In this document: piece after piece, positions 1-64,000 of the stretch
Numbering within the stretch: position 1 is the stretch's first letter
How the letters are laid out: every line of letters begins with the position of its first letter
The notes under the pieces: generated by a model
Databases searched by the model: none
What the model saw: the letters and a program-made list of their open reading frames with translations, nothing else
Told to the model about the DNA's origin: nothing
Made by a program: the position numbers and the translations under genes
Assembly (NCBI GenBank): GCA_037574385.1
Contig: GCA_037574385.1_4529.1
Length of the DNA: 64,000 nt
From: a phage
Reading direction: 5' to 3' (one strand)

Positions 1-363
1 CCCGATGGAAGCCCTGTTATTGTAAAAGTTTATGGACTTCCTGTTAATGCTACTGTAGGTATGACCGCCGACGAATTTGTTGTACAATTACGTACTACTC
101 TCCGGAATGCGATTTCCGACCAATTGGCTATTGCAGAGTATAAAGATGACCCTACTGTTGGGACTAAATTACAAATAACATATTTAGATAACCAAAGACA
201 CGTACTCCCAACGTATTCCTCTTATGGTATCACGGTTTCTCAAGAAATAGTGTCTCAGGCTAAGTCCGGGTACGGCACTTGGAATTTACTAGGTGCGCAA
301 ACCATTACTCTTGACAACCATATTTCACCTACAACCTTTTATTATTTTGTGAGAACCGCATGA
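1..363 (+). CDS. 11: baseplate wedge / short tail fibre attachment protein gp11, C-terminal fragment (5' end outside window)
   Basis: Frame 1 open from base 1; stop overlaps gp12 start (ATGA); sits immediately upstream of gene 12 as in T4. Assigned by synteny, not by recognised sequence. Confidence 0.7.
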
Positions 364-1910
364 GTAACAATACATATCAACACGTTTCGAACGAATCTGT
401 ATATGTTGAATTTGACCCGGTAGGGTCAAATTTTGATAGTTCAATAACCAATGTCCAGGCAGCCTTAGCCTCAATTAGCGCATATGGTGTTAAAGGTGTT
501 CCAGACGCAAGCGAAGCAGAAAAAGGTGTAATTCAATTAGCGACAGAACAAGAAGTTCTTGATGGATTTAATAGTACTAAAGCCGTTACACCCGCCACAT
601 TAAATGCAAGACTTCAGTATCCGAACGCGTCAGAAACACAATACGGTGTAACTAAATACGCAACACAAGAGGAAGCCATTGCCGGCACTTTAGACACTGT
701 TTCTATTACTCCGCTTAAATTAAACCAAACTATTGATAACACGTTCTCTACTCGTTATTCCACCGAAACAACTAATGGTGTTATTAAAATTGCAACTCAA
801 ACCGCTGCACTTGCCGGGTCTGATGATACCACAGCAATGACACCGCTTAAAACTCAGCAATTAGCAATAAAATTAATTTCTCAAATAGCTCCTAATAACG
901 ACCCGGCTTCGGAAGCTATTACTGGCGTTGTGCGTTTAGCTACAGTGGCCCAAACACGTCAAGGAACTCTTCGCGAAGGATATGCAATTTCCCCATATAC
1001 CTTTATGAATTCTGTTGCAACACAAGAATATAAAGGTGTTATACGTCTAGGAACACAAACGGAAATTAATAGTAATTTAGGAGATGTTGCTGTAACAGGT
1101 GAAACGCTAAATGGTAGAGGAGCTACCGGTTCTATGCGCGGAGTCGTAAAATTAACGACGCAGGCCGGTGTTGCACCAGAAGGCGATAGCTCTGGAGCAT
1201 TAGCATGGAACGCAGATGTAATTAATACACGCGGTGGGCAAACTATTAATGGTTCTTTAAATTTAGACCATCTCACAGCAAACGGAATTTGGTCACGTGG
1301 CGGAATGTGGAAAAACGGTGACCAGCCGGTTGCAACAGAGCGATATGCATCTGAACGTGTTCCTGTTGGAACAATTCAAATGTTCGCAGGTGATAGCGCT
1401 CCTCCAGGTTGGGTTTTATGTCATGGTGGGACCGTTTCTGGGAACCAATTTCCGGACTATCGAAATGTGGTTGGAACGAGATTTGGCGGTGATTGGAATA
1501 ATCCTGGAATTCCAGACATGCGCGGTCTTTTTGTTAGAGGAGCTGGTACAGGCAGCCATATTTTAAATAATCGCGGCCAAGACGGCTATGGAAAGGATAG
1601 ATTAGGTGTAGGATGTGACGGTATGCATGTTGGTGGTGTCCAAGCACAGCAAATGTCATATCATAAACACGCTGGTGGATGGGGTGAATATCAACGTCAT
1701 GAGGCACCGTTCGGAGCATCCGTATATCAAGGTTATTTGGGTACTAGAAAATACTCTGATTGGGATAACGCATCGTATTTCACAAATGACGGCTTCGAAT
1801 TAGGCGGTCACCGCGACGCAACAGGCACTCTTAACCGTGAAGGACTTATCGGATATGAGACTCGTCCATGGAATATATCTTTAAATTATATTATTAAAGT
1901 CCATTACTAA
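360..1910 (+). CDS. 12: short tail fibre protein gp12
   Basis: 516 aa; N-terminus [13 protein letters not shown], repeated G(V/I)xxLAT motifs and C-terminal [13 protein letters not shown] match T4 gp12 as recalled. Confidence 0.95.
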
Positions 1911-1919
1911 GGGTAAAAA

Positions 1920-3362
1920 ATGATCGAATTAAAAAGTCTACCATACGTTGATGGCCCTCCTGATGAGGGTCAAAAACGTTTAAACTGGATTAAAAATTCA
2001 GAAGAAATAACTGGCGCTGATACGTTATACGGTTCTGAAGGAGTAATGAACCGTCCAATAACAGAAGTTCAACGAAATGTAGAAACAATTAACGATAACG
2101 TTAAGACTATCGCAGAATCTTTAGATACCGCTAATGCTGATATTGTCACAATTAAAAGTATCTTAGATGTTTCTGGTGATGTAGATGCTTTAGCACAAAT
2201 TGGACATAACACTGATGATATTGAAGTATTAAAACACACTGTAAATTCACACAGTGTTGATATTTTAAACACTGAAGAAAAACTAGATGATACTATTGCT
2301 AATATCGGAGTAGTTAATCCAGAAACAGATTCAGTGTATCGTACGGTGCGTAACGACCTTCTTTGGATTAAAACCGAATTAGGGCAATATACTGGGCAAG
2401 ATATTAATGGTGTCCCAACCGAAGGTAATGAAAGCACCGGCATGAAACGACGTATTATTACTAACAGCTCAGTGTTGGTTGACCAAGGCGTTCGTTTAAC
2501 TGAGTTAGAAAATAAATTTGCCGATTCTGATGTTGGGGCTCTGACAACCGAAGTTGAAAACCTCCGTCAAGAAATAGGTCCTAGACCATCGTTAACAGTA
2601 CCGGTTTACACTCGTTTATCCGGTATTGATTCATCCATTTCTATCCAAACTAGAGATATTGCGGCATTAAAAGATTTTGTTGGATATCCTAATTCAACCG
2701 CTATTAAAACTCAAGTCGAGGCCAATCGTCTTTCTATATCAACAATAAATTCAGACATTAACTCGCCTGGCGGTATTAAACCACGTTTGACAACGTTAGA
2801 AACTACTATAGGCTCCCCAGATTTACCAACTACTCTTCAGGGTAGGATCAAATTAAATACCGATTCCATTTCAGGTATTAACACAGTTTTAGGTGTTGAT
2901 TCTTCTAGTGGTTTACGTTTTAATGTAGCATGGCTTAATCAGGTGGTTGGCGTTGATTCAAATGGTGGACAACCCGAACCGGCTGGTTCACTTTTATATA
3001 GGACTCGTATTCTTGAAACTGGTGTTACTGACCTAGACAATAACATTCAAAACGTTCAAACCGAATTGGGAACTAATTCGTCAGGTATTAAAGGACAAGT
3101 AACTAGTTTAAATAAACTTATAAGCGGCACTAACCCAAATGGTCAAACCATAGAAGAACGTGGTATATTGCCAACAGTTAAAAACCATGACACAACAATT
3201 ATGGCTTTAACTACGCGTGTTACCACTTTAGAAACCGACCTTGCTGCAGCAGAAGCAGAAATTCAGGCCCTTAAAGAGGCTGGATATATTGAAGATGCTC
3301 CTTCAGACGGTAAATTCTATGTTCGCAAAGATGGTGCATGGGTTGAACTTCCTACAGCTTAA
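1920..3362 (+). CDS. wac: fibritin (whisker / neck fibre)
   Basis: 480 aa; C-terminal foldon GYIEDAPSDGKFYVRKDGAWVELPT; position after gene 12. Confidence 0.95.
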   Translation: MIELKSLPYVDGPPDEGQKRLNWIKNSEEITGADTLYGSEGVMNRPITEVQRNVETINDNVKTIAESLDTANADIVTIKSILDVSGDVDALAQIGHNTDDIEVLKHTVNSHSVDILNTEEKLDDTIANIGVVNPETDSVYRTVRNDLLWIKTELGQYTGQDINGVPTEGNESTGMKRRIITNSSVLVDQGVRLTELENKFADSDVGALTTEVENLRQEIGPRPSLTVPVYTRLSGIDSSISIQTRDIAALKDFVGYPNSTAIKTQVEANRLSISTINSDINSPGGIKPRLTTLETTIGSPDLPTTLQGRIKLNTDSISGINTVLGVDSSSGLRFNVAWLNQVVGVDSNGGQPEPAGSLLYRTRILETGVTDLDNNIQNVQTELGTNSSGIKGQVTSLNKLISGTNPNGQTIEERGILPTVKNHDTTIMALTTRVTTLETDLAAAEAEIQALKEAGYIEDAPSDGKFYVRKDGAWVELPTA

Positions 3363-3368
3363 TGAAAA

Positions 3369-3382
3369 GGGCCTTCGGGCCC
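3369..3382 (+). terminator. stem-loop GGGCC-UUCG-GGCCC downstream of wac
   Basis: GC stem with UUCG tetraloop directly after wac stop; also overlaps the gene 13 RBS region. Confidence 0.5.
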
Positions 3383-3394
3383 TAAAGGATTTAT

Positions 3395-4321
3395 ATGTCA
3401 GGTTATAATGCACAAAACCCTAAAGAATTAAAGGATGTAATATTACGTCGTTTAGGCGCTCCTATTGTAAATGTCGAATTAACTACAGACCAAATTTATG
3501 ATTGTATTTCACGAGCGTTAGAACTTTATGGCGAATACCATTTTGACGGGTTGAATAAAGGTTTCCATGTATTTTTTGTTGATGACGAAGAAAAATACCG
3601 TCACGGCGTATTTGATATGCGTGGTTCTAATGTATTTGCTGTAACAAGAATTATAAGAACAAACGTTGGCTCTATTACTTCAATGGATGGTAACGCAACT
3701 TATCCATGGTTCACTGATTTCCTTTTAGGAATGGCAGGCGTTTCTGGTGGTATGGGTAGTAATTGTGGTAAATTCTACGGTCCGAACGCTTTTGGTGCCG
3801 ACCTCGGGTATTATTCTCAATTAGTATCTTATATGGGTATGCTTCAAGATATGATTGCTCCTCTTCCAGATTTTTGGTTTAACTCTGCAAACGAGCAATT
3901 AAAAGTAATGGGTAACTTTAGACAGAAAGATGTTATTATCGTTGAATCGTATGTTCGCTCTTATATTGAGACACATAAGATGGTAGGAAATACAGTAGGT
4001 TATGGTCAGGTCGGTCCTCGTGATTCATGGTCTATTTCTGAACGTTATGATAATCCAGACCATAATTTAGTCGGACGTCGAGTTGGTGAAGATCCTGCAA
4101 CTAAACAAGGCGCATATAACAACCGCTGGGTTAAAGATTATGCAACTGCATTAGCTAAAGAGCTTAATGGACAAATTCTTGCTAAACATCAAGGTATGAT
4201 GTTACCTGGTGGTGTCACTGTTGATGGTGTTCGATTAATTGAAGAAGCCCGTTTAGAGAAAGAAGCTTTACGAGAAGAGTTATATTTACTGGACCCTCCT
4301 GCAGGTATTTTGGTAGGTTAA
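3395..4321 (+). CDS. 13: neck protein gp13
   Basis: 308 aa, collinear with T4 gp13 ([23 protein letters not shown]...). Confidence 0.93.
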
Positions 4322-4322
4322 T

Positions 4323-5087
4323 ATGGCGACTTATGATAAAAATCTTTTCGCCAAACTAGAAAATCGCGGCGGGTATTCTCAGACAAATGAGACCGAAATC
4401 CTCAATCCATTTGTCAATTTTAATAACTATGAGAATAGTCAGACATTAGCTGATGTTCTAGTGGCAGAAAGCATACAAATGCGCGGTATTGAATGTTTTT
4501 ATGTTCCACGTGAATATGTTGCAGTGGATCTTATCTTTGGTGAGGACCTTAAAAATAAATTTACTAAAGCATGGAAATTTGCTGCGTATCTGAACTCTTT
4601 TGAAGGTTATGAAGGAGCGAAATCGTTCTTCAGCAACTTCGGAATGCAAGTTCAAGATGAAGTTACATTATCTATTAACCCAGGTCTTTTCAAACACCAG
4701 GTTAACAATCAGGAGCCTAAGGAAGGTGATTTAATATACTTCCCAATGGATAACAGTTTGTTTGAGATTAACTGGGTTGAACCATATGACCCATTCTATC
4801 AAGTAGGTAAAAATGCAATTCGTAAAATTACTGCAGGCAAGTTTATTTACTCTGGCGAAGAAATCAATCCGGTGCTTCAGAAAAATGAAGGTATCAATAT
4901 ACCTGAATTTAGTGACTTGGAACTTAACCCTGTTAGAAATCTTGACGGTATCCATGACATTAATATCGATGAATATTCTGAAGTTGAGCAAATCAATTCA
5001 GAGGCAAGTGAATACGTTGAGCCGTATGTAGTAGTTAACAACCGTGGTAGACAAAATTCACCATTTGACGATGGGTTTATGAATTAA
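4323..5087 (+). CDS. 14: neck protein gp14
   Basis: 254 aa, T4 gp14-like N-terminus [15 protein letters not shown]; synteny. Confidence 0.92.
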
Positions 5088-5136
5088 TAAATAGATAAGA
5101 TAAAGCAAACACCGGTCGAAAGGCCGGTTAGGAGAA

Positions 5137-5961
5137 ATGATGTTTGGTTATTTTTACAACTCGTCGTTCAGGCGATATATCACAATGATGGGCGATTTGT
5201 TTTCAAATATCCAAGTTAACCGTCAATTGTCTACAGGCAATAAATTAATTAGAGTTCCTATTACGTATGCATCTAAAGAGCACTTTATGATGAAACTTAA
5301 TAAATGGACCTCTATAAACTCACAAGAAGATGTGGCTAAAGTCGAAACTATTCTACCACGTATAAATCTCCAAATGGTAGATTTCGTTTATAACCCGACT
5401 TTTAAAACGAATATATTGAATAACTCTCTTTTGAGTAAATCGACTAAGGATATTGTAGACCAATACAACCCATCACCAATTAAAATGATTTTTGAACTGA
5501 GCATCTTTACTCGTTATGAAGATGATATGTTTCAAATCGTTGAGCAAATTATTCCGTATTTTCAGCCGCATTTTAATACGACTATGATTGAGCAGTATGG
5601 ACAGGATATTCCATTTGAAAGGGATATTAAAGTCGTATGGATGTCAGCAGCAATGGATGAACAAATAGATGGTGATAATTTATCCCGTCGACGTTTAGAG
5701 TGGTCATTAACATTTGAAGTAAATGGATGGATGTATCCTCCGGTAGGCGCAGCCGAAGGCCTTATTAAAACGACTTATCTTGATTTTCATGCTAATGAAC
5801 GAGACCTTCAAACAGCCGCCAGTGTTTTTGAATCAGTTGATACAGAAATTAAACCGAGAGACGTTGAAGCACAAGATTGGAATGGTGAAGTTGAACAAAC
5901 TTATACTCATGATATTCCAATCCCGACTCCACCAACCCCTCCTGGTCCTAGAAAACAATAA
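5137..5961 (+). CDS. 15: tail sheath stabiliser / tail completion protein gp15
   Basis: 274 aa; MFGYFYNSSFRRY... matches T4 gp15; start may be the second ATG at 5140. Confidence 0.93.
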   Translation: MMFGYFYNSSFRRYITMMGDLFSNIQVNRQLSTGNKLIRVPITYASKEHFMMKLNKWTSINSQEDVAKVETILPRINLQMVDFVYNPTFKTNILNNSLLSKSTKDIVDQYNPSPIKMIFELSIFTRYEDDMFQIVEQIIPYFQPHFNTTMIEQYGQDIPFERDIKVVWMSAAMDEQIDGDNLSRRRLEWSLTFEVNGWMYPPVGAAEGLIKTTYLDFHANERDLQTAASVFESVDTEIKPRDVEAQDWNGEVEQTYTHDIPIPTPPTPPGPRKQ

Positions 5962-8287
<2,326 letters not shown>

Positions 8288-8314
8288 AAATAAAGCAAAT
8301 TAAGAGGAATTAAA

Positions 8315-10297
8315 ATGGCACTTCTCTCTCCGGGCGTTGAGCTCAAAGAAACTACCGTACAGAGTACTGTAGTTAATAACTCCACTGGTACTGCTGCCCT
8401 GGCTGGAAAATTCCAATGGGGACCTGCATTCCAGATTAAACAAATCACCGATGAAGTTGCGTTGGTTGATATGTTTGGTACTCCTAACACAGACACCGCA
8501 GATTATTTCATGTCTGCTATGAACTTCCTTCAATATGGTAATGACCTTCGTGTTGTACGCGCTGTTGATCGTGATACTGCTAAGAACTCATCTCCTGTGG
8601 CAGGAAACATTAATTTTACTATTTCTTCGGCTGGCACCAACTACAGAGTCGGTGATAAAGTTGTAGTTAAATATTCTACAGATGTTATCGAACCAGACGG
8701 TGAAGTTACTTCGGTTGATTCTGACGGTAAAATTTTGAATATCTTTATTCCTTCAGGTAAAATTATCGCTAAAGCGAAAGAAATCGGCGAATATCCTGAA
8801 TTAGGTTCAAACTGGACTGCCGAAATGTCTGGGTCTTCTTCTGGTCTATCTGCAGTAATTACTATTGATTCCGTTGTAATGGATTCTGGTATTCTGTTGA
8901 CTGAAGTTGAAACTTCAGAAGAAGCTATTACTTCTCTAACTTTCCAAGAATCTATTAAAAAATATGGTGTCCCGGGTGTAGTTGCTCTTTATCCAGGTGA
9001 ACTTGGAGACCAGCTCGAAATTGAAATCGTATCTAAAGCAGACTATGACAAAGGTGCTTCAGCCCAGTTAAAAATTTATCCTGATGGTGGCACTCGTTAT
9101 TCTACTGCTAAAGCAATCTTTGGGTACGGTCCACAGACCGATGACCAATATGCAATTATCGTTCGTCGCAACGACGCGGTAGTCCAGAGCGTAGTTCTTT
9201 CTACTAAACGTGGTGAACGAGATATTTATGGTAGCAATATCTTCATTGACGATTTCTTTGCTAAAGGCGCAAGCAATTATATTTTCGCTACGGCACAAGG
9301 TTGGCCAAAAGGTTTCTCTGGCGTAATCAAACTGAATGGTGGCTTATCATCTAATGAAACGGTTGAAGCCGGTGATTTAATGGAAGCTTGGGATTTGTTT
9401 GCTGACCGCGAATCTGTTAATGCGCAGTTGTTTATTGCCGGTTCTTGTGCAGGCGAATCTTTAGAAGTTGCTTCCACTGTTCAGAAACATGTTGTAGCAA
9501 TTGGTGATTCTCGCCAAGATTGTTTGGTTCTTTGCTCACCGCCACGTGCAACTATAGTCGGTATTCCTGTTAATCGTGCAGTTGATAATCTGGTTGATTG
9601 GCGTACTGCGTCAGGAACTTACACCGATAATAACTTTAATGTAAGTTCTACTTATGCTGCTATTGACGGTAACTATAAATATCAATATGACAAATATAAT
9701 GACGTGAATCGTTGGGTTCCATTAGCTGCTGATATCGCTGGTCTTTGTGCTCGCACAGACAATATTTCTCAGCCTTGGATGTCTCCTGCCGGTTATAACC
9801 GTGGACAAATTCTTAACGTTATTAAGCTTGCAATTGAAACTCGCCAAGCGCAGCGTGATCGTTTATATCAGGAAGCTATTAACCCTGTTACTGGTACTGG
9901 TGGTGATGGGTATGTTCTGTACGGTGATAAAACTGCCACTTCTGTTCCTTCGCCATTTGACCGTATTAACGTTCGTCGTTTGTTCAATATGGTTAAAACG
10001 AACATTGGTTCAGCATCTAAATATCGCCTGTTTGAATTGAACAACGCATTTACCCGTTCTTCTTTCCGTACAGAGACTTCTCAATATCTACAGGGTATTA
10101 AAGCTCTCGGTGGTGTATATAACTTTAAAGTTGTTTGTGATACTACCAATAACACCCCGGCAGTTATCGACCGTAATGAATTTGTAGCTACTTTCTACTT
10201 ACAACCTGCCCGCTCGATAAATTATATTACGTTGAACTTTGTAGCAACAGCAACTGGTGCTGATTTCGACGAACTAATTGGTGCTGTAGGTGGCTAA
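8315..10297 (+). CDS. 18: tail sheath protein gp18
   Basis: 660 aa; T4 gp18 length and sequence pattern; synteny. Confidence 0.96.
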   Translation: MALLSPGVELKETTVQSTVVNNSTGTAALAGKFQWGPAFQIKQITDEVALVDMFGTPNTDTADYFMSAMNFLQYGNDLRVVRAVDRDTAKNSSPVAGNINFTISSAGTNYRVGDKVVVKYSTDVIEPDGEVTSVDSDGKILNIFIPSGKIIAKAKEIGEYPELGSNWTAEMSGSSSGLSAVITIDSVVMDSGILLTEVETSEEAITSLTFQESIKKYGVPGVVALYPGELGDQLEIEIVSKADYDKGASAQLKIYPDGGTRYSTAKAIFGYGPQTDDQYAIIVRRNDAVVQSVVLSTKRGERDIYGSNIFIDDFFAKGASNYIFATAQGWPKGFSGVIKLNGGLSSNETVEAGDLMEAWDLFADRESVNAQLFIAGSCAGESLEVASTVQKHVVAIGDSRQDCLVLCSPPRATIVGIPVNRAVDNLVDWRTASGTYTDNNFNVSSTYAAIDGNYKYQYDKYNDVNRWVPLAADIAGLCARTDNISQPWMSPAGYNRGQILNVIKLAIETRQAQRDRLYQEAINPVTGTGGDGYVLYGDKTATSVPSPFDRINVRRLFNMVKTNIGSASKYRLFELNNAFTRSSFRTETSQYLQGIKALGGVYNFKVVCDTTNNTPAVIDRNEFVATFYLQPARSINYITLNFVATATGADFDELIGAVGG

Positions 10298-10308
10298 TAA
10301 GACGCCTG

Positions 10309-10330
10309 ATGGGCTATTTAGGTAGCCCAT
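10309..10330 (+). terminator. 8-bp stem-loop AUGGGCUA/UAGCCCAU after gene 18
   Basis: Perfect inverted repeat 12 nt after gp18 stop, abutting the gene 19 late promoter. Confidence 0.5.
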
Positions 10331-10337
10331 ATAAATA
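10330..10337 (+). promoter_or_regulatory. late promoter TATAAATA for gene 19
   Basis: Exact TATAAATA about 70 nt upstream of gp19 ATG. Confidence 0.65.
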
Positions 10338-10362
10338 TACTATATCGTTTAAAAATTAATTC

Positions 10363-10392
10363 TATGGGCATCCGGTTAATCCTAAGCCCATA
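10363..10392 (+). promoter_or_regulatory. stem-loop in gene 19 5' leader
   Basis: Inverted repeat UAUGGGC...GCCCAUA with the same stem sequence as the upstream hairpin. Confidence 0.4.
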
Positions 10393-10409
10393 TTACTACA
10401 GAGGCTAAT

Positions 10410-10901
10410 ATGTTTGTAGATGACGTAACTCGTGCCTTCGAATCTGGTGATTTCGCTCGCCCTAACCTGTTCGAAGTAGAAATCTCTTATCTTGGGCAAA
10501 ACTTTAGCTTCCAGTGTCGTGCTACGGCTCTTCCTGCTGCGATCGTTGAAAAGGTTCCTGTTTCTTATATGAACCGTAAAATTAACGTGGCCGGTGACCG
10601 TACATTTGACGATTGGACTATTACAGTAATGAATGACGATGCTCATAGTATTCGTCAGAAATTTGTTGATTGGCAAGGTATTGCAGCAGGACAAGGTAAT
10701 GAAATTACCGGTGGTAAACCTGCTGAATATAAAAAGACTGCTATCGTTCGTCAATTTGCTCGTGATGCTAAAACGGTCACTAAAGAAGTTGAAATTGTTG
10801 GCTTGTGGCCTACTAACGTTGGCGAAGTATCTCTTGACTGGGACAGCAATAACGAGATTGAAACGTTCGAAGTAACTCTTGCTCTTGATTGGTGGGAATA
10901 A
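10410..10901 (+). CDS. 19: tail tube protein gp19
   Basis: 163 aa; MFVDDVTRAFESGDFARPNLF... as T4 gp19. Confidence 0.97.
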   Translation: MFVDDVTRAFESGDFARPNLFEVEISYLGQNFSFQCRATALPAAIVEKVPVSYMNRKINVAGDRTFDDWTITVMNDDAHSIRQKFVDWQGIAAGQGNEITGGKPAEYKKTAIVRQFARDAKTVTKEVEIVGLWPTNVGEVSLDWDSNNEIETFEVTLALDWWE

Positions 10902-10907
10902 TCTGGT

Positions 10908-10923
10908 TGGGGAGAAATCCCCA
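10908..10923 (+). other. stem-loop UGGGGA-GAAA-UCCCCA downstream of gene 19
   Basis: 6-bp GC-rich stem with GNRA loop; no U-tract, so probably an RNA stability or processing element rather than an intrinsic terminator. Confidence 0.4.
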
Positions 10924-10949
10924 GCTTCCCGTGATGACGGAGAAGTCCA

Positions 10950-10957
10950 TATAAATA
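10950..10957 (+). promoter_or_regulatory. late promoter TATAAATA for gene 20
   Basis: Exact TATAAATA about 28 nt upstream of gp20 ATG. Confidence 0.7.
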
Positions 10958-10985
10958 TAACTATAATTCCCATTCGGAGAATACA

Positions 10986-12557
10986 ATGAAATTTAATATC
11001 TTAAGTTTGTTTGCTCCATGGGCAAAAATGGACGAACGTGATTACAAAGACCAAGAAAAAGAAAATTTAGAATCGATTACCACACCAAAATTAGATGATG
11101 GTGCTAAAGAATACGAAGTATCTGAAAATGAAGCACAGCAAACATATAATGCTATGTTTCAGAGAATGTTTGGTAGCCAAGAACCAGGGCTCAAATCAAC
11201 CCGTGAATTAATCGATACATACCGAAATTTGATGACGAACTATGAAGTAGACAATGCAGTCTCTGAAATAGTTTCCGATGCTATCGTATACGAAGATGAT
11301 ACAGAAGTCGTTTCTATAAATTTAGACAACACAAAATTTAGTCCAAATATCAAATCAATGATGTTGGATGAATTTAACGAAGTGTTAAATCATTTATCTT
11401 TCCAACGTAAAGGTTCAGACCATTTTAGACGTTGGTATGTGGATTCTCGAATTTTCTTCCATAAAATTATTGACCCTAAACGCCCTAAAGAAGGTATTAA
11501 AGAGCTTCGTCGTTTAGACCCACGTCAAGTTCAATATGTCCGTGAAGTTATTACAACCACTGAAGCCGGTGTTAAAATAGTCAAGGGTTATAAAGAATAT
11601 TTCATTTATGACACATCACACGAATCTTATGCTTGTGACGGTCGCATATATGAAGCTGGCACAAAAATAAAAATCCCTAAAGCCGCGATTGTTTATGCCC
11701 ATTCTGGTTTAGTTGATTGTTGTGGTAAAAATATCATTGGTTATTTGCATCGGGCTATTAAGCCGGCGAACCAATTAAAACTTCTTGAAGATGCTGTCGT
11801 AATTTATCGTATTACTCGTGCTCCCGATCGTCGTGTATGGTACGTTGATACAGGTAATATGCCTTCAAGAAAAGCAGCAGAACATATGCAACATGTTATG
11901 AATACGATGAAAAACCGTATTGCATATGATGCTACTACAGGCAAGATTAAAAACCAGCAGCATATTATGTCGATGACCGAAGATTATTGGTTACAACGAC
12001 GTGATGGTAAAGCAGTAACAGAAGTTGATACATTACCGGGGGCAGATAATACTGGAAATATGGAAGATGTACGTTGGTTCCGTAATGCGCTTTATATGGC
12101 TTTACGTATTCCAATTACCCGTATTCCAAGCGACCAAGGCGGTATACAGTTTGATGCCGGTACTTCTATTACACGAGATGAATTGACATTTGGTAAATTT
12201 ATTCGTGAGCTGCAACATAAATTTGAAGAGATATTCCTAGATCCGCTTAAAACTAATTTAATTCTTAAAGGAATTATTACAGAAGATGAGTGGAATGATG
12301 AAATAAATAATATTAAGATAAAATTTCATCGGGATAGTTATTTCTCGGAATTAAAGGATGCTGAGATTCTGGAGCGTCGCATTAATATGCTTCAGATGGC
12401 CGAACCATTTATTGGTAAATATATTTCCCACAGAACAGCTATGAAAGATATTCTTCAGATGTCTGACGAGGAAATTGAACAAGAGGCTAAGCAAATTGAA
12501 GAAGAGTCGAAAGAGGCTCGTTTCCAAGACCCCGACCAAGAACAAGAGGATTTTTAA
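10986..12557 (+). CDS. 20: portal vertex protein gp20
   Basis: 523 aa; [18 protein letters not shown]... as T4 gp20. Confidence 0.97.
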
Positions 12558-12793
12558 TGGACGATTTAATTCAAGCTATTAAATCAAACGACCTCGTTGC
12601 TACTCGAAAGTTTTTTGAAAGTGCAATGGCAGAAAAAACGGTTCGTTTGATTGAAGCACGCAAAGCAGAAATCGCTTCTCAATTTTTGATTGAAGGCGAA
12701 GAACCTGAAGAAGAAAAGAAAGCTAAAGCTTCGGAAGACGACGCTGATGAAGGCGATGACGACGAAGACGAAGATGATGAGGACGATGAATAA
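12557..12793 (+). CDS. 67: prohead core protein gp67
   Basis: 78 aa with acidic D/E-rich C-terminus; position between 20 and 68. Confidence 0.85.
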
Positions 12794-13218
12794 TGTATCT
12801 TATCCCTGAATCTTATGAATTAGTACTCGAAAATGTCGAAGCACTTATTCCTGAAGCACAGGGCCGAATCGATGCATTGTCTTCTGCTCTCGATATTGAC
12901 GATATAAATACTATTATCGAGAACATGCTTGAAACTGAAACGGATTTAGCTGTTGCAATGGCTTCCATTATTAATGAAGAACAGTTAAATGAGTTTATCG
13001 TTAAACATGTTTCTTCTCGTGGTGAAGTCACCCGCACTAAAGACCGTAAAACTCGTGAACGTAACGCGTTCCAAACAACTGGTCTTTCTAAAGCAAAACG
13101 TAGACAAATCGCTCGTAAGGTCGTTAAAGCTAAAAAAGCTAACCCTTCAGGCCAAGTTAAAGGCTTGCGTAAGCGTAAAAAAGCTCTTAAACGTCGTAAA
13201 GCATTAGGATTAAGCTAA
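12793..13218 (+). CDS. 68: prohead core protein gp68
   Basis: 141 aa with basic C-terminal tail; synteny. Confidence 0.85.
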
Positions 13219-13859
13219 TGAATAAACCCGAGTTACTTATTGAAACTTGGGGTCAACTCGGTGAGATTATTGATGGCGTTCCAATGTTGGAATCTCATGA
13301 TGGAAAAGATTCTGGCTTAAAACCAGGGCTTTATATAGAAGGTATTTTTCTTCAGGCAGAGGTTGTTAACCGAAATAAACGTTTATATCCTAAACGCGTT
13401 TTGGAAAAAGCAGTAAGTGACTATATTAAAGAACAAGTCGCAACTAAACAGGCCCTTGGAGAATTAAACCATCCACCTCGCGCAAATGTTGACCCTATGC
13501 AAGCCGCTATCATTATTGAAGATATGTGGTGGAAAGGAAACGATGTATATGGACGCGCTAGAATTATTGAAGGCGACCATGGTCCCGGCGATAAATTAGC
13601 TGCTAATATACGAGCTGGTTGGATTCCAGGTGTTTCCTCTCGTGGTCTTGGTTCTTTAACCGACACCAATAAAGGGTACCGTATCGTGAACGAAGGATTT
13701 AAATTAACCGTCGGCGTAGATGCCGTATGGGGACCTTCTGCTCCAGATGCTTGGGTTACTCCTAAACAAATATCAGAATCAGAAAATTCGGTGGAAATCA
13801 CCAAAAACAGTGCTGATGAAGCATTTAAAGCTCTCGCAGAGAGTTTAAAAGCATTATAA
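13218..13859 (+). CDS. 21: prohead core protease gp21
   Basis: 213 aa; LLIETWGQLGEIIDGVPMLESHDGKD... as T4 gp21. Confidence 0.96.
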   Translation: MNKPELLIETWGQLGEIIDGVPMLESHDGKDSGLKPGLYIEGIFLQAEVVNRNKRLYPKRVLEKAVSDYIKEQVATKQALGELNHPPRANVDPMQAAIIIEDMWWKGNDVYGRARIIEGDHGPGDKLAANIRAGWIPGVSSRGLGSLTDTNKGYRIVNEGFKLTVGVDAVWGPSAPDAWVTPKQISESENSVEITKNSADEAFKALAESLKAL

Positions 13860-13862
13860 ATA
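13855..13862 (+). promoter_or_regulatory. late promoter TATAAATA for gene 22
   Basis: Exact TATAAATA overlapping gp21 stop, about 30 nt upstream of gp22 ATG. Confidence 0.7.
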
Positions 13863-13892
13863 ATAATGTAATCTAAACCACAGGACACTAAA

Positions 13893-14705
13893 ATGATCAA
13901 AGAACAACTTTTGAAAGAAGCTCAGAATATCGAGACTTCAGTTGCTCTTAATAGTGTTTTCGAATCAGTAGAACTGTCTCCGGACGTTAAAGCTAATTTC
14001 AGCACTGTATTCGAAGCCACCGTTAAGCAGGAAGCAGTCAAACTTGCTGAATCTCATATCAAAGCCATCGCCGAAAAAGCCGAAGAAGAAGTTGAAAAGG
14101 CTAAAGAAGATGCTGAAGAGAAAGCTGATAAAAAATTGGCTGAACAAGCTTCTAAATTCCTGGACCATCTTGCAAAAGAATGGCTCGCAGAAAACCAAAT
14201 CGCAGTTGATAAAGGCATTAAAGCTGATTTGTTCGAATCCATGCTTGGTGGTCTGAAAGAACTGTTTGTTGAACATAACGTTGTTGTTCCAGAAGAATCT
14301 GTAGATGTTGTAGCAGAAATGGAAGAAGAGCTGGCCGAACATAAAGAAGAAACCGCTCGTTTGTTCGAAGAAGTTACCAAACGTGATGCATATATCAATT
14401 ACGTTCAGCGTGAAACCGCTATTAATGAAAGCGTGAAAGACCTGACTGAATCTCAGAAAGAAAAAGTTATTGGCCTGGTTGAAGGTATGGATTATTCTGA
14501 CGCATTTGGTACTAAGTTAACTGCTATTGTAGAAATGGTTAAAGGTTCTACTAAAGAAGAAGCCGCTATTACCGAAAGTATAAATACAGTTGACAATGAC
14601 GCTGCCGGTCTTAATTTTGTTGCCGAAGCAGTTGACACTACCACAACTCAGGTAGAACAGAATTCTAATGTAAGTTTATATGCGAAAGTCGCATCTCGTT
14701 TCTAA
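13893..14705 (+). CDS. 22: prohead scaffolding core protein gp22
   Basis: 270 aa, highly acidic coiled-coil protein; synteny. Confidence 0.92.
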   Translation: MIKEQLLKEAQNIETSVALNSVFESVELSPDVKANFSTVFEATVKQEAVKLAESHIKAIAEKAEEEVEKAKEDAEEKADKKLAEQASKFLDHLAKEWLAENQIAVDKGIKADLFESMLGGLKELFVEHNVVVPEESVDVVAEMEEELAEHKEETARLFEEVTKRDAYINYVQRETAINESVKDLTESQKEKVIGLVEGMDYSDAFGTKLTAIVEMVKGSTKEEAAITESINTVDNDAAGLNFVAEAVDTTTTQVEQNSNVSLYAKVASRF

Positions 14706-14722
14706 TTTAAAGGTTAACACAA

Positions 14723-16291
14723 ATGACTACTATCAAAACTAAAGCTCAGCTCGTAGACAAATGGAAAGAACTGCTGGAAGGTGAAGGCCTGCCGGAAATC
14801 GCTAATAGCAAGCAGGCTATTATCGCTAAAATCTTCGAAAACCAGGAAAAAGATTTCGAAGTATCCCCTGAATATAAAGACGAGAAAATCGCTCAGGCAT
14901 TTGGTTCTTTCTTGACCGAAGCTGAAATTGGTGGTGACCACGGTTATAATGCTCAGAACATCGCAGCAGGTCAAACCTCTGGTGCAGTAACCCAGATTGG
15001 GCCAGCAGTTATGGGTATGGTTCGTCGTGCTATTCCTAATCTGATCGCTTTTGATATTTGTGGTGTTCAGCCTATGAACAGCCCTACCGGTCAGGTATTT
15101 GCTCTTCGTGCAGTATATGGTAAAGACCCTATCGCTGCTGGCGCTAAAGAAGCTTTCCATCCGATGTATGCTCCGGATGCAATGTTCTCTGGTCAGGGCG
15201 CTGCTAAGAAATTCCCGGCGTTGGCTGCTAGCACACAAACCGTTGTAGGTGATATCTATACTCACTTCTTCCAGGAAACTGGTACTGTATATCTGCAAGC
15301 TTCCGCTGTAGTAACAATCGATGCTAGTGCTAACGATGCAACTAAATTAGATGCTGAAATTAAGAAACAAATGGAAGCGGGTGTACTGGTAGAAATCGCT
15401 GAAGGTATGGCTACTTCTATTGCTGAACTTCAGGAAGGTTTCAACGGTTCTACTGATAACCCATGGAATGAAATGGGCTTCCGTATCGATAAACAAGTTA
15501 TCGAAGCTAAATCTCGCCAGCTGAAAGCTGCTTACTCTATCGAATTAGCACAAGACCTCCGTGCAGTACACGGTATGGATGCTGATGCTGAACTGAGCGG
15601 TATCCTGGCTACAGAAATTATGCTAGAAATCAACCGTGAAGTTGTTGACTGGATTAACTACTCTGCTCAGGTTGGTAAATCTGGTATGACCCTGACTCCG
15701 GGTTCTAAAGCTGGTGTATTTGACTTCCAGGACCCGATTGATATCCGTGGTGCTCGTTGGGCCGGTGAAAGCTTTAAATCTCTGTTGTTCCAGATTGATA
15801 AAGAAGCAGTTGAAATCGCTCGTCAAACCGGTCGTGGTGAAGGTAACTTCATTATCGCTTCCCGTAACGTAGTTAACGTACTGGCTTCAGTTGATACTGG
15901 TATTTCTTACGCTGCACAGGGTCTGGCTTCTGGTTTTAATACTGACACTACTAAGTCTGTATTTGCCGGTGTACTTGGTGGTAAATACCGCGTATACATC
16001 GACCAGTATGCTAAACAGGATTACTTCACCGTTGGTTATAAAGGCGCTAACGAAATGGATGCAGGTATTTACTATGCTCCTTACGTTGCACTTACCCCGC
16101 TGCGTGGTTCCGATCCTAAGAACTTCCAGCCGGTAATGGGCTTTAAAACTCGTTACGGTATCGGTGTTAACCCGTTTGCTGAAAGTTCCCTGCAGGCTCC
16201 AGGTGCTCGCATCCAGTCCGGTATGCCGTCTATCCTGAACAGCCTTGGTAAGAACGCTTACTTCCGCCGTGTATATGTAAAAGGCATCTAA
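14723..16291 (+). CDS. 23: major capsid protein gp23
   Basis: 522 aa; matches T4 gp23 (521 aa) as recalled. Confidence 0.97.
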   Translation: MTTIKTKAQLVDKWKELLEGEGLPEIANSKQAIIAKIFENQEKDFEVSPEYKDEKIAQAFGSFLTEAEIGGDHGYNAQNIAAGQTSGAVTQIGPAVMGMVRRAIPNLIAFDICGVQPMNSPTGQVFALRAVYGKDPIAAGAKEAFHPMYAPDAMFSGQGAAKKFPALAASTQTVVGDIYTHFFQETGTVYLQASAVVTIDASANDATKLDAEIKKQMEAGVLVEIAEGMATSIAELQEGFNGSTDNPWNEMGFRIDKQVIEAKSRQLKAAYSIELAQDLRAVHGMDADAELSGILATEIMLEINREVVDWINYSAQVGKSGMTLTPGSKAGVFDFQDPIDIRGARWAGESFKSLLFQIDKEAVEIARQTGRGEGNFIIASRNVVNVLASVDTGISYAAQGLASGFNTDTTKSVFAGVLGGKYRVYIDQYAKQDYFTVGYKGANEMDAGIYYAPYVALTPLRGSDPKNFQPVMGFKTRYGIGVNPFAESSLQAPGARIQSGMPSILNSLGKNAYFRRVYVKGI

Positions 16292-16315
16292 TCTTAATTG
16301 ATTAAATCTTATTTT

Positions 16316-16333
16316 GGGAGACTTCGGTCTCCC
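16316..16333 (+). terminator. intrinsic terminator GGGAGAC-UUCG-GUCUCCC + U-tract after gene 23
   Basis: 7-bp GC stem, UUCG loop, followed by AUUUUUGG. Confidence 0.8.
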
Positions 16334-16343
16334 ATTTTTGGTT

Positions 16344-16613
16344 TTATTTCTGGGCAATTTCGATGTAAGTTTTCAAAATATTTTGCCAATTAGGCATACC
16401 TTCTTGGACATATGCTGGAGAACCGTCTTTGTTTTTGAATGATGCAAGTTTATCAGTGGCCCAATAGCCTTTAGCTCGAGCTTCAGAATCAACTTTCATC
16501 CATACTTTGTTGAAGGCATTACCATTAACTTTTGCACCATATTTTTCTACTAACTTAACCGCTTCAGCTTCCAGAACTTTTAAAGTATCTCGTAAGAAAC
16601 GTGCTTTAGTCAT
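16344..16613 (-). CDS. hypothetical protein (89 aa), convergent to gene 23
   Basis: ORF preceded by early-type promoter and AGGAG RBS; sits at the 23/24 junction where T4 carries segD. Confidence 0.6.
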   Translation of the reverse strand: MTKARFLRDTLKVLEAEAVKLVEKYGAKVNGNAFNKVWMKVDSEARAKGYWATDKLASFKNKDGSPAYVQEGMPNWQNILKTYIEIAQK

Positions 16614-16643
16614 TTTGTTTACTCCTCTGTAGTTGATAAGTCT

Positions 16644-16673
16644 ATAGTATCACATACCAAATACGTTGTAAAC
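16644..16673 (-). promoter_or_regulatory. early-type sigma70 promoter (GTTTAC -35, TACTAT -10)
   Basis: Reads GTTTACA-N17/18-TACTATAGAC on the minus strand upstream of the 89-aa ORF. Confidence 0.55.
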
Positions 16674-16679
16674 AATCTT

Positions 16680-16687
16680 TATAAATA
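16680..16687 (+). promoter_or_regulatory. late promoter TATAAATA for gene 24
   Basis: Exact TATAAATA about 27 nt upstream of gp24 ATG. Confidence 0.7.
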
Positions 16688-16713
16688 ATCTATATCACAT
16701 AAGGAAAAATGCA

Positions 16714-17994
16714 ATGAGTAAAATCCAAAAATTATTGCGTGAATCTACAACGTCTACTAGCAACTCAATTGGTCGCCCAAATCTTGTTGCTTTGACTCGC
16801 GCTACGACTAAATTAATATATTCTGACATTGTGGCAACACAAAGAACTAATCAACCTGTTGCTGCTTTTTATGGTATTAAATATCTTAACCCAGACAACG
16901 AATTAACGTTTAAAACTGGTGCTACTTATGCCGGCGAAGTTGGATATGTAGACCGAGAAAAAATTACTGAACTCACAGAAGAATCAAAAGTCACACTAAA
17001 TAAAGGCGATTTTTTCAAATATAATAATATCGTCTATAAAGTGTTAGAAGATACACCATTTGCAGATATTCAAGAAAGTGATCTAGAATTAGCTCTTCAG
17101 ATTGCAGTCGTTCATTTAAAGGTACGGTTATTTTCAGATGCAGCGGTGACAAGCAAATTTGAAAGCTCTGGTAGCGAAATTTCTGATGCAAGATTCCAAA
17201 TTAATAAATGGCAAACTTCGGTCAAATCTCGTAAACTTAAAACCGGTCTCACGGTTGAATTAGCGCAAGATTTGGAAGCGAATGGATTTGATGCCCCTAA
17301 CTTCTTAGAAGATTTGCTTGCTACTGAAATGGCTGATGAAATTAATAAAGATATTCTTCAGTCTTTAATTACTGTATCGAAACGTTATAAAGTTACTGGA
17401 ATTACTGACACCGGATTTATTGACTTGAGCTATGCATCCGCTCCAGAAGCAGGTCGTTCGTTATATCGAATGGTGTGTGAAATGGTATCACACATTCAAA
17501 AAGAGTCAACTTATACTGCGACGTTTTGTGTAGCTTCAGCTCGTGCAGCTGCTATTCTTGCTGCTTCAGGTTGGTTAAAACATAAACCAGAAGATGATAA
17601 GTATCTTTCACAAAATGCTTACGGGTTCTTAGCTAATGGTTTACCGCTTTATTGCGATACTAACAGCCCATTAGATTATGTGATCGTTGGCGTAGTAGAA
17701 AATATCGGTGAAAAAGAAATTGTTGGATCAATTTTCTATGCCCCGTATACAGAAGGTCTCGACTTAGATGACCCGGAACATGTTGGTGCATTTAAAGTTG
17801 TAGTTGATCCAGAAAGCTTGCAACCGTCTATTGGTTTATTGGTTAGATACGCTTTATCTGCGAATCCTTACACAGTAGCAAAAGATGAAAAAGAAGCGAG
17901 AATAATTGATGGCGGGGACATGGATAAAATGGCGGGACGTTCGGACTTGTCTGTTTTACTTGGTGTTAAATTGCCTAAAATTATTATAGATTAA
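16714..17994 (+). CDS. 24: capsid vertex protein gp24
   Basis: 426 aa, gp23 paralogue; synteny. Confidence 0.95.
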   Translation: MSKIQKLLRESTTSTSNSIGRPNLVALTRATTKLIYSDIVATQRTNQPVAAFYGIKYLNPDNELTFKTGATYAGEVGYVDREKITELTEESKVTLNKGDFFKYNNIVYKVLEDTPFADIQESDLELALQIAVVHLKVRLFSDAAVTSKFESSGSEISDARFQINKWQTSVKSRKLKTGLTVELAQDLEANGFDAPNFLEDLLATEMADEINKDILQSLITVSKRYKVTGITDTGFIDLSYASAPEAGRSLYRMVCEMVSHIQKESTYTATFCVASARAAAILAASGWLKHKPEDDKYLSQNAYGFLANGLPLYCDTNSPLDYVIVGVVENIGEKEIVGSIFYAPYTEGLDLDDPEHVGAFKVVVDPESLQPSIGLLVRYALSANPYTVAKDEKEARIIDGGDMDKMAGRSDLSVLLGVKLPKIIID

Positions 17995-18000
17995 TAAAAA

Positions 18001-18016
18001 GGGACCGTAAGGTCCC
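18001..18016. terminator. bidirectional terminator GGGACC-GUAA-GGUCCC flanked by A- and U-tracts
   Basis: Lies between convergent gp24 (+) and rnlB (-); AAAAA upstream and UUUUUU downstream. Confidence 0.8.
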
Positions 18017-18024
18017 TTTTTTCG

Positions 18025-19032
18025 TTATGATACTAATTCAATCCATGCAGGACGCAGAACATCTTGCACCATTCGGACTAATTCTTTCTTAACAAGATTC
18101 GGATTATCAGATGATGTTAATACAATACCTTCACGAGAAGTTTCTTCCAGAATATCTTGAACAGTCAATCCCATCACTTTGCCAAAATCTTTTGACGTTA
18201 CAGTCCCAATCTTAGAAATAACATTATTAACAGGATTTAATGTAACATAACAAGCTAGAACATCAAGCAAGTTTTTGTCAATTTCAGTTAATGGAACCCG
18301 GGTTTTAATAGGCTTATCAGACTTTTTCTTTTCACTGAATTTAGAGTTCTTGCACTTAATCGCTACACGAGTACCGTTTGGCAGCCATTTAGGGAAACAA
18401 GGCTTCAGAACATAACCTTCTGCCGTATTATCGCCAATAACATTAGCATCAAATACGCAATTATTTGCTTCGACAAGGTCTTCTGATGCAGTAGCGTTAT
18501 AAGCGGCTAAGACGGAATCAAGGTCGTTTGGAATCATGATAAGAGCATCAAATGTTCCACGTCCAAGCATTGGTGCCATTTTAAAACCAAACGTATTACA
18601 TAAATCTTGCATTTCGTAATCACTCATGTAATAAGTATCACCGCTTTCCGTGTTTATGATGATATCGAATACATAGAAATCTTTTTCACCGTAGTCAACA
18701 CCTTTCTGAATTCCACCACCAGCGAATTCACCAAAGACTTGATATGTCACCGGCACTGAAGTTGAAATACTGCCCATGACTTCTTGAACGCCTTTAATAG
18801 CTTTATCATACTTTTTGAGTACTATTTCATAGCCATAAAAATCTTCTGCTGGAAGAATAGGGCCTGTGCGCTTGGCGCATGTGACGTTGTCACGTTCAAT
18901 TATTAACGAGAAGTTAGTCCCATGGATTTTCTCACGTGCTACCCAAACACCAGTAGTCAAACCGTTAGTGTAGAGTTTTTCAATAAACTTAGAGTTGTAG
19001 TGGTTTTCAAGACTGCTGTATTTCTTAAACAT
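18025..19032 (-). CDS. rnlB: RNA ligase 2
   Basis: 335 aa; near-identical N-terminus to T4 Rnl2 including KIHGTN adenylation motif. Confidence 0.96.
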
Positions 19033-19123
19033 AAATCACCATTATAAATAATAATATCAAAATAATTAGCAGAGACTCTATCTCCGACCCGATGTTTAAT
19101 TTGAATGGATAGAACCTAGATTC

Positions 19124-19149
19124 ATTATACCATCAAAAAATGTAAAGCA
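19124..19149 (-). promoter_or_regulatory. middle-type promoter (MotA box TGCTTTA + extended -10 TGGTATAAT) for rnlB
   Basis: Minus strand reads aTGCTTTAcattttttgaTGgTATAAT. Confidence 0.55.
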
Positions 19150-19151
19150 TA

Positions 19152-19403
19152 TTAGAACTTGATTTCTATCCAATGTCCATCACGTTGGTCGTGATTAATT
19201 TTGTACTGAAAGCCATTATCACGTAACCACTGCCCGACTTGCTCTGTGATAGTTAAATCATTCTTTGATGGATAGTACGTGAATTGTGTCTGGCCTTTGT
19301 CAGCGGCTTTCTCTGCCATCACAGAGAAGTTAGTAATAAAATCACTCAACAAATTGGCTTTAGCGGCCAGAGCCCTTTCTCTTAATTCCTGTGCAAAACT
19401 CAT
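19152..19403 (-). CDS. hypothetical protein (83 aa)
   Basis: ORF coupled to upstream gene by ATGA overlap; in the variable 24-hoc interval. Confidence 0.6.
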   Translation of the reverse strand: MSFAQELRERALAAKANLLSDFITNFSVMAEKAADKGQTQFTYYPSKNDLTITEQVGQWLRDNGFQYKINHDQRDGHWIEIKF

Positions 19404-19600
19404 TTCTTCACCTTTTTGTTAATCAAACGTTTACGGTATACAACTTTTTCTTTTGCTTTAAACTTTGACCGAGCTGTCTCGGCTTTAGTCCATAGTAATC
19501 CAACTTCTTTAGGTTGTAAACCGATTTTTTGAGCAATTTCTACGAATGAAAATCCTGCCTCATGTAATGTATAAACTTCAACTTCAGCTCTCATAATCAA
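19400..19600 (-). CDS. small HTH protein resembling sigma-70 region 4 (66 aa)
   Basis: FSFVEIAQKIGLQPKEVGLLWTKAETARSK resembles region-4 type helix-turn-helix; Lys-rich C-terminus. Confidence 0.55.
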   Translation of the reverse strand: MIMRAEVEVYTLHEAGFSFVEIAQKIGLQPKEVGLLWTKAETARSKFKAKEKVVYRKRLINKKVKK

Positions 19601-19674
19601 TCCAGTGTTATTTGGTTTGTGCCATTATATACATCAATCTCAAGTTGTGTTTTATATGCTTTAAAACGAAGAAA

Positions 19675-19688
19675 GGGGCCGAAGCCCC
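19675..19688 (-). terminator. intrinsic terminator GGGGC-UUCG-GCCCC + U-rich tail downstream of hoc
   Basis: GC stem with UUCG loop 6 nt after hoc stop, followed on the minus strand by UUUCUUCGUUUU. Confidence 0.75.
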
Positions 19689-19694
19689 TTACGA

Positions 19695-21110
19695 TTATGG
19701 ATATGTATAAATGATACCAGTTTCTAGCGCAGTTTTATGGATGATGTATCCATTACGTGATTCTTGAACATCAACTTCTGGATAGTCTTTCATCATCTTC
19801 TGAAGAGTGTAACGATGCAGGTAGTATTTACTATCTGGATCGTCAATTTTCCAATCTTTACCTTCTTCAGTCATTTTTTGGATTTCATCCATAACCCACC
19901 AACCACACCAGATGTAAGCTGAAGTACGGTGTGGAAGAGGATGAACATAAGGTAGTTCACCTTCTGGTTCAATTGGAGTCCGTTCAGCAATAACAACTTC
20001 AGCGGTTGAACTAATTGTCTTTGAAGTATAGTTATCTTTAGTTAATACTGCTTCAACTTTAATTGTATGAGTACCAGCTGAGGAGGTATCAATACTGTAA
20101 GTATTAGTAGAATTACTTTCTGCTACGTTGTCTTTCTTCCAAGAATACACAATATTAGTATCACCTGGAGCACCAGTAACAGATGCTGTTAAAGTTGCAG
20201 TTCCACCAACAGTAGTATTAACTGATGGCGGAGATAAAGAAATGGTGGCACTATTAAATGTCGCATTATTAGTTACTACTGTTGCTTCTGCTGAAATTTC
20301 TTTTGTAACATAATTTGTTGCAGAAACAGATACGGTGCATTTAAGAGTTTTACTTCCTACCTCGGTTGGAGTGAATTTATACGTAGCAGAAGTTGCATCC
20401 GGAATATTACTGTCATCCATTGACCACTGGAATGATGTAGTAGCACCTGAAGGTGCACCAGAGACATTTGCAGTTAAAGTAATAGGAACACCAAAGACTG
20501 TAGTCGGAGACTCAGGCGTAATTTTTAGTGTTGAAGAATTAGCCTTTTTATTTACAGTCAAAGAAACCGCTGATGATTCTACTGTTTTATCAACGTAATC
20601 AGTTGCAGTCACTGTGACGGAGCAAGTTATAGACTTAGTTCCTTCAGATGTTGGTGTATATTCAAAGGTTGATTGCTTTTGACCATCAACAGCGACCCCG
20701 TCAACTTTCCATGTATAAGCAATAGCAGCACCACTAGGTTGATTGCTTACATTAGCAGTGAATGTTGTTGCTGTTCCAATTTCTACTGCAGCCGGAGAAG
20801 CCGGAGTAACAGCGACGGTAGAATTATTTTCTTTCTTATTAACAGTGATAGTTGTTGATGCTTCAGCTATTTCCGGATCTCCTGCGGAAAGTGTATTAGT
20901 TGCAACCACTTTAATTTTTTTTGTTCCTGCCGGAGAAGCAAGAGTATAATCCATTGTAGCAGCCGTAGACTCCTGTGCTATATCATCTACAGTCCAGACG
21001 TATGTAATAGTACCATCTGGAGTTTCACCTGCAGGTGTAGCAGTGAATGTTTGTGAACCTCCAATAACCCCTGTAGGAGTTAAAGGAGATAATGTGACAG
21101 TGAATGTCAT
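19695..21110 (-). CDS. hoc: highly immunogenic outer capsid protein Hoc, four Ig-like domains
   Basis: 471 aa; four ~90-aa Thr/Ser-rich Ig-like repeats plus T4 Hoc-like C-terminal capsid-binding module ending YTYP. Confidence 0.9.
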   Translation of the reverse strand: MTFTVTLSPLTPTGVIGGSQTFTATPAGETPDGTITYVWTVDDIAQESTAATMDYTLASPAGTKKIKVVATNTLSAGDPEIAEASTTITVNKKENNSTVAVTPASPAAVEIGTATTFTANVSNQPSGAAIAYTWKVDGVAVDGQKQSTFEYTPTSEGTKSITCSVTVTATDYVDKTVESSAVSLTVNKKANSSTLKITPESPTTVFGVPITLTANVSGAPSGATTSFQWSMDDSNIPDATSATYKFTPTEVGSKTLKCTVSVSATNYVTKEISAEATVVTNNATFNSATISLSPPSVNTTVGGTATLTASVTGAPGDTNIVYSWKKDNVAESNSTNTYSIDTSSAGTHTIKVEAVLTKDNYTSKTISSTAEVVIAERTPIEPEGELPYVHPLPHRTSAYIWCGWWVMDEIQKMTEEGKDWKIDDPDSKYYLHRYTLQKMMKDYPEVDVQESRNGYIIHKTALETGIIYTYP

Positions 21111-21119
21111 AAGTTATCC

Positions 21120-21788
21120 TTATTTTAATGTTACGAAAGAAGAATTACGAGTTTCACGAATTAGAACTGATCCATCGCGATTAATATAATAAATTAAGCT
21201 AAATAATGTTTGGTGAGCAGAAGCGTGCACAAAACTGGTTGGGCGAGATTTCCAATCAGGTGTTTCGGCTATCCATTGATAAATCCACCAAGGAACAGTA
21301 ACATATCCTAGGCCTTTGCCTAATTTAATGAGTGTAGGACTAAAATTTTCAGGCAGAACAAATTTTACTTCTTTATTTACCTCTGTCTCAGGCTCCTTTT
21401 CAGATTCAACAACCTGAGTAATTGCTTCTTCGAATTTATCATGGTCGAATTCTTTTTCTTGTTCGACAACTTCTAATACTTCAACTTGTTCTGTTGGAGA
21501 ATCAAACAACAGAATAGCTTCTTCTTTAACTTCTTCGTTGGTGAAATTAACACCGTCCACATCATCTGCGGCAGTAATTAAATCGGTTATAGATAATCCA
21601 TCAGTTTCAGGTAACGGTTCATCAGCCAGTGCGTTAAGAGCTTCTTCGATATCAATAACAATATTATCGAATGATTTTGTTTTCTTAACACTAATGCCAA
21701 ATTGTTTCGCATATTCGAACAGTTTAGCTTTGGCTTCCTTTTTATCAGAAAGAGCACGCAACTCTTCAATATAGTCTTTATCGATCAT
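21120..21788 (-). CDS. inh: inhibitor of prohead protease Inh
   Basis: 222 aa; position between hoc and uvsW as in T4. Confidence 0.8.
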   Translation of the reverse strand: MIDKDYIEELRALSDKKEAKAKLFEYAKQFGISVKKTKSFDNIVIDIEEALNALADEPLPETDGLSITDLITAADDVDGVNFTNEEVKEEAILLFDSPTEQVEVLEVVEQEKEFDHDKFEEAITQVVESEKEPETEVNKEVKFVLPENFSPTLIKLGKGLGYVTVPWWIYQWIAETPDWKSRPTSFVHASAHQTLFSLIYYINRDGSVLIRETRNSSFVTLK

Positions 21789-21801
21789 GGTATTTCCTCA
21801 T

Positions 21802-21809
21802 TATAAATA
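21802..21809 (+). promoter_or_regulatory. late promoter TATAAATA for uvsW
   Basis: Exact TATAAATA about 30 nt upstream of uvsW ATG. Confidence 0.65.
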
Positions 21810-21838
21810 TAACTATATTTATTACATGGTAATTTGAC

Positions 21839-23353
21839 ATGACTGACATTAAAGTACATTTTTATGATTTTAGTCACGTTCGCATTGAATGCGACGAAAG
21901 TACGTTTTACGAACTTCGTGACTTTTTTAGCTTTGAAGCTGACGGGTATAAATTTAACCCAAAATATCGCTATGGGCAATGGGATGGTAGAATTCGACTT
22001 TTAGATTACAATCGTTTGTTACCATATGGACTTGTAGGACAAATAAAAAAGTTCTGTAACAATATGAGTTATTCTGTATGGATTGACCCTAAAATCTTTG
22101 AGACCGAAGACCTTACCAGGGAAGATTTTGACGCATGGCTTTCTAAACAAGAAATTTATTCAGGCAATACCAAAATCGAACCGCATTGGTATCAAAAAGA
22201 TGCAGTATATGAAGGTCTAGTTAATCGTCGTCGAATTTTAAACCTTCCGACATCAGCAGGTAAATCACTAATCCAAGCACTTTTAGCTCGGTATTATCTA
22301 GAGAACTATGAAGGTAAAATTCTCATTATCGTCCCTACAACAGCATTGACAACCCAGATGGCTAATGATTTTGTTGATTATCGCTTGTTTAGTCATTCGA
22401 TGATTAAGAAAATTGGCGGTGGTGCTGATAAAGCGGACAAATCTAAAAACGACGCCCCAATTATTGTTGGCACATGGCAAACAGTAGTTAAGCAGCCTAA
22501 AGAATGGTTCTCTCAGTTCGGTATGATGATGAACGATGAATGCCACTTAGCAACAGGCAAAAGTATTTCTTCAATCATCTCAGGATTAAATAATTGCATG
22601 TTTAAATTCGGTTTATCCGGCTCATTAAGAGACGGAAAAGCCAATGTAATGCAGTACGTAGGTATGTTCGGCGAAATCTTCCGTCCTGTTAGCACGTCTA
22701 AATTAATGGAAGACGGACAGGTAACTGAGCTTAAGATTAATAGTATTTTCCTTCGTTATCCAGACGAATTCGCCACTAAATTAAAAGGTAAAACATACCA
22801 AGAAGAAGTTAAAATTATTACCGGACTAAAACGTCGTACAAAGTGGATTGCTCAACTTTCAGTCAAATTGGCTAAGAAAGACGAGAACGCCTTTGTAATG
22901 TTTAAACACGTTACACACGGTAAAGAAATATTTGAAGCTATTAAAGAGCTTGGATACGAAAAAGTTTATTACGTATCAGGTGAAGTTGATACTGAAACAC
23001 GTAACGCGCTTAAAGTCATGGCAGAAAATGGTAAAGGCATTATTATTGTCGCATCATATGGAGTGTTCTCTACCGGTATTTCAGTCAAGAATCTTCATCA
23101 TGTTATTTTTGCCCATGGTGTTAAATCAAAAATTATCGTACTTCAAACCGTAGGTCGCGTGCTTCGTAAGCATGGTTCTAAAGCTGTTGCTACAGTTTGG
23201 GATCTCATCGATGACGCAGGTGTAAAACCTAAATCATTAAATACTAAAAAGAAGTATACTCATCTTAATTACTTGTTAAAACACGGTATTGATCGTATCC
23301 AACGTTACGCTGATGAGAAATTTAACTATGTAATGAAAACAATTAATTTATAA
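21839..23353 (+). CDS. uvsW: UvsW RNA-DNA / DNA-DNA helicase
   Basis: 504 aa; SF2 helicase motifs (PTSAGKS Walker A, DECH); T4 UvsW-like N-terminus. Confidence 0.96.
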   Translation: MTDIKVHFYDFSHVRIECDESTFYELRDFFSFEADGYKFNPKYRYGQWDGRIRLLDYNRLLPYGLVGQIKKFCNNMSYSVWIDPKIFETEDLTREDFDAWLSKQEIYSGNTKIEPHWYQKDAVYEGLVNRRRILNLPTSAGKSLIQALLARYYLENYEGKILIIVPTTALTTQMANDFVDYRLFSHSMIKKIGGGADKADKSKNDAPIIVGTWQTVVKQPKEWFSQFGMMMNDECHLATGKSISSIISGLNNCMFKFGLSGSLRDGKANVMQYVGMFGEIFRPVSTSKLMEDGQVTELKINSIFLRYPDEFATKLKGKTYQEEVKIITGLKRRTKWIAQLSVKLAKKDENAFVMFKHVTHGKEIFEAIKELGYEKVYYVSGEVDTETRNALKVMAENGKGIIIVASYGVFSTGISVKNLHHVIFAHGVKSKIIVLQTVGRVLRKHGSKAVATVWDLIDDAGVKPKSLNTKKKYTHLNYLLKHGIDRIQRYADEKFNYVMKTINL

Positions 23354-23367
23354 GGGCTTCGGCCCTT
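23352..23367 (+). terminator. stem-loop AAGGGC-UUCG-GCCCUU after uvsW
   Basis: GC stem with UUCG loop at the uvsW stop; overlaps uvsW.1 RBS region. Confidence 0.5.
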
Positions 23368-23378
23368 AGGAGATAAAA

Positions 23379-23609
23379 ATGGTACTTGAATTTAAACAAT
23401 TTTTATACGAAGCATCTATTGACGAATTCATGGGTAAAATTGCTAGTTGTCATACCCTAGAAGGGCTTGAAGAATTGGAAGCTTATTATAAGAAACGTAT
23501 AAAAGAAACGGAATTAAAAGATACAGATGATATTTCTGTCAGGGATGCCTTAGCAGGTAAGCGTGCCGAACTTGAAGGCGACGATGAGGATGCGGAAGAA
23601 GATTTCTAA
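23379..23609 (+). CDS. uvsW.1: UvsW.1 small acidic protein
   Basis: 76 aa directly after uvsW as in T4. Confidence 0.85.
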   Translation: MVLEFKQFLYEASIDEFMGKIASCHTLEGLEELEAYYKKRIKETELKDTDDISVRDALAGKRAELEGDDEDAEEDF

Positions 23610-23612
23610 TTA

Positions 23613-23640
23613 AAAAAGGCCCGACCTTTTTGGAAGGGCC
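23613..23640. terminator. bidirectional terminator between uvsW.1 and the uvsY operon
   Basis: AAAAAAGGCCCgaccUUUUUggaaGGGCC; stems flanked by A- and U-tracts between convergent genes. Confidence 0.6.
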
Positions 23641-23665
23641 AAAACCATAGGCAAAAAAGGTAACA

Positions 23666-23833
23666 CTATAGTAAAAGTTGGGTTTCGTTCAATTGCTCTT
23701 CTGAACTTTCTGAAACCGGTAATTGTTGGACATAATTATAACAAGGACCAGGATGTGCCGGACCTTTGTCTGTTTCAACAACCAATGCAGAATCGATTGG
23801 AGTTTTACAGACAACACAAATCTTATCTGACAT
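23666..23833 (-). CDS. small Cys-containing protein (55 aa), uvsY.-2-like position; missed by ORF track
   Basis: ATG with strong GGAGG RBS at 5-nt spacing; translation MSDKICVVCKTPIDSALVVETDKGPAHPGPCYNYVQQLPVSESSEEQLNETQLLL; possible CxxC..H..C zinc-ribbon-like spacing. Confidence 0.6.
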   Translation of the reverse strand: MSDKICVVCKTPIDSALVVETDKGPAHPGPCYNYVQQLPVSESSEEQLNETQLLL

Positions 23834-23861
23834 GATTGCCTCCTCTGAATTATATATCTAT

Positions 23862-24086
23862 TTATACCACTCGCATGCACATATCGATACCCATATCTTT
23901 TGTATAAAAATACTCGTCGATGTACCCAGCAAACTTCCCTTTAATATAAAGGACGTCTTCGCCACAAGGATGGTCCGCCAGAATACGAATATCCTGGCGA
24001 CGTAGACGATACTTTTCCATTAAGAATTTAATTTCAGTTTCAAATTCTTCATCATTATTAAAGGCATCTTCAATTGAATAACGCAT
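23862..24086 (-). CDS. conserved small protein downstream of uvsY (uvsY.-1-like), 74 aa
   Basis: Start overlaps uvsY stop; position as T4 uvsY.-1. Confidence 0.7.
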   Translation of the reverse strand: MRYSIEDAFNNDEEFETEIKFLMEKYRLRRQDIRILADHPCGEDVLYIKGKFAGYIDEYFYTKDMGIDMCMRVV

Positions 24087-24499
24087 TATTGCCCCGCTTC
24101 AAATTCTCGCATATCTTGAATATGTTTAAGTGCAAAACTACGAGACTTAACTGCGTCAAGTGCACCACTACAGAACTCAAGTAAAATTCCCCAGTATTGT
24201 AAAGTAGTCTCTATTTTAAGCACATCTTTATCTGCAGCCAGGACAGTTTTCATTTCAGATTTCTCGTATCGGTCCATACTGAATTCATCACCATCACCTC
24301 GTCCCGAGTAGTAGTCTAATCTTGCTTTTAGAGCAGTTTTCTTCTGAGTCTCTATACGCAACATTTCTTTACGAATAAATGAGTGCTTACGTAGCCATTT
24401 GCTGTATAACTTAACATTATTCGCCGTCTCATATTGCAACTTTGTCGTATCAATAGCTAAGTCTGCGTCTAACTCTTCCTGTAAATCTTCCAGCTTCAT
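24086..24499 (-). CDS. uvsY: UvsY recombination mediator
   Basis: 137 aa from internal ATG (MKLEDLQEEL...) matching T4 UvsY; the track ORF has a 27-codon upstream extension that I do not accept. Confidence 0.93.
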   Translation of the reverse strand: MKLEDLQEELDADLAIDTTKLQYETANNVKLYSKWLRKHSFIRKEMLRIETQKKTALKARLDYYSGRGDGDEFSMDRYEKSEMKTVLAADKDVLKIETTLQYWGILLEFCSGALDAVKSRSFALKHIQDMREFEAGQ

Positions 24500-24579
24500 A
24501 ATGTTCTCTCTTTTAACTAATAATCTCCCGGCTGTATCGGAAGGACCTAAAACCATTATACATAGGTTGCCTTGAAGCA

Positions 24580-24978
24580 TTACACTCTATTGCTTGACGC
24601 TAACTGAAGTTTAATTTGTTCAATATCGTCAGGGTTGTCTACGACCGAAAATCTAATCTCTACTATAACCGTATAGTCATCATATACTGGCGTTACACTT
24701 ACAGAAAGTTTGTCGATGCGTGGCTCATAGTTACGAACAGCTGCTTGGATATTACGCTCAATCGTATCGGCTGTAAGTGGTGTCATGTTCTCGAAAAGTT
24801 CATCAACCAAATCGCATCCAAATTCAGGGTCGAATGGGCGTGAGCCTTTTCTGGTTGTCACTATGCCAAGAAGACTATTTTTAATAGAACGAAGTCCTAC
24901 AGAACGAGCAACGTCCTTGTTCCAATCCATACGCATTTCTGGGTCGATATCTGAATAAAGTTTATTGATATTAGACAT
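24580..24978 (-). CDS. 25: baseplate wedge protein gp25
   Basis: 132 aa; MSNINKLYSDIDPEMRMDWNKDV... as T4 gp25. Confidence 0.97.
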   Translation of the reverse strand: MSNINKLYSDIDPEMRMDWNKDVARSVGLRSIKNSLLGIVTTRKGSRPFDPEFGCDLVDELFENMTPLTADTIERNIQAAVRNYEPRIDKLSVSVTPVYDDYTVIVEIRFSVVDNPDDIEQIKLQLASSNRV

Positions 24979-25604
24979 TATAATAACTCAAAGAATTCTT
25001 TGAGGCCTCGTATTGTGTGAACGTGTGACGCCCCACATTTGGGACATTTAATAGGGGTTGCTAGATAAATTGATGGCGATACCAAAAGATTTTTAATATT
25101 GATCATGTCATCTTCTGTTATAAGGCCGTAAAGGTCATTTATTTCTGCTTCAGTTAAATCTTCAACAGGGATGGACTCTCCATTGACAAAAACAGCCTCA
25201 ATACATGAAGCAATCATTAATGCGATATTTTTATCATCAAATAATTTAGGTTGACGGAACTTAATTTTAATACCACTGAACGAATACCAGGGATCGGCCT
25301 GTTCATCTAATTGAGTGTGCAATAAATTCATATAGACTTGAAATGAATGCCCACAGGAACAATTCCAGGTGTGTTCTTGATTCACTTCACCTAATGAATG
25401 TGCCCACAGATTTACCAACAATAACTCGGCTTCTTGTTTAGACAAGTTTTTAGCATTAGAGCAATTAGTGATAATATTGTTCACTGCTGATTCAATAGTA
25501 CCGGTAGCACGAGCACCTATGAGCCCTAAATATTCTTTTAAAGTAAAGGCTCTACAATTCACTTCTTTATCGCCTAAACGTACGGTAAACGTATATTTGT
25601 ACAT
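24978..25604 (-). CDS. 26: baseplate hub protein gp26
   Basis: 208 aa; synteny and length as T4 gp26. Confidence 0.9.
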   Translation of the reverse strand: MYKYTFTVRLGDKEVNCRAFTLKEYLGLIGARATGTIESAVNNIITNCSNAKNLSKQEAELLLVNLWAHSLGEVNQEHTWNCSCGHSFQVYMNLLHTQLDEQADPWYSFSGIKIKFRQPKLFDDKNIALMIASCIEAVFVNGESIPVEDLTEAEINDLYGLITEDDMINIKNLLVSPSIYLATPIKCPKCGASHVHTIRGLKEFFELL

Positions 25605-25622
25605 GTTAACTCCTTTATTGTG

Positions 25623-25634
25623 TATTTATAAATA
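25623..25634. promoter_or_regulatory. divergent late promoters for genes 26 and 51 sharing a 12-bp palindrome TATTTATAAATA
   Basis: The palindrome contains TATAAATA on both strands, about 18-19 nt from each start codon. Confidence 0.6.
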
Positions 25635-25651
25635 ATAGAAAAGGAGTAATT

Positions 25652-26404
25652 ATGGCTAATATAATTCGTTGTAAATTACCGGATGGTGTTCATCGTTTTA
25701 AGCCGTTCACTGTGGCGGATTATAGAGACTTTTTACTAGTTAGAAATGATATCGAACATCGTTCGCCGCAAGAACAAAAAGAAATAATTGCTGATCTGAT
25801 TGATGATTATTTTGGCGAGTACCCTAAAACATGGCAACCATTTATATTCCTGCAAGTTTTTGCAGGCTCTATAGGCAAAACAAAAGTTCCCGTTATTTTC
25901 ACTTGTCCTAAATGCTCTAAAGAAAAAACTGCACCATTTGAAATATATCAAAAAGAACTAGTCGAACCTGAACTTGATGTTGCTGGTATAAAAATACGTT
26001 TTTCTTTCCCTGAAAAGTTTTATGACAACAAAGCATTAATGATAAGTGAAAACATAAAAGAAATATATTATAACGATGAATGGTACCCATGGAATGATTT
26101 GACTGAAGAGAACCAAATCCAAGTAATAGAAGCAATAGACATTGACTCGCTCGAGAAGGTTATTGCTTCTATGAATCCTATTAATTTGACCCTTAGATTA
26201 GGTTGTTGTGAACGTCATGTTAAAACATACACTGATATCTTAGAGGTTTTTAAATTGTTAGTTAACCCTGATGAGATTTTTACATTCTATCAGATAAACC
26301 ATTCACTTGTAAAGAGTCAATACACATTGGATTCTATTATGCAAATGATTCCTGTTGAACGTGGTATTGCTTTAACATTAGTAGAAAAGGACCATAAAAA
26401 ATGA
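25652..26404 (+). CDS. 51: baseplate hub assembly catalyst gp51
   Basis: 250 aa; synteny (26/51 divergent pair). Confidence 0.9.
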
Positions 26405-27573
26405 CAGTATTCCAACGTCCAGGATATCCTAACTTAAGCGTTAAATTATACCAAGATTATTCGGCTTGGCAAGAAAATAGATATGTTGAACTCGCAGCAA
26501 CAATAACAACTTTAACCATGCGAGATTCACTATATGGAAGAAATGAAGGGATTCTTCAATTTTATGACACTAAAAACATCCACACTAAAATGGATGGTAG
26601 ACAGATAGTTCAAATCTCTGTTTCAAATTCAAACACACCTCTTCAAGTTAGAACTCGAATTTACGGATGTAGACATTATTCTGTGTCTGTGGACTCAAAA
26701 GGTGACAATATTATTGCAATTGAGCTTGGAACAATACATTCTATAGAGAACCTTAAATTTGGGCGTCCATTCTTCCCAGACGCAGGAGAATCTATACGTG
26801 AAATGTTAGGTGTCATATATAAAGACCGTACGTTAATTACTCCGCCAATAAACACTATTAATGCTTATGTTCCTGATATTCCTTGGACAAGCACATTTGA
26901 TGATTATTTGGCATATGTCAGAGAATTAGGACTTGCTACAGCGAGTGATAAGTTCGTATTCGTATGGCAAGATATTTTAGGCGTAAACATGATTGACTAC
27001 GATACTCTTATTGGCCAGGAAGGCATTAAGATGGTTGTAGGCGAGCCAAATACTGTAGGTCAGTATATTCAAGAGCTTGAGTATCCATTAGTATGGGATT
27101 TTACCTGGATGACTAAAGCTAACCAATTTACAAGAGACCCTATTAAAAACGCCACAATATTCGCCCATTCATTTTTAGATACATCTATTCCGGTTATTGT
27201 TACAGGTGATGGTGATAATGCTATTCTTGTGTCAAGATCCGGCGGATATTCCGAAATGACCTATCGTAATGGATTTGAAGAAGCAAGTCGTCTTCAGACA
27301 ATGGCTCAATATGACGGATATGCTAAATGCACTACTACAGGTAATTTTAACATAACGCCTGCTACTAAAATTATATTTGTTGACCAAAAGAATCAATTCA
27401 AATCCGAATTTTACGTCGATGAAGTTATTCATGAGTTATCAAATAACAACTCACAAACTCATCTGTACATGTTTACCAACTCAATGGTGTTAGAACCTGT
27501 TAACCCAGTTAAGGTTAAAAATGAACTTAAATCTGATTCTACCTCTAAAGAAAATAATTCTACCACAGTCTAA
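26401..27573 (+). CDS. 27: baseplate hub protein gp27
   Basis: 390 aa; synteny and length as T4 gp27. Confidence 0.93.
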
Positions 27574-28054
27574 TAAAAAGGTAATGATTCCCAAATTAGG
27601 GCTCAAACATTATAATCTTTTAAAGGACGTTAAAGGTCCTGATGAAAACATGAAAATCTTAGCTGATTCTATTTGTAAAAATATGAGTCCCGCAGATTTT
27701 GATTTTGCATGTCTACACATATTGGAATTTAATAACAAACTTAAGTCTGAAGTTGAAAAAGACGGATTCACTTATAAACTAGATGACGTTTATGTATGTC
27801 AACGAACGGAATTCCAATTCCAAGGTAATACTTTTTATTTTAGACCCCCAGGCAAATTTGAACAATTCGCTACAATCAGTGAAATGCTATCAAATTGCTT
27901 AATAAAAGTTAATGACGAAGAGAAAGAAATTTCTTTCCTTGAGATGCCTGCTTTTGTAATCAAATGGGCAGAAGACCTTTCGACAACTATTGCTATTCCA
28001 GGCCCTAATGGCCCTATTAAGGGTATAGCAGAAATTATTGGATTGCTTGAATGA
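27521..28054 (+). CDS. 28: baseplate hub distal subunit gp28
   Basis: 177 aa; overlaps gp27 3' end as in T4. Confidence 0.88.
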
Positions 28055-29823
28055 AACCTGAAGAAATGAAATCCATGCGTAGAAATAAGGTCATTGCCGA
28101 TAATAAACCACAAAAAGTAGCTGCAACAGCAGCTACCGATTCATTAGAAGCATTGAATAACATTTCATCAAAACTAGACGATGTCCAAGCCGCGTCTGAA
28201 CTCACATCACAAAGTGTAGAAGATAAAGGCAATGGAATTATTGAATCAATTGGAGACTTAAAGAATTCGACAGATAATACTGCTGAAGGCACAGAGCTTA
28301 TCGCAGAAGTTATTGAAAAACAAACTGAAGTCACTAAAAGTATAAACGAAGTTTCTAGTGCAATAAGCTCTAAGTTAGACCGATTAGCTACATTATTAGA
28401 GCAAAAATTACAAACATCTACCGCTATTCAAAATACAGGAGGCACCTCTCTTGAAGTAATTGAGAACGCGATACCTGTTAAAGTGGTTGAGAACGAAACT
28501 TCTGATGAGTTGTTTAAAGCATTACCTACACCTGAAAAGATTGATAATAAGCCAGACGAAGATTTCTTCCCAGCACCGGTTCAAGAAAGCGCTAATTCTA
28601 CTTCCGATTCTAAAGGCGGGATTAGCTTTAAATTGAGCGATAAAATTGCAATGCTCACCAAAACAGTTCAAACCGGGTTTAATAAATCAATATCAATTTC
28701 AGACAGAATTGCTGGAATGCTTTTCAAATACACTATAACGGCTGCTATTGAAGCAGCAAAAATGGCCGCACTTATTCTTGGTATTGTTATCGGTATTGAT
28801 TTATTGATAGTCCATTTCAAATATTGGACAGACAAGTTCACTTCTGCCTGGGATTTATTTGATGAAAACTTTACTAAATTCTCTGATGAAGCTAAAGAGT
28901 GGGGTAAATTCTTAAGTGATATATTCACTTCTATTGACTCGATAAAACAATTGTGGGAAGCTGGAGACTGGGGTGGTTTAACCGTTGCTATTGTCAAAGG
29001 TGTAGGAACAGCATTAATGAACTTAGGTGAACTAATTCAATTAGGAATGGCTAAACTCTCTGCGTCTATATTGCGTGCTATAGGTTTTGGTGATACTGCG
29101 GACGAAATAGAAGGACGTGCTTTAGAAGGATTCCAAGAAACTACTGGGAACAAATTAAAGAAAGAAGACCAAGAGAAAGTCGCTAAATACCAAATGAAGC
29201 GTGACGATGGGGAATTAGGAACCGTTTCTAAAGGTCTTGATATGTTACAACGCGGCAAAACATTCGTTACTAACTGGGTTCGTGGTAATGACAATAAAGA
29301 AGAGTTTAGTACAAGCGATGAGCGTGCTGCGGAATCAGCAAAATTAAAAGAGCTACCTGAAGAGGAGCGTAAAGAGGCATATATAAAAGCTAATGAAACT
29401 CGGGCAGCCTTAGTTAGATTTGAGGATTATATCGATAAAATCGATATGACTAATCCGGAAAATGCTAAAAACGTTGAGAAGTCTTATGCTGATTTAAGTA
29501 AACTTATTAAAGACCCTGAACTTAATAAAACTCCTGTCGTTAAAAAGGAATTAGATGCTAGATTTGAAAAGCTAAATAATAAAATGGCTGAAGCCAAAAA
29601 AGCTCAGACAACAGTTAAGCCTGAATCTTCAACTAAATCTCCAGAAGCAAAACAAGTTCAGTCAATAGAGAAAGGACGTGCTTCTGAATCTAAACAACAG
29701 CAACCGGTAGCGACGATTAGTAACACAAACAATGTCGTCAAAAAGAATACCGTAGTCCAGAATATGACCCCTGTAACAAGTACAACGGCTCCTGGAATTT
29801 TCCATGCCACCGGTGTTAATTAA
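28051..29823 (+). CDS. 29: baseplate hub / tail length determinator gp29
   Basis: 590 aa, same length as T4 gp29; internal hydrophobic segment. Confidence 0.93.
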   Translation: MKPEEMKSMRRNKVIADNKPQKVAATAATDSLEALNNISSKLDDVQAASELTSQSVEDKGNGIIESIGDLKNSTDNTAEGTELIAEVIEKQTEVTKSINEVSSAISSKLDRLATLLEQKLQTSTAIQNTGGTSLEVIENAIPVKVVENETSDELFKALPTPEKIDNKPDEDFFPAPVQESANSTSDSKGGISFKLSDKIAMLTKTVQTGFNKSISISDRIAGMLFKYTITAAIEAAKMAALILGIVIGIDLLIVHFKYWTDKFTSAWDLFDENFTKFSDEAKEWGKFLSDIFTSIDSIKQLWEAGDWGGLTVAIVKGVGTALMNLGELIQLGMAKLSASILRAIGFGDTADEIEGRALEGFQETTGNKLKKEDQEKVAKYQMKRDDGELGTVSKGLDMLQRGKTFVTNWVRGNDNKEEFSTSDERAAESAKLKELPEEERKEAYIKANETRAALVRFEDYIDKIDMTNPENAKNVEKSYADLSKLIKDPELNKTPVVKKELDARFEKLNNKMAEAKKAQTTVKPESSTKSPEAKQVQSIEKGRASESKQQQPVATISNTNNVVKKNTVVQNMTPVTSTTAPGIFHATGVN

Positions 29824-29831
29824 GGATTATT

Positions 29832-30941
29832 ATGATTAGTGTAAAAGAAATAGTAGTAGATGCAAAGGATTTAAATAAAGCAATCCCAGTCTCAGAAAGT
29901 GCTGGGCAAAGCACTAAAACCGAAACAACTACTAAAACTTATGTTGCTCAATTTCCTACAGGAAGAGCAGCCGGAAATGACTCCACAGGAGACTTCCAGG
30001 TAACAGACCTTTATAAGAATGGATTATTATTTACCGCGTACAATATGTCTGCACGCGATTCAGGATCCCTCAGGAATTTACGTCCGGCATACGCCGGGAC
30101 TTCATCTAATGGTATCATATCAGATTTAACTGATAATGTGAAAGATGCGGTGACTAAATTCTCAAACGGATTGCTTCCTGCTGGAGCTAATAAATCTACT
30201 ATAAATAAAACTCCTGTTGCTAATATACTTTTGCCACGTTCCAAATCTGACGTTGATACAACTTCACATCGTTTTAATGATATCGGTGATAGCCTTATTA
30301 CTAAAGGTGGAGGTACTGCTACGGGCGTTTTAAGTAACATTGCTTCTACTGCAGTTTTTGGTGCATTAGATTCTATTACTCAAGGTCTTATGGCTGATAA
30401 TAACGAACAGATTTATACGACTTCTCGTAGTATGTACGGCGGTGCTGAGAACCGTACTAAAGTCTTTACATGGGATTTAACTCCACGTTCAACTGAAGAC
30501 CTTATGGCTATTATAAACATTTACCAATATTTTAACTATTTCTCATATGGCGAGACTGGTAAATCACAATACGCCCAAGAGATTAAAAGTTATTTAGACG
30601 AATGGTACCGTTCAACGTTTATTGAGCCTATGACACCAGACGATGCTGTAAAAAATAAGACATTGTTTGAAAAGATTACTGCGTCATTAACAAACGTATT
30701 AGTTGTAAGCAACCCTACAATTTGGATGGTTAAAAACTTTGGACACACGTCTAAATTTGACGGGTTAACTGATGTATTTGGCCCATGTCAAATTCAAAGC
30801 GTACGTTTTGATAAAACTCCAAATGGACAATTTAATGGTCTCGCTGTTGCTCCTAACTTACCATCAACATTTACGTTAGAGATAACAATGCGAGAAATTA
30901 TTACATTAAACCGTTCTTCACTTTATGCGGGGACTTTCTAA
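29832..30941 (+). CDS. 48: baseplate tail tube cap gp48
   Basis: 369 aa; synteny. Confidence 0.9.
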   Translation: MISVKEIVVDAKDLNKAIPVSESAGQSTKTETTTKTYVAQFPTGRAAGNDSTGDFQVTDLYKNGLLFTAYNMSARDSGSLRNLRPAYAGTSSNGIISDLTDNVKDAVTKFSNGLLPAGANKSTINKTPVANILLPRSKSDVDTTSHRFNDIGDSLITKGGGTATGVLSNIASTAVFGALDSITQGLMADNNEQIYTTSRSMYGGAENRTKVFTWDLTPRSTEDLMAIINIYQYFNYFSYGETGKSQYAQEIKSYLDEWYRSTFIEPMTPDDAVKNKTLFEKITASLTNVLVVSNPTIWMVKNFGHTSKFDGLTDVFGPCQIQSVRFDKTPNGQFNGLAVAPNLPSTFTLEITMREIITLNRSSLYAGTF

Positions 30942-31903
30942 TGTACTCTTTAGAAGAATTTAATAACCAAGCTATAAATGCAGATTTTCAACGAAACAAT
31001 ATGTTTAGTTGTGTATTTGCTACTACACCATCGACCAAATCGTCTTCACTAATTTCGTCAATTGGTAGTTTTGCTTATAATAACTTAGGGTTGGATTCTG
31101 ATTGGCTAGGATTGACTCAAGGTGATATCAATCAGGGCGTAACAACCCTGATTACAGCAGGAACACAGAAATTAATTCGAAAATCAGGTGTAAGTAAATA
31201 TCTGATTGGAGCAATGAGTCAACGTACGGTACAAAGCTTGTTAGGTGAGTTCACAGTAGGAGCTTATCTGATAGACTTCTTCAATATGGCATATAATAAT
31301 ACAGGTTTAATGATTTATTCTGTAAAAATGCCTGAGAACCGATTATCTTATGAAACAGATTTCAACTATAACTCACCGAACATCCGAATTACCGGTCGTG
31401 AAATGGACCCGTTAGTAATAAGCTTTAGAATGGATTCTGAAGCATCTAACTTTAGAGCAATGCAAGACTGGGTAAACTCGGTCCAAGACCCTGTAACAGG
31501 TCTTCGTGCTTTACCACAAGACGTCGAAGCAGATATTCAGGTTAATTTACATGCACGAAACGGTTTACCACATACCGCTGTCATGTTCACCGGATGTATT
31601 CCTGTTAGTGTCTCTTCTCCTGAGTTAACGTATGATGGTGATAATCAGATAACAGTTTTTGATGTAACATTTGCTTATCGCGTTATGCAATCAGGTGCTG
31701 TAAATAGACAGGCTGCTTTAGAATGGCTGGAATCAGGACTTATTAGTAGTGTTTCAGGAATGTTCGGAAATAATCAAAATGATTCTGGGCTAGGAAGTGC
31801 AGTATCAAGACTTTCTAGATTAGGTGGGACTGCTGGAGGTGTGTCTAATATAAACACATTGACAGGCGTGGTGAATTCTGCATCAAGAGTTTTAGGTCTA
31901 TAA
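30941..31903 (+). CDS. 54: baseplate tail tube initiator gp54
   Basis: 320 aa; synteny. Confidence 0.9.
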   Translation: MYSLEEFNNQAINADFQRNNMFSCVFATTPSTKSSSLISSIGSFAYNNLGLDSDWLGLTQGDINQGVTTLITAGTQKLIRKSGVSKYLIGAMSQRTVQSLLGEFTVGAYLIDFFNMAYNNTGLMIYSVKMPENRLSYETDFNYNSPNIRITGREMDPLVISFRMDSEASNFRAMQDWVNSVQDPVTGLRALPQDVEADIQVNLHARNGLPHTAVMFTGCIPVSVSSPELTYDGDNQITVFDVTFAYRVMQSGAVNRQAALEWLESGLISSVSGMFGNNQNDSGLGSAVSRLSRLGGTAGGVSNINTLTGVVNSASRVLGL

Positions 31904-31913
31904 GAAAAAAAAA

Positions 31914-31930
31914 GGGAGACAACGTCTCCC
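31914..31930. terminator. bidirectional terminator GGGAGAC-aac-GUCUCCC between gene 54 and the alt operon
   Basis: A9 tract upstream, UUU downstream; lies between convergent transcription units. Confidence 0.8.
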
Positions 31931-31939
31931 TTTAGGGGT

Positions 31940-32233
31940 TTATTTACGGAATGAAAGGAATGCTGGTGCTCGGAATGGAGTATCATCTTTAGAGTATTTA
32001 ACTAATACGACCATTGGTACCTCTGTTTCTAAATGTCCTGACAATACACCGATAAAAATTTGATCAGTGTGCTCAGGGTCACGAAAGTTTTTAAGAGGTT
32101 CCATAGCAATATGGAATGCACCTGGGAATACTCGATTCAATTCGTCAATCACAGCTTCGTTAAAAACATCATCTGCCGGGATAACATCTTCAACTACTAG
32201 TTCTTGACCATTAAAGCGAAGCATAGATTTCAT
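31940..32233 (-). CDS. hypothetical protein (97 aa) downstream of alt
   Basis: Start at internal ATG (MKSMLRFNGQ...) preceded by GAGGA RBS; early-type promoter upstream. Confidence 0.6.
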   Translation of the reverse strand: MKSMLRFNGQELVVEDVIPADDVFNEAVIDELNRVFPGAFHIAMEPLKNFRDPEHTDQIFIGVLSGHLETEVPMVVLVKYSKDDTPFRAPAFLSFRK

Positions 32234-32262
32234 AACGTTTTCCTCATGTTGTTGATGGGATG

Positions 32263-32292
32263 ATAGTATCACACATCCATGTGTTTGTAAAC
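32263..32292 (-). promoter_or_regulatory. early-type promoter GTTTAC-N18-TACTAT overlapping alt stop
   Basis: Minus strand GTTTACaaacacatggatgtgtgaTACTAT. Confidence 0.5.
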
Positions 32293-34379
32293 TATCCTTG
32301 GACAAATTTAAACGGAACCGATTCCAAATCCATTAAAGATGCTAACAGTTTCAATCCTTTAGGTGCACTGTTTATTTCTACGAATGAGGCAAAAGATACC
32401 GGCTCATCTGATTCGATTTCACCCGTCATAGCAACCACCTCGCCTGTTTCCATGAGAACATCACCGTCGTAAATGACTGCTTCATCCAACTGGTCAGAGG
32501 ACATGACTTCGGCTTGAATAAATTTAAGGTTGGATTCTAAACCTGCACCAGTGTCAGATGACGCATCTGTAATTTTATTTATCTGCAAGAGAATGCCTCT
32601 AGGCAAAATAATTTCTTGCTCATTAGGGTGATTACTCAACTGTCCTGGATAAATCACGTTAACTTTATGAGCACCATCAATAGCCCATCCAACGTTAACA
32701 CGGATTTGTTCTGGTGCATGCATAGCTGTTCTTACTTGACTAGGAGAAATAGTAACACCTTCGTCATTATTGTCAATGTTAAGCTCTTTGCGAACTTCTT
32801 CAGGAGCAAGTCCAAGGGCAACGTTTTCTTTAAACCCGCCAAAAATAATAGGAGCTAATGAAGTAGAAACATAGTTTCTGAAGTAGAATACCTTATTTTT
32901 AACCATTGCTTCATAAATAGGCATTCTGATAGACTGAGCTCTATACAACGTTAGTCCTTCAGGTAAACGGTCTCCGTTTAAAAACGCTGAATCAAGACCA
33001 TCAATAGCGCGTTTAACTTCATCTTCATCTGCAACATCGTAAAAATCTGGTTTATAACGTCCTAACAACATATTATTGATATCGGTATACGCAGAAGAGG
33101 CATATTCACGAATAGCTCGTTTTTCAGCAACAGAGTATTGTTTAGGGTCCCGATTCATTGTTATATTAAAGGTGCCTCTAGCCGATTCTCGTGCATAAGT
33201 ATACATCACATTAGACAAGAACGCTGATTTACGTTGTTTCCAAGTTTTTTCAGATACTTCAGCTAAAACGTCGTCAGCCAGTTGGAAATTATCTCGTCTA
33301 AAATCTTCAAACCATTCGTCTTTAATAGAGTCTGCAATTTCGTTTGCAGCTTCAACAAAAGCAGCTAATGCTTTAACAGATGTTGTTTTTTCGGTTTTAA
33401 TTTTCTTAGCAAACTTTTCTAAAGTTGGCTTAATAACACTACCATAAGAAACTTCATCAGCAAATCTAAAGGATTCATCAATACGATTATAAATCTTATT
33501 TTCGATATCAGCAACTAAAGTGCCTTTTGCTGTGGATGATGCTTGGGCTAGTACGATTTCATATGCTTCAGGAAGTAATTCGGCTGTAGCTGGGCCACTA
33601 ACTTCTTTAGCAGAATTTTCGTATTTCTGGAATAACTCACCTTCTTGGCGGTCAGCTTCTAAAGATTGGCTTGCTGCAATAGCACGACGAGAAATTTTAG
33701 TATGAGCAATAACAGGCTTATCTTTACGTTTTTCTTCTACAGCAGCAATAGAACCAGCGATAGCAGTTTCTTTGGTGACCGTTTCGCCGGTCTTTTTACT
33801 CACATAAACTTCGCCAACATCAGAATCTACTTTCGTGTACAACTCTGTGTTAATGTTAGGGATGCCTTTAATATCTTCAATGTTGGCATTTTTACGAACC
33901 ATCATCACATAGGTGTGTTTACCTGTGAATTGATACATTGCAGACAATACTTTAAAACGACCACCAGTTTTAGTAGAAACTAAACGAGCAAGAAGAGTTT
34001 GAAGCTGCTGACCACGTCCTTTCAATTTCTTGGTAGGGAATCGGAACAGAACTGCATCCATACGAAGAGCTTTAACCTGTTCATATACTGTATTGAAAAT
34101 GGTGTTGATTGCATCAATAGGAGCAGGACCAAGGCCATTTTTCAATTCAGCGAGATTACCCTTTTCAGACAGACTCATAATAACAACATGAGCATATTTA
34201 TCGCCAAGTTTAACTTGTTTTACAGCGTCGCCTTCAGAAAGGTAAGAGAATAAGCGAACTACGATGTTTGTATCGATATCACCAATTTTCCAGACTTGTG
34301 GAACTTTAGCTTTAGGGTTCAAATTGACGACAGGAAGACTGCCTTCAGATTCAAACACTTCATTTAATTGTTCAGACAT
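32292..34379 (-). CDS. alt: Alt ADP-ribosyltransferase (packaged into the capsid in T4)
   Basis: 695 aa; N-terminal and central similarity to T4 Alt; position between gene 54 and DNA ligase. Confidence 0.88.
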   Translation of the reverse strand: MSEQLNEVFESEGSLPVVNLNPKAKVPQVWKIGDIDTNIVVRLFSYLSEGDAVKQVKLGDKYAHVVIMSLSEKGNLAELKNGLGPAPIDAINTIFNTVYEQVKALRMDAVLFRFPTKKLKGRGQQLQTLLARLVSTKTGGRFKVLSAMYQFTGKHTYVMMVRKNANIEDIKGIPNINTELYTKVDSDVGEVYVSKKTGETVTKETAIAGSIAAVEEKRKDKPVIAHTKISRRAIAASQSLEADRQEGELFQKYENSAKEVSGPATAELLPEAYEIVLAQASSTAKGTLVADIENKIYNRIDESFRFADEVSYGSVIKPTLEKFAKKIKTEKTTSVKALAAFVEAANEIADSIKDEWFEDFRRDNFQLADDVLAEVSEKTWKQRKSAFLSNVMYTYARESARGTFNITMNRDPKQYSVAEKRAIREYASSAYTDINNMLLGRYKPDFYDVADEDEVKRAIDGLDSAFLNGDRLPEGLTLYRAQSIRMPIYEAMVKNKVFYFRNYVSTSLAPIIFGGFKENVALGLAPEEVRKELNIDNNDEGVTISPSQVRTAMHAPEQIRVNVGWAIDGAHKVNVIYPGQLSNHPNEQEIILPRGILLQINKITDASSDTGAGLESNLKFIQAEVMSSDQLDEAVIYDGDVLMETGEVVAMTGEIESDEPVSFASFVEINSAPKGLKLLASLMDLESVPFKFVQG

Positions 34380-34419
34380 AGTGTTTTCCTTTTAGTAATA
34401 ATTTATATTTATGCCAAAA

Positions 34420-34435
34420 AGAGCCCGAAGGCTCT
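34420..34435 (-). terminator. terminator AGAGCC-UUCG-GGCUCU + UUUUUGG upstream of alt
   Basis: GC stem, UUCG loop and U-tract on the minus strand; followed by ATAAATA late-like element before alt. Confidence 0.7.
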
Positions 34436-34623
34436 TAATCCACAATCGGGAGCAAAGTACGATAAACTTCAAAATTAGGGCCTTTTTCGTACCCATTAAC
34501 GTTATCTACGAAAACCCGATACGAATTTTCATTAGGAAAATCTAATATAATCTGAGAGCAAGAGGTGGAAACATCTCCACCATCCTTCTTAGCTACAATA
34601 ACTGTTTCTAAATAAGCTTTCAT
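34435..34623 (-). CDS. hypothetical protein (62 aa), coupled to DNA ligase
   Basis: ATG overlaps ligase stop (TAATG); track ORF extended 7 codons upstream. Confidence 0.6.
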   Translation of the reverse strand: MKAYLETVIVAKKDGGDVSTSCSQIILDFPNENSYRVFVDNVNGYEKGPNFEVYRTLLPIVD

Positions 34624-36116
34624 TATAAACCTGTCTGGGACCACGGTCCAAATACGTCTTCAAACGAATCCGCTTCTGTTTTATCAAAACGGAACCCTTT
34701 AATAATTGGAAGGAAAATACCTACAGTACCTTCACGGCCTTTAGAATGAACCCAACCATTACATTCGCAATCAGCAATACGTCCGATCAATTTACCTTCA
34801 CGAGCTTCGGTCATTAATCGTTCACGGTCTAAATCATGACGCTCGTCTAAAGGAATAAGAACCTTTACACCGTCAACTGTTTTATGAGTTGTATCTTTAA
34901 AACCTGAACCACAATCGGTTGTAATACGACGACAACGTGATACGAGTTCGACACCGCCTAATTTGTTAGGGTCTTTAGAGTGTTCATAGTATCCTACAAC
35001 TTCTAAAGCGATATCAATAACTTCTTTAAATTTAATTAGGTTCTTAGAGCGTTTGTTTTCCCAATATGAATCACGGTTTTTAAGGATAATACCTTCAAGA
35101 CCTTGGTCAACATATTTTTTATAAACCACTTTAGCTTCATCAAGATTACGAACTAACTGGTTTTCGATAGGTTCAATTCGTTTAAAGCCTTCAGCCATAT
35201 TTTCAAGAGCAGCAAAACGAACATCGTATTTCTGACCTTTAATTTTGCCATCAGAATAGACTTCATCTAAAGGAACATAGTCCCAGGCTTGAAGAACCAT
35301 ACCTTCCGCTTCTTTAGGAGAAATAGTCCCTTGAAGAGATTTATTTGCTAAACCATTTGAAGTGCTACGGTCTGCAACTTGTACTTCTTCGGATTCTTCA
35401 TTATCACCAAATAAGAACGACAGGTCATTTCCTGAGCTCACAGCCTTTTTAATATCAAATGAATGATAAACTAATTCACCATCAATTAAAACCCCATTAG
35501 GGTGTCTTTCACGAGCTTCTTTAGTCATTTCCATTAGTTCATCTGCTAATAGGGTAAGACCATGGTATTCGTTACCGGCGCGAGAAAAGAATTGAACACC
35601 ATCATCGCGAACTTCAGCGAAACAACGAGCACCATCTGCTTTTAATTGGGCAAATGCGGGCCATTTAATATTTTTAGTAATCAATTTCTCATCATATGCA
35701 GATGCTAACATCTGTGGTTGCAATTGAATAAGACCAGGCCACACCTTATTCGCGATAGACACTGAAGCACCTACTTCAAGGTCGCGCATCATTACACGAC
35801 GAAGGACTTCTACATCATCAGGTTTACCATCAGCGATATAACCCATGAGCTCTTTAATTGCAGCATTACCAGTGAGTTTACGAGTGGCTAATGTGAACTC
35901 AATAAAATCCAACATGTCATCTAATTCAAGAAGACCATATGCTTGGGACCTTTCACCTGGTCCTGGCCATTTCTTAATATAATACTGGATACCACGTGCA
36001 TATGTTAAACGATACACACGTTCAAGTAATTTGTTGTCCTTATTTTTCTTAAGGATTTCCTGTTTTGTTTTAGTAGAACCGATCGCAGCTATTTGGTTTA
36101 AAATATCTAAAATCAT
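34623..36116 (-). CDS. 30: ATP-dependent DNA ligase gp30
   Basis: 497 aa; KADGARC adenylation motif; N-terminus near-identical to T4 ligase. Confidence 0.97.
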   Translation of the reverse strand: MILDILNQIAAIGSTKTKQEILKKNKDNKLLERVYRLTYARGIQYYIKKWPGPGERSQAYGLLELDDMLDFIEFTLATRKLTGNAAIKELMGYIADGKPDDVEVLRRVMMRDLEVGASVSIANKVWPGLIQLQPQMLASAYDEKLITKNIKWPAFAQLKADGARCFAEVRDDGVQFFSRAGNEYHGLTLLADELMEMTKEARERHPNGVLIDGELVYHSFDIKKAVSSGNDLSFLFGDNEESEEVQVADRSTSNGLANKSLQGTISPKEAEGMVLQAWDYVPLDEVYSDGKIKGQKYDVRFAALENMAEGFKRIEPIENQLVRNLDEAKVVYKKYVDQGLEGIILKNRDSYWENKRSKNLIKFKEVIDIALEVVGYYEHSKDPNKLGGVELVSRCRRITTDCGSGFKDTTHKTVDGVKVLIPLDERHDLDRERLMTEAREGKLIGRIADCECNGWVHSKGREGTVGIFLPIIKGFRFDKTEADSFEDVFGPWSQTGL

Positions 36117-36382
36117 TTGATGTCCTCGATTTTGGTTACGGTTCTATTATAAGCCACTTCATCTAGAAGCGATTTCAGCGTTTTCTGATAAGTGGTAATC
36201 CGTTTACCGAGTCCTTCAACATAATATTCTGAAATGTAGATAAACCCTTGTTCAACACACTCTTTAAATATTTCTGCGTCTTTTACTGAACGAAACAACG
36301 GCCAGTCTCGAAAGAACATGTTAACGTGACCGTAGTCACGTATGGTATTTTTGCCATCTGTAATATCATGAACTACAAACAT
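36113..36382 (-). CDS. hypothetical protein (89 aa)
   Basis: ORF coupled to ligase start (ATGA overlap). Confidence 0.6.
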   Translation of the reverse strand: MFVVHDITDGKNTIRDYGHVNMFFRDWPLFRSVKDAEIFKECVEQGFIYISEYYVEGLGKRITTYQKTLKSLLDEVAYNRTVTKIEDIK

Positions 36383-36391
36383 AATTAACCC

Positions 36392-37210
36392 TTAACAATT
36401 TATAGTCCATTTAGACGAATCTAAAGGAAAGTTTTGAATCGTCCACCATGGCTGCATATCGGTTGGTCCTGGGGTTCGCCAGGTATATGGAGTACGTGTT
36501 GTCGAGGGGCCACCAATTTGATTAGGCCATGCACCTGGACTTGTTGCACCAGATTCTTTAAGCAAATCCGCCAATCGTTTTAAAAGGTCTTCACGATCTG
36601 AATCCGAATTATGCTCGGGTGGAACCAAACGAGATTCAATATCATCCCACGTGTGTACACGTTGTGCAGTACGAGGAATATCATCACGTTCACCACGGGC
36701 CAACCAATAAATCGGTACATTAAGAATTTCTGCCGCATGGTCACAATGATGAGCTAAATCGTCAACGTAACAAATTACGTTATATTTTGTTTTAGCTAGT
36801 TCGAATAATTGTTCCTTTGAAGAATCATGACCACACATCATTACTTCAGAGAAAGCGCCTGGGAACAAAGCATTCAAATTAAATTGTCTATTCAATCGAG
36901 CATCAATTGAATCACCTAACGCCGTTACGGCTACAAAATTATAGTCTTCTTTTAGTTTATTGATAACTCGAAGAGCATCCGAATAAGGCGCTAAGTAACG
37001 AATAAAATCAGAGCGATTATATTTTTCTATTAATTGTTTACCAAGGTTATCGTCGGTATTGAATAGTTTACCAGGAGAAATAAATTTTTCGTCCTGAATC
37101 ATTTTTAAAATATGTTCTAATGGAAGATTATATTTTTGGGCAAAATAAGGAAGTCCAGATTGCCAGCTTAAACATACACCATCAATATCAGTCAAAATAG
37201 TAGGCTTCAT
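36392..37210 (-). CDS. HAD-superfamily hydrolase-like protein with unusual Trp/Pro/Thr-rich C-terminal tail
   Basis: 272 aa; HAD motif I DIDGV near N-terminus and motif IV CYVDD; C-terminal ~50 aa low complexity. Confidence 0.7.
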   Translation of the reverse strand: MKPTILTDIDGVCLSWQSGLPYFAQKYNLPLEHILKMIQDEKFISPGKLFNTDDNLGKQLIEKYNRSDFIRYLAPYSDALRVINKLKEDYNFVAVTALGDSIDARLNRQFNLNALFPGAFSEVMMCGHDSSKEQLFELAKTKYNVICYVDDLAHHCDHAAEILNVPIYWLARGERDDIPRTAQRVHTWDDIESRLVPPEHNSDSDREDLLKRLADLLKESGATSPGAWPNQIGGPSTTRTPYTWRTPGPTDMQPWWTIQNFPLDSSKWTINC

Positions 37211-37674
37211 AAAGAGTCTCTTAATAGGTTTAACACATCAATAAATTCAGCTTCAGTTAGTATTGTATCATCTTTTGTTAGGTGGCTGGCCATGCTATGC
37301 TTCAAAATTTTTCCTTTAGAGGCTTGTAAGGCATCGCGAAACCCCTTGTTTTGGATCGCTGCTTCAAAATATGCATTTGTGTATAATTCTTTCCACGCTT
37401 CAGAGTATCTTGAAAATGGAACTCCTAACCAGAAGAGAGTCCCATAGTCCTGAGCTCTTGCATAAGACCTTCCAGCTTGCTGTGCAGCCAATCCAGACAA
37501 CCCAAATATACGTCTTTGATGTTCAACATTTTTCACCTTACATCCTTGGAGAAATCCTTCAAGACCTCCGAATTGAATACCATCCATGACAAAAGGCCAT
37601 TGGGCGAAATTACTTAATGCACATGACGGCCATTTGAAATTACTTCTTATTTCTAATTCAGACATCTTTAACAC
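37207..37674 (-). CDS. NADAR / YbiA-like (DUF1768) protein
   Basis: 155 aa; ALSNFAQWPFVMDG, EGFLQGCK and C-terminal LNLLR segments align with E. coli YbiA motifs. Confidence 0.7.
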   Translation of the reverse strand: MLKMSELEIRSNFKWPSCALSNFAQWPFVMDGIQFGGLEGFLQGCKVKNVEHQRRIFGLSGLAAQQAGRSYARAQDYGTLFWLGVPFSRYSEAWKELYTNAYFEAAIQNKGFRDALQASKGKILKHSMASHLTKDDTILTEAEFIDVLNLLRDSL

Positions 37675-37864
37675 TTATAATTTCAACATCAGCCCAATGA
37701 CCATAACCAGGTATACGGTCTTCGATAGATAAATTTCCGTCATTTTTAGGCATTTTAATTGACGTAATGTATGGTTCTAAACGGTTTTCTGCATAATATG
37801 GAAAAACGTCTGTTACACGATAAGTAACTTCAATCATTTCCGTACCAAACAATTTCTTAAGCAT
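37658..37864 (-). CDS. hypothetical protein (68 aa)
   Basis: ORF in co-directional array. Confidence 0.5.
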   Translation of the reverse strand: MLKKLFGTEMIEVTYRVTDVFPYYAENRLEPYITSIKMPKNDGNLSIEDRIPGYGHWADVEIISVKDV

Positions 37865-37868
37865 TTTA

Positions 37869-38156
37869 TTAGAACCTCATCTGAAAGCCATGTGATTTAA
37901 CATTACCGCCGCCAATATCAGAAATGTTAATTTCACTTGCAATCGAAGGATCGATGTCAATTTCACGATTAAGTTTAGTGATAGCTAAAGTATCATGCCC
38001 ATTTACTGTACGAAACTCCAAAGGACATACTACGTTGACATAGTGTTTAATTGACTCGCTAGTAGGTTGCAAATGGGCCGGAAGGTCTTTAGGTGCTTTA
38101 GAGAAAACAACTTCACAAAAGTTTTTGCGGGTATCAAAATAAGTGGTCATAAACAT
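37869..38156 (-). CDS. hypothetical protein (95 aa)
   Basis: ORF in co-directional array. Confidence 0.55.
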   Translation of the reverse strand: MFMTTYFDTRKNFCEVVFSKAPKDLPAHLQPTSESIKHYVNVVCPLEFRTVNGHDTLAITKLNREIDIDPSIASEINISDIGGGNVKSHGFQMRF

Positions 38157-38172
38157 AATATTTTCCTCAATA

Positions 38173-38188
38173 GGGAGCCGAAGCTCCC
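38173..38188 (-). other. stem-loop GGGAGC-CGAA-GCUCCC
   Basis: Intergenic GC hairpin between two minus-strand ORFs; no clear U-tract. Confidence 0.4.
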
Positions 38189-38195
38189 AGTTAAA

Positions 38196-38561
38196 TTAGA
38201 TATCGAATTCATTAAGAACTACATCAAAGATTGCTTCGAGATGTTCAGGTTTAGCTCGGTTACTCAGGATATGACGAATCCAAGTTTTAACCAAAAGTTT
38301 ACGATTGACACCGTTCCAGCAAGGATGAGTACCTAAATCACGCTGACGGAAATCATCATCTAATGCAATTTTGAAGTTGGAACCTTCCATCGTGATTGAA
38401 ACCGTGATGCCATTTTCAAATCGCATATAAACGTAATTAGGAGTCATGCACTGTTCGATTTCACAAACTGTACCGTTTTTGTGTTTCCATAAGCAAATAA
38501 CTTCAGAAGAACCAGCGATACCGTTAGAAACATATTTACGTTCGAAGTTGATGTAGTTCAT
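38196..38561 (-). CDS. hypothetical protein (121 aa), member of tandem cassette pair
   Basis: Preceded by early promoter + GGAGA RBS cassette nearly identical to that of the next gene upstream; contains CMTP motif shared with neighbour. Confidence 0.65.
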   Translation of the reverse strand: MNYINFERKYVSNGIAGSSEVICLWKHKNGTVCEIEQCMTPNYVYMRFENGITVSITMEGSNFKIALDDDFRQRDLGTHPCWNGVNRKLLVKTWIRHILSNRAKPEHLEAIFDVVLNEFDI

Positions 38562-38602
38562 TTTATTCTCCAGATGTTTAAGTTGTTTGTTGGTACAGGT
38601 CT

Positions 38603-38631
38603 ATAATAACATAACCTGTACCAAAGTAAAC
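38603..38631 (-). promoter_or_regulatory. early-type promoter GTTTAC-N17-TATTAT
   Basis: Minus strand GTTTACtttggtacaggttatgtTATTATagacc upstream of the 121-aa ORF. Confidence 0.5.
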
Positions 38632-38635
38632 TGTT

Positions 38636-39004
38636 TTATGCAACTTTAATCCAATTGTCTAAATTTAAAACACCTTTGGCTTTCATTTTTTCGATAAGGT
38701 TATCTGCTGTAATGCGTCCATTTTGATACCATGTAACATCTTCAGAGTAACCAGTTTCTTCGTCAACATATGTTTCTGAACGAATTTTACCGGTAATAAT
38801 AGTTTTTAATTCGTATGTGTCACCTGTGAAAAAGTTTGCTAACACAATTTTCCAAGAGAAATCATTTGAAGGACCTTCAGGGGTCATACAACCTACGATC
38901 TCAAATTGCTCTTTGTATAACATCCATTGGAATTCTTTAATTTCGATAGCTTTATAACCGTCGTGGTCTTTACATTCGATGTATGAGTTCAGATTGATTT
39001 TCAT
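38636..39004 (-). CDS. hypothetical protein (122 aa), member of tandem cassette pair
   Basis: Own early promoter (GTTTACtctcc...TACTATAGAC) and identical leader cattttattctccag. Confidence 0.65.
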   Translation of the reverse strand: MKINLNSYIECKDHDGYKAIEIKEFQWMLYKEQFEIVGCMTPEGPSNDFSWKIVLANFFTGDTYELKTIITGKIRSETYVDEETGYSEDVTWYQNGRITADNLIEKMKAKGVLNLDNWIKVA

Positions 39005-39111
39005 TTTATTCTCCAGTTTGTTTTATTGATTAGGTGGTACAAGTCTATAGTAACACATCCTACAGGAGAGTAAACATCTTTTTAAACTTTTTCTGCCCTA
39101 AACACACAAAA

Positions 39112-39129
39112 GGGAGACCGAAGTCTCCC
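39112..39129 (-). terminator. intrinsic terminator GGGAGAC-UUCG-GUCUCCC + CUUUUGUGUGUUU
   Basis: Hairpin 6 nt downstream of the 58-aa basic ORF stop on the minus strand. Confidence 0.8.
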
Positions 39130-39134
39130 TAAAA

Positions 39135-39311
39135 TTATGCAACAACCTTTCCAAAACGAGAAGCATCATCTCGAAGAACTGCACGTGCTCTGCGCATGAT
39201 CTTCTCAACTGTTTGATTAATACGAGAGTTCGACCCACGCTTGTATCCAGCGCGTTTAGAATCACCGACTTTCTTTTCAACTGCTTTCTTTGCTTTAGTT
39301 TGTTTTGCCAT
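39135..39311 (-). CDS. very basic small protein (58 aa), missed by ORF track
   Basis: ATG-to-TAA ORF translating MAKQTKAKKAVEKKVGDSKRAGYKRGSNSRINQTVEKIMRRARAVLRDDASRFGKVVA; terminator immediately downstream; track reports different frames here. Confidence 0.55.
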   Translation of the reverse strand: MAKQTKAKKAVEKKVGDSKRAGYKRGSNSRINQTVEKIMRRARAVLRDDASRFGKVVA

Positions 39312-39683
39312 TATAAATTCTCTTTAAATGAAAATGCAGGACTTATTGACATTGCCTGCTCAAGCCCTCAAGGGGAACATAGGTTTTTGGATATTTAACG
39401 ACCAGGATAACCATAAACCCGTCATCATACCTTATAGCTCTTATCTGTTGCACACCGTTAGCTTAAAGGTTCCGGGTTCGATTTCTCGAGGATAAGATAT
39501 ATACTGATGGATATATAGGCCTTGAGGCGTACTCCCGATTAGCCATCACCTCGGGGTAGCATGCACTTACCGCTATAAGAACAACATTCAAGAGGTACAC
39601 CGTAAAATTGTCGGGGCGGTACTTCTAAAACATACCGATTCGCAAATCGATAATCAGACAATTCGACGGCTCCTCGATTTAAC

Positions 39684-39932
39684 TTACTTCAGGGTAATAA
39701 CAAAATGACGAACTGCTTTACGAGCTGCTGAAGCCAGAGGCTTAGCATATTTCAATTCATCTTTCTGAGCCAGGATATCACGAAGATCGGCCTGTGCTGG
39801 ATTCAGATGTTTGAAATATCGCAGGATTTCCAGTGCTTCGGCTTCAACATCAATTGACGCGCCGTAGTTTTCGTGGCCATTATTCCATGCATGGCGTTGC
39901 AGTTCAAGAGCGTGTTGTAATTGTTTAATCAT
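39684..39932 (-). CDS. rIII: RIII lysis inhibition accessory protein
   Basis: 82 aa; MIKQLQHALELQRHAWNNGHENYGASIDVEAEALEILRYF as T4 RIII; adjacent to gene 31. Confidence 0.93.
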   Translation of the reverse strand: MIKQLQHALELQRHAWNNGHENYGASIDVEAEALEILRYFKHLNPAQADLRDILAQKDELKYAKPLASAARKAVRHFVITLK

Positions 39933-40056
39933 TTTAAATTCTCAATTCGAGATAATATTTAGTAGCCACGTTCGTCTGAATTTCACCTTCTTTCGACAGG
40001 TCTCTCAGTTGTAGGCTACCGCTTAGAAGAGTGTTCTCTTCATATAGTTATTTATA

Positions 40057-40389
40057 TCACTTATAAAGACACGGAATAGCTTTATAGTGGCATGTTACGA
40101 ATTTCTGTTTAATTTCTTTAGGTTGTTTAAGACCTAAAGCCACAAATGGATGTGGAACATTTCGAATTTGTCCAACTGGTAGTGGAGTCAAATCACCGAC
40201 TTCAACAAAACCTTCAGGAACATCAGGACCTACAGAATGAACTACACATAGTTCAGGAACTTCACCTTGAACACGTTTACCAATCACAAGTCCTGATTCG
40301 GTAACTTCTTCATCACCTGCTTGAGCGGGTTCAGAAACCAGAATGACATATTCACCAACAGCACGAATTGGGAGTTGTACTTCAGACAT
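40057..40389 (-). CDS. 31: co-chaperonin for GroEL gp31
   Basis: 110 aa; [29 protein letters not shown]... and C-terminal [15 protein letters not shown] as T4 gp31. Confidence 0.97.
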
Positions 40390-40419
40390 CTTATTTCCTT
40401 GTTGTTTGACGATAGATTA

Positions 40420-40444
40420 ATAATACCATACTATTTGTAAAGCA
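40420..40444 (-). promoter_or_regulatory. middle-type promoter (MotA box TGCTTTA, -10 TATTAT) for gene 31
   Basis: Minus strand aTGCTTTAcaaatagtatggTATTAT about 35 nt upstream of gp31 ATG. Confidence 0.5.
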
Positions 40445-40446
40445 TA

Positions 40447-40755
40447 TTACATAAGAAGCAAACGTTCCACCGGAGTACCATCAACCGAAATTACTTTATC
40501 AAGGCGGAAAGAACGCCACTGACCTAACTTGGTATCGAATGCTCGAACTGATTCACGAGGTTCATAACGAACTTCTGTTGCCGGATTGTTATTTTCGTAT
40601 TTGACTTCAAGTTCGTCGCGCGAAGCAAACATCGTACGAACATCACCGTTAGCCTTTTCAAATACAACACAATGAACGCCTACAGACAGAATAGTTTTAA
40701 TACGTTCACGAAGAACCATAGTTTCTTGTTCAGTTAAAATCATATTATTCACCAC
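40447..40755 (-). CDS. hypothetical protein (102 aa)
   Basis: ORF between gene 31 and cd. Confidence 0.6.
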   Translation of the reverse strand: MVNNMILTEQETMVLRERIKTILSVGVHCVVFEKANGDVRTMFASRDELEVKYENNNPATEVRYEPRESVRAFDTKLGQWRSFRLDKVISVDGTPVERLLLM

Positions 40756-41326
40756 AAAAGTTTCGGATTTGTTCCCAATTCAGAGAACGAAGATTATTAC
40801 GAGAGTACTGAATTACTTCAATACCAGCTTGTTTTAGAATATCTGCCCAATTTTCAGGAGATCTGTCATATAATTCTGCGTATACAACCTTTTTAATACC
40901 TGACTGCGTAATAGCTTTAGTGCAATCAGGACACGGAGAAAGCGTCGTATATAACGTAGCACCTTCAATAGAATTACCTTTACGAGCGGCAAACAAAATT
41001 GCATTCAATTCTGCGTGGATTTCATTATTAGCAGACCATGCACTATGAGCAGCTCGATGTTCTTTAGCTAAAACAAAATTATCTACCCGTCCAAATGCTG
41101 TAGTGCCTTCTTTATGACCAGCAATGATGACAGGACTCGGCTTGTTCTTCAACCAACCTTGTTCAGTAGCATGGTCACAACAGTTTATACCACCTGCCGG
41201 GCTACCGTTATACCCAGTAGAAATGATACGTCCATCTTTTTCAATGACGGCACCTACTTTCCATGAACAACATTTTGATTCTTGAGAAATCAGATATGCA
41301 ATCTGAAGGTATGTGCTAGCTTTCAT
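40745..41326 (-). CDS. cd: dCMP deaminase
   Basis: 193 aa; zinc-binding HAELNA and PCPDC motifs; length as T4 Cd. Confidence 0.95.
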   Translation of the reverse strand: MKASTYLQIAYLISQESKCCSWKVGAVIEKDGRIISTGYNGSPAGGINCCDHATEQGWLKNKPSPVIIAGHKEGTTAFGRVDNFVLAKEHRAAHSAWSANNEIHAELNAILFAARKGNSIEGATLYTTLSPCPDCTKAITQSGIKKVVYAELYDRSPENWADILKQAGIEVIQYSRNNLRSLNWEQIRNFCGE

Positions 41327-42318
41327 TATTGAACCTTATTAATATAAGTTAACAGCTCTTTAGTTTGTTCCCAACTGATGCACGCATCGGTAACGGAAAC
41401 GCCATAGGACATATTATCAGAAATTTTTTGATTTCCTTCATGTAGGAACGATTCTATCATAATTCCTTTGACCAAATCATTAGCTGCTAAATTTTTACCA
41501 ATACCAATTTGATTGCTATAATGCCCATCAGCGTTTGCATGGCTACAGTCAACCATCACATAATGATTCAGACCTACTGCCCTTGCTTTGTTAGAAGCTT
41601 CTTGAATATCAGAAGAATGATAGTTCGGGCCGTTGGTCCCGCCACGCAATACGATATGCGTATTCTGATTACCTTCAGCTTCAACAATGCCTACAGTACC
41701 ATCGACGTCCATACCCATATACCGATGAGGCCAGGCGGCACTATACATCGCGTCTGTAGCTACTTTAATAGAACCATTGGTTGCGTTCTTAAAGCCTACG
41801 CACATCGGTAGACCTGAAGCAATTTCACGATGTGTCTGACTTTCAGTCGTACGGGCGCCAATAGCAACCCATGAGAAAATACCAGAAAGATACTTAATCG
41901 TGAATGGGTCTAATACTTCAGTTGCTAATGGAAGTCCCATACGTAGAAGTTTACGACACAATGTTCGTGCAACTATAAGACCGTGGTTCATATCAAAACT
42001 TCCGTCAAGATATGGATCATTTACAAGACCTTTCCAACCTACGGTAGTTCGAGGCTTTTCAAAATAAACGCGCATCACTAACAGAACATTAGGAAGACGA
42101 GTTTGAAGTTCAGCCAGACGTTTGCCGTATTCAACAGCAGCAATAGGGTCATGAATTGAACAAGGACCTACAACAATAAGTTTGCGTGGGTCTTCACCGT
42201 TCATAATCGAATTAACTTGTTCGCGATGAGAAGCCACTTGTGATGCGTAAGCTTCCGACAAAGGAATAATCTCAGCCAGTTCTTTTGGAGAAATAAGTTT
42301 TCCGACGACAGGTAACAT
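41326..42318 (-). CDS. 3-deoxy-D-arabino-heptulosonate 7-phosphate (DAHP) synthase, class I AroG/F/H-like
   Basis: 330 aa; LIVVGPCSIHD, KPRTTVGWKGL, IGARTTESQ, CVGFKN, IVLRGG motifs align with E. coli AroG over full length; stop overlaps cd start. Confidence 0.9.
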   Translation of the reverse strand: MLPVVGKLISPKELAEIIPLSEAYASQVASHREQVNSIMNGEDPRKLIVVGPCSIHDPIAAVEYGKRLAELQTRLPNVLLVMRVYFEKPRTTVGWKGLVNDPYLDGSFDMNHGLIVARTLCRKLLRMGLPLATEVLDPFTIKYLSGIFSWVAIGARTTESQTHREIASGLPMCVGFKNATNGSIKVATDAMYSAAWPHRYMGMDVDGTVGIVEAEGNQNTHIVLRGGTNGPNYHSSDIQEASNKARAVGLNHYVMVDCSHANADGHYSNQIGIGKNLAANDLVKGIMIESFLHEGNQKISDNMSYGVSVTDACISWEQTKELLTYINKVQ

Positions 42319-42438
42319 AACAATCCTTAGGAGATATAAACAGATTCTGATTCAACAATACCTTTAACCGGATTAGACAGGTTAAGTTGGTAGTGCTCAG
42401 ATTTATGACCATTCTCGATAGTAATGAGATAGCTCTCA

Positions 42439-42675
42439 TTATAGTGTTCCATATACTCGAGTTGCTTCAACAAGACCATCACTGCCTAATTTAAGATTAG
42501 TAATTTGGTCACCATCTTTAGGATTAACGATTATGAGAAAAGAACGTGGAGATTCTTGAATAACTCGTAATGTTGCATCCTGGAAACGTTCAGACACTTT
42601 ATTGATGAGTGCTTGAGCAAATTCTTTTACTTTAATCTGAAATTCGTGTACTGTAATTGGATTTTCACTTAGCAT
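42439..42675 (-). CDS. hypothetical protein (78 aa)
   Basis: ORF in co-directional array. Confidence 0.55.
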   Translation of the reverse strand: MLSENPITVHEFQIKVKEFAQALINKVSERFQDATLRVIQESPRSFLIIVNPKDGDQITNLKLGSDGLVEATRVYGTL

Positions 42676-42732
42676 TTCAATTTCCTCATTGTTGGTAGAG
42701 TCATCATATCACAACTCTACGGTGTTGTAAAC

Positions 42733-43008
42733 TTAAATTGCAAAACATTTAATTTCTTGTGAATCGAAATCAACTTCACACTGAATTACTAGTTCAGCAT
42801 CAAGACCAAACACAACAATCACATGAGCCGAGCTGGGCAACAATGTAACAGACACAGAATCCACTTGGTCAGGCACTAGTGTATTCAAAACGTAGAGTAG
42901 TTCAGAGTGGACCTTAAGCTCGGTAGCAGTATCCAGCTTATCAAAGAAATGATTTGCGATAATCTGACTAAAAACGACCTTTACAATTTCAGAATATTTA
43001 GGGAACAT
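42733..43008 (-). CDS. hypothetical protein (91 aa)
   Basis: ORF with early-type promoter upstream. Confidence 0.55.
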   Translation of the reverse strand: MFPKYSEIVKVVFSQIIANHFFDKLDTATELKVHSELLYVLNTLVPDQVDSVSVTLLPSSAHVIVVFGLDAELVIQCEVDFDSQEIKCFAI

Positions 43009-43015
43009 AATTACC

Positions 43016-43240
43016 TCAGTGTACAGTATTTACTTTAACTCGAACAACAAATTGCTCGGTCGGTTCGCCTACAGGAACAAACTCTATATGATATTCGCCT
43101 TTGTAACGAGTATTCAGGTCGTTACGAATTTCGGTAAGCTTGTTGATTAATGTAGAACTCATATTAAGTCCTACTAGTTTACGAAGCATTTTGTATGCTT
43201 CATCTTCGATTTCATGATGTTTATCGTACATAATTTTCAT
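43016..43240 (-). CDS. hypothetical protein (74 aa)
   Basis: ORF in co-directional array. Confidence 0.55.
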   Translation of the reverse strand: MKIMYDKHHEIEDEAYKMLRKLVGLNMSSTLINKLTEIRNDLNTRYKGEYHIEFVPVGEPTEQFVVRVKVNTVH

Positions 43241-43411
43241 TTAACCATTCAATTGTCTGGTCGACGTTATCAAATATACCACCGTCCAAACGTTCTTCAT
43301 GCTCATAGTCCAGCACATCAATACCGAACTGTCCATTTACTAAAGGCCAGGCTACAAACAAATATTCTTTATGCTGTTCGATGGCCTCAATCACTTCATA
43401 TAATCGTTTCA

Positions 43412-43412
<1 letters not shown>
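43221..43412 (-). CDS. hypothetical acidic protein (63 aa)
   Basis: ORF whose stop overlaps pseT start. Confidence 0.5.
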
Positions 43413-44498
<1,086 letters not shown>

Positions 44499-44499
<1 letters not shown>

Positions 44500-44798
44500 T
44501 ATTTTATTCCTAAGAAAGCTTCAAGAATACGAATGTTATGTTCGCGCCGGTCTTTATTAATTTCAGCAACGTTTTTATTAATTGACGTACTTCTAACGTT
44601 TGAAGAAATAAATTTAATCATATGACTTTTGAGTTGTTGCAAATCCAACCCTTTTTCTTTAGCAGCTTTACGAAGAGCTTTACCTGCTTCGTCTAGGGCC
44701 TTTGCTGCATCTTTATCATAATTGACAAGTGACATTCCACGGCAGATATCAATATACTCATCTGACCGTTTGATATAATTCTCTAGTAATGTTTTCAT
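44499..44798 (-). CDS. hypothetical protein (99 aa)
   Basis: ORF with early-type promoter upstream. Confidence 0.6.
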
Positions 44799-44826
44799 TT
44801 AGATTTCCTCAATTATCCATAGGAGC

Positions 44827-44856
44827 ATTATACTCTGCTCCCGAGAGTTTGTAAAC
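44827..44856 (-). promoter_or_regulatory. early-type promoter GTTTAC-N18-TATAAT
   Basis: Minus strand GTTTACaaactctcgggagcagagTATAAT. Confidence 0.55.
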
Positions 44857-45080
44857 TATTTTACTAAAGATTCAATATACTCATGAAGAGCTTTAGTCGC
44901 TACTGCCCACTTGTTCTGATATTCATTTTTCAGATTAGCACGAGACTGAACTAACAAGCGGTCGTTAGTCGGAGGCAAAGATTCTAATCGTTGAATCTGA
45001 CGGCCATAAATCATAGCCGCCATTTCAGAGTCATAGATAAGTCCTTTAAGGTATTCATGCTGTTCTTTAGTCATTGACAT
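44856..45080 (-). CDS. hypothetical protein (74 aa)
   Basis: ORF downstream of the spanin pair. Confidence 0.55.
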   Translation of the reverse strand: MSMTKEQHEYLKGLIYDSEMAAMIYGRQIQRLESLPPTNDRLLVQSRANLKNEYQNKWAVATKALHEYIESLVK

Positions 45081-45361
45081 TTTTCCTCTTTTAAACCACT
45101 ACGATAATAACATAACATAGTCTTCTGGTCATGTACATATCTTTTTACGTCGTTTAACCAGATACGAAATTCTTGAGAGTCTTCAAATGGCATTCCAACC
45201 CATGGATTACCATCAATAACCTTTACCTGCCATTTCTGGTTATATTCAACAATAGATTCAGGCCATTGCGGATGTAAAGTTTCTTTAGGGCTTAAGGGCA
45301 CATCTTGGGCACATCCAGCCAAAATGCCAATAGATAATACAACTGCGGTTAATTTAATCAT
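45071..45361 (-). CDS. outer-membrane spanin lipoprotein (T4 pseT.2-like)
   Basis: 96 aa; signal peptide with lipobox LAGC; follows the i-spanin gene. Confidence 0.8.
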   Translation of the reverse strand: MIKLTAVVLSIGILAGCAQDVPLSPKETLHPQWPESIVEYNQKWQVKVIDGNPWVGMPFEDSQEFRIWLNDVKRYVHDQKTMLCYYRSGLKEEKCQ

Positions 45362-45714
45362 TCTGAGAGCTTCCTGAGGTCTTCTGCAAAGGAATCGAAG
45401 GACCTGTTGATTTGTTTTTCAACCAATCCTGGTTTACTTGCCACCACGTTCTTCTTCTTCGAATCCTTACGGAGCTTTTCATTTTCAGCCTTAAGTTGGT
45501 CAACTAAAACACGGTTCTTATAAGTCATTTCTTCGATTGACTGATATTGAACTTTGAAGTCGTCTAATACTTTAGCATTGTTTTTAGCAGTCTCTTTAAC
45601 AGAAGCCAATTCAGTATTCAACGAATCAACTTTGTTGTTTAAGACAACTATTGTTACAGTAGAAACTAGAGCAAAAGCTGCTACTATAGCATAAATCGGA
45701 TTTACTTTAAGCAT
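45358..45714 (-). CDS. inner-membrane spanin (T4 pseT.3-like)
   Basis: 118 aa; N-terminal transmembrane helix then coiled-coil. Confidence 0.8.
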   Translation of the reverse strand: MLKVNPIYAIVAAFALVSTVTIVVLNNKVDSLNTELASVKETAKNNAKVLDDFKVQYQSIEEMTYKNRVLVDQLKAENEKLRKDSKKKNVVASKPGLVEKQINRSFDSFAEDLRKLSE

Positions 45715-46202
45715 GTTTTAATAATCTCAATGATTTCATCTCGGGATAATCCATTGATAAGAACGGTTTTCAAACCATCACACTGGATTTTGTACGATTC
45801 AAACAATACACACAACTCTTCTGCTGTATGATACGGGCTTGAAATTCCGAGGCGGTTGAATTTGTCGGTAAGAGGGTCGCAAATAATGTAGAATTTTATA
45901 CCTGCGATATGTACGTTTGGTTGACTAATATTAATGAACACATTAGCGTCATATTTAGTCAAATTGTTTTGAAGAAATTCTACCATGGCATTAACTGCTT
46001 CCGGCATCGCTTCGCGTTTCTCTTCGGCGTATCGAGTGGAATACTCTTTTTGTTTTACTTTCTTTTTAAGATTTTTGGCCAGTGTAACACGGAGGTCAGT
46101 AAGATAACCAACTGGACGTCCTTTCTTAAAGACTCGGATTCCGTCAGTTGTGTCTCCAAAAGCGGTTACGACCATATCGTTAGTAATCAATTGCATATTC
46201 AT
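45702..46202 (-). CDS. alc: Alc-like protein (host transcription inhibitor) by position
   Basis: 166 aa from internal ATG with GAGGA RBS; located between spanins and rnlA as T4 alc; sequence match not independently verified. Confidence 0.6.
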   Translation of the reverse strand: MNMQLITNDMVVTAFGDTTDGIRVFKKGRPVGYLTDLRVTLAKNLKKKVKQKEYSTRYAEEKREAMPEAVNAMVEFLQNNLTKYDANVFINISQPNVHIAGIKFYIICDPLTDKFNRLGISSPYHTAEELCVLFESYKIQCDGLKTVLINGLSRDEIIEIIKTCLK

Positions 46203-46232
46203 AATTTTCTCCTCGTGTTGTTGATAAAAGCC

Positions 46233-46262
46233 ATAGTAACACCTTCCTTGGTGTTTGTAAAC
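46233..46262 (-). promoter_or_regulatory. early-type promoter GTTTAC-N18-TACTAT
   Basis: Minus strand GTTTACaaacaccaaggaaggtgtTACTAT just downstream of rnlA stop. Confidence 0.5.
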
Positions 46263-46264
46263 CA

Positions 46265-47398
<1,134 letters not shown>

Positions 47399-47415
47399 TC
47401 AGTTAGTTTTTTTAA

Positions 47416-47445
47416 ATTGTACCACAATCCTTGTGGTATGTAAAC
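47416..47445 (-). promoter_or_regulatory. early-type promoter GTTTAC-N18-TACAAT for rnlA
   Basis: Minus strand GTTTACataccacaaggattgtggTACAAT; overlaps denA stop codon. Confidence 0.5.
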
Positions 47446-47855
47446 TACTTTTTCTTATGTTGGATATTCCAAGGCGGGTTGAACTTTTTGATAAAAAGTG
47501 GTTCTTCAAGGTCCATTGTTGCGATGGTCATTGAACCAAGTTCATTGGTGACTGAAAGGTCAAAACATTGGCGGGCCCAGAATTCAACCTTTTTGCCTTG
47601 CATTAAGGCATCCAAAATCATAAGTGATTTTCTTGAATCTGAAGTCTGGTCTTTTCGATTTATGGCTGTTCGATAATAGTTAATGCGTTTCTTTAAATTC
47701 TTGGTTTTACCAATATACACAAGTTCGTCATCTATAGCAATAGCGTATATGACATTTTTCTTATTAGGGGCATCAATGGTTTTAATTGTTGCATCTTCTA
47801 ATAGCTCCAATTCTATATATTTAATAAAGGAATATTCGGCGGCAATATCTTTCAT
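47445..47855 (-). CDS. denA: endonuclease II (GIY-YIG)
   Basis: 136 aa; VIYAIAIDDELVYIGKTKNLKKRINYYR GIY-YIG core and C-terminal FNPPWNIQHKKK match T4 EndoII; position between rnlA and nrdB. Confidence 0.95.
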   Translation of the reverse strand: MKDIAAEYSFIKYIELELLEDATIKTIDAPNKKNVIYAIAIDDELVYIGKTKNLKKRINYYRTAINRKDQTSDSRKSLMILDALMQGKKVEFWARQCFDLSVTNELGSMTIATMDLEEPLFIKKFNPPWNIQHKKK

Positions 47856-47863
47856 AATAAAGT

Positions 47864-47877
47864 GGGACCGAAGTCCC
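47864..47877 (-). terminator. stem-loop GGGAC-UUCG-GUCCC between nrdB and denA
   Basis: GC hairpin with UUCG loop directly after nrdB stop; followed by ACUUUAUUAUG containing the denA start. Confidence 0.55.
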
Positions 47878-47881
47878 GTCC

Positions 47882-49057
47882 TTAGAAATATTTTTTGTAT
47901 GAATTGATTACATTTTGGTCTACATCATTATCAATTTGTGCAACAAGATAAGAACTGATTTCAACTTCCTGAGGAGCTGCTTGAACTAAATCAGAGTTCA
48001 GATATTCACGAATCCAAGGATACGGATGTTTGGTCGGAGCATCAGTAATTGGACACGGCAAACCACACTGTTTCATACGAGACACAGTCAAGTAATCAAC
48101 AAAAGCACACATACTCTGTGTATTGATACCTGGACATGTACCGTCTTTAAAGAGGTGCGCAGCCCATTCCTTCTCTTGACTATTTACTTCCATAAAAATG
48201 TCAACTGCTTCTTGTTCACATTCTTTAGCAATTTGAACCCACTCATCGCCGTCAGTACCAGATTGAAGTTGACGGATAATGTACTGAGTACCCTTAAGGT
48301 GGAGTTGTTCGTCACGAGCAATGAACTTCATAATCTTTGCATTGCCTTCCATAATTTCCATATTTTTATGGAAGTTGAAAGTACATGCAAATGATACGTA
48401 AAAACGAATAGCTTCTAAGGCGTTGATAACGTGCAAACAGAGATAAAGAGATTTCATTAGCTCACGCTTGGCGTTAAACATTATTTCTTCGTACATCTCA
48501 ATATCATTCTGCTGGCATGAGCCTAGTGAATACTCATAATTTTCCTTAGCATTTTCCCAATGGCGAGTCTTGACTAGAACATCATCATAATATTTACCTA
48601 TTGATTCAGCTCGTTTCATGATTGCTTCGTCTAATACAATTTCATCAAATACCTTAGATGGATCGGTATAAAGATTTCGCATAATATGAGTATATGAACG
48701 AGAGTGAATAGTTTCACTGAATGTCCATGTTGCAACCCATGTATCTAATGAAGGGTCAGAAATAAGTGCCATAAGTACCGCAGATGGGGCCCTGCCTTGT
48801 ATAGAATCTAATAATGATTGATACTTAAGATTGTTTGTAAAGATGTCCTGTTGGAACTGAGGAAGCTTATTGAACTGCGCAGAGTCCAACATCAAGTTTA
48901 CCTCTTCTGGGCGCCAGAAAAACGACAATTGCTTTTCAATAAGTTCTTCGAAAACTTTATGACGCTGAATATCATACCGTGCGAGGCCAAGACCAGAACC
49001 AAAGAACATCGGTTCATTCAAAACATCGACTTGTTGCGTGTTAAAAACTGTACTCAT
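47882..49057 (-). CDS. nrdB: ribonucleotide reductase small subunit, intron-less
   Basis: 391 aa uninterrupted ORF with di-iron carboxylate motifs. Confidence 0.96.
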   Translation of the reverse strand: MSTVFNTQQVDVLNEPMFFGSGLGLARYDIQRHKVFEELIEKQLSFFWRPEEVNLMLDSAQFNKLPQFQQDIFTNNLKYQSLLDSIQGRAPSAVLMALISDPSLDTWVATWTFSETIHSRSYTHIMRNLYTDPSKVFDEIVLDEAIMKRAESIGKYYDDVLVKTRHWENAKENYEYSLGSCQQNDIEMYEEIMFNAKRELMKSLYLCLHVINALEAIRFYVSFACTFNFHKNMEIMEGNAKIMKFIARDEQLHLKGTQYIIRQLQSGTDGDEWVQIAKECEQEAVDIFMEVNSQEKEWAAHLFKDGTCPGINTQSMCAFVDYLTVSRMKQCGLPCPITDAPTKHPYPWIREYLNSDLVQAAPQEVEISSYLVAQIDNDVDQNVINSYKKYF

Positions 49058-49112
49058 TATATTTTCTCACTTAGTTATTAACTCATCCATGAGTAAATTA
49101 TAATCAAAAGTC

Positions 49113-51368
49113 TTAAAGCTTACAAGCAGAGCAATCTTCGGCTTTAGGTGTTTCTAATTCATAGTCATCTGTACCTGACCCATCACGAGTGTTATGATAG
49201 TAGAGATTTTTTCCGCCAAAGTACCAGAAGTAAAGCAGATCGTCAAGCATTACTGACATTGGCACTTTACCTTTCTCAAATACTGTCGGGTCATAGTAAG
49301 TATTAGCAGAAGCAGATTGGCACACCCATTTCAACATGATAGCAACTTGGGTCAAATAAGGTTTATTACCTTTCTTAGCAAGTTTCCACGCGTAGTCGTA
49401 AAGACTCATGTTATGTTCGATATTAGGAACAACCTGACGGAAGTTGCCTTCTTTAGATTCTTTAATACTTACAGGTCCACGAGGTGGTTCTATACCGTTT
49501 GTGCTATTTGAGACTTGACTGCTTGATTCGCATGGCATGAGAGCACTAAGTGTACTGTTACGAATTCCATGTTCTTTGAGTTCAGCTCGAAGTTCTTCCC
49601 AGTCACAGACGTAGTTCGGGGCTGCGATTTGGTCAATCTTTTTATTGTACCAGTCGATAGGTAATTCGCCTCTAGACCATTTAGTGTCTGAATAATACTC
49701 ACAAGGTCCTTTTTCTTTGGCGAGTTTGATTGAAGCTTTGATAAGGCCATATTGCAATCTCTCAAACAATTCATGAGTCAAATCGTTAGCGTCTTCATAT
49801 GAAGCAAAGTTAGAAGCTAACCATGCAGCATAGTTCGTCACACCAACACCGAGATTTCGACGCTTTTTAGCTTTTAAAGCTTCTGGAACCGGATAATCTT
49901 GATAGTCTAACAGGTTATCAAGTGCACGTACTTGTACTTCAGCAAGTTCATTAATTTTATCTTGGTCTTGCCAATCAAATTTATCTAATACAAAAGCAGA
50001 TAACGTGCATAAACCAATTTCAGCATCAGGACCATTCACATCATTAGTTGGAATAGCGATTTCACAGCATAAGTTACTCTGACGAATTGGAGCTTTTTCA
50101 CGAATAAACGGAGTGTAGTTATTCGTGTTATCAACAAACTGTGGATAAATTCGAGCAGTACCAGAACGTTCAGTCATGAACAATTCAAAGAGTTCTAGTG
50201 CTTTGATTCTTTTCTTTCTGATTGTTGGGTCTTTTTCAGCTTTCTCATAAAGCTCACGGAATTTATCTTGATCTTCAAAGAATGAGTAATATAGTTCGCC
50301 TGACATTTCGTGAGGGCTAAATAAAGTAATATAATCATTTTTACCAAGGCGTTCCATCATAAGGTCATTAATCTGAATTCCGTAGTCCATATGTCGAATA
50401 CGGTTTTCATCCACACCTTTGTTATTTTTCAGAACCAACAGGTTCTCTACTTCTAAGTGCCACATCGGATAATACGCCGTAGCAGCACCACCACGAATAC
50501 CACCTTGAGAACAAGATTTTACTGCAGTTTGGAAATGTTTCCAGAACGGAATAACACCCGTATGTCGAACTTCACCCATACCGATCTTAGAACCTTCTGC
50601 ACGAAGCATACCAACGTTGATACCGATACCAGCTCGTTTAGAAATATATTCAATAATTGATGCTGAAGTTTTGTTAATAGATTTTAATGAATCACCGGCT
50701 TCAATAACTACGCAACTAGAGAACTGGCGAGTTGGAGTACGAGCACCTGCCATAATTGGGGTTGGCAATGAAACTTGATGAGTAGAAACAGCATCATAAA
50801 AACGAATAATATGTTTCAAACGGTCATGAGTTTCGTCTTGATGTAAGGCCATACCAATAGCCATGATAGCAAACTGTGGAGTTTCATAAATCTTCCCAGT
50901 TGTTTTATCTTTAACTAGGTATTTTTCTTTAAGCTGCATAGCACCAGCATAAGTCAGATCAAAATCTCGCTCATGTCTAATCCGAGAATCAAGATAAATG
51001 ATTTCTTCTGCAGAATATCTAGACAACAACTCAGGATCGTATTTGCCTTCATTAACACAATACGAGATATGGTCGATAAAAGCAGGAGGTTCAAACTGTC
51101 CGTATACATCTTTACGAAGCGCAAACATTAATCCTTTAGCGGCAACATATTGATAATCAGGTTCTTCAACAGAAATCGAGTTAGCTGCAACTTTAATACA
51201 AATCTTCTGGATATCTTTAGTGCTCATCCCATCAACCAGATGAGTCTTAATTTCTTCATATAATTCGTATGGGTCTATTTGTGTTCCTTCACATTGCCAA
51301 GTTAATACTTGAATAATTTTCTGTGCATCAAAATTTTGGGATACCCCACTGCTCTTAGTTACTTGCAT
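49113..51368 (-). CDS. nrdA: ribonucleotide reductase large subunit
   Basis: 751 aa; class Ia RNR catalytic and C-terminal Cys motifs. Confidence 0.96.
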   Translation of the reverse strand: MQVTKSSGVSQNFDAQKIIQVLTWQCEGTQIDPYELYEEIKTHLVDGMSTKDIQKICIKVAANSISVEEPDYQYVAAKGLMFALRKDVYGQFEPPAFIDHISYCVNEGKYDPELLSRYSAEEIIYLDSRIRHERDFDLTYAGAMQLKEKYLVKDKTTGKIYETPQFAIMAIGMALHQDETHDRLKHIIRFYDAVSTHQVSLPTPIMAGARTPTRQFSSCVVIEAGDSLKSINKTSASIIEYISKRAGIGINVGMLRAEGSKIGMGEVRHTGVIPFWKHFQTAVKSCSQGGIRGGAATAYYPMWHLEVENLLVLKNNKGVDENRIRHMDYGIQINDLMMERLGKNDYITLFSPHEMSGELYYSFFEDQDKFRELYEKAEKDPTIRKKRIKALELFELFMTERSGTARIYPQFVDNTNNYTPFIREKAPIRQSNLCCEIAIPTNDVNGPDAEIGLCTLSAFVLDKFDWQDQDKINELAEVQVRALDNLLDYQDYPVPEALKAKKRRNLGVGVTNYAAWLASNFASYEDANDLTHELFERLQYGLIKASIKLAKEKGPCEYYSDTKWSRGELPIDWYNKKIDQIAAPNYVCDWEELRAELKEHGIRNSTLSALMPCESSSQVSNSTNGIEPPRGPVSIKESKEGNFRQVVPNIEHNMSLYDYAWKLAKKGNKPYLTQVAIMLKWVCQSASANTYYDPTVFEKGKVPMSVMLDDLLYFWYFGGKNLYYHNTRDGSGTDDYELETPKAEDCSACKL

Positions 51369-51455
51369 ATATTCCTCAGTATAGGTTGATAGACATTACT
51401 CCAAACGGGATAGTATTTATCCCGTTAATTTATTATACACTTTTAAACTGAAGCG

Positions 51456-51710
51456 TTAATTATTCTTAGCAATAATTTCTTTGTATTCTTTAGGTGTCAA
51501 GACCGTGATATTGAAATAAACCAACGGTTCTTTTTCCATACCGTAACCACCACAAAATTCACGATATTCATAAATTCGTTCATGTGAATAACAAACGAAT
51601 CGTTCACCTTTAACTGTGATTTCACTATTTGGTGAAGGGATATCCAGTTCACTTGGATTTTTCATTTCAAAAATTGTGGTGCCATATGAATTAATAAAAC
51701 GTAAAATCAT
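51456..51710 (-). CDS. hypothetical protein (84 aa)
   Basis: ORF between nrdA and td. Confidence 0.6.
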   Translation of the reverse strand: MILRFINSYGTTIFEMKNPSELDIPSPNSEITVKGERFVCYSHERIYEYREFCGGYGMEKEPLVYFNITVLTPKEYKEIIAKNN

Positions 51711-51711
51711 T

Positions 51712-52572
51712 TTATACCGCCATTTTAGCTTTGATAGCTGGATGTGATTCGTAATTTTTAAGAATAAAGTCTTTAGGACGAAGTTTTAATACGTATTCGA
51801 TTTGTTCTTCGGTTGATAGATGTCTAAATTTGTATGGTAATCCGTTAATAACTAATTCACACAACTCTTTAGGTTCACGACGTAAAACTTCTTTGCATTG
51901 CTCTACGTGGTTGCTGTAGATATGCGTATTGCCGCCTGAGAACACTAAATCACCCGGGATAAGGTTACACATCTTCGCTACAATATGCGTCAAGGCAGCG
52001 TACGAGGCAATGTTGAACGGCAAGCCCAAGAAAACATCAACACTTCTCTGGTACCATTGTAAATCAAGATAACCATTACGCACATTGAACTGATAGAACA
52101 TATGGCAAGGAGGAAGAGCCATTTGATTTATTTCGGCCGGATTCCAGGCAGAAACAATTTGACGACGATCAGTTGGTAATTTTTTAATACGGTCGATTGT
52201 TTCAACTAATTGGTCCACACCACCGAAATCACGCCATTGTTTACCATATATAGGACCAAGTTCACCACTATGATAACCAAGGTCTTTTGCCTGATTTTCG
52301 TAATTATCGTCCCAAATAGTTTTACCTTCAATTAGACTACCATGAGTACGAAGACGTAATTCATTAACATTAGTAGAACCTGACATGAACCACAGTAACT
52401 CGGCAATACAAGCTTTCCATGCTAATTTCTTAGTTGTTACTGCAGGGAATCCTTTAGTCAGATCCCAACGTAATTTAGTTCCGAACAGGGCAATTGTTCC
52501 TGTGCCTGTACGGTCGTCTGTTTCGTAGCCATTTTCTAGGATATCATTAATCAGGTATTGGTATTGTTTCAT
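51712..52572 (-). CDS. td: thymidylate synthase, intron-less
   Basis: 286 aa continuous ORF; ThyA motifs including catalytic PPCH. Confidence 0.97.
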   Translation of the reverse strand: MKQYQYLINDILENGYETDDRTGTGTIALFGTKLRWDLTKGFPAVTTKKLAWKACIAELLWFMSGSTNVNELRLRTHGSLIEGKTIWDDNYENQAKDLGYHSGELGPIYGKQWRDFGGVDQLVETIDRIKKLPTDRRQIVSAWNPAEINQMALPPCHMFYQFNVRNGYLDLQWYQRSVDVFLGLPFNIASYAALTHIVAKMCNLIPGDLVFSGGNTHIYSNHVEQCKEVLRREPKELCELVINGLPYKFRHLSTEEQIEYVLKLRPKDFILKNYESHPAIKAKMAV

Positions 52573-53156
52573 TTATATACGCTCTCAGTAATTTCGGTGA
52601 GTTCATCGATTCTGTAGTAATGAGATTCTACCATAGAACGTTGAAGCATAATATCTTGGATGAAATCTTTATCAAGTTGAACGTCTGAATTAACACGACA
52701 TTTCTTAATGATTTTAGTCATAACAATTTCATCAGCATAAGGCAATGCTTGTTTAAGTAGAGCAGGACCGCCGATAACCGAGACATCGACATGTTCAGTA
52801 GAAAGTTTAAACGGTACGTCGGTTGAAGGGCTTAACAAGTTAATTTCACTACCCATTACCAAGGTAATAAATTCTGCTTGGGTGATATAGAACCGTGCAA
52901 GTTCATCAGTTTTAGTCCTAGGCAGTTTTCTGGCCATATCAGTGACAACCACATGAGTACGATCTGGTAGTAGACGAGGTAATGATGCAAAAGTCTTAGC
53001 ACCCATAACCAATACAGTGTTTTTAGTGCGAGCAACAAAGTTACTCATATCTTGTTTGATATGCTTCCATGGAAGTCCATCACCTAATCCAAAAGCATAT
53101 TCCAGATTATCATCAACTGTTTTAGTCGGAGCACACGCGAATACTAATTTAAGCAT
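52569..53156 (-). CDS. frd: dihydrofolate reductase
   Basis: 195 aa; stop overlaps td start. Confidence 0.9.
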   Translation of the reverse strand: MLKLVFACAPTKTVDDNLEYAFGLGDGLPWKHIKQDMSNFVARTKNTVLVMGAKTFASLPRLLPDRTHVVVTDMARKLPRTKTDELARFYITQAEFITLVMGSEINLLSPSTDVPFKLSTEHVDVSVIGGPALLKQALPYADEIVMTKIIKKCRVNSDVQLDKDFIQDIMLQRSMVESHYYRIDELTEITESVYK

Positions 53157-53158
53157 TT

Positions 53159-53407
53159 TTATTTCCTCAGATTTTTCTTAACAACTTTCCAATCAGCTTT
53201 AAACAATTCAACGTCAGAGTGGTGAATCCAGAATCCTGCACTTTCGCCGTCTTCGTAGAGTGGACATCCGTCACATTCTTCGTTCCAACCCATTTCACGT
53301 AAAGCTTCTTCAGCTTGTTCAAGGAGTTCAGCATCTTTACCAACGACGTTGAAGTACCATTTACCTTTAACTTCAGAATCTTTGATGCTCTGACGTTGTA
53401 ATCTCAT
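53159..53407 (-). CDS. hypothetical protein (82 aa)
   Basis: Start at internal ATG (MRLQRQS...) with GGAGA RBS; track ORF has a 21-codon upstream extension. Confidence 0.6.
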   Translation of the reverse strand: MRLQRQSIKDSEVKGKWYFNVVGKDAELLEQAEEALREMGWNEECDGCPLYEDGESAGFWIHHSDVELFKADWKVVKKNLRK

Positions 53408-53469
53408 TTTATTCTCCTTCACTTTTGATTTGATAGGGCTACTATAACATAACCCTATCTGATTATACA

Positions 53470-53862
53470 CTACTTTTTAAAAGTTTTTTGCAAAAGTTTG
53501 ATGATTTCGTCGACGTTGGTTTCATCTACGATACAATGGATTTTTGTTACACCTAAAGTTATACCTTCGTTAGTAGGTTGAGGCTTTACTAAATCTACCT
53601 CAGTAAAGTATTTGAACTCGTCAGGATAAATCTCAAAATAAGTTTCAATTTCACCACCGGCAGAACATACAGTACCATCTTCCATAGTTACACTTACTAC
53701 GTTTGGCGTATCATTATCATAATCAGGTTCCATTCCGTTTACAACAAAACTAGGCCCATGGAGTTCAATCAATTTTAACATCTTAGCGTTATTGTGTGGT
53801 GCTTCTTGAACAAAGTCGTCTTTAAATAAAGGGTTAATGATATAAGATTTTCCGATTTCCAT
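53470..53862 (-). CDS. hypothetical protein (130 aa)
   Basis: ORF with early promoter cassette upstream. Confidence 0.6.
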   Translation of the reverse strand: MEIGKSYIINPLFKDDFVQEAPHNNAKMLKLIELHGPSFVVNGMEPDYDNDTPNVVSVTMEDGTVCSAGGEIETYFEIYPDEFKYFTEVDLVKPQPTNEGITLGVTKIHCIVDETNVDEIIKLLQKTFKK

Positions 53863-53951
53863 TTTGATTTCCTCATGTTGTTGATAAGTCTATACTAACA
53901 CATCCAGGGAAGAAGTAAACAACTTTTTCGGTAATTTACAGATACTCAAAA

Positions 53952-53969
53952 GGGAGACCGAAGTCTCCC
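53952..53969 (-). terminator. intrinsic terminator GGGAGAC-UUCG-GUCUCCC + CUUUUGAG after gene 32
   Basis: Hairpin 6 nt downstream of gp32 stop on the minus strand. Confidence 0.8.
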
Positions 53970-53975
53970 GATTTA

Positions 53976-54878
53976 TTATAGACCGGCTAACAGGTCATCG
54001 AGGTCACCATCATCAGAGGATGAGGTAGAGCTCATGAAGTCATCTTCAGTTTTTGCAGAACTAAAGGCTTCCATGTCTTTATCAAAATCGTCAAGGTCAG
54101 AAGCAACTTTATCTGCAACAGAAGCTGCTGCGGCTGCTGCACCACCAAGAGCGGCAGTACCAAGAACCTTAGCGAAAGATTCATTTAATTTTTCAAAAGA
54201 TTTGAACTGGTCTTTAGCCGTCAAAGTAGTAAGGTCTACCATCTGGTCATACAGTTCTTTCTGGAATGCTTCGTCATTAATACGAGGAATTTCAGATTGA
54301 CCCAAGAATTTAGATTCGTCATAGTTGCTAAAACCGGAAACCTGCTTAGCTTTCAGAACGAAGTTAGCACCTTCAAACGGACAAGTAACATCAACTGGAG
54401 TTTCACCCATTTCGGTATCAACAGCAATCATTGCATTGATTTTGTCCCAAATCTTTTTACCGAAACGATATTTAAATACTTTACCTTCGTTATCTGGAGC
54501 TTGAGGGTCTTTAACAACCAGAATATTAGCCCAATAGGAAGTTTTACGTTTCAGTTGAGAATATTCAGTTTTGTTGGTATTGTACAGGTCATTTTTACTA
54601 ATGTACTGACATACAGGACAAGAGTCGTAATCACCATGTGTAGAAGAGCAATTTTCAATATACCATTTACCATTTTTCTTGAAACCGTGGTTAACAAGAA
54701 TTGCAAATGGTAGTGCATCATCAGTTTTTGCTGGCAAGAAACGAATTACCGCTTGACCATTACCTGATGCATCTAGCTTCAGCTTCCATTCGCCTTTATC
54801 TTCTGAAGAGAAACCTTTGTTACCGTTCAGTTTAGCCATTTGAGCAGCGAGGTCAGCAGTAGATTTACGTTTAAACAT
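53976..54878 (-). CDS. 32: single-stranded DNA-binding protein gp32
   Basis: 300 aa; zinc-binding Cys/His cluster and acidic C-terminus as T4 gp32. Confidence 0.97.
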
Positions 54879-54965
54879 TATATTTACCTTTATTTAGATT
54901 ATTTAATTTATTTACAGTTGGTTGCTACGACACTTATACCTCGTAGCTGGTATGATTTATTTATA
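54879..54965 (-). promoter_or_regulatory. gene 32 leader: late promoter TATAAATA, hairpin/pseudoknot GCUACGA...UCGUAGC and AU-rich operator
   Basis: Minus strand reads TATAAATAaatcataccaGCTACGAggtataagtgTCGTAGCaaccaactgTAAATAAATTAAATAATCTAAATAAAGG..ATG, the architecture of the T4 gene 32 translational operator. Confidence 0.75.
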
Positions 54966-54994
54966 AAGTAATTTTAACACACAAGAAATAAAGC

Positions 54995-55648
54995 TTAATA
55001 CTTACATGATTTGATTGTTTCTATGAACAATTTCTTAGCAGCATTTCCATCGATTTGAAGTATTTTTCGATATGCCTTTAATTTGGTAGAATAATTTTGC
55101 CAGACTAAATTGTCAGTAAGTTCGTCATGCTTATCTATAATATTCAAGAATGAATCCAACAACAAGAAGGTTTCAAACGAAATTATATTGCTTTGTAGCA
55201 ATTTAAATATGTAGCTCGACTGAACTTTATTATTATAATCAAATATCTCTTGAAGCGCACTAACTTCCACTTTCTTACTGAAATAGTAGATGTTACGTAC
55301 ATCTTCAGCAAACGTCTCCTTGGCCTGTTTGAGACGTCCAATATATTCCCTATAGAAAACTAATGCATCAGCGTCTGATATCTCACCAATCCATGCATCT
55401 TGGTTAGCAACTAAGTTACTGATGAATATCAAAGTGAGTTCCTTTAACTTATATTTCTCTGCTAGTTTCTCAAAGAAATATTTATCTCGGCGTTTTTGAT
55501 ACGCATTATCCGAAACACGCATGCACCAGTTATATTTGATTACGTCATACCGACCATTAAAATGTTGTTTGCACATCAAGTATAGTTTGTATACCGATTT
55601 TCCGTTAATATAACGTTCTCCATCAGGAGGCATGCGTATTTTAATCAT
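54995..55648 (-). CDS. 59: helicase loader gp59
   Basis: 217 aa; MIKIRMPPDGERYINGKSVYKLYLM... as T4 gp59. Confidence 0.96.
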   Translation of the reverse strand: MIKIRMPPDGERYINGKSVYKLYLMCKQHFNGRYDVIKYNWCMRVSDNAYQKRRDKYFFEKLAEKYKLKELTLIFISNLVANQDAWIGEISDADALVFYREYIGRLKQAKETFAEDVRNIYYFSKKVEVSALQEIFDYNNKVQSSYIFKLLQSNIISFETFLLLDSFLNIIDKHDELTDNLVWQNYSTKLKAYRKILQIDGNAAKKLFIETIKSCKY

Positions 55649-55983
55649 AATAAGAAATCTAACGTATTAGTTTTTTCACCACGAGCAACTGATGGGCGAA
55701 GCATGTTTTCGTCAATTGCTTCACTTGTAATTTTTTCAACAATTCCTGTAGGAATAAATTTAGCAAATTGTGTTTCTGGAATAGAATTTTCTTCCAAGAA
55801 AGCAGTTGTTGCTTCTAAATAAGACATACCAAATTGTTCAACCATGGATTCGATAATGAATCCGTTTTCTTGACGGTCAAGCAATTTAGCGATATCATCT
55901 TTATCGTGTTTTACTGCTAATTCTTGTTCAGATAAACCGGCCTCATCAACCGGTTTAATATCACTTAGTGAAAACTGTGTCAT
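55645..55983 (-). CDS. 33: late transcription co-activator gp33
   Basis: 112 aa; MTQFSLSDIKPVDEAGLSE... and C-terminal KTNTLDFLL as T4 gp33. Confidence 0.96.
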   Translation of the reverse strand: MTQFSLSDIKPVDEAGLSEQELAVKHDKDDIAKLLDRQENGFIIESMVEQFGMSYLEATTAFLEENSIPETQFAKFIPTGIVEKITSEAIDENMLRPSVARGEKTNTLDFLL

Positions 55984-56230
55984 AAAGCTCGACTACCTCT
56001 TCGTTTTCAGCTTCAAATTGGTCACGAGCATCTTTATGATAAAGAGCTAACAAACGATTAAACATTTTTCCATCGACGCCAAGCTCTTCTTTAGCACGAG
56101 TACGAATGTCTTTAATCAGTTCATTATAACCAGAAATTTTAAGTTTGTTATCGGAAGCTTCCTTGACTAGTTTAGCCAGTTCTTCACCATGCACATCTTG
56201 ATTAAATTCAACTGCTTCTTTCTTAGCCAT
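55961..56230 (-). CDS. dsbA: dsDNA-binding protein DsbA
   Basis: 89 aa from internal ATG (MAKKEAVEF...) with GAGGT RBS; matches T4 DsbA. Confidence 0.93.
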   Translation of the reverse strand: MAKKEAVEFNQDVHGEELAKLVKEASDNKLKISGYNELIKDIRTRAKEELGVDGKMFNRLLALYHKDARDQFEAENEEVVELYDTVFTK

Positions 56231-56237
56231 GTTTACC

Positions 56238-57155
56238 TCAGAATTCATTAATTACACTTGTTAATTTAGAAAGTCCAGATTTTACAAAGTACGAATAAAT
56301 CTTGCCTTTAGGTTGTGGTTTATATGAGTTATAATACTCTATAATGGTTGAAGCAATATTATCAGGGATATAATCAAAATCAATTAGAACCAAATTTTCT
56401 TGGTACCGTTTATATTCTTCTGCACTTAATAATACTTCAGCTTGAGAACGGTCATTAGCAATTGCTTCAATAATCGTTGTTTTCATGCTTGGAGTTCGTT
56501 CGCCTTCAACTCGAGTAAACCAGAAATCACCACGAACTCGAACAGACGCAACACCATCTTTACGGTCGCCTTTAAGAATTTTAGTCATGCAATCAATTTC
56601 GGCAGAACCATTCTTAATTTTAACCCATTTTTTCTGCGGTGGCGACCACTGTTTAACGTTAGGGTATTTGTGTAATTGTGTAAAGTCACCATCTGATGCA
56701 ACAATACACACCTTATGACCGGCTAATGACAAATATTTAGTTAATACACCGATATGGTCATCTGCTTCGTATTTGTCAATATCCATTACAACGTATGGCA
56801 TATATTTCTTAATCTCATCAACGACTTGATGGAGTGCAGTAAAATATCCTTCCCAATCCCACTTTGAAGCTTCACGATCGGTTTTACGATTTTTCTTATA
56901 ATAGTAAGCAAAGTCGCGTCGCCAATACCCAGAAGTAGCGTTATCCATGCACAATACAAATTTTGTATAACCTTGCTTACGGAACATCACTACGTTTTTA
57001 CGAATTGAATTCAAGATTACATGGCGAACCATCGGAACAGTAATTTTATCACCGTCTTCAAAGTTGTTTAATGCAGCTGCTAATGCAATGTTACTAAAGT
57101 CTGCAAGTGCAATACCTTCTTTGTAATCTTCATCCAACATCATTTCTAAATCCAT
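56238..57155 (-). CDS. rnh: RNase H (5'-3' exonuclease, FEN-1 family)
   Basis: 305 aa; MDLEMMLDEDYKEGIALADFSNIAL... as T4 RNase H. Confidence 0.97.
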   Translation of the reverse strand: MDLEMMLDEDYKEGIALADFSNIALAAALNNFEDGDKITVPMVRHVILNSIRKNVVMFRKQGYTKFVLCMDNATSGYWRRDFAYYYKKNRKTDREASKWDWEGYFTALHQVVDEIKKYMPYVVMDIDKYEADDHIGVLTKYLSLAGHKVCIVASDGDFTQLHKYPNVKQWSPPQKKWVKIKNGSAEIDCMTKILKGDRKDGVASVRVRGDFWFTRVEGERTPSMKTTIIEAIANDRSQAEVLLSAEEYKRYQENLVLIDFDYIPDNIASTIIEYYNSYKPQPKGKIYSYFVKSGLSKLTSVINEF

Positions 57156-57188
57156 ATGAACCTCTTGTTCAGTTAGTCAACTTGGACT

Positions 57189-57218
57189 ATAGTAACATAC
57201 TAGTTCGAAAGCGTAAAT
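57189..57218 (-). promoter_or_regulatory. early-type promoter ATTTAC-N18-TACTAT for rnh
   Basis: Minus strand ATTTACgctttcgaactagtatgtTACTATAGTC in the divergent rnh/34 intergenic region. Confidence 0.45.
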
Positions 57219-57233
57219 AGTCTTTTACTCATT

Positions 57234-57241
57234 TATAAATA
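57234..57241 (+). promoter_or_regulatory. late promoter TATAAATA for gene 34
   Basis: Exact TATAAATA about 35 nt upstream of gp34 ATG. Confidence 0.7.
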
Positions 57242-57275
57242 GTAAAATAGAACACATAATGATAAGAGGACTACC

Positions 57276-60200
57276 ATGGTTGACATCAAACGTAAGTTCA
57301 GGGCCGAAGATGGTCTTGACGCAGGCGGTGATAAGATAGTTAACGTTGCGCTTGCTGACCGCACAGTTGGCACCGATGGCGTGAACGTTGACTTTTTGGT
57401 GCAAGAAAACACCGTACAGAATTATGACGAGACGCGCGCGTATACAAAAGATTTTATTGTTCTTTATGATAATCGTTTTTATCAAGCTTTAAACGATATT
57501 CCAGCTCCGGCAGGCCCTTTCTCTTTGGCTAAATGGAAGGCAACTCGTACAGATGCAGAATGGATTACAGTTCAAGGCGGAGATTTCCAATTATCAGTAG
57601 GTAACTCTATCGCGGTTGATACTTCAGCTGGCACTGATATTAATTTCACTTTGCCTCAAAATCCTTTAGATGGCGATACAGTTATTTTGTCTGATATTGG
57701 TGGTAGAGTAGGCTATGTAAAAGTTCAAATTACTGCAGAGGCTCAAAGTATTGTAAACTTTAGAGGACAACAGGTTCGTTCAGTTTTAATGACGCACCCA
57801 AAATCTAAAATGGTCTTCATTTTTAGCAACCGCCTATGGCAAATGTATGTTTCTGATTACGAACGTAATGCAGTCACAGTAACTCCTGCTAAGCCATATC
57901 AGGCGCAACCTAATGATTTTATCATTCGACGTTTTACATCAGCCGCTCCTATTAATATTACATTGCCTCGTAATGCTAATAATGGCGATATTATTAATTT
58001 AGTTGATTTAGACAAATTAAACCCATTATATCACACAATTGTCAAAACTTACGATGAAACAACTTCTATACGAGAAGCTGGTGTTCATGTAGCAGAAGGA
58101 CGTAATACTGCGGAAGCATTCTTTGTTTATGATTCTGCTAATAGCTTATGGCGTGTTTGGGAAGGTGACCAGAAATCTCGTTTACGTATAGTTCGTAATG
58201 ATACTGATTTACACCCTAATGAAGAAGTTCTTGTTTTTGGAACTAATAATGATACAATCTCGACGGTAAATCTTACTTTGCCTACAGATATTTTGTCTGG
58301 CGATACTGTTAAAATATCGTTGAATTATATGCGTAAAGGGCAAACTGTAAAAATTAAAGCTGCTGAAGGCGATACAATTGCTAGCAGTATTTCTTTATTA
58401 CAGTTCCCAAAACGTTCGGAGTATCCACCTGATGCACAATGGGTTTCTGTTAGTGAGCTGGAATTTAATGGTGATACTTCGTATGTACCTGTACTTGAGT
58501 TAGCTTATATAGAAGATTATTCATCTGAAACAAAATATTGGGTAGTTCAACAAAACACCGTAACCGTCGAACGAGTCGATGCATCGAGCAATACAACTAG
58601 AGCTCGTTTAGGTGTTATTGCGCTTGCTTCTCAAGCGCAAGCAAATGTTGATTTAGAAAATGCTCCTGGTAAAGAACTGGCTATTACTCCGGAAACATTA
58701 GCAAATCGTACAGCAACTGAAACTCGTCGTGGTATTGCTCGTATTGCAACAACTGCACAAGTTAACCAGAATACCGATTTTGCATTCCAAGACGACTTGA
58801 TTATTTCTCCTAAGAAATTGAACGAACGTACAGCAACTGAAACCCGTAGAGGTGTTGCTGAAGTTGCAACTCAGGCTGAAACTAATGCTGGCATAGATGA
58901 TACCACTATTATTACTCCTAAGAAATTGGATGCCCGTCAAGGTTCTGAAGTTTTATCTGGTATTGTAAAATACACATCTACGACTGGTACTACAGCTGCT
59001 ACTATTCGTGGTAATGCTGGGACTAACGTTTATAACAAAGCTGTAGATAATTTAACTATTTCTCCAAAGGCTCTTGACCAGTATAAAGCTACCCCTACTC
59101 AACAGGGCGCAGTAATTCTTGCTATTGAAAGTGAAGTTATCGCTGGCGAATCACAAGCTGGTTGGGCTAATGCTGTAGTGACCCCTGAAACTCTGCATAA
59201 GAAAACTTCTACTGATGGGCGTATTGGTTTAATTGAAATTGCTACGCAAGCAGAAACTAACACTGGAATTGATTATACTAGAGCAGTAACGCCTAAGACG
59301 TTAAATGATAGGAAAGCTACGGAAGGATTATCCGGCATAGCCGAAATTGCTACGCAAGTTGAATTTGATACTGGAACTGACGATACTCGTATCTCGTCTC
59401 CACTGAAAATTAAAACTCATTTTGATTCTTCTGACCGTACCAGTGTTAATTCTGATTCCGGACTTATTGAAGAAGGAACCTTGTGGAACCATTATACTCT
59501 TGATATTTCTAAAGCAAATGAAACACAACGTGGTACACTTCGCGTAGCAACCCAAGCAGAATCTAATGCAGGAACTTTAGATGATGTTCTTATTACTCCT
59601 AAAAAGCTTTTAGGGACTAAGTCCACTGAAACGTCTGAAGGCGTAATTAAGGTTGCTACTCAGGCTGAAACTGTAACAGGAACTTCTGCTAATACTGCTG
59701 TATCTCCTAAGAATTTAAAATGGATTGTCCAGAATGAACCAACATGGGCTGCTACTACTGCAATAAGAGGTTTTGTTAAAACTTCATCAGGTTCAATTAC
59801 ATTCGTTGGTAATGATACAGTTGGTTCAACACAACCTTTAGAATCATATGAAAAAAATAGCTATGCGGTGTCACCATATGAATTAAACCGTGTACTTGCT
59901 AACTATTTGCCATTGAAAGCTAAAGCCGTAGATAGTAATCTGTTAGATGGTCTAGATTCTCTTCAGTTCATCCGTAGAGACATCGACCAGACGGTTAATG
60001 GTTCTTTAAGTCTTACTAAGCAGACCAACCTGAGTGCTCCTTTAGTATCTACAAGCACTGCTTCTTTTGGGTCCGAAGCATCTGTTACTCGTAGATTAAC
60101 TCTTAACGACTCTAGCGGTTCTGAAATAGTTTTCACTAAAGGAACCCAATCTCTTAGTAATAAAGAGAATTTCGTTGTTAGAGCATGGGGTAATAGCGCT

Positions 60201-61109
60201 ACAGATGGTGCCCGTGATACAGTATTTGAAGCGGGTGACGAAACAGGATACCATTTCTATTCTCAGCGCGCTTCTGATAATAAAGTATCATTTAATATTA
60301 ATGGAACACTTTATTCAACAGGCATTGTTTCTACAAATGGATTAAATGTTACAGGTGTTTCTACCTTTACCGGGCCTATTAGTGCTACAGGCGAAATTGT
60401 TTCTAGTTCTCCTATTGCATTCAGAGCTATTAACGGTAACTATGGTGTTATGCTTTATAATGCTGGTGACAGTTCTTATATTGCATTAACTAACTCAGGT
60501 GACCAGACCGGGACGTTTAATAACTTACGCCCGATCACGATTAACAATGCCACAGGATTAGTTCGTCTTGACAATGGTGTTCAAATCACAAGTGGTGCAA
60601 CAATAACTACCGGTGGGTTAACTGTAAATAACAGAATTATTTCTAACGGCGTTAAAACTGCCACGGTTTATACCGATAAACCAACAGCTTCTACTGTAGG
60701 TTTTTGGTCTATTGACATTAACGATTCTGCTGTATATAGCCAATTCCCTGGATATTGGACGCGTGATAACAAAGGTAACCGTGACCAAGAAATTAAATAT
60801 CCTGGTACTTTGACTCAATTTGGTAATAGCTTAGATTCGCTTTATCAGGATTGGATTTGTTATCCTACTGGTGCAAATGGTGGTAGTATTCGATATACTC
60901 GTACCTGGCAGAAAAATAAAGATGCTTGGACCTCATTTGCAATGGTATTTGATAGTGGCAACCCACCTTCACCTAGCGATGTCGGTGCTATCCCATCCGA
61001 TAATGCTGTGATTGGAAACCTTACTGTTCGAGACTTCTTACAATTAGGAAATGTGAGAATTGTTCCAGACCCGGTTAACAAAACCGTTAAATTTATATGG
61101 GTTGAATAA
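57276..61109 (+). CDS. 34: long tail fibre proximal subunit gp34
   Basis: 1277 aa; long collinear identity with T4 gp34 (N-terminus, ETRRG repeats, C-terminus VRIVPDPVNKTVKF). Confidence 0.97.
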   Translation: MVDIKRKFRAEDGLDAGGDKIVNVALADRTVGTDGVNVDFLVQENTVQNYDETRAYTKDFIVLYDNRFYQALNDIPAPAGPFSLAKWKATRTDAEWITVQGGDFQLSVGNSIAVDTSAGTDINFTLPQNPLDGDTVILSDIGGRVGYVKVQITAEAQSIVNFRGQQVRSVLMTHPKSKMVFIFSNRLWQMYVSDYERNAVTVTPAKPYQAQPNDFIIRRFTSAAPINITLPRNANNGDIINLVDLDKLNPLYHTIVKTYDETTSIREAGVHVAEGRNTAEAFFVYDSANSLWRVWEGDQKSRLRIVRNDTDLHPNEEVLVFGTNNDTISTVNLTLPTDILSGDTVKISLNYMRKGQTVKIKAAEGDTIASSISLLQFPKRSEYPPDAQWVSVSELEFNGDTSYVPVLELAYIEDYSSETKYWVVQQNTVTVERVDASSNTTRARLGVIALASQAQANVDLENAPGKELAITPETLANRTATETRRGIARIATTAQVNQNTDFAFQDDLIISPKKLNERTATETRRGVAEVATQAETNAGIDDTTIITPKKLDARQGSEVLSGIVKYTSTTGTTAATIRGNAGTNVYNKAVDNLTISPKALDQYKATPTQQGAVILAIESEVIAGESQAGWANAVVTPETLHKKTSTDGRIGLIEIATQAETNTGIDYTRAVTPKTLNDRKATEGLSGIAEIATQVEFDTGTDDTRISSPLKIKTHFDSSDRTSVNSDSGLIEEGTLWNHYTLDISKANETQRGTLRVATQAESNAGTLDDVLITPKKLLGTKSTETSEGVIKVATQAETVTGTSANTAVSPKNLKWIVQNEPTWAATTAIRGFVKTSSGSITFVGNDTVGSTQPLESYEKNSYAVSPYELNRVLANYLPLKAKAVDSNLLDGLDSLQFIRRDIDQTVNGSLSLTKQTNLSAPLVSTSTASFGSEASVTRRLTLNDSSGSEIVFTKGTQSLSNKENFVVRAWGNSATDGARDTVFEAGDETGYHFYSQRASDNKVSFNINGTLYSTGIVSTNGLNVTGVSTFTGPISATGEIVSSSPIAFRAINGNYGVMLYNAGDSSYIALTNSGDQTGTFNNLRPITINNATGLVRLDNGVQITSGATITTGGLTVNNRIISNGVKTATVYTDKPTASTVGFWSIDINDSAVYSQFPGYWTRDNKGNRDQEIKYPGTLTQFGNSLDSLYQDWICYPTGANGGSIRYTRTWQKNKDAWTSFAMVFDSGNPPSPSDVGAIPSDNAVIGNLTVRDFLQLGNVRIVPDPVNKTVKFIWVE

Positions 61110-61117
61110 GAGGTTAT

Positions 61118-62242
61118 ATGGAAAAATTTATGGCAAGGTTTGGACAGGGATACGTCCAAACGCCATTTTTATCGGAAAGCAATTCAGTTAGATTTAAACT
61201 AAGTATAGCGGGTTCATGCCCGCTTTCAACAACTAATCCGTATATTTTGTTCCAAAATGAGCCTTTAGGGTTGCAGTCTTTTGGTATTGGACTAAATGTT
61301 AGGGTAATAAATCCGGAAAATGGAACTATAGTTGATAGTAAATTATACAATTTTGCGCCTACAAATAATGCAACTTCAGCTGCATTTATTTCGTTTGTTA
61401 ATACATACGCAGATAATTTCATTTTCGCATTTATTTCTAATAACAAATTTAATTTGCCGCCAGAAATAATTGAATGGTTTAAAGCTGCTGGGAGTTCAGT
61501 TATACCGTCAATTGAAGTTGCTAGTCTTGTTGATATTTCATATTCAGCGTTTTATGTTTCAGGTAAAAATACTATTGCATTAGAACACATAAAATACAGT
61601 AATAAGAAAACAATTTCGGATTACTCAACTCCATTAGATATTGTATATGACTCTATTGCTGATATAGGTGCTACCGGCTATCCTAGACGTACATATGAAG
61701 CTCTAGAAACGTTTTTATCTCCTGTTGGAGGAACTAACAATGAAATAAAAAGGGTGCCTACATCATCCCTTGTTACTCCTATCGCAAACTATGGATTAAA
61801 GCCTACAGATTTTCTTTATTTGAAATTTCAATTAATGGCTGATGAAGCATTACTAGAGGAAGGAACCACAAGACTTTCAATTCGTTTCTTTAAGTCTCCA
61901 TCTAGCTCTCCTATATCGTCTAAAGATATAAACTTTGACGGAACTGCTGGTGAATGGAAGCTATATGAAGAATACGTTGAAATACCAGCTGAAGCCGATG
62001 GCTTTACAGTATATTGTTACCGTACGGCCCCAGTCGGTCAAGGTGGACTAAGAAATGTTATTTTTACTGAAGTATCATGTAACGGAAGTATAGCAAAACC
62101 TGCCGAGTTTGGCCTAAATGGTATTCGTGCTAATTACATCGATGAATCATTAACCGGTAATGATATAATGGACTTGCCTACTCAGTTATCTAACGACACA
62201 GGTAAGGTATTTGGGCAGGAATTTAAAGAGTACACAGAATAA
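61118..62242 (+). CDS. 35: long tail fibre hinge connector gp35
   Basis: 374 aa; synteny and length as T4 gp35. Confidence 0.88.
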   Translation: MEKFMARFGQGYVQTPFLSESNSVRFKLSIAGSCPLSTTNPYILFQNEPLGLQSFGIGLNVRVINPENGTIVDSKLYNFAPTNNATSAAFISFVNTYADNFIFAFISNNKFNLPPEIIEWFKAAGSSVIPSIEVASLVDISYSAFYVSGKNTIALEHIKYSNKKTISDYSTPLDIVYDSIADIGATGYPRRTYEALETFLSPVGGTNNEIKRVPTSSLVTPIANYGLKPTDFLYLKFQLMADEALLEEGTTRLSIRFFKSPSSSPISSKDINFDGTAGEWKLYEEYVEIPAEADGFTVYCYRTAPVGQGGLRNVIFTEVSCNGSIAKPAEFGLNGIRANYIDESLTGNDIMDLPTQLSNDTGKVFGQEFKEYTE

Positions 62243-62260
62243 AGGAGGCTTCGGTCTCCT
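62243..62260 (+). terminator. intrinsic terminator AGGAGGC-UUCG-GUCUCCU + UUUUCG after gene 35
   Basis: 7-bp stem with one G-U pair, UUCG loop, U-tract. Confidence 0.7.
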
Positions 62261-62267
62261 TTTCGCG

Positions 62268-62275
62268 TATAAATA
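62268..62275 (+). promoter_or_regulatory. late promoter TATAAATA for genes 36-37
   Basis: Exact TATAAATA about 27 nt upstream of gp36 ATG. Confidence 0.7.
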
Positions 62276-62301
62276 CTTTAATATTAATAAGGAGACACGA
62301 A

Positions 62302-62958
62302 ATGGCCGATTTAAAAGCCGGAAGTACAGTTGGTGGTTCCGTCATATGGCATCAAGGCAATTTTCCTTTAATGCCAGCTGGCGATGACATCCTATATAAA
62401 ACATTTAAATTATACACTGAATATAACAAGCCAAAAGCGGCTGATAACGATTTCGTATCTAAAGCAAACGGCGGGACATATCTCAAAAAGGTAATCTTTA
62501 ACGAAGGTGTTGCAGTCAAAACAGCTGATGACCAAACGAATGGTATTTTTTCTGGTGGTGGTGACGCCGCGACATTCGACCAAACAAACATGGATATTGT
62601 TTCGTGGTATGGTATTGGGTTTAAATCATCTCAAGGTACCGGTGAAAGAACTGTTGTAATTGATACTCGCACCGGTAATATAAGTTCTAAAGGCGTTATT
62701 GAAGCATCTCAATTCAGAGCCACAACGTTAGCACCTTTAAATAATTACGACCTTACTCGCAAAGATTATGTTGATAGTCAAATAAATACAGTTAATGCTA
62801 ATGCAAACAGTCGTGTACTCCGTTCAGGAGATACGATGACCGGCGCGCTAACAGCCCCAAACTTTTTCTCACAGAATCCTGCATCTCAACCCGCGCATGT
62901 TCCACGATTTGACCAAATTGTTATTAAGGATTCTGTTCAAGATTTCGGCTATTATTAA
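62302..62958 (+). CDS. 36: long tail fibre distal connector gp36
   Basis: 218 aa; synteny and length as T4 gp36. Confidence 0.9.
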   Translation: MADLKAGSTVGGSVIWHQGNFPLMPAGDDILYKTFKLYTEYNKPKAADNDFVSKANGGTYLKKVIFNEGVAVKTADDQTNGIFSGGGDAATFDQTNMDIVSWYGIGFKSSQGTGERTVVIDTRTGNISSKGVIEASQFRATTLAPLNNYDLTRKDYVDSQINTVNANANSRVLRSGDTMTGALTAPNFFSQNPASQPAHVPRFDQIVIKDSVQDFGYY

Positions 62959-62966
62959 GAGGACTT

Positions 62967-64000
62967 ATGGCTACTTTAAAACAAATACAATTTAAAAGAA
63001 GCAAAACTGCAGGAGCACGTCCTGCCGCTTCAGTATTAGCCGAAGGTGAATTGGCTATAAACTTAAAAGACCGTGTACTTTTTACCAAAGATGACCAAGG
63101 AAATATTATTGATCTAGGTTTTGCTAAAGGCGGTAGTATTGACGGGAATGTTATTCATACAGGCAATTATAACCAAACCGGCGATTATACTTTAAATGGC
63201 GTCTTCACTCAGACTGGTAATTTTAATTTAACTGGTATTGCTCGAGTAACTCGTGATATTATCGCCGCTGGGCAGATTATGACTGAAGGCGGAGAACTTA
63301 TTACAAAAAGTTCAGGTACAGCACATGTTCGTTTTTTCGATAACAATAGCCGCGAACGTGGAATCATTTATGCCCCGGCTAATGATGGTTTAACTACACA
63401 AGTACTTAATATCAGGGTTCAAGACTACGCCGCTGGTGATGAAAGCACCTATGCATTTTCGGGCAGTGGACTATTTACTTCACCTGAAGTATCAGCATGG
63501 AAATCTATTTCGTCTCCACAAATTCTGACCGACAAAGTTATTACAAATGGGAAGAAGACAGGCGATTATGACATCTATTCATTATCAAATAACACTCCAT
63601 TGGCAGAAAGCGAAACGGCTATTAACCACCTCCGTGTTATGCGAAATGCTGTAGGAGCAGGTATTTTCCACGAAGTTAATGTTAATGACGGAATAACCTG
63701 GTATTCCGGAGATGGCTTAGACACTTATCTTTGGTCGTTTACCTGGTCCGGTGGATTGAAAGCCGGTCATTCTATCGCTGTAGGTCTTCCAGGCGGTCCA
63801 AAAGGATATTCTGAATTAGGAACGGCCTCAATTGTTCTTGGTGATAATGATACCGGATTTAAGTGGCATCAGGATGGATATTTCCATACAGTAAACAACG
63901 GAACAAAAACTTTCATTTACGGTCCTGCGGAAACACAAAGCCTTAGAAAAATGGTTATGGGTTATTCTCCAGATGGGCTTCTTATGACAACGCCACCGAC
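62967..64000 (+). CDS. 37: long tail fibre distal subunit gp37, N-terminal part (3' end outside window)
   Basis: MATLKQIQFKRSKTAGARPAASVLAEGELAINLKDR... matches T4 gp37 N-terminus; open to window end. Confidence 0.93.
   Translation, partial: MATLKQIQFKRSKTAGARPAASVLAEGELAINLKDRVLFTKDDQGNIIDLGFAKGGSIDGNVIHTGNYNQTGDYTLNGVFTQTGNFNLTGIARVTRDIIAAGQIMTEGGELITKSSGTAHVRFFDNNSRERGIIYAPANDGLTTQVLNIRVQDYAAGDESTYAFSGSGLFTSPEVSAWKSISSPQILTDKVITNGKKTGDYDIYSLSNNTPLAESETAINHLRVMRNAVGAGIFHEVNVNDGITWYSGDGLDTYLWSFTWSGGLKAGHSIAVGLPGGPKGYSELGTASIVLGDNDTGFKWHQDGYFHTVNNGTKTFIYGPAETQSLRKMVMGYSPDGLLMTTPP

What the first reader, a model, noticed from the sequence alone, without database searches (positions are those of the whole stretch)
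39135..39311. Unannotated 58-aa highly basic protein with its own terminator
A clean ATG...TAA ORF (MAKQTKAKKAVEKKVGDSKRAGYKRGSNSRINQTVEKIMRRARAVLRDDASRFGKVVA) is followed after 6 nt by a strong UUCG-loop terminator. It was missed by the >=60-aa ORF track, which instead reports two overlapping frames I consider spurious. Lys/Arg content near 30% suggests nucleic-acid binding. I do not recognise it from T4.
Basis: seen in the sequence. Interest (0 to 1): 0.45.

Follow-up and report, generated by a model that had tools for sequence, protein, structure and literature searches.

The report
Known T4 gene 30.9 ortholog
The small basic ORF is real, but it is the already catalogued phage T4 gene 30.9, whose function is still unknown; more unusual is the long spacer upstream of it, which holds conserved folded RNA elements that match no described RNA family.

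Summary
A 58-codon ATG…TAA ORF lies on the minus strand at 39311→39135. An AAGAG ribosome-binding site sits 8 nt upstream, and a UUCG-loop terminator starts 4 nt after the stop codon. The claim of novelty does not hold: the ORF is the ortholog of T4 gene 30.9 (NP_049823.1, 95% identical, PHROG 1427). It sits in the conserved order cd–31.1–31–rIII–30.9–30.8–30.7 and is annotated as "hypothetical protein" in the nearest genomes. The window comes from a Mosigvirus. The frame is under purifying selection (dN/dS 0.14–0.5). The same-strand rival ORF carries stops in relatives; the antisense one stays partly open, and neither matches a PHROG family. The terminator persists in seven phages with different stems. 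T4 30.9 RNA is classed as early; the protein was not detected by proteomics. No Pfam, NCBIfam, PADLOC, PDB or fold match exists. The model shows a disordered Lys/Ala tail plus two helices, with pI 11.4. I infer an early nucleic-acid-binding peptide, with RNA favoured; this is untested. Outside the finding, the 372-nt rIII–30.9 spacer holds folded RNA modules supported by covariation. One is a roughly 150-nt, seven-helix element found in more than 400 phage records, with no Rfam match.

The parts
39135..39311 (-). Coding sequence of the T4 gene 30.9 ortholog (58 aa, 6.5 kDa, pI 11.35)
   Evidence: ORF. 95% identical to T4 NP_049823.1 and 100% to ESh27 URY13937.1. phrog_1427 at E = 1.4e-30. dN/dS 0.14-0.5 across seven phages.
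39320..39324 (-). Shine-Dalgarno-like AAGAG, 8 nt upstream of the ATG
   Evidence: Read. Predicted unpaired in the consensus fold of T4-type leaders. A 1-nt deletion relative to T4 just upstream (tttaaagag versus tttaaaagag) puts the upstream ATG used in some 72-aa and 97-aa annotations out of frame here, so the ATG at 39311 is the start.
39101..39130 (-). Intrinsic terminator: 8-bp stem, UUCG loop, U-rich tail
   Evidence: z = -5.07. A hairpin plus U-tract sits at the same place in T4, KP179, PEi26, PSD9, CC31 and L004, with different stem sequences.
39047..39074 (-). T4-early-type promoter-like site, TTTACT-N16-TACTAT, for gene 30.8. Together with the terminator it forms a PeSL-type terminator/promoter cassette.
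   Evidence: Read. [quoted passage not shown] The site scores 8 of 12 against sigma-70 and so falls below the scan's threshold. The spacer is 16 nt, not 17.
39312..39683 (-). 372-nt non-coding spacer between rIII and 30.9, which serves as the 30.9 leader. It is a mosaic of conserved RNA modules.
   Evidence: The spacer is 148-416 nt in other Tevenvirinae. No promoter or terminator was found inside it by the scan.
39592..39675 (-). Module A: a long branched stem-loop with a UGCG-loop apical hairpin
   Evidence: RNAalifold on 6 sequences gives 25 pairs, 5 of them with compensatory changes. Present in T4, PSD9 and LZ9.
39431..39579 (-). Module B: a roughly 150-nt, seven-helix structured RNA closed by helix P1 (CUUAUAGC/GCUAUAAG)
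   Evidence: 43 pairs, 17 with compensatory changes. 97.6% of cells are paired versus 26-43% when the partners are slid, and 0 of 500 shuffles reach the observed value. Covariance model match of 181.9 bits, a single copy in the window. No Rfam match at E <= 10.
39325..39430 (-). Module C region: conserved GGUUAUCC..CGUUAAAUAUCCAAAA element, small CCCCUUGAGGG hairpin and GCAGG/CCUGC stem just before the ribosome-binding site
   Evidence: Little variation among T4-type sequences (1 compensatory pair), so the structure is unresolved.
39684..39932 (-). rIII (lysis-inhibition accessory protein), the upstream cistron
   Evidence: phrog_1457 at E = 3.6e-42; annotation.
40049..40056 (-). T4 late-promoter motif TATAAATA, directly after the gene 31 stop codon and about 117 nt before rIII
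   Evidence: The window has 18 exact matches versus 7.7 expected.
38636..39004 (-). Gene 30.8 ortholog, the next transcription unit
   Evidence: Pfam PF06019 Phage_30_8 at E = 2.1e-43.

Best explanation
Identity (shown). The ORF is the Mosigvirus ortholog of phage T4 gene 30.9. It is a genuine, conserved protein-coding gene and the last cistron of a unit running rIII, then a 372-nt structured spacer, then 30.9, then a terminator. The terminator combines with a T4-early-type promoter for 30.8 to form a PeSL-type cassette.

Expression (inferred, with partial support). The gene is expressed before replication. T4 30.9 RNA is classed as early, and all five distant homologs examined carry a sigma-70-type promoter immediately upstream.

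Mechanism (inferred, my estimate about 0.4). The 6.5-kDa product has net charge about +13. It has a disordered Lys/Ala-rich N-terminal tail, an invariant SKRAGYKRxSNxRI motif and an amphipathic Arg-rich helix. I propose it acts by binding nucleic acid through these basic segments. I favour RNA (mRNA leaders or the ribosome) over DNA. The reasons are its resemblance to small basic RNA-binding peptides and its position next to rIII, whose product binds ribosomal protein S1, behind a long structured RNA leader.
For: - Identity: 95% identical to T4 NP_049823.1; phrog_1427 at E = 1.4e-30; tblastn hits in 1006 phage records.
- Synteny: the order cd-31.1-31-rIII-30.9-30.8-30.7 holds in ESh27, phiC120, T4, KP179, PEi26, PSD9, CC31 and a metagenomic T4-like contig.
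- Coding: dN/dS is 0.14-0.5, and third-position changes are the largest class in every comparison. A frameshifting indel upstream fixes the start codon.
- Terminator: z = -5.07 here and -2.6 to -5.0 in six other phages, with different stems.
- Expression: T4 30.9 transcript class is 'early' (PMC9697503 Table S2). Distant homologs L006, L011, L060, L061 and L063 have a TTGACx/GTTTAC promoter directly upstream, and three also have their own terminator.
- Protein: AlphaFold2 gives residues 1-17 below pLDDT 50 and helices at 19-26 and 29-53, with pLDDT 86-89 over residues 31-50. pI is 11.35. Invariant core residues are listed.
- RIII-S1 interaction: PMC9409239.
- Structured leader.
Against: - No experiment or homology links gp30.9 to any nucleic acid. 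Pfam, NCBIfam, PADLOC, PDB sequence search and Foldseek against PDB and BFVD return nothing informative.
- The structure model has low overall confidence (mean pLDDT 67).
- The protein was not detected in the T4 proteome study. A 58-aa K/R-rich protein is expected to give few usable tryptic peptides, so this is weak evidence.
- The preference for RNA rests on gene neighbourhood only. Distant homologs lack the structured leader, and T4 lacks module B while encoding the same protein as LZ9, which has it. The protein therefore does not depend on those RNAs.
Confidence: 0.85

Rival explanations
1. gp30.9 is a DNA-binding, histone-like early protein. Its Lys/Ala-rich tail would act like H1-type or Hc1-type tails to compact or coat host or phage DNA.
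For: The AKQxKAKKAVEKK tail and net charge of about +13. Early expression, at the time T4 remodels the host nucleoid. The heptad-like spacing of hydrophobic residues in helix 29-53 (I31, V35, I38, A42, V45, plus M39, L46, F53; read) could support dimerisation after a basic region.
Against: No similarity to HU, IHF, H-NS or H1-like families. The Lys-rich tail is the least conserved part: it is shortened or absent in P0048, P0062 and P0063. The invariant part is the SKRAGYKR motif and the Arg-rich helix.
Confidence: 0.2
2. gp30.9 works by binding a host protein, for example an acidic protein, a ribosome-associated factor or a defence protein. The SKRAGYKRxSNxRI motif would serve as a linear docking motif, and nucleic acid would not be involved.
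For: A short invariant motif within a disordered region is typical of docking peptides. Many small T4 early proteins are inhibitors of host proteins (general knowledge). The neighbouring gene product RIII binds host protein S1 (PMC9409239).
Against: No match to known anti-defence or defence-related models, and no partner is known. The extreme charge is also consistent with nucleic-acid binding.
Confidence: 0.2
3. The ORF is not translated. The conserved sequence is part of the structured, regulatory RNA of the rIII-30.8 interval.
For: The protein was not detected by proteomics in T4. The region upstream is clearly structured RNA.
Against: dN/dS is well below 1 with an excess of third-position changes. 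The reading frame, ribosome-binding site and start codon are kept across genera, and in distant phages with unrelated flanking DNA. The family is recovered as protein by profile search, with 17 hits in 1.84 billion representatives, all of this type.
Confidence: 0.02
4. One of the two longer overlapping ORFs (39098..39280 on the minus strand, or 39213..39398 on the plus strand) is the expressed gene.
For: Both pass a 60-aa threshold. The antisense frame stays partly open in several relatives.
Against: Both start with TTG and neither matches a PHROG family. The +1 frame has stops in five relatives. The 39098..39280 ORF runs through the terminator hairpin. The substitution pattern fits the 30.9 frame.
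Confidence: 0.02

Closest known systems
Phage T4 gp30.9 (NP_049823.1, T4p212, UniProt P17310; PHROG 1427; formerly 'uncharacterized 11.1 kDa protein in Gp30-rIII intergenic region')
   Same: Same length (58 aa) and 95% identity. Same neighbours (rIII upstream, 30.8 downstream). Same ribosome-binding-site region. A UUCG-loop terminator at the same place.
   Different: Three residues differ (A5T, and QK to VV near the C-terminus). The terminator stem sequence differs (GGGAGAC versus GGACTCC). The leader is 372 nt rather than 244 nt because of the inserted module B.
PeSL (promoter-early stem-loop) terminator/promoter cassettes of T4-like phages (PMC2839356, PMC4122927)
   Same: A terminator-like stem-loop is followed closely by a T4-early promoter (TTTACT...TACTAT). 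It lies in a hyperplastic region where genes come and go; phage LZ9 lacks 30.8 and 30.7 right after this cassette.
   Different: The spacer is 16 nt here versus N17 in the published consensus. Promoter activity was not tested. I did not check whether this particular cassette is listed in those papers.
Small arginine/lysine-rich RNA-binding peptides, such as the arginine-rich motif of lambdoid N proteins, and small basic ribosome-associated proteins such as bS21 and Sra (functional analogy recalled from general knowledge)
   Same: Tiny size, very basic composition, largely disordered apart from a helix, and early expression.
   Different: No detectable sequence or fold similarity. No Nus-binding or RNA-polymerase-binding regions. 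No boxB-like target has been identified.
Structured 5' leaders used for translational autoregulation, such as the T4 gene 32 leader pseudoknot and ribosomal-protein leaders (functional analogy for the spacer, from general knowledge)
   Same: A long, conserved, structured RNA lies upstream of a gene for a small basic protein.
   Different: The modules are exchangeable and occur independently of the protein: module B is absent in T4 and sits at another locus in a Slopekvirus. The ribosome-binding site is predicted unpaired in T4-type leaders. No Rfam family matches.

Membership tests
T4 gp30.9 family (PHROG 1427) | Significant sequence similarity to family members | tested here: met
   phrog_1427 at E = 1.4e-30 over residues 1-56. 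95% identity to T4 NP_049823.1. 66 homologs at E <= 1e-10.
T4 gp30.9 family (PHROG 1427) | Conserved position between rIII and 30.8 in the cd-31-rIII-30.x-30 early region | tested here: met
T4 gp30.9 family (PHROG 1427) | Core motif SKRAGYKRxSNxR[IV][ND] followed by the R-A-R-A/K-V/A-L helix | tested here: met
   All invariant columns of alignment A2 are present in the window protein. The motif is also present in distant hits P0067-P0079.
Intrinsic (Rho-independent) terminator | GC-rich hairpin immediately followed by a U-rich tract, downstream of a stop codon | tested here: met
   8-bp stem with 5 G-C pairs, UUCG loop and tail UUUGUGUGUU. z = -5.07. The position is conserved in seven phages with different stems.
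Intrinsic (Rho-independent) terminator | Actual termination of transcription | not testable with these tools
   Needs 3'-end mapping (Term-seq) of infected cells.
PeSL terminator/promoter cassette | Stem-loop followed by an early promoter of type TTTACW-N17-TAYWAT | tested here: inconclusive
   The stem-loop is present. TTTACT (39074-39069) and TACTAT (39052-39047) match both hexamers, but the spacer is 16 nt (consensus from PMC4122927).
Known nucleic-acid-binding or ribosomal protein families (HU/IHF, H-NS, bS21, Sra, lambdoid N and others) | Match to a curated profile or a solved structure | tested here: not met
   Pfam at E <= 1: none. NCBIfam: none. PDB sequences at E <= 10: none. Foldseek against PDB: 0 hits. 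BFVD: only the Aeromonas phage 31 '30.9' protein, at E = 0.67.
Anti-phage defence or counter-defence proteins (PADLOC) | Match to a PADLOC model | tested here: not met
   None at E <= 1.
Any Rfam 15 RNA family (for the spacer modules) | Covariance-model match | tested here: not met
   No match at gathering score in the window. At E <= 10, the only hits in 39050-39750 are terminator-driven noise. Nothing for L030, L007 or L004. ARAGORN finds no tRNA.

The most novel reading that the evidence does not exclude
The rIII-30.9 unit may be an RNA-centred system. The spacer encodes exchangeable, compactly folded RNAs of an undescribed class. The clearest is module B: seven helices, GNRA loop, an invariant 15-nt loop, present in more than 400 T4-like phage genomes and at a separate locus in Slopekvirus. 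On this reading gp30.9 would be an arginine-rich peptide that binds these or other RNAs (mRNA leaders or the ribosome), possibly acting together with the S1-binding protein RIII to retune translation or RNA stability early in infection.

I rate the RNA module alone as a genuine conserved structured RNA at about 0.8, and as undescribed at about 0.5. The probability given below is for the functional link to gp30.9.
Probability: 0.12. Interest if true: 0.7.

Novelty: already known. Interest (0 to 1): 0.22.

Why it matters
The ORF itself adds nothing new. It is a catalogued T4 gene whose function has been unknown for decades, and this work only firms up its start codon, its terminator and the purifying selection on it. 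Its small size, extreme charge, early expression and restriction to T4-like phages make it a cheap target for a deletion, CLIP or ribosome-fractionation experiment. This could matter because how T4 biases the host translation apparatus is still poorly understood (stated in PMC9409239).

The more useful by-product is the spacer upstream. It contains covariation-supported structured RNAs with no Rfam family, in a model phage group where new non-coding RNAs would be easy to test.

Tried and rejected
- **Family and structure searches for the protein.** Pfam, NCBIfam, PADLOC, PDB sequence search, Foldseek against PDB and Foldseek against BFVD gave nothing beyond the 30.9 family itself.
- **Profile search.** A search of 1.84 billion representative proteins found only 17 hits, all T4-like 30.9 relatives, fragments or noise. 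There is no bridge to a known family.
- **Literature.** No functional study of 30.9 is in the held library. I found only a citation of Driukas and Nivinskas 2003 and an omics table. One search, a search for a description of the RNA motif, found nothing specific.
- **tRNA fragment idea.** The plus-strand string GGTTCGATT in the spacer suggested a tRNA fragment. I rejected this: ARAGORN finds nothing, the stems do not pair, and G-U wobbles place the structure on the minus (gene) strand.
- **T4 stable RNAs.** I compared module B by eye with T4 rnaC and rnaD and saw no similarity.
- **Pattern scan for Slopekvirus-type copies.** The pattern AGCTAACAGTGNGCAAC in viral contigs gave only chance matches inside coding DNA.
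- **H-type pseudoknot in module B.** I considered a pseudoknot (CCCGA/UCGGG with GGYG/CGCC). The nested long hairpin from RNAalifold explains the same covariations, so the pseudoknot is not claimed.
- **Promoter inside the spacer.** I looked for a sigma-70, T4-early or late promoter there and found none.
- **Longer annotated versions of the protein.** The 72-aa and 97-aa N-terminal extensions are rejected. The upstream ATG is out of frame in this window, and the extension sequence is not conserved.

Full report
**1. The observation**

The region was read on both strands and ORFs were listed. The reported peptide is encoded on the minus strand, with ATG at 39311-39309 and TAA at 39137-39135. 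It is 58 aa long and matches the quoted sequence exactly. An AAGAG Shine-Dalgarno-like element lies at 39324-39320, 8 nt before the ATG.

The terminator scan found exactly one terminator-like site on that strand in 38500-40500:
- stem AGGGAGAC (39130-39123)
- loop UUCG (39122-39119)
- stem GUCUCCCU (39118-39111)
- tail UUUGUGUGUU (39110-39101)

The 41-nt stretch folds at -17.7 kcal/mol against -6.4 ± 2.2 for shuffles (z = -5.07, 0 of 200 shuffles as good). The hairpin begins 4-5 nt after the stop codon, not 6.

The protein has 18 K+R among 58 residues (31%), pI 11.35 and a mass of 6.5 kDa.

The two ORFs of at least 60 aa that overlap it exist: 39098..39280 on the minus strand and 39213..39398 on the plus strand. 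Both start with TTG.

**2. What it is**

The window is a T4-like phage of the genus Mosigvirus. The 1.4-kb stretch around the ORF is 99.5% identical to Shigella phage ESh27 and 98.8% to Escherichia phage phiC120.

In both genomes the ORF is annotated as a hypothetical protein (URY13937.1 and YP_010090045.1).

A tblastn search finds it in 1006 phage records, including T4 itself, where it is 'gene 30.9, gp30.9 conserved hypothetical protein' (NP_049823.1, T4p212). The window protein is 95% identical to T4 gp30.9 and has the same length.

It matches PHROG 1427, a family of unknown function, at E = 1.4e-30. The two rival ORFs match no PHROG family.

The neighbours are orthologs of T4 genes:
- rIII at 39684-39932 (phrog_1457)
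- 30.8 at 38636-39004 (Pfam PF06019)
- 30.7 at 38196-38561 (Pfam PF06919)
- gene 31 and cd further upstream

An older UniProt name, 'uncharacterized 11.1 kDa protein in Gp30-rIII intergenic region' (97 aa, P0002), reflects an N-terminal extension. Some records also-aa or 68-aa versions. In this window a 1-nt deletion relative to T4, 10 nt upstream of the ATG, puts the upstream ATG out of frame. This fixes MAKQ… as the true start.

**3. Is it a real gene?**

Codon alignments were made of the window, T4, KP179 (Jiaodavirus), PEi26 (Kanagawavirus), PSD9 (Dhakavirus), CC31 (Karamvirus) and a metagenomic T4-like contig (L004). They give dN/dS of 0.14-0.53 in all 21 pairs, and third-position differences are the largest class in every comparison with the window.

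The same-strand +1 frame, which holds the 60-aa rival, has stops in five of the six relatives. That rival also runs through the terminator hairpin. The antisense rival stays partly open in some relatives, but it has no family match and no conserved start codon.

In T4 the 30.9 transcript was detected and classed as 'early'. The protein was not detected (Class_P = NA; PMC9697503 Table S2). That is expected for a 58-aa protein with a K or R about every third residue.

[quoted passage not shown] I could not read it.

**4. Transcription unit**

A hairpin plus U-tract directly follows the stop codon in all seven phages compared. The stems differ:
- window: GGGAGAC
- T4: GGACUCC
- PEi26: GGGAACC with a 5-nt loop
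- L004: GGGGCUCC with a UUUUU loop

The z-scores range from -2.6 to -5.1. The structure is kept while the sequence changes.

Downstream lies TTTACT-N16-TACTAT (39074-39047), which fits the T4/PST-type early promoter hexamers. Together with the terminator it makes the composite 'PeSL' cassette described for hyperplastic regions of T4-like genomes (PMC4122927). Consistent with that, phage LZ9 goes straight from 30.9 to 30.6.

Upstream, no promoter or terminator was found in the 372-nt spacer. The nearest late-promoter motif, TATAAATA, is at 40056-40049, just before rIII. In this phage 30.9 is therefore most simply the second cistron of an rIII-30.9 transcript.

In distant family members the gene stands alone:
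- L006, L011, L060, L061 and L063 all have a TTGACx or GTTTAC promoter with a -10 box immediately upstream.
- L006, L061 and L063 also have their own terminator.
- In L063, rIII has its own terminator before that promoter.

This supports early, host-polymerase-driven expression as the ancestral state. That conclusion is an inference.

**5. The protein**

A profile of 19 family members was searched against 1.84 billion representative proteins and found 17 hits. The distant ones share this layout:
- a short Lys/Ala-rich N-terminus
- the motif SKRAGYKRxSNKR[IV][ND]
- a helix of the form QLxRxARKAL

Within Tevenvirinae the invariant residues are M1, S18-A21, Y23-R25, S27, N28, Q33, R41-V45, R47 and F53-K55. 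The Lys-rich tail is the least conserved part.

AlphaFold2 run with that alignment gives mean pLDDT 67. Residues 1-17 are disordered, helices lie at 19-26 and 29-53, and pLDDT is 86-89 over residues 31-50.

None of the following gives an informative match:
- Pfam
- NCBIfam
- PADLOC
- PDB sequence search
- Foldseek against PDB
- Foldseek against BFVD; its best hit is 'protein 30.9' of Aeromonas phage 31, at E = 0.67

The mechanism is therefore an inference from composition and context. I commit to 'early nucleic-acid-binding peptide, RNA favoured' at about 0.4. DNA binding and host-protein docking are live rivals at about 0.2 each.

The preference for RNA rests on three points:
- The conserved part is an Arg-rich helix plus a basic motif, not the Lys tail.
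- The gene is adjacent to and co-transcribed with rIII, whose product binds ribosomal protein S1 and blocks S1 activation of RegB (PMC9409239).
- A long structured RNA lies directly upstream.

**6. The spacer (outside the finding's coordinates)**

The rIII-30.9 gap is long in all Tevenvirinae examined, 148-416 nt. It is a mosaic of conserved non-coding modules whose presence and order differ between genera.

*Module A* (39675-39592). It is present in the window, T4, PSD9 and LZ9. It folds into a long branched stem with a UGCG-loop hairpin: 25 pairs, 5 with compensatory changes among only 6 sequences.

*Module B* (39579-39431). This is a discrete unit of about 150 nt.
- It is found in 408 phage records, mostly with no annotation over it.
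- It is absent from T4, PSD9 and CC31 but present in the Tequatrovirus LZ9.
- RNAalifold on 20 distinct copies predicts seven helices.
- Counting on that structure gives 97.6% of cells paired versus 26-43% for slid partners.
- 17 of 43 pairs have compensatory changes, versus 1-6 for slid partners.
- 0 of 500 shuffles reach the observed covariation.
- The closing helix P1 is formed by flanking sequences that differ completely between phages yet stay complementary. Examples are CUUAUAGC/GCUAUAAG here, CUUAUAAC/GUUAUAAG in ESh27, UUUAUAAGC/GCUUAUAAA in L020 and UUGUAGUAG/CUACUAUAA in K41P2.
- About 50 G-U cells place the structure on the gene-sense strand.
- It has a GNRA-type hairpin (GAAA, GCAA or GUAA loops), an invariant 15-nt loop GAACCUUUAAGCUAA and an invariant single-stranded AAGUGCAUG.
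- A diverged copy lies at a different locus in the Slopekvirus K41P2, after small ORFs downstream of uvsY. There one domain is replaced by a long hairpin, and the non-coding stretch ends in a terminator.
- A covariance model finds one copy in this window and none at the T4, PSD9 or CC31 loci.
- Fourteen metagenomic matches all lie on contigs that look T4-like (most 55-175 kb long).
- No Rfam 15 family matches, even at E <= 10.
- It shows no resemblance to T4 rnaC or rnaD.

*Module C.* This is the region just before the ribosome-binding site. It is conserved but varies too little for a structural verdict. The ribosome-binding site is predicted unpaired in T4-type leaders.

These RNAs are not obligate partners of gp30.9. 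LZ9 and T4 encode identical proteins with and without module B, and distant homologs have short plain leaders.

**7. Verdict**

The finding is a correct reading of the sequence and a correct gene call. The gene is already known and annotated as T4 30.9 (PHROG 1427). Its function is unknown, and the tools here cannot settle it. Interest in the ORF itself is low.

The structured spacer, especially module B, is the item a specialist might want to follow. I could not establish whether it has been described outside Rfam and the held literature. For example, it might be among the thousands of candidate motifs from gut metagenomes in PMC8040213, which I did not check.

Noticed in passing
window 39431-39579 (minus strand): Module B: a structured RNA of about 150 nt with seven helices, located between rIII and 30.9. 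It has strong covariation (17 of 43 pairs compensatory; 97.6% of cells paired versus 26-43% for slid controls), a closing helix made from non-homologous flanks, a GNRA hairpin and an invariant 15-nt loop. It occurs in 408 phage records, is mostly unannotated, and has no Rfam match.
   Followed up: yes
window 39592-39675 (minus strand): Module A: a long branched stem-loop starting 9 nt after the rIII stop codon. It is shared with T4, PSD9 and LZ9. Five of 25 pairs show compensatory changes among 6 sequences. It contains a GGAG motif, the recognition motif of the RegB nuclease.
   Followed up: partly
window 39325-39430 (minus strand): Module C: the element GGUUAUCC-N-CGUUAAAUAUCCAAAA, a small CCCCUUGAGGG hairpin and a GCAGG/CCUGC stem. 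Versions of these occur next to 30.9 in every Tevenvirinae genus examined, sometimes in a different order relative to module B. The structure is not resolved.
   Followed up: partly
L030:792-953 (Klebsiella phage vB_Ko_K41P2, Slopekvirus): A diverged copy of module B (116.7 bits with model R1) lies at a different genomic site, in a non-coding gap of about 400 nt after small ORFs downstream of uvsY. It is preceded by CATAAATA, followed by the same small GUACCC-GAAA-GGGG hairpin, and the non-coding stretch ends in a terminator. It looks like a free-standing non-coding RNA gene. About 20 records carry this type.
   Followed up: partly
window 39047-39130 (minus strand): The terminator of 30.9 plus TTTACT-N16-TACTAT forms a PeSL-type terminator/early-promoter cassette ahead of 30.8. 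Phage LZ9 lacks 30.8 and 30.7 right after the equivalent cassette, as expected if such cassettes mediate indels.
   Followed up: partly
window 40049-40056 (minus strand) and window-wide: The T4 late-promoter motif TATAAATA sits immediately after the gene 31 stop codon and upstream of rIII. The window has 18 exact copies versus 7.7 expected, mostly on the plus strand between 8 and 30 kb.
   Followed up: no
L031:889-1173 (Klebsiella phage vB_KpnM_17-11): In this record part of the rIII-30.9 spacer, including half of module B, appears as an inverted copy. The covariance model matches on both strands. This is probably an assembly artefact or a real inversion.
   Followed up: no
GenBank records hit (for example OL964735.1, PQ030847.1, OR525701.1; P0019): Several phage records label the 30.9 ortholog '1,4-alpha-glucan (glycogen) branching enzyme, GH-13-type'. 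This is an evident annotation error that has propagated between records.
   Followed up: no
P0009 (ENA contig of 570 bp): A 92-aa predicted protein joins an E1-E2 ATPase-like N-terminus (PF00122) to the C-terminal 48 residues of gp30.9. It is most likely a chimeric short contig, not a real fusion.
   Followed up: no

Follow-up and report, generated by a model that had tools for sequence, protein, structure and literature searches.

Few viruses have been studied as thoroughly as T4 and its relatives, many of which serve in phage therapy directed at E. coli, Klebsiella, Enterobacter, and Yersinia. The T4-type phages possess mobile regulatory cassettes, the PeSLs (Arbiol 2010, PMC2839356; Comeau 2014, PMC4122927), in which a stem-loop is followed by an early promoter (PST/T4 consensus TTTACW-N17-TAYWAT) and which recur many times per genome within hyperplastic regions (PMC2839356; PMC4122927). 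Two further groups of phage RNAs should be kept in mind. These are rnaC and rnaD of T4 (species 1 and 2 RNAs), which are dispensable T-even non-coding RNAs (ncRNAs) of ~120–140 nt with no known function, and GOLLD and ROOL, which are phage-borne orphan ncRNAs with intricate folds and strong covariation, likewise with no known function. With regard to the fold itself, comparison can be made with the purine and lysine riboswitch aptamers and with junction-based ribozymes, such as the hairpin ribozyme.

Here, we will use the term window for the whole 64,000-nt stretch of phage DNA that was analysed, and the term element for a structured RNA domain at positions 39430–39580 of its minus strand. The element is very likely a discrete, autonomous RNA domain on the sense strand of the rIII–30.9 transcription unit, and very likely represents a new RNA family. 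What is new is an RNA class without a detectable relative; novelty of mechanism has not been shown.

The element is located in the gap between two minus-strand genes, rIII and 30.9, which spans 39312–39683 (372 nt). The upstream gene (39684–39932, minus strand, an 82-aa ORF) encodes the lysis-inhibition accessory protein rIII, as identified by a match to phrog_1457 (E 3.6e-42) and by the records of relatives, which name the same gene rIII. The downstream gene (39135–39311, minus strand) encodes a very basic protein of 58 aa (phrog_1427, E 1.4e-30), which is 95% identical to T4 gp30.9 when the two are aligned; no Pfam family was found for this product, a protein without known function. Gene 30.9 is preceded by the Shine–Dalgarno sequence AAAGAG (39320–39325) and followed by an intrinsic terminator, AGGGAGACUUCGGUCUCCCU and then a U-rich tail (39111–39130), both on the minus strand.

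An earlier note, made from the sequence alone, had placed an ORF-poor and GC-rich gap at exactly these coordinates, and both the coordinates and the paucity of ORFs hold. With both strands considered, this is the longest stretch in the window without an ORF of ≥60 aa, the sole longer ORF-free stretch (62959–64000) being an ORF that runs off the window end. Two of the claims hold only in part. The limit of ~25 codons given for ORFs in the gap is slightly exceeded by mechanical GTG/TTG ORFs of 22–45 aa on the transcribed strand, none of which is conserved. The gap is richer in GC than the window (0.422 vs. 0.381, placing it in the top 8% among windows of the same size), but the difference is mild, and the genes on either side are just as rich (rIII 0.434; 30.9 0.424). 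The excess sits in the 142-nt core (0.465), the remainder of the gap having a value of 0.396.

A consensus scan revealed no sigma-70 promoter or terminator belonging to the gap itself. Some A/T-rich "-10-like" hexamers that lie immediately 5′ of CGGCAAG were rejected as a promoter; they are the covarying 5′ strand of helix P1 (described below), and a transcript starting 3′ of them could therefore not form this helix. A MotA middle promoter at GGGCUUG(A/C)G was also rejected, there being no -10 at the proper spacing.

Known RNA families do not account for the element. Rfam 15 (4227 covariance models) gave no match in the 64-kb window at gathering thresholds and, when positions 39000–40000 were scanned permissively (E ≤10), none in the gap; the terminator after 30.9 alone was picked up near the locus, as terminator-like partial matches at 39101–39246. 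The element of five divergent relatives likewise gave no match to Rfam 15 at E ≤1. ARAGORN found 0 tRNA or tmRNA genes in the window, and a GGTTCGAT-like string on the plus strand was rejected as part of a tRNA; it is the antisense of helices P5 and P6 and is not conserved (GGTCCGAT in JD18). Tandem Repeats Finder (score ≥30) returned nothing for 39100–39950, and with no tandem repeats present, a type III antitoxin RNA or pseudo-ToxI mimic, which would consist of tandem ~36-nt units, was rejected.

In the case of T4 rnaC and rnaD, the covariance model of the element (R1) was run with filters off on the tRNA–rnaC–rnaD region, where the best score was 10.7 bits (E 0.08), off both genes; the idea of a paralogue was therefore rejected. 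These RNAs are unrelated to the element in sequence and structure and reside in the tRNA cluster and contain tRNA-like parts, whereas the element lies in the rIII–30.9 spacer and is absent from T4. GOLLD and ROOL differ in being several-fold larger and in having Rfam models, none of which matches the element. No core sequence string was found in the literature searched, though the motif may be among the 10,006 candidate viral RNAs listed by Fremin et al. 2023 (PMC10690425), and nothing relevant was found in the literature searched on rIII/30.9 and T4-like structured RNA.

R1 has a single match in the window, at 39435–39576 (168.8 bits, E ~1e-36), and the element is single-copy. Its closing helix, P1, leads into a linker-free four-way junction of P1, P2–P2a, P3, and P4; the P4 arm forks into P5 and P6 at a nested three-way junction, and the loops of P2a and P3 are connected by a 6-bp kissing interaction. 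All of the features that follow are on the minus strand.

P1 pairs its 5′ strand, UCUUAUAGC (39572–39580), with GCUAUAAGG (39430–39438). It is a weak, A/U-rich helix of 4–11 contiguous bp in most relatives, where it occurs in at least eight different sequences, and double changes are found in three of its four inner pairs; in three Moon-type loci, a single mismatch interrupts the helix after 2 bp. P2 (GGU at 39569–39571 with GCC at 39518–39520) is 100% paired, with C–G changed to U–A in the divergent sequence L261. It carries an internal loop in which the conserved strand AAGUGCAU (39561–39568), invariant but for one variable column, lies opposite CUCAAG (39521–39526). Readings of this loop as a K-turn or an 11-nt tetraloop receptor were rejected because the sequence does not fit.

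The P2a hairpin arm (39527–39560) is formed by 39552–39560 and 39527–39537, with double changes in six of nine pairs and a wholly rewritten stem in L261 (GCAUCAA/UUGAUGC). The kissing strand UGAUGG (39543–39548) resides in its 14-nt apical loop and pairs with the 6-nt loop of P3, CCAUCA (39505–39510). The P3 hairpin (39498–39517) pairs 39511–39517 with 39498–39504 and is doubly changed in three of seven pairs. Pairing in the kissing helix is complete (100%) across 20 distinct sequences, in which it takes the forms YGAUGG/CCAUCR, CAAUGA/UCAUUG, and CUAUGG/CCAUAG, and three of its six pairs are doubly changed. A pairing proposed by RNAalifold within the P2a apical loop (columns 28–30 with 35–37) was discarded in favour of this covarying helix.

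The P4 arm (39439–39497) pairs 39491–39497 with 39439–39445 and encloses P5, P6, and the joiner J6/4. P5 (39486–39489 with 39478–39481) is capped by GAAA; since this loop varies among relatives (GAAA, GUAA, UAAA, and UAAU), it is not constrained as a docking tetraloop. P6 (39473–39477 with 39452–39457) carries the conserved 15-nt loop GAACCUUUAAGCUAA. This loop and J6/4 (GCAACA, 39446–39451) show almost no variation among members, and no covariation-supported candidate for an additional tertiary pair was found for either. P4, P5, and P6 are each 100% paired, with three, three, and two doubly changed pairs, respectively.

The support for this structure is wholly comparative, the folding energy of the single sequence being unremarkable (z = -0.83). 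A first covariation test used a structure-blind MAFFT alignment of 17 distinct sequences, in which 98.5% of cells pair and 19 of 43 pairs carry double changes; sliding the partners by 1–3 columns left 2–4 doubly changed pairs. None of 500 shuffles reached the observed values, although this control should not be interpreted as a probability. A second test added the kissing loop and L261, giving 20 distinct sequences; here, 99.2% of cells pair and double changes affect 24 of 45 pairs, as compared with 2–5 in the slid controls, and all eight helices possess at least one compensatory pair. It should be kept in mind that the family has little depth: near-identical sequences are common, and perhaps 6–8 lineages account for the compensatory changes.

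G·U pairs are recurrent, one example being the closing pair of P3, which is U·G in 17 of 20 sequences. Because such pairs would be A·C mismatches on the opposite strand, the RNA is assigned to the transcribed strand. That the RNA is expressed is inferred, in the absence of transcript data, from these strand-specific pairs and from the orientation that it shares with the flanking genes.

No conserved reading frame was found in the core, every member having at least one stop in each of the six frames, and the substitutions lack a 3-nt periodicity (variable columns by phase, 24/24/22). The element measures 139, 142, 143, or 151 nt, which would break any frame, and frame-breaking 1-nt indels are present in Cronus and L024. 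Variable columns make up 54% of the paired positions versus 40% of the unpaired ones. The element has no protein-coding function, and its reading as a gene or pseudogene is rejected.

This evidence bears on one rival explanation, namely that the sequence acts as DNA (a protein-binding site, a recombination or homing target, or a replication signal) or is the remnant of a decayed gene. In its favour, the site is a hotspot of indels at which three alleles occur, several GenBank records carry short hypothetical proteins over the element, and a PeSL-like stem-loop and promoter lie just upstream in relatives (PMC4122927). Against it, compensatory changes keep the pairing in eight helices, including one between two loops, the frequent G·U pairs fit one strand only, as RNA, and the element is more conserved than the flanking genes; the stops, indels, and missing periodicity tell further against a decayed gene. 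We consider this explanation all but excluded. A structured ncRNA was the first alternative raised in the earlier note, and it has held, with abundant compensatory changes; its suggestion of a decayed gene has failed. A conserved coding frame in relatives or unconserved pairing had been named beforehand as grounds for refutation, and both were examined and neither was met. The complex structure is confined to the central ~150 nt (39430–39580) and does not extend over all 372 nt.

The element was found at 409 places in 408 phage records, which belong to many genera of the Tevenvirinae, and in every locus inspected it occupies the rIII–30.9 spacer in the same orientation as 30.9. In IMG/VR, 15 of 40 rIII loci and 20 of 42 gene-30.9 loci carry it. 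Degenerate core patterns hit 73 loci in IMG/VR and 120 in JGI metagenomes, of which the covariance model accepted T4-like contigs only, and the family is confined to T4-like phages of Enterobacterales. The exact core motif is missing from 185,579 bacterial and archaeal species genomes, and blastn against 5,426 E. coli genomes gave no match at E ≤10, a threshold that would miss short seed complementarity. A host-derived sequence or host mimic was rejected for want of a matching bacterial, archaeal, or E. coli sequence.

The element is cleanly absent from the site in T4 and apparently also missing from T2; it is dispensable and cassette-like and, being naturally lost in T4-type phages, is not essential. 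The same site is an indel hotspot at which three alleles, namely empty, the element, and an unrelated ~50-nt cassette, occur in otherwise near-isogenic phages, so its function can be tested directly by allele swaps. Across genera, the element is ~93% identical, compared with 62–80% for the flanking genes. Relative to the window, the identities of the element, rIII, and 30.9 are 0.93, 0.73, and 0.80 in JD18 and 0.93, 0.75, and 0.62 in Merlin; in JS98, the element is 98.6% identical, yet gp30.9 is 67% identical. About half of the nucleotides are invariant across genera whose proteins are at 55–80% identity. The high cross-genus identity may partly reflect horizontal exchange and not constraint.

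Like the element, PeSLs are non-coding modules at T4-type indel hotspots, and in relatives the element lies just 3′ of a stem-loop and a TTTACG-N16/17-TATTTT/TATTCT motif that fits the PeSL consensus (TTTACG-N17-TATTCT in G3G7, N16/17-TATTTT in JS98-type phages; the -10 in the window reads TGTTCT). PeSLs are, however, short multi-copy promoter–terminator motifs, whereas the element is a complex 150-nt fold, single-copy and without a promoter or terminator of its own. Its identification as a PeSL cassette was rejected, there being no PeSL motif inside it and only the one copy; PeSLs may account for its movement, though not for its function.

Outside the core, the gap is a series of simpler conserved hairpin modules, all described here on the minus strand. 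Module B (39378–39429) consists of GUAUGAUG, a hairpin with the conserved loop GUUUAUGGUUAUC, and then CGUUAAAUAUCCAAAAACCU. It is a separate conserved module, which T4 has too; it is near-invariant in Tequatrovirus and JS98-like phages and recognisable, with a covarying stem, in six other genera, either upstream or downstream of the element. Module C (39361–39375), the hairpin CCCCUUGAGGG followed by CUUG, is an invariant alignment block, single-copy in the window; its stem covaries in Cronus (GCCUUCGAGGC), and in EcS1 it lies upstream of the element. A likeness of its GUUCCCC...GGG to a type I-E CRISPR repeat was dropped as too weak. The hairpin GCAGG-14 nt-CCUGC, followed by AUUUUCAUUU (39336–39359, read from the sequence), is situated just 5′ of the 30.9 Shine–Dalgarno sequence; it is kept in T4-type relatives, and JD18, Merlin, and PEi20 have GGGAGC...GCUCCC instead.

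The order of the element and modules B, C, and D differs between genera: P1 is followed by module B in the window, Merlin, Cronus, and EcS1, and by module C in JD18, PEi20, and Muldoon. The rIII–30.9 spacer can be seen as a mosaic of shuffled RNA modules. This permuted order speaks against a classical riboswitch and supports an autonomous module.

A classical cis-acting riboswitch or leader would be an aptamer in the 5′ UTR of 30.9, in which the A/U-rich P1 opens or closes and thereby controls either a terminator further downstream or the ribosome binding site of 30.9; in a possible variant, the very basic gp30.9 is itself the ligand and regulates its own synthesis. Several observations are in favour. 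The architecture is aptamer-like and resembles that of the purine and lysine riboswitch aptamers, with a multi-helix junction closed by P1, Watson–Crick kissing between the distal loops of neighbouring arms, conserved junction and loop nucleotides, covarying helices, and a sense-strand position upstream of a gene. With eight covarying helices and largely invariant junctions and loops, it meets the generic criterion of a conserved aptamer fold. In addition, the element is always 5′ of 30.9 in the same orientation, P1 is weak, and a hairpin with a U-rich tail precedes the 30.9 Shine–Dalgarno sequence.

The evidence against a riboswitch is nevertheless considerable. There is no fixed expression platform, the sequence after P1 being genus-dependent, and neither P1 nor P4 showed a conserved alternative pairing. 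The element lies about 74–186 nt from the start of 30.9 and 11–120 nt from rIII, both distances depending on the genus; in Merlin and Cronus, the element begins only 11–12 nt after the rIII stop codon. Moreover, the same 30.9 allele (95–98% identical) is present and expressed in T4-type phages without the element. It also differs from the purine and lysine aptamers in its topology, a linker-free four-way junction with a nested three-way junction, in its varying neighbours, and in the absence of any sequence or covariance-model match or known ligand. We regard a riboswitch as unlikely and rate it below self-cleavage. A translational operator or leader of 30.9, which the earlier note also suggested, is not excluded but is weakened by a position that varies between genera.

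A second functional rival is a self-cleaving ribozyme or a position-independent processing or stability element that uncouples the rIII and 30.9 parts of the polycistronic mRNA. The element is an autonomous intercistronic sense-strand domain that tolerates different neighbours and has an accessory distribution. It also has a perfect, linker-free four-way junction, an arm with a conserved internal loop, and invariant single-stranded nucleotides that could dock into an active core. The hairpin ribozyme, a junction-based small ribozyme, uses such a four-way-junction design and is similarly self-contained. On the other hand, no known ribozyme class in Rfam 15 (RF00173 included) matched even at E ≤10, no candidate cleavage site was identified, and no cleavage activity is known; at 142–151 nt, the element exceeds most small self-cleaving ribozymes and has an extra branched arm that the hairpin ribozyme lacks. 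As for processing, a plain exonuclease block would not require invariant loops. This explanation too is unlikely.

We return to the autonomous RNA domain. Because its helices vary by compensation, its loops and junctions vary less, and its neighbourhoods differ, it most likely acts through its three-dimensional fold. It would then be either a catalytic core or an aptamer-like platform that binds a conserved partner, be it a small ligand or a protein of the host or the phage, and antisense pairing or a position-dependent leader would be improbable modes of action. Provided that the element is functional, we lean slightly away from, but take seriously, the view that it is a partner-binding accessory RNA, perhaps excised from the mRNA and perhaps linked to host range or anti-defence; no partner is known. 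Such a free-standing RNA would need processing, since neither a promoter nor a terminator was identified for it. A bolder reading remains possible, in which the element is the founding member of a new functional RNA class of T-even-type phages, a new self-cleaving ribozyme or an aptamer, carried beside rIII as an accessory cassette open to horizontal exchange. The aptamer of this reading would sense or sequester either a small molecule, such as a nucleotide signal, or a host factor, such as an immune or RNA-metabolism protein that is conserved throughout the Enterobacterales.

The fold is as elaborate as that of a riboswitch aptamer or small ribozyme, and constraint as strong as that seen across genera usually points to a specific molecular partner or chemistry. 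Binding of a signalling molecule or of a host factor would make the element a phage accessory RNA of a new kind, and self-cleavage would make it a new ribozyme class. The minimum gain is a new RNA family with a covariance model and a corrected annotation in >400 genomes. In the records inspected, the element is never annotated as RNA, the region being left blank or overlaid with spurious "hypothetical proteins."

The earlier note had also picked out three potential stems in the gap. Two hold: CCCGA/UCGGG is helix P2a, which covaries, and GCAGG/CCUGC is the hairpin near the 30.9 ribosome binding site, kept in close relatives. The third, AAATCGA/TCGATTT, fails as the best-supported pairing. It concerns the 5′ flank (39581–39683, minus strand), which alignments and RNAalifold resolve as a long irregular hairpin and then a U-rich tract, common to T4. 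Comparison favours a (C/U)GAUU-UGCG-AAUC(G/A) hairpin within the longer irregular stem, its cap being UCGAUU-UGCG-AAUCGG (39636–39651, minus strand), and relative to T4 this hairpin displays one compensatory change, CGAUU/AAUCG versus UGAUU/AAUCA.

The genome segment in the window is T4-like (Tequatrovirus), its nearest GenBank records being Shigella phage ESh27 (99.3%) and Escherichia phage phiC120 (98.9-100%). Genes cd (40745-41326), 31 (40057-40389) and rIII (39684-39932) lie on the minus strand and are followed by the gap (39312-39683) that separates rIII from gene 30.9 (39135-39311, minus strand), listed in the earlier note as a 58-aa basic ORF. After gene 30.9 comes a strong terminator (39111-39130, minus strand), with genes 30.8 and 30.7 beyond it on the same strand. 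The 372-nt gap was confirmed: no ORF-free stretch within the window is longer, apart from one at the window end, where an ORF runs off. It is also GC-rich, as had been noted by eye (0.422 vs 0.381 for the window; top 8% of same-size windows), with the excess due to a 142-nt core (0.465); the flanking genes are as GC-rich. The claim that no sizeable ORF is present held only in part, since mechanical ORFs starting with GTG or TTG, at most 45 aa long and none of them conserved, can be drawn on the transcribed strand. The next-longest ORF-free stretches are the gene 31-rIII spacer (39933-40056, 124 nt) and 42319-42438 (120 nt).

Within the gap lies an element (39430-39580, minus strand) that is very likely functional, as a structured sense-strand RNA belonging to a new family, though there are no expression data and its function is unknown. 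BLAST against 50,697 phage records showed the gap flanks to be common to about 990 T4-like genomes, only 408 of which carry the element, each in a single copy. When the gap was aligned for the window, T4, G3G7, JD18 (Jiaodavirus) and Merlin (Moonvirus), T4 cleanly lacked the block, and the element was nearly identical in distant genera while its flanks diverged or were unrelated. Identity to the window for the element, rIII and 30.9, respectively, is 0.93, 0.73 and 0.80 in JD18; 0.93, 0.75 and 0.62 in Merlin; and 0.92, 0.67 and 0.70 in PEi20. At every locus inspected for position (JD18, Merlin, Muldoon, EcL8g, Cronus, EcS1, PEi20 and the IMG/VR loci) it occupies the rIII-30.9 spacer, in the sense orientation. 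The element is accessory, lost in T4-type phages and tolerant of different neighbours.

When the 408 records are sorted by the opening word of their organism names, they comprise Klebsiella (161), Escherichia (131), Shigella (27), Enterobacter (27), Yersinia (18), Salmonella (7), Citrobacter (7), Serratia (6), Raoultella (4) and Erwinia (4), together with 10 other organism names, Edwardsiella among them. Degenerate-pattern scans of IMG/VR and JGI metagenomes, filtered with R1 (a covariance model of the element; window hit 39435-39576), returned T4-like contigs only; the core motif did not occur in any of 185,579 bacterial and archaeal genomes, and E. coli genomes gave no blastn match. Within the databases searched, the element is presently restricted to T4-like phages of Enterobacterales. 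Because the window and JS98 elements are 98.6% identical and JS98 gp30.9 is only 67% identical, recombinational exchange probably contributes to this distribution. One should keep in mind that horizontal transfer may inflate the apparent conservation, and phylogenetic depth is limited.

The single-sequence folding energy is unexceptional (z = -0.83); the case was built on comparison between sequences. RNAalifold was applied to a structure-blind MAFFT alignment of 17 distinct element sequences, giving a closing helix P1 that leads into a four-way junction (P1/P2/P3/P4) with zero linker nucleotides, an internal loop between P2 and P2a (AAGUGCAU facing CUCAAG), and a P4 arm that splits into P5 and P6, followed by an invariant GCAACA. 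The P5 loop varies (GAAA, GUAA, UAAA, UAAU), and the P6 loop is a conserved 15 nt. Standard pairs fill 98.5% of cells (28-43% with slid partners), compensatory double changes occur at 19 of 43 pairs (2-4 with slid partners), and none of 500 shuffles matched the observed pairing values. The P2a apical loop (YGAUGG), as was spotted by eye, is complementary to the entire 6-nt P3 loop (CCAUCR); the resulting kissing helix shows 100% pairing and covaries at three positions, being YGAUGG/CCAUCR in most phages, CUAUGG/CCAUAG in Muldoon-type phages, and CAAUGA/UCAUUG in Cronus, EcS1 and L261. The last is a more divergent member retrieved by R1 (107 bits), with P2a wholly rewritten (GCAUCAA/UUGAUGC), a P6 G-C replaced by A-U and a P2 C-G by U-A; with it added, 99.2% of cells pair, double changes occur at 24 of 45 pairs, and each of the eight helices has at least one double-changed pair. 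The proposal of a structured RNA with conserved pairing, therefore, held.

P1 reaches into the flanks. Most relatives have an uninterrupted run of 4-11 pairs, made from eight or more different sequences, and the helix of the window measures 9 bp (39572-39580 with 39430-39438); in three Moon-type loci one mismatch breaks it after 2 bp. The result is a self-contained, P1-delimited fold with a kissing loop and invariant core nucleotides. Recurrent G·U pairs would become A·C mismatches if the opposite strand were read, from which we infer, without expression data, that the element functions as RNA and that the minus strand, the one transcribed, encodes it.

In functional terms the element most resembles purine and lysine riboswitch aptamers, which have kissing distal loops, or else junction-based ribozymes such as the hairpin ribozyme. 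A covariance-model scan with Rfam 15, suggested in the earlier note, left the element of the window unmatched both at gathering thresholds and with E relaxed to 10, and found no match in five divergent relatives either; ARAGORN found no tRNA or tmRNA, and there are no tandem repeats in the region. The T4 stable RNAs rnaC and rnaD were considered and are unrelated. Literature searched for the core sequence gave nothing, though listing among the 10,006 viral candidate RNAs of an uncurated 2023 catalogue (PMC10690425) is not excluded. Having failed every membership test run, the element is very likely a new RNA class.

A decayed gene, which had been offered as an alternative, did not survive: at least one stop interrupts every frame on both strands in 17 of 17 sequences, element lengths (139, 142, 143 and 151 nt) do not differ by multiples of three, and no codon phase was seen in the variable columns (24/24/22). 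These columns make up 54% of paired and 40% of unpaired positions, which, with the lack of codon phase, points to a structured RNA with a conserved core. A DNA element or pseudogene is all but excluded.

The gap as a whole is a mosaic of the element and other conserved hairpin modules, all on the minus strand. At its 5' end (39581-39683), and also in T4, is a long irregular hairpin with a UCGAUU-UGCG-AAUCGG cap and then a U-rich tract, possibly a weak rIII terminator; it shows one compensatory change. Module B (39378-39429) consists of GUAUGAUG, a hairpin whose GGUUAUC-containing loop reads GUU(G/U)UAGGUUAUC, and then ACGU(U)AAA...AAACC (or ACGU(U)AAA...(C)GAAACCUU). It hardly varies among Tequatrovirus and JS98-like phages, T4 included; its stem covaries across genera, and it recurs in related phage loci (L002, that is JD18, ~1415-1470; L005, that is Muldoon, ~1150-1200; L007 ~1380-1440; L008 ~1300-1360; L009 ~1118-1175). 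Module C (39361-39375), the hairpin CCCCUUGAGGG followed by CUUG, is kept across genera with a covarying stem in Cronus. Lastly, a pre-Shine-Dalgarno hairpin (39336-39359; GCAGG, 14 nt, CCUGC, then AUUUUCAUUU) is swapped for GGGAGC...GCUCCC in JD18, Merlin and PEi20. Both module C and this last hairpin precede the ribosome-binding site of 30.9 and might act as an attenuator or a processing site.

Across genera the stems of these modules covary and their order is altered. In the window, Merlin, Cronus and EcS1 the element precedes module B, whereas in JD18, Muldoon and PEi20 it follows; EcS1 also has module C ahead of the element. Merlin and Cronus have the element beginning 11-12 nt beyond the rIII stop, compared with 103 nt (to the start of P1) and 112 nt (to the conserved core) in the window. 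The junction is an indel hotspot. Tequatrovirus and JS98-like phages have one of three alleles there: an empty site (T4), the element, or, in place of the 142-nt RNA at the position equivalent to 39430-39580, an unrelated cassette of about 50 nt (UACUAUCACGCGUCAGAAAAAGGUUAUCUGUCUAAGUCGUGGUUG), which too carries GGUUAUC and is found in the IMG/VR T4-like contigs L086 (~1860-1910), L085, L091 and L094. Immediately upstream of the junction, relatives have a stem-loop and TTTACG-N16/17-TATTTT/TATTCT, which by motif comparison fits the PST/T4 PeSL early-promoter consensus (TTTACW-N17-TAYWAT), described as driving modular shuffling (PMC4122927); the window counterpart has a degenerate -10 (TGTTCT).

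Since the conserved information lies in junctions and loops and the context varies, the element probably acts through its tertiary structure, either binding a conserved partner (a small molecule, or a host or phage protein) or catalysing a reaction, an inference made without binding or cleavage data. Antisense pairing or a position-dependent leader is less likely. If the element is functional, a partner-binding accessory RNA takes the largest share of our confidence, though less than half of it. A self-cleaving ribozyme or processing element remains possible and is consistent with the position independence, but direct support is lacking. A riboswitch or leader, classically for 30.9, is unlikely: there is no fixed expression platform, and the same 30.9 allele works without the element, both of which also weaken the suggested translational operator for the downstream basic protein. 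Other functions take the remaining share.

The element lies about 74-186 nt from the true 30.9 start across genera. The annotated start of 30.9 seems too far upstream in JD18 (L002 1734-1925, YP_009190783) and Muldoon (L005 1384-1608, QFR56163), where, judged by protein alignment, the conserved MAKQ start is 5 and 16 codons downstream, respectively. Several GenBank records misname 30.9 as "1,4-alpha-glucan branching enzyme, GH-13-type", and the name "tail fiber protein", given in G3G7 and Cronus to the small ORF that lies upstream of gene 31, is likewise wrong. Short "hypothetical proteins" have been wrongly called over the element in many records of Klebsiella and Escherichia phages.

Follow-up and report, generated by a model that had tools for sequence, protein, structure and literature searches.

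Described DAHP synthases (3-deoxy-7-phosphoheptulonate synthases) close to the protein analyzed here include the Tyr-sensitive AroF of Escherichia coli (6AGM/6AGL) and the Phe-sensitive enzymes E. coli AroG and Neisseria meningitidis DAH7PS (1KFL, 4HSN/4HSO). In AroG/AroF the main chain of the inhibitor is bound by Q151/Q152 and S180/S181, and a salt bridge of D155 stabilizes the inhibitor site (PMC9529685). AroG P150L is completely resistant to Phe, and S180F and F209A/S are also resistant; for AroF of Corynebacterium glutamicum, two of eight designed variants were clearly resistant, and equivalent positions can differ between enzymes (PMC9529685).

In phages the gene is not new, being already named in GenBank, in PHROGs and in at least two papers, one of which, from 2025, discusses a homolog as an auxiliary metabolic gene (AMG) for aromatic amino acids (PMC11845039), and another reports one as a domain hit (PMC8022965). 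The searched literature contained annotation-level mentions only, with no enzyme assay, genetics or other functional study of any phage DAHP synthase. The analysis below therefore adds nothing to the annotation, and the open value of the gene is biochemical.

The DAHP synthase gene and its neighborhood

The window, meaning the whole stretch of 64,000 nucleotides analyzed, belongs to a Mosigvirus, an RB69-like coliphage. The gene lies in a same-strand early gene block with cd, nrdA/B, td and frd, in an ORF located exactly as in the original prediction, which had left its strand, the minus strand, unstated. Its surroundings comprise the following features.

40745..41326, minus strand: cd, dCMP deaminase (PF00383, E=5e-26; phrog_174)
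41317..41329, minus strand: right copy of a 13-bp imperfect direct repeat, ATAATGAAAGCTA, at the DAHP synthase stop/cd start
41326..42318, minus strand: predicted type I-alpha DAHP synthase ORF (330 aa, ATG start, profile matches)
42324..42328, minus strand: Shine-Dalgarno-like AAGGA, read from the sequence, 5 nt upstream of the DAHP synthase ATG (putative function)
42327..42452, minus strand: putative 41-aa ORF between cd.2 and the DAHP synthase, read from the sequence (hypothetical protein in Bas47)
42430..42442, minus strand: left copy of the 13-bp imperfect direct repeat, ATAATGAGAGCTA, at the cd.2 stop (repeat comparison with RB69)
42439..42675, minus strand: cd.2 homolog (DUF7320; PF24005), 65% identical to T4 Cd.2 (E=7e-35), the upstream neighbor that defines the slot
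42703..42731, minus strand: candidate T4-early-type promoter between cd.3 and cd.2 (consensus scan; GTTTACA, 17-nt spacer, TG-extended TATGAT)

The ATG of the DAHP synthase ORF is the first start after the upstream in-frame stop, so that no longer in-frame ORF is possible. PF00793 matched residues 36 to 323 over profile positions 8 to 269 of 270 (E=5.2e-75, 252 bits, cut-off 25.5), and TIGR00034 (aroFGH) matched residues 6 to 327 over positions 9 to 335 of 342 (427.7 bits, cut-off 173.2). These nearly full-length matches bear out the end-to-end alignment with class I DAHP synthases that had been proposed together with five motifs (LIVVGPCSIHD, KPRTTVGWKGL, IGARTTESQ, CVGFKN and IVLRGG), all of which are in the translation. 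PRK12755 also matched (455.1 bits, cut-off 343), as did phrog_5045, of the auxiliary metabolic gene category, over the full length (residues 1 to 330 over positions 8 to 337 of 341, E=3.2e-182). The equivalog cut-offs for AroG (NF006723; score 363, cut-off 568) and AroH (NF009396; score 386, cut-off 463) were both missed. Within NCBIfam, DAHP synthase models alone matched, and no KdsA (KDO8P synthase) model did. KdsA has a different motif in place of KPRTT, which is present in the phage protein. Judged by these matches, 41326..42318 on the minus strand encodes a type I-alpha (AroF/G/H-type) DAHP synthase of full length.

The phage protein is 51/47/43% identical to E. coli AroF/AroG/AroH, and its best PDB sequence match is AroF 6AGM (354 bits). 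It shares with AroF, over the full length, the metal ligands, KPRTT, the PEP-binding Arg/Lys and the Gly at the specificity position, but is 26 residues shorter: it lacks nine residues at the N-terminus, has two small internal gaps near the C-terminal third and ends earlier at the C-terminus. The metal tetrad Cys-His-Glu-Asp (AroG C61, H268, E302, D326) corresponds to C53, H260, E289 and D311 of the window protein and is the same in all 25 phage-clade and all 98 cellular sequences. The residues for PEP and erythrose-4-phosphate (E4P; AroG R92, K97, P98, R99, T100, R165, K186, R234) are 100% conserved in the window protein and the 24 other phage-clade sequences. All the conserved metal- and PEP-binding residues on which the assignment had been made to depend are thus intact.

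The predicted structure (AF2 model; pLDDT 88.8, pTM 0.90) superposes on AroG and Neisseria DAH7PS, although sequence identity to these enzymes is 45 to 47% and the AroG equivalog cut-off is not reached. It matches 1KFL, 4HSO and 8E0U with TM 0.95 to 0.96, with an rmsd of 1.5 Å to AroG and Neisseria DAH7PS, the top structural match being the Tyr-sensitive S213G variant of the Neisseria enzyme. In the model, the (beta/alpha)8 barrel is kept together with the beta6a/6b hairpin insertion (strands 198 to 203 and 209 to 214). The phage enzyme is expected to be catalytically competent and metal dependent, converting PEP and E4P into DAHP.

At the junction with cd (...GTT CAA TAATG AAA...), the TAA of the DAHP synthase and the ATG of cd share the A at 41326. 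The proposed coupling to cd, a dCMP deaminase as predicted, was right about this one-base overlap, but the overlap is a local detail. TAATG/ATGA overlaps are common in the cd region, and in other genera the two genes are either separated, by cd.1 or by a homing endonuclease, or simply adjacent. Coupling as a significant trait was rejected, the overlap not being kept in other genera.

The consensus scan that gave the candidate promoter is not significant by itself (9 sites versus 11.8 expected). The candidate carries weight because it aligns with the T4 intergenic region carrying the annotated early promoter Pe133295, and through this positional homology alone. On the minus strand of the window, a scan found no terminator-like site between it and cd. 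It is likely that 42703..42731 marks the start of a transcript over cd.2, the 41-aa ORF, the DAHP synthase and cd.

Distribution, age and selection

The phage DAHP synthase was found in 213 phage records, 140 of them at an identity of at least 95%, and the window protein is 100% identical to annotated proteins of several deposited GenBank Mosigvirus genomes. The slot between cd.2 and cd/cd.1 is shared by Mosigvirus, Kanagawavirus, Marfavirus, Winklervirus, Bragavirus and Gualtarvirus. The phrog_5045 members annotated in GenBank as "phospho-2-dehydro-3-deoxyheptonate aldolase" of Straboviridae (JS09, HX01, Shf125875, phiC120 ORF64, PEi20, CHI14 and KLB31) occupy this same slot and show no difference from the window gene at the sequence level. 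The gene has diverged in step with cd, gp31 and pseT, which flank it. In 20 pairwise comparisons, covering the six genera and pairs within Mosigvirus, dN/dS was 0.14 to 0.21, which points to purifying selection; a pseudogene or passenger was rejected on these ratios and the intact active site.

In a neighbor-joining (NJ) tree of the 120 best hits, the phage sequences formed a phage-only clade with 100/100 bootstrap support. The nearest cellular relatives are about 50 to 55% identical and taxonomically scattered. GC3 of the phage gene is 30%, which is phage-like, versus 50% for E. coli aroF. Recent capture from a host is ruled out by the 51% identity to AroF, this GC3, the monophyly of the phage clade and the scatter of the nearest cellular matches, all of which mark the gene as an old phage resident. 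The description "host-type" in the original prediction is accordingly misleading for a protein with such identities to AroF/G/H and scores below the AroG and AroH cut-offs.

The site is empty in RB69 and in about ten other Mosigvirus records, JK36 and moha being among the gene-minus relatives; at the Mosigvirus level there are about 140 filled versus about 11 empty records. T4, as had been stated, has no DAHP synthase and carries cd.1 to cd.5 between cd and pseT. The gene is dispensable, since these phages do without it. The 41-aa ORF belongs to a 1113-bp module absent from RB69, which has one copy of the 13-bp repeat exactly at the empty site. The junctions of PEi20, Kpn BM7 and CHI14 showed no such repeats, on which ground an ancient origin of the flanking repeats was rejected, and either an insertion or a deletion in RB69 may account for the polymorphism.

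N-terminal arm and inhibitor pocket

The N-terminal arm of DAHP synthases is said to have a role in their inhibition, as reportedly described by Shumilin in 2002, Jossek in 2001 and Zhang in 2014. The window protein begins 8 residues later than AroG and 9 later than AroF, as had been noted approximately for AroG, and residues equivalent to AroG 2 to 9 are absent in 25/25 phage-clade sequences.

The inhibitor pocket was compared, in AroG numbering, between 25 phage-clade sequences and 98 cellular homologs. P150, present in 91/98 cellular sequences, is I in 24/25 phage-clade sequences; Q151 (98/98) is K in 24/25 and D155 (95/98) is G in 24/25, while S180 (97/98) has become P and F209 (97/98) has become Y in all 25. 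In AroF numbering the replaced residues are P151, Q152, D156, S181 and F210. In the phage clade the arm is shortened by 8 to 9 residues and the five residues associated with feedback inhibition are replaced, a result that concerns regulation, not catalysis. The replacement residues I150, K151, G155, P180 and Y209 are themselves conserved across the six genera and sit within the near-invariant stretch DPFTIKYL..GIFSW....ASGLPM. D146, G178 and L179 are conserved in the phage clade, and the Gly at the AroG-211 position, which concerns Tyr/Phe specificity, is a Tyr-type signature as in AroF.

The phage I, P and Y occupy AroG positions engineered for resistance (P150L, S180F, F209A/S), but differ from the engineered residues. 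The phage clade is altered in the same pocket as the engineered feedback-resistant enzymes (AroG P150L, S180F and D146N, and N-terminally engineered AroG), and its N-terminal segment is absent. Unlike those of the engineered enzymes, the phage changes are natural, multiple, clade-wide and conserved, and D146 is kept.

With the arm lost and the residues holding the inhibitor backbone rewritten, Phe, Tyr and Trp most likely do not inhibit the phage enzyme. The earlier guess of deregulation, made from the N-terminus, gains considerable in silico support from the clade-wide loss of the arm and the five pocket replacements, but some residual sensitivity to Tyr is possible since the Gly at AroG-211 is shared with AroF. 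The pocket could still bind something, because the beta6a/6b hairpin is kept and the replacement residues are conserved. Unlikely, but compatible with this conservation, is the idea that the Straboviridae DAHP synthases are a natural, ancient type I-alpha clade in which the allosteric site was rebuilt rather than merely lost. Such a site might be insensitive to Phe, Tyr and Trp alike, or might respond to another phage-relevant ligand or a partner protein. In either case no earlier example of a naturally unregulated or re-regulated I-alpha DAHP synthase would exist, and the clade would offer a handle on why T4-like phages want chorismate, be it for amino acids, for folate or for tryptophan as a tail-fiber cofactor.

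Possible roles of the phage enzyme

The auxiliary metabolic gene interpretation in the original prediction is the best reading of the locus. From its sequence features we infer that the enzyme is active, is expressed early, escapes feedback inhibition and benefits the phage physiologically, and we consider it probable that the gene supplies an early-expressed, feedback-insensitive DAHP synthase that keeps the flux to chorismate open. With its conserved candidate promoter of the T4 early type, the gene would probably be transcribed early together with cd.2 and cd, and its product would condense PEP and erythrose-4-phosphate into DAHP. During infection the phage enzyme would push carbon into the remaining shikimate enzymes of the host (AroB to AroC), none of which is subject to feedback inhibition, and the flux would persist even when aromatic amino acids in the surroundings have inhibited or repressed the host's own DAHP synthases. 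After host shut-off the host enzymes would no longer be re-synthesized and the phage enzyme could sustain the flux. The resulting chorismate may serve for Phe, Tyr and Trp in the phage protein burst and/or for chorismate-derived cofactors.

An ordinary Tyr-type enzyme that is still feedback regulated, and that provides an extra enzyme dose after host shut-off while its pocket drifts neutrally or is tuned in affinity, is possible but unlikely. It would fit the Tyr-sensitivity of AroF, the closest PDB entry by sequence, and of the Neisseria variant that is closest by structure, the Gly at AroG-211, the retained hairpin, the conserved D146, G178 and L179, and the frequent failure of engineered pocket substitutions to give resistance. 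It is harder to reconcile with five positions that are 93 to 100% invariant in the 98 cellular homologs and changed in 24 or 25 of the 25 phage-clade sequences, among them Q151 and S180, whose side chains hold the inhibitor backbone. The arm is moreover missing throughout the phage clade, and AroG P150L is fully resistant by itself. We regard as rather improbable a supply of cofactors instead of amino acids, in which chorismate would pass through p-aminobenzoate to folate for the nucleotide enzymes of the phage that have a high folate demand (td, frd and the dCMP-modifying TS homolog) and, in T-even phages, for the baseplate. T-even phages have folate in the baseplate, the gene shares its early block with cd, nrdA/B, td and frd, and deregulation would be most sensible where an ample supply of aromatic amino acids throttles that of chorismate. 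However, no gene of pab or fol biosynthesis is present in the annotated neighborhood, RB69 and T4 both get by without the DAHP synthase, and position says little in the cd-pseT interval, a hyperplastic region with many unrelated small ORFs.

It is hardly credible that the enzyme is a PEP-aldolase retooled for another sugar phosphate, such as arabinose-5-phosphate, and tied to the arabinosylated-cytosine DNA modification of Mosigvirus. KPRTT, a motif specific to DAHPS, and every E4P/PEP residue are invariant, and RB69 makes the arabinosylated base without the gene, even though PF00793 also includes KDO8P synthases and Mosigviruses make arabinose-5-phosphate with an isomerase of their own (PMC13326640). 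The two genes co-occur in Mosigvirus, CIP9, pzk-kv8 and CHI14-like phages, but a comparison of where the RB69 gp55 arabinose-5-phosphate isomerase (276 records) and the DAHP synthase (213 records) occur gave 57 isomerase versus 4 DAHP synthase records for Acinetobacter. Klebsiella, with 25 DAHP synthase records, does not appear in the top ten organism names of the isomerase, nor does Yersinia, with 6 isomerase records, in those of the DAHP synthase. The overlap follows phylogeny only, and a link to the modification was rejected on this ground and on the modified DNA of RB69; neither of the two arabinosylation papers (one being PMC13326640) mentions the DAHP synthase gene. Very unlikely, too, is a selfish or neutral passenger (moron) of no benefit to the phage that drifts in and out by short-repeat recombination. 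The presence/absence polymorphism within Mosigvirus and the 13-bp direct repeats at the module ends would suit it, but dN/dS is about 0.15 to 0.2, the active site is fully conserved, the same slot is held in six genera with divergence parallel to that of core neighbors, and filled Mosigvirus-level records far outnumber empty ones.

If the favored reading, an early and deregulated enzyme, is confirmed, it would mean that the committed step in aromatic biosynthesis is overridden by enterobacterial T4-like phages, in a manner reminiscent of cyanophages, which rewire the pentose phosphate pathway, and the phage protein would be a ready-made deregulated enzyme for metabolic engineering. Testing is eased by the gene-minus relatives RB69, JK36 and moha and by the BASEL phage Bas47 (AlbertHofmann).

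Tyr makes up 3.95% and F+Y+W 9.4% of the proteins that the window encodes, compared with roughly 2.8% and 8.2% in E. coli. The aromatic content of the window proteins hints weakly at a demand for aromatic amino acids.

Gene, neighbourhood and family assignment

The ORF predicted to encode a DAHP synthase was found at exactly 41326..42318, with an AAGGA Shine-Dalgarno-like element 5 nt upstream of its ATG; a longer in-frame start is impossible because the ORF listing opens each reading frame at the earliest start codon that follows a stop. Its translation, here called the window protein, contains all five motifs quoted in the original prediction. The proposed overlap with the dCMP deaminase gene was also recovered, TAA and ATG sharing the A at 41326 (GTT CAA TAATG AAA), and profile matches identify the downstream product as that enzyme.

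Features of the synthase locus
40745..41326, minus strand: cd, dCMP deaminase (PF00383, E=5e-26; phrog_174, E=2e-74)
41326..42318, minus strand: DAHP synthase ORF, 330 codons, ATG start, TAA stop
42327..42452, minus strand: 41-aa ORF (MEHYNESYLITIENGHKSEHYQLNLSNPVKGIVESESVYIS), hypothetical in Bas47
42430..42442 and 41317..41329, minus-strand reading: copies of a 13-bp repeat that bracket a 1113-bp module
42731..42703, minus strand: putative T4-early-type promoter (GTTTACA, 17-nt spacer, TG-extended TATGAT), between cd.3 and cd.2

The minus-strand order is pseT, cd.4, an RB69ORF227c-like ORF, cd.3, the putative early promoter, cd.2, the 41-aa ORF, DAHP synthase, cd, 31.1, 31 and rIII, with nrdA/B, td and frd further upstream on the same strand. 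Over 6 kb centred on the synthase region, identity is 99.1% to Shigella phage ESh27 and 95-98% to many Mosigvirus genomes (phiC120, Bas47/AlbertHofmann, Shf125875 and others). The 41-aa ORF shares 14 nt with the end of cd.2, stops 8 nt before the synthase ATG and is missing from RB69 along with the synthase. Nearby on the minus strand, the gp31.1 homologue (40447..40755) has a WYL_2 Sm-like SH3 barrel domain (PF10902, E=4e-9), the gp31 co-chaperonin (40057..40389) gives a weak Cpn10 match (E=4e-7), and a 99-aa ORF (44499..44798), the counterpart of a Bas47 gene annotated 'putative homing endonuclease', is, judged by its length, probably a remnant.

The promoter element aligns, base by base, with the T4 intergenic region that contains early promoter Pe133295 (T4 record), and this promoter is nearly identical in T4, RB69, Bas47 and the window. 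No terminator-like sites were seen on the minus strand between the promoter and cd. The promoter scan alone was not above chance (9 sites versus 11.8 expected); from the homology to the Pe133295 region and the lack of a terminator, we infer early co-transcription of the synthase with cd.2 and cd.

The window protein matches PF00793 significantly (E=5.2e-75) and exceeds the cut-offs of NCBIfam TIGR00034 (aroFGH; 427.7 bits, cut-off 173) and PRK12755 (455 bits, cut-off 343), while missing those of the AroG (363 bits, cut-off 568) and AroH (386 bits, cut-off 463) equivalogs. The closest solved relative by sequence is the E. coli Tyr-sensitive AroF (6AGM, 354 bits), whose residue 17 pairs with residue 8 of the window protein. 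An AlphaFold2 model built from a 39-sequence alignment (pLDDT 88.8, pTM 0.90) superimposes on E. coli AroG (1KFL, 8E0U) and N. meningitidis DAH7PS (4HSO) with TM 0.95-0.96 and rmsd 1.5 A in a PDB fold search. When the window protein was aligned with 24 close phage-type homologues (together, the phage clade), 95 cellular homologues and E. coli AroF/G/H, all catalytic residues were invariant. These comprise the metal ligands C53, H260, E289 and D311 (AroG C61, H268, E302 and D326) and the PEP/E4P residues corresponding to AroG R92, K97, P98, R99, T100, R165, K186 and R234. With every catalytic residue invariant, the window protein is very probably an active DAHP synthase.

Origin and persistence of the gene

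The original description of the enzyme as host-type holds for its AroF/G/H class, but not in the sense of a gene newly taken from the host. The window protein is just 51/47/43% identical to E. coli AroF/G/H, the 25 phage-type proteins form one clade (100/100 bootstraps; neighbour-joining tree of 123 sequences), and the gene is phage-like in composition (GC 41.4%, GC3 29.9%), resembling the neighbouring cd (39%/25%) and pseT (41%/35%) and unlike E. coli aroF (52%/50%). This rules out recent acquisition from the host. The sister of the phage clade in the same tree is a metagenomic Pseudomonadota-like group, not E. coli AroF. Among 5.8 billion proteins, the best cellular matches are just 50-55% identical and are dispersed across lineages (Planctomycetota, Pontiella, Pseudomonadales and enterobacterial AroF); proteins more than about 55% identical are all phage-type, with 319-343 aa versus 341-388 aa for cellular ones.

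A tblastn search found the gene in 213 phage records, 140 at >=95% identity (Mosigvirus) and 47 at 60-80%. Synteny was compared in Mosigvirus, Kanagawavirus PEi20, Marfavirus Kpn BM7, Winklervirus CHI14, Bragavirus vB_SdyM_006 and Gualtarvirus PSTRCR_121. In each of the six genera the synthase follows directly after the small ORFs preceding cd (the cd.2/cd.3 block on the pseT side) and comes before cd, from which a cd.1 homologue or homing endonuclease separates it in some genomes. The synthases diverge from the window protein (76, 66, 67, 59 and 62%) in step with their neighbours cd, gp31 and pseT, and pairwise dN/dS is 0.14-0.21 throughout. Conserved slot, parallel divergence and low dN/dS are typical of a gene long resident in this part of Straboviridae, passed on vertically and under selection. 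DAHP synthase matches in the 'phages' collection also included a 691-kb Salmonella houtenae contig and a 24-kb 'Acinetobacter phage MD-2021a' contig with aroF_1, both probably bacterial sequence filed as phage, and human-gut 'Bacteriophage sp.' contigs with homologues 35% identical.

The gene is dispensable, since the slot between cd.2 and cd lacks it in T4, RB69 and others. As originally stated, T4 has no DAHP synthase there, cd.1 occupying the position; in RB69, cd.2 is joined straight to cd. In the window, a 13-bp imperfect direct repeat, ATAATGA[G/A]AGCTA, flanks the 1113-bp module (41-aa ORF and DAHP synthase), and the RB69 junction is a single copy without the module (RB69 locus segment about 8237..8255). 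This empty site is common to about 11 Mosigvirus-level records (among them RB69, ECO111 5-P, mar005P1, JK36, JK42 and moha) and occurs in more distant WG01/QL01-type phages. No comparable repeats were seen in other genera, and therefore a gain of the module by Mosigvirus and its loss from RB69 both fit; either may have produced the presence/absence pattern. The left repeat copy plus the bases following it (ATGAGAGCTATCTCATTAC) looks like a degraded second copy of the 5' end of cd (ATGAAAGCTAGCACATACC). The annotation of RB69 gives cd 169 aa (RB69 locus segment 7743..8252; 3' end ...ADILKPSWY*), whereas cd in the window and T4 runs on to 193 aa with DNA still about 95% identical to RB69; the RB69 entry thus seems to contain either a frameshift or a sequencing difference.

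Inhibitor pocket and N-terminal arm

The N-terminus had been predicted to be shorter than that of AroG, and indeed 25/25 phage-clade proteins have no counterpart of AroG residues 2-9. This arm reportedly takes part in feedback inhibition (work by Shumilin et al. in 2002, Jossek et al. in 2001 and Zhang et al. in 2014). Moreover, five positions of the inhibitor pocket, near-invariant in cellular homologues, are replaced clade-wide.

Inhibitor-pocket positions (AroG numbering; cellular homologues; phage clade)
P150; 91/98 P; 24/25 I
Q151; 98/98 Q; 24/25 K
D155; 95/98 D; 24/25 G
S180; 97/98 S; 25/25 P
F209; 97/98 F; 25/25 Y

In AroG, P150L gives complete Phe resistance, and S180F and F209A/S are resistant; Q151/Q152 and S180/S181 grip the Phe/Tyr main chain in AroG/AroF, and the D155/D156 salt bridge steadies the site, although equivalent substitutions do not always confer resistance (PMC9529685). 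Given that the arm and both backbone-binding side chains are lost together, the phage-clade enzymes would most likely be insensitive to feedback. Against this, D146, G178 and L179 are kept, as are the Gly at AroG position 211, a Tyr-type signature, and the beta6a/6b hairpin in the AlphaFold2 model. The five new pocket residues are in turn conserved from genus to genus, which could mean that the site was rebuilt and is not dead.

Earlier records and possible function

Proteins 100% identical to the window protein are deposited from CCU7, O157 typing phage 6, ChristianSchoenbein, Shf125875, phiC120 and LF82 phages, under annotations that include 'phospho-2-dehydro-3-deoxyheptonate aldolase', 'aroF', 'AroG' and 'DHAP synthase class 1'. 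The suggestion of an auxiliary metabolic gene (AMG) agrees with its membership of phrog_5045 (category 'moron, auxiliary metabolic gene and host takeover'). The domain was noted in the phiC120 paper (PMC8022965), and a 2025 paper explicitly put forward a Kanagawavirus homologue as an AMG for aromatic amino acids (PMC11845039). The phage DAHP synthase is therefore real and was correctly read in outline, but is already known. The literature searched yielded no biochemical or genetic studies of any phage homologue. The clade-wide remodelled allosteric site is the one aspect that might repay experiment.

The reading best supported by the sequence is an early, probably feedback-insensitive DAHP synthase. 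Such an enzyme would keep up carbon inflow to the host shikimate pathway during infection, whatever the ambient levels of Phe, Tyr and Trp and regardless of host gene shut-off; the benefit may lie in aromatic amino acids or in chorismate-derived cofactors such as folate. Proteins encoded in the window contain 3.95% Tyr and 9.4% F+Y+W; E. coli proteins contain about 2.8% and 8.2%.

Mosigvirus DNA carries arabinosylated cytosine (PMC6024577, PMC13326640). A link between the synthase and this modification was considered and rejected, as RB69 has the modification without the synthase gene; arabinose-5-phosphate isomerase and DAHP synthase distributions overlap just partly, and the DAHPS-specific substrate motif is invariant.

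Follow-up and report, generated by a model that had tools for sequence, protein, structure and literature searches.

Identity, conservation and possible roles of four small genes that separate pseT from the DAHP synthase gene in a T-even-type phage

What are the four small ORFs that fill the space between pseT and a DAHP synthase gene in a phage genome of the T4 type, and what might their products do? The sequence used here is 64,000 nucleotides of phage DNA (contig GCA_037574385.1_4529.1 of GenBank assembly GCA_037574385.1), and this whole stretch is called the window throughout. A first-pass annotation, made from the letters and the ORF translations, had listed four co-directional ORFs of 78, 91, 74 and 63 aa between DAHP synthase and pseT, had assigned them to the slot that the cd.x genes occupy in T4, and had regarded such arrays next to tRNA-repair genes as typical locations for host-shutoff or anti-defence proteins. 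We have found the four ORFs, called A, B, C and D here, exactly as listed, and the array does occupy the T4 cd.x slot: three of its members, A, B and D, are genuinely orthologous to T4 cd.2, cd.3 and cd.4, respectively. What can be said of their function is a different matter, and is taken up after the identity, the conservation and the recombination history of the genes.

Layout of the locus and identity of the four families

Features of the locus are compiled in Table 1. Reading from pseT, the order is D, C, B and A and then DAHP synthase, with all genes on the minus strand in the ORF list for 40000-46000. A 3.1-kb stretch around the array shows 99.5% identity to Shigella phage ESh27 and 97-98.7% identity to many Mosigvirus genomes; judged by its sequence, the genome that carries the array is that of a Mosigvirus-type T-even phage.

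Table 1. Genes, promoters and relic at the locus, in positions of the window
Feature	Position	Strand	Description
Upstream early-type promoter	44827..44855	-	GTTTACA, 17 nt, TATAAT; 11/12 consensus matches
pseT (polynucleotide 5'-kinase/3'-phosphatase)	43412..44311	-	PNKP phosphatase and P-loop kinase domains (PF25109, E 8.5e-59, plus AAA_33); phrog_505; upstream anchor
ORF D	43221..43412	-	63 aa; Cd.4 family; pI 4.3, net charge about -9
ORF C	43016..43240	-	74 aa; RB69 ORF227c / JS98 orf214 family; PHROG 3609
ORF B	42733..43008	-	91 aa; Cd.3 family, DUF7355; pI 4.45
Early promoter in the B-A spacer	42703..42732	-	GTTTACA, 17 nt, TG-TATGAT; counterpart of T4 Pe133295
ORF A	42439..42675	-	78 aa; Cd.2 family, DUF7320
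cd.2 3'-end relic	42319..42438	-	Putative recombination scar, not a gene; from the translation and a Cd.2 profile match
DAHP synthase (AroG-like)	41326..42318	-	PF00793 (E 5.2e-75); downstream neighbour, where T4 has cd.1

The start of ORF D and the stop codon of pseT have one base in common (TAATG), ORFs D and C overlap by 20 nt (11 nt if ORF C begins at codon 4), and ORFs C and B are separated by 7 nt, with a GAGG ribosome-binding site that spans the ORF C stop codon. ORFs B and A are separated by 57 nt with a promoter inside, ORF A has GAGGA as its ribosome-binding site, and a gap of 120 nt lies between ORF A and DAHP synthase. The description of the ORFs as overlapping or tightly coupled is therefore right for pseT, D, C and B and wrong for B and A, which have the promoter between them. 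No coding-strand terminator was found at the locus, and a search of the locus against Rfam gave no match at E up to 1.

The promoter in the B-A spacer has 10 of the 12 consensus matches and a TG extension, and it can be aligned across the window, ATK47 and T4. The equivalent position in the T4 RefSeq record carries the misc_feature "early promoter Pe133295 between cd.2 and cd.3", and thus an early promoter sits between cd.3 and cd.2 in both T4 and the window. The sequence makes two early transcription units likely. The first, starting from the upstream promoter (44855..44827), would probably contain a 99-aa ORF, a 63-aa ORF, pseT, D, C and B, and in it D, C and B would be read together with pseT and be translationally coupled; the second, behind the Pe133295 counterpart, would have ORF A as its first gene, followed by DAHP synthase, cd and onward.

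ORF A is a full-length match to PF24005 (DUF7320; 121.5 bits at E 1.5e-35, with residues 1-77 aligned to positions 1-77 of the 78 in the profile) and ORF B is one to PF24051 (DUF7355; 116.5 bits at E 5.5e-34, with residues 1-91 aligned to all 93 profile positions), both above the Pfam gathering score, which is 27 bits for the two families. ORF C has no family in the Pfam copy searched. All four have PHROG matches, spanning E 1e-33 to 1e-39: ORF A belongs to PHROG 1504, ORF B to PHROG 1695 (phrog_1695), ORF C, over its full length, to phrog_3609 (E 1.2e-39, with residues 4-74 aligned to positions 1-71 of the profile), and ORF D to phrog_2360 (E 3.6e-33). A precomputed PF26883 tag is found on relatives of ORF D (71-97% identity), the profile match of ORF D itself being that to PHROG 2360.

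Amino-acid identities to T4 are 70.5% for ORF A and Cd.2, about 65% for ORF B and Cd.3, and 52% over 63 aa for ORF D and Cd.4, and the families, order, strand and pseT-cd position of T4 cd.2, cd.3 and cd.4 (UniProt P39498, P39499 and P39500) all match the window. The reference T4 order is pseT, cd.5, cd.4, cd.3, cd.2, cd.1 and cd; the window differs from it in having neither cd.5 nor cd.1, in the replacement of cd.1 by DAHP synthase, and in the presence of ORF C as an extra gene between cd.4 and cd.3. No counterpart of ORF C was found in T4 by tblastn or by phmmer at E up to 10 against T4 ORFs. Its family is known from other phages: T4, JS98, VR7 and ATK47 annotate the orthologues in the same order as the window, and in JS98, VR7 and ATK47 the gene between cd.4 and cd.3 is annotated as RB69 ORF227c-like. 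ORF C is a full-length member of this family (RB69 ORF227c, JS98 orf214, VR7 ORF234c) at the identical position, and the Mosigvirus copies differ from the rest of the family by three extra N-terminal codons (MKI or MKT) and by N, not H, at the fourth-from-last residue.

Two other origins were considered and rejected. The four ORFs are not mutual paralogues, with an hhalign probability below 2% for every pair, and ORF C is not a displaced T4 cd.5, as phmmer (E up to 10) matches it to no T4 ORF. All four are already catalogued conserved hypothetical T-even families, and there is no new kind of element here. For annotation, this means that the ORFs from D to A can be named by orthology as cd.4, RB69 ORF227c-like, cd.3 and cd.2.

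Conservation, selection and expression

The presence or absence of the genes across related phages, proposed in the first-pass annotation as a check, was examined using profile HMMs over 16 fetched loci. Cd.2 is the widest of the four, being present in all 11 Tevenvirinae-type genera examined and having a weak match in Krischvirus JSE; Cd.3 is found in ten genera and Cd.4 in six. The ORF227c family is found in eight (Mosig-, Dhaka-, Gapriver-, Gelderland-, Karam-, Marfa- and Kanagawavirus and Serratia phage 4S), and in the same 16 loci it was not found in Tequatro-, Winkler-, Jiaoda- or Krischvirus. Cd.2 and Cd.3 are near-core genes in T-even-like phages of Enterobacterales, and the array is no island of rapid gene turnover. 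In Acinetobacter phage Ac42 and Aeromonas phage Ah1, pseT and cd are kept and unrelated ORFs, including a NUDIX hydrolase, fill the slot, so the slot is plastic over long evolutionary distances.

A search with the Cd.2 family gave 80 clusters, all of them single-domain proteins of 64-115 aa, and the relatives carry PF24005 only. For ORF C, HMMER against 1.84 billion representatives gave only four convincing 50%-identity clusters, all of about 70 aa, and a BFVD search gave only its own family. As far as these searches reach, no member of the families occurs outside T4-like phages, and none is a domain within a larger protein. Metagenomic proteins that resemble ORF C and carry a B5 domain tag were rejected as chimeric assemblies.

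Selection was evaluated by Nei-Gojobori statistics with orthologues taken from eight other genera. All four frames have a pN of 0.17-0.49 against a saturated pS of 0.59-0.92 (0.21 and 0.70 for ORF A versus T4, 0.17 and 0.65 for ORF B versus ATK47, 0.33 and 0.92 for ORF D versus T4), the dN/dS of ORF C is about 0.08-0.12 (0.08-0.10 versus Melville, F48 and EnC15), and substitutions in inter-genus comparisons are concentrated at codon position 3. By tblastn, 787, 912, 338 and 683 phage records were obtained for A, B, C and D, respectively, and for each ORF at least 97% of the records span at least 80% of the protein. All four frames are under purifying selection, with orthologues spanning 6-11 genera.

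Expression has been recorded for the T4 orthologues in supplementary tables S2 and S4 of a time-resolved omics study (PMC9697503), where both the RNA and the protein of cd.2 are early, and the early RNA of cd.3 and cd.4 goes with a protein of the middle class. Since the frames are conserved in relatives, with purifying selection and intact copies, and the T4 orthologues are expressed as RNA and protein, the ORFs are real genes. The early timing supposed in the first-pass annotation is likewise supported, by the conserved early promoter and the early RNA of the T4 orthologues (PMC9697503). Since T4 has no ORF C, we infer the early expression of this gene.

ORF C is the most conserved of the four, with 63-69% identity across 6 other genera, 18 invariant columns and an invariant C-terminal TVH. 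In the other genera, all copies begin at the equivalent of codon 4 (43231), and the true start of ORF C may be this fourth codon. In ORF D, the acidic residues E12, D32, D35 and E39 are conserved.

AlphaFold2 models are confident for both ORF A and ORF C, the latter having a pLDDT of 86.6 and consisting of two helices and a beta-hairpin, and the predicted folds of both are non-catalytic. The nearest known folds considered for ORF A are those of the KA1 / AMPK-alpha C-terminal domain, the T6SS immunity protein TplEi and half-TBP-like alpha+beta modules; a KA1 / half-TBP-like assignment, which would call for a helix and a four-stranded antiparallel sheet with significant superposition, is tentative. 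When the PDB was searched, by single sequence as well as by profiles of 6-11 members, no hit for the four ORFs fell below E 0.07, and neither NCBIfam nor PADLOC gave a match for any of them. The PADLOC result has little weight because its models cover defence proteins and not anti-defence proteins. With only DUFs in Pfam and nothing in the other collections, the earlier statement that no motif can be recognised in these proteins stands.

Recombination within and beside the array

The window and ATK47 have 97-100% nucleotide identity over 4 kb except at about 42985-42700, where identity is 60-75%; the patch has sharp bounds and spans ORF B and the promoter spacer. The cd.3 allele of the window is found in only 41 records at 95% identity or more, the next-best allele having 69%, and it represents a distinct lineage: throughout the phage collection searched, every other allele class is only 65-69% identical to it. 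These comparisons indicate that, with other Mosigviruses as the reference, cd.3 was swapped as a cassette of a single gene. For Cd.4, an intragenic recombinant was also found.

Another trace of recombination lies in the 120-nt gap between ORF A and DAHP synthase. The translation of the gap resembles the C-terminal part (about 35 aa) of F48 and PEi20 Cd.2 (54.5% and 50%, respectively, E about 1e-5), the Cd.2 profile matches it at E 8e-8, and in F48 and PEi20 cd.2 directly abuts DAHP synthase. By these matches, the gap is identified as what is left of the 3' end of another cd.2 allele, one of foreign origin. Some annotators have called a 41-aa ORF here (42327..42452). A fifth gene in the gap was rejected, as the sequence is this cd.2 3' relic and has no Shine-Dalgarno sequence, and the 41-aa ORF can be removed from annotations as a recombination relic.

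The ORF A stop codon marks a phylogenetic breakpoint. Downstream of it, DAHP synthase and cd are nearest to those of PEi20 and F48 (78-79% for cd, versus 73.6% to T4), and pseT and ORF A are nearest to those of JS98, T4 and VR7. Since the affinities switch past the ORF A stop codon, the DAHP synthase block was apparently brought in by a recombination event whose crossover lay inside cd.2, and which replaced cd.1 and left the scar.

Candidate roles of the four proteins

We consider it probable, with considerable room for doubt, that the four are unrelated, independently folding, early, non-enzymatic accessory proteins that act as conditional stoichiometric binders. None of the four would be an enzyme; each would most likely bind a host or phage macromolecule stoichiometrically, giving a benefit that is presumably conditional, in host takeover or in the tuning of host range and counter-defence in natural hosts, and on laboratory E. 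coli the proteins would be dispensable.

The accessory nature of the proteins is favoured by two genome-wide screens in which the T4 orthologues are non-essential. In CRISPRi-ART, T4 cd.1-cd.5 are listed with function "unknown" and as "Not Fit" (PMC11879866, supplementary file 15), the scores being 0.17 for cd.2, -0.07 for cd.3 and 0.08 for cd.4 (PMC11879866). In HIDEN-SEQ, cd.2, cd.3 and cd.4 are "Non-essential", with insertions in 18/19, 20/20 and 17/17 TA sites, respectively (bioRxiv 10.1101/2025.11.20.689424). The patchy presence in genera with replacement of the slot in Ac42 and Ah1, the cd.3 cassette swap and the Cd.4 intragenic recombinant are also in favour. Against this explanation, the T4 orthologues have shown no conditional phenotype: HIDEN-SEQ recovered counter-defence genes, known or new, for RexAB, RnlAB, CBASS, DarTG1 and DarTG2 and a medium-dependent gene, and no cd.x gene is among the hits reported for these five defence systems or for minimal versus rich medium (10.1101/2025.11.20.689424). 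The near-core status of Cd.2 and Cd.3 and the unusual conservation of ORF C would suit a housekeeping partner that is itself conserved more than they would a rapid arms race.

In the literature, cd.2-cd.5 and pseT.1 are treated by name in supplementary tables only, and no partner, phenotype or toxicity was found for any of the four; a T4-host interactome dataset was sought and none was found. The families thus remain among the many early T-even genes that have no assigned function despite proteomic detection and two fitness screens.

The function proposed in the first-pass annotation is kept in a narrower form by the explanation that one or more of the four serve specifically in anti-defence, such as an inhibitor of restriction, of abortive infection or of a tRNA-targeting system, or an acidic nucleic-acid mimic. 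We take this as a possibility of the minority kind, for which the cd.3 allele exchange and the acidity of ORFs B (pI 4.45) and D (pI 4.3) can be cited. Direct evidence for host shutoff or anti-defence was not found, and the "Not Fit" and non-essential results for T4 cd.2-cd.4, together with their absence from the HIDEN-SEQ hits for five defence systems, speak against it. In sequence, profile and structure searches, no solved anti-defence protein was matched by homology or by fold, selection on all four is purifying and not diversifying, and the genes are broadly conserved over phages of different host genera. The location beside a tRNA-repair gene, which the first-pass annotation had used as a clue, loses its force here because the adjacency to pseT is merely the conserved T-even gene order, with no functional link.

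The known T4 counter-defence or host-takeover proteins Dmd, Arn, Acb1/57B, AdfN/30.3, AdfM/tk.4 and Alc are likewise small proteins made early, and on permissive laboratory hosts the phage can do without them. No similarity in sequence or fold was found between them and the four ORFs, and they show a phenotype that is conditional on a named host system; no such phenotype has so far been seen for the cd.x genes. That at least one of the four counters another host defence system, or is the phage component which such a system recognises, is tentative and, in our estimate, rather doubtful. The best candidates for counter-defence would be Cd.3, with its divergent swapped alleles, and ORF C, which is unusually conserved and absent from T4. 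If this were true, T-even phages would have a small locus for counter-defence in the pseT-cd slot, and a counter-defence or host-range factor among the four would matter for the prediction of host range in phage therapy with Mosigvirus and Tequatrovirus.

As the main alternative, the four could be auxiliary subunits or regulators of the flanking nucleotide and RNA-repair machinery (PseT, dCMP deaminase, the dNTP-synthesis complex), which we regard as unlikely. The pseT-cd synteny is kept across at least 11 genera, Cd.2 stays beside pseT and cd even in Krischvirus JSE, which has none of the other three, and a conserved phage partner would fit with how strongly ORF C is conserved. Since pseT and cd themselves are non-essential in CRISPRi-ART, the dispensability of the four does not discriminate against such a role. 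However, the early gene order of T-even phages is conserved whatever the function, Ac42 and Ah1 keep pseT and cd without any of the four, several genera have pseT and cd without ORFs C and D, and no interaction is known. We return to conditional accessory binders as the preferred explanation, against which two further readings can be set.

A 2026 preprint describes an early small inhibitory protein, "Emp", in Mosigvirus AV110 (10.64898/2026.09.14.751387), and AV110 is a close relative that carries these ORFs; one of the four might then be a host growth inhibitor of the Emp kind, which acts on Mre-dependent peptidoglycan synthesis. This is most improbable: as there are about 100 small early ORFs per genome, the prior is only slight, term counts over the full text of the preprint find neither pseT, polynucleotide kinase, dCMP deaminase, cd.4 and DAHP nor a "63/74/78/91 amino acid" product (10.64898/2026.09.14.751387), and its word "peptide" suggests a smaller product. 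A link of the array to Emp is thus unlikely.

That the ORFs, or some of them, arose by chance or are remnants in decay, and are not functional genes, is effectively refuted by the selection statistics and the detection of the proteins in T4 (PMC9697503), to which the intact copies in at least 97% of hundreds of genomes and the confident AlphaFold models of ORFs A and C can be added, even though the T4 orthologues are dispensable, the adjacent 41-aa "ORF" is truly a relic, and cd.3 is damaged in one laboratory strain. In that laboratory T4 clone, cd.3 is truncated to 69 aa, compared with 91 aa in reference T4, which is consistent with dispensability.

The cd.2 relic and the probable gain of the DAHP synthase gene

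At the T4 cd.1 position the window carries an AroG-type DAHP synthase gene, encoding the first enzyme of the shikimate pathway. DAHP synthase is found at the same position, with amino-acid identity of 67-77%, in Marfavirus F48, Kanagawavirus PEi20 and Winklervirus CBH8, and it is an auxiliary metabolic gene with a patchy distribution among T4-like phages. The 120-nt gap separating it from cd.2, in which some annotators call a 41-aa ORF, encodes a remnant of the C-terminal ~35 aa from a second, F48/PEi20-like cd.2 allele. Downstream of this relic, DAHP synthase and cd have PEi20/F48 affinity, and the upstream sequence has T4/JS98 affinity. The DAHP synthase gene was probably gained via recombination with a crossover inside cd.2, by which cd.1 was replaced.

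Features of the pseT-cd region and of the comparison loci
Feature	Sequence	Coordinates	Strand	Remark
Early promoter	Window	44827-44855	-	Near-consensus (GTTTACA, 17 nt, TATAAT)
Small conserved ORF, 99 aa	Window	44499-44798	-	PHROG 2364
Small conserved ORF, 63 aa	Window	44308-44499	-	PHROG 8683 / RB69 ORF230c-like
Patch, cd.3 and promoter spacer	Window	~42700-42985	-	60-75% identity to ATK47
cd.2 relic	Window	42319-42438	-	Between cd.2 and DAHP synthase
DAHP synthase gene	Window	41326-42318	-	
Patch inside cd	Window	41121-41240	-	78-82% identity to ATK47
cd.2	T4_3t3 (OL964735; L001)	3433-3672		
cd.3	T4_3t3 (OL964735; L001)	3195-3404		69 aa
cd.3	T4 RefSeq (L013)	2335-2610		91 aa
cd.2	T4 RefSeq (L013)	2032-2262		76 aa
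MobE-like homing endonuclease gene	VR7 (L005)	1706-2431	Opposite	Inserted between pseT and cd.4

Breaks of identity to ATK47

In comparison with ATK47, a phage of the same genus, ORF B (cd.3) and the promoter spacer form a diverged patch with sharp boundaries, while the rest of the 4 kb around it is 97-100% identical. This patch is an allele swap of one gene; only 41 phage records carry the window's cd.3 allele, which is 69% identical to the nearest other allele. A second patch of ~120 nt lies inside cd, the dCMP deaminase gene, which is otherwise near-identical to that of ATK47, and it suggests a further small recombination tract. The MobE-like homing endonuclease gene inserted in Gaprivervirus VR7 may be one source of local recombination in the pseT-cd slot.

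The small genes in T4 and in metagenomic relatives

The cd.3 product of the laboratory “mutant T4 clone” T4_3t3 diverges past residue 47 and stops early, an apparent frameshift that was tolerated in the laboratory; the T4 RefSeq copy has 91 aa. The cd.2 annotated in T4 RefSeq has the N-terminus MKNRLLLKEFQ..., unlike that of the T4 clone and all relatives, M/LLSEKPITVKEFQ..., and this difference suggests a mis-set start or an old sequencing indel in NC_000866. Among metagenomic relatives, P0029 is a Cd.4 protein that recombined naturally: its N-terminal half is Dhakavirus-like and its C-terminal half Mosigvirus-like. Two others, P0007 and P0013, are probably chimeric assemblies, because residues 1-56 of ORF C are fused in them to a fragment with a Pfam B5-domain tag.

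Small ORFs upstream of pseT

The early promoter is located upstream of the 99-aa and 63-aa ORFs, which lie upstream of pseT, on the same side as pseT.1 in T4.
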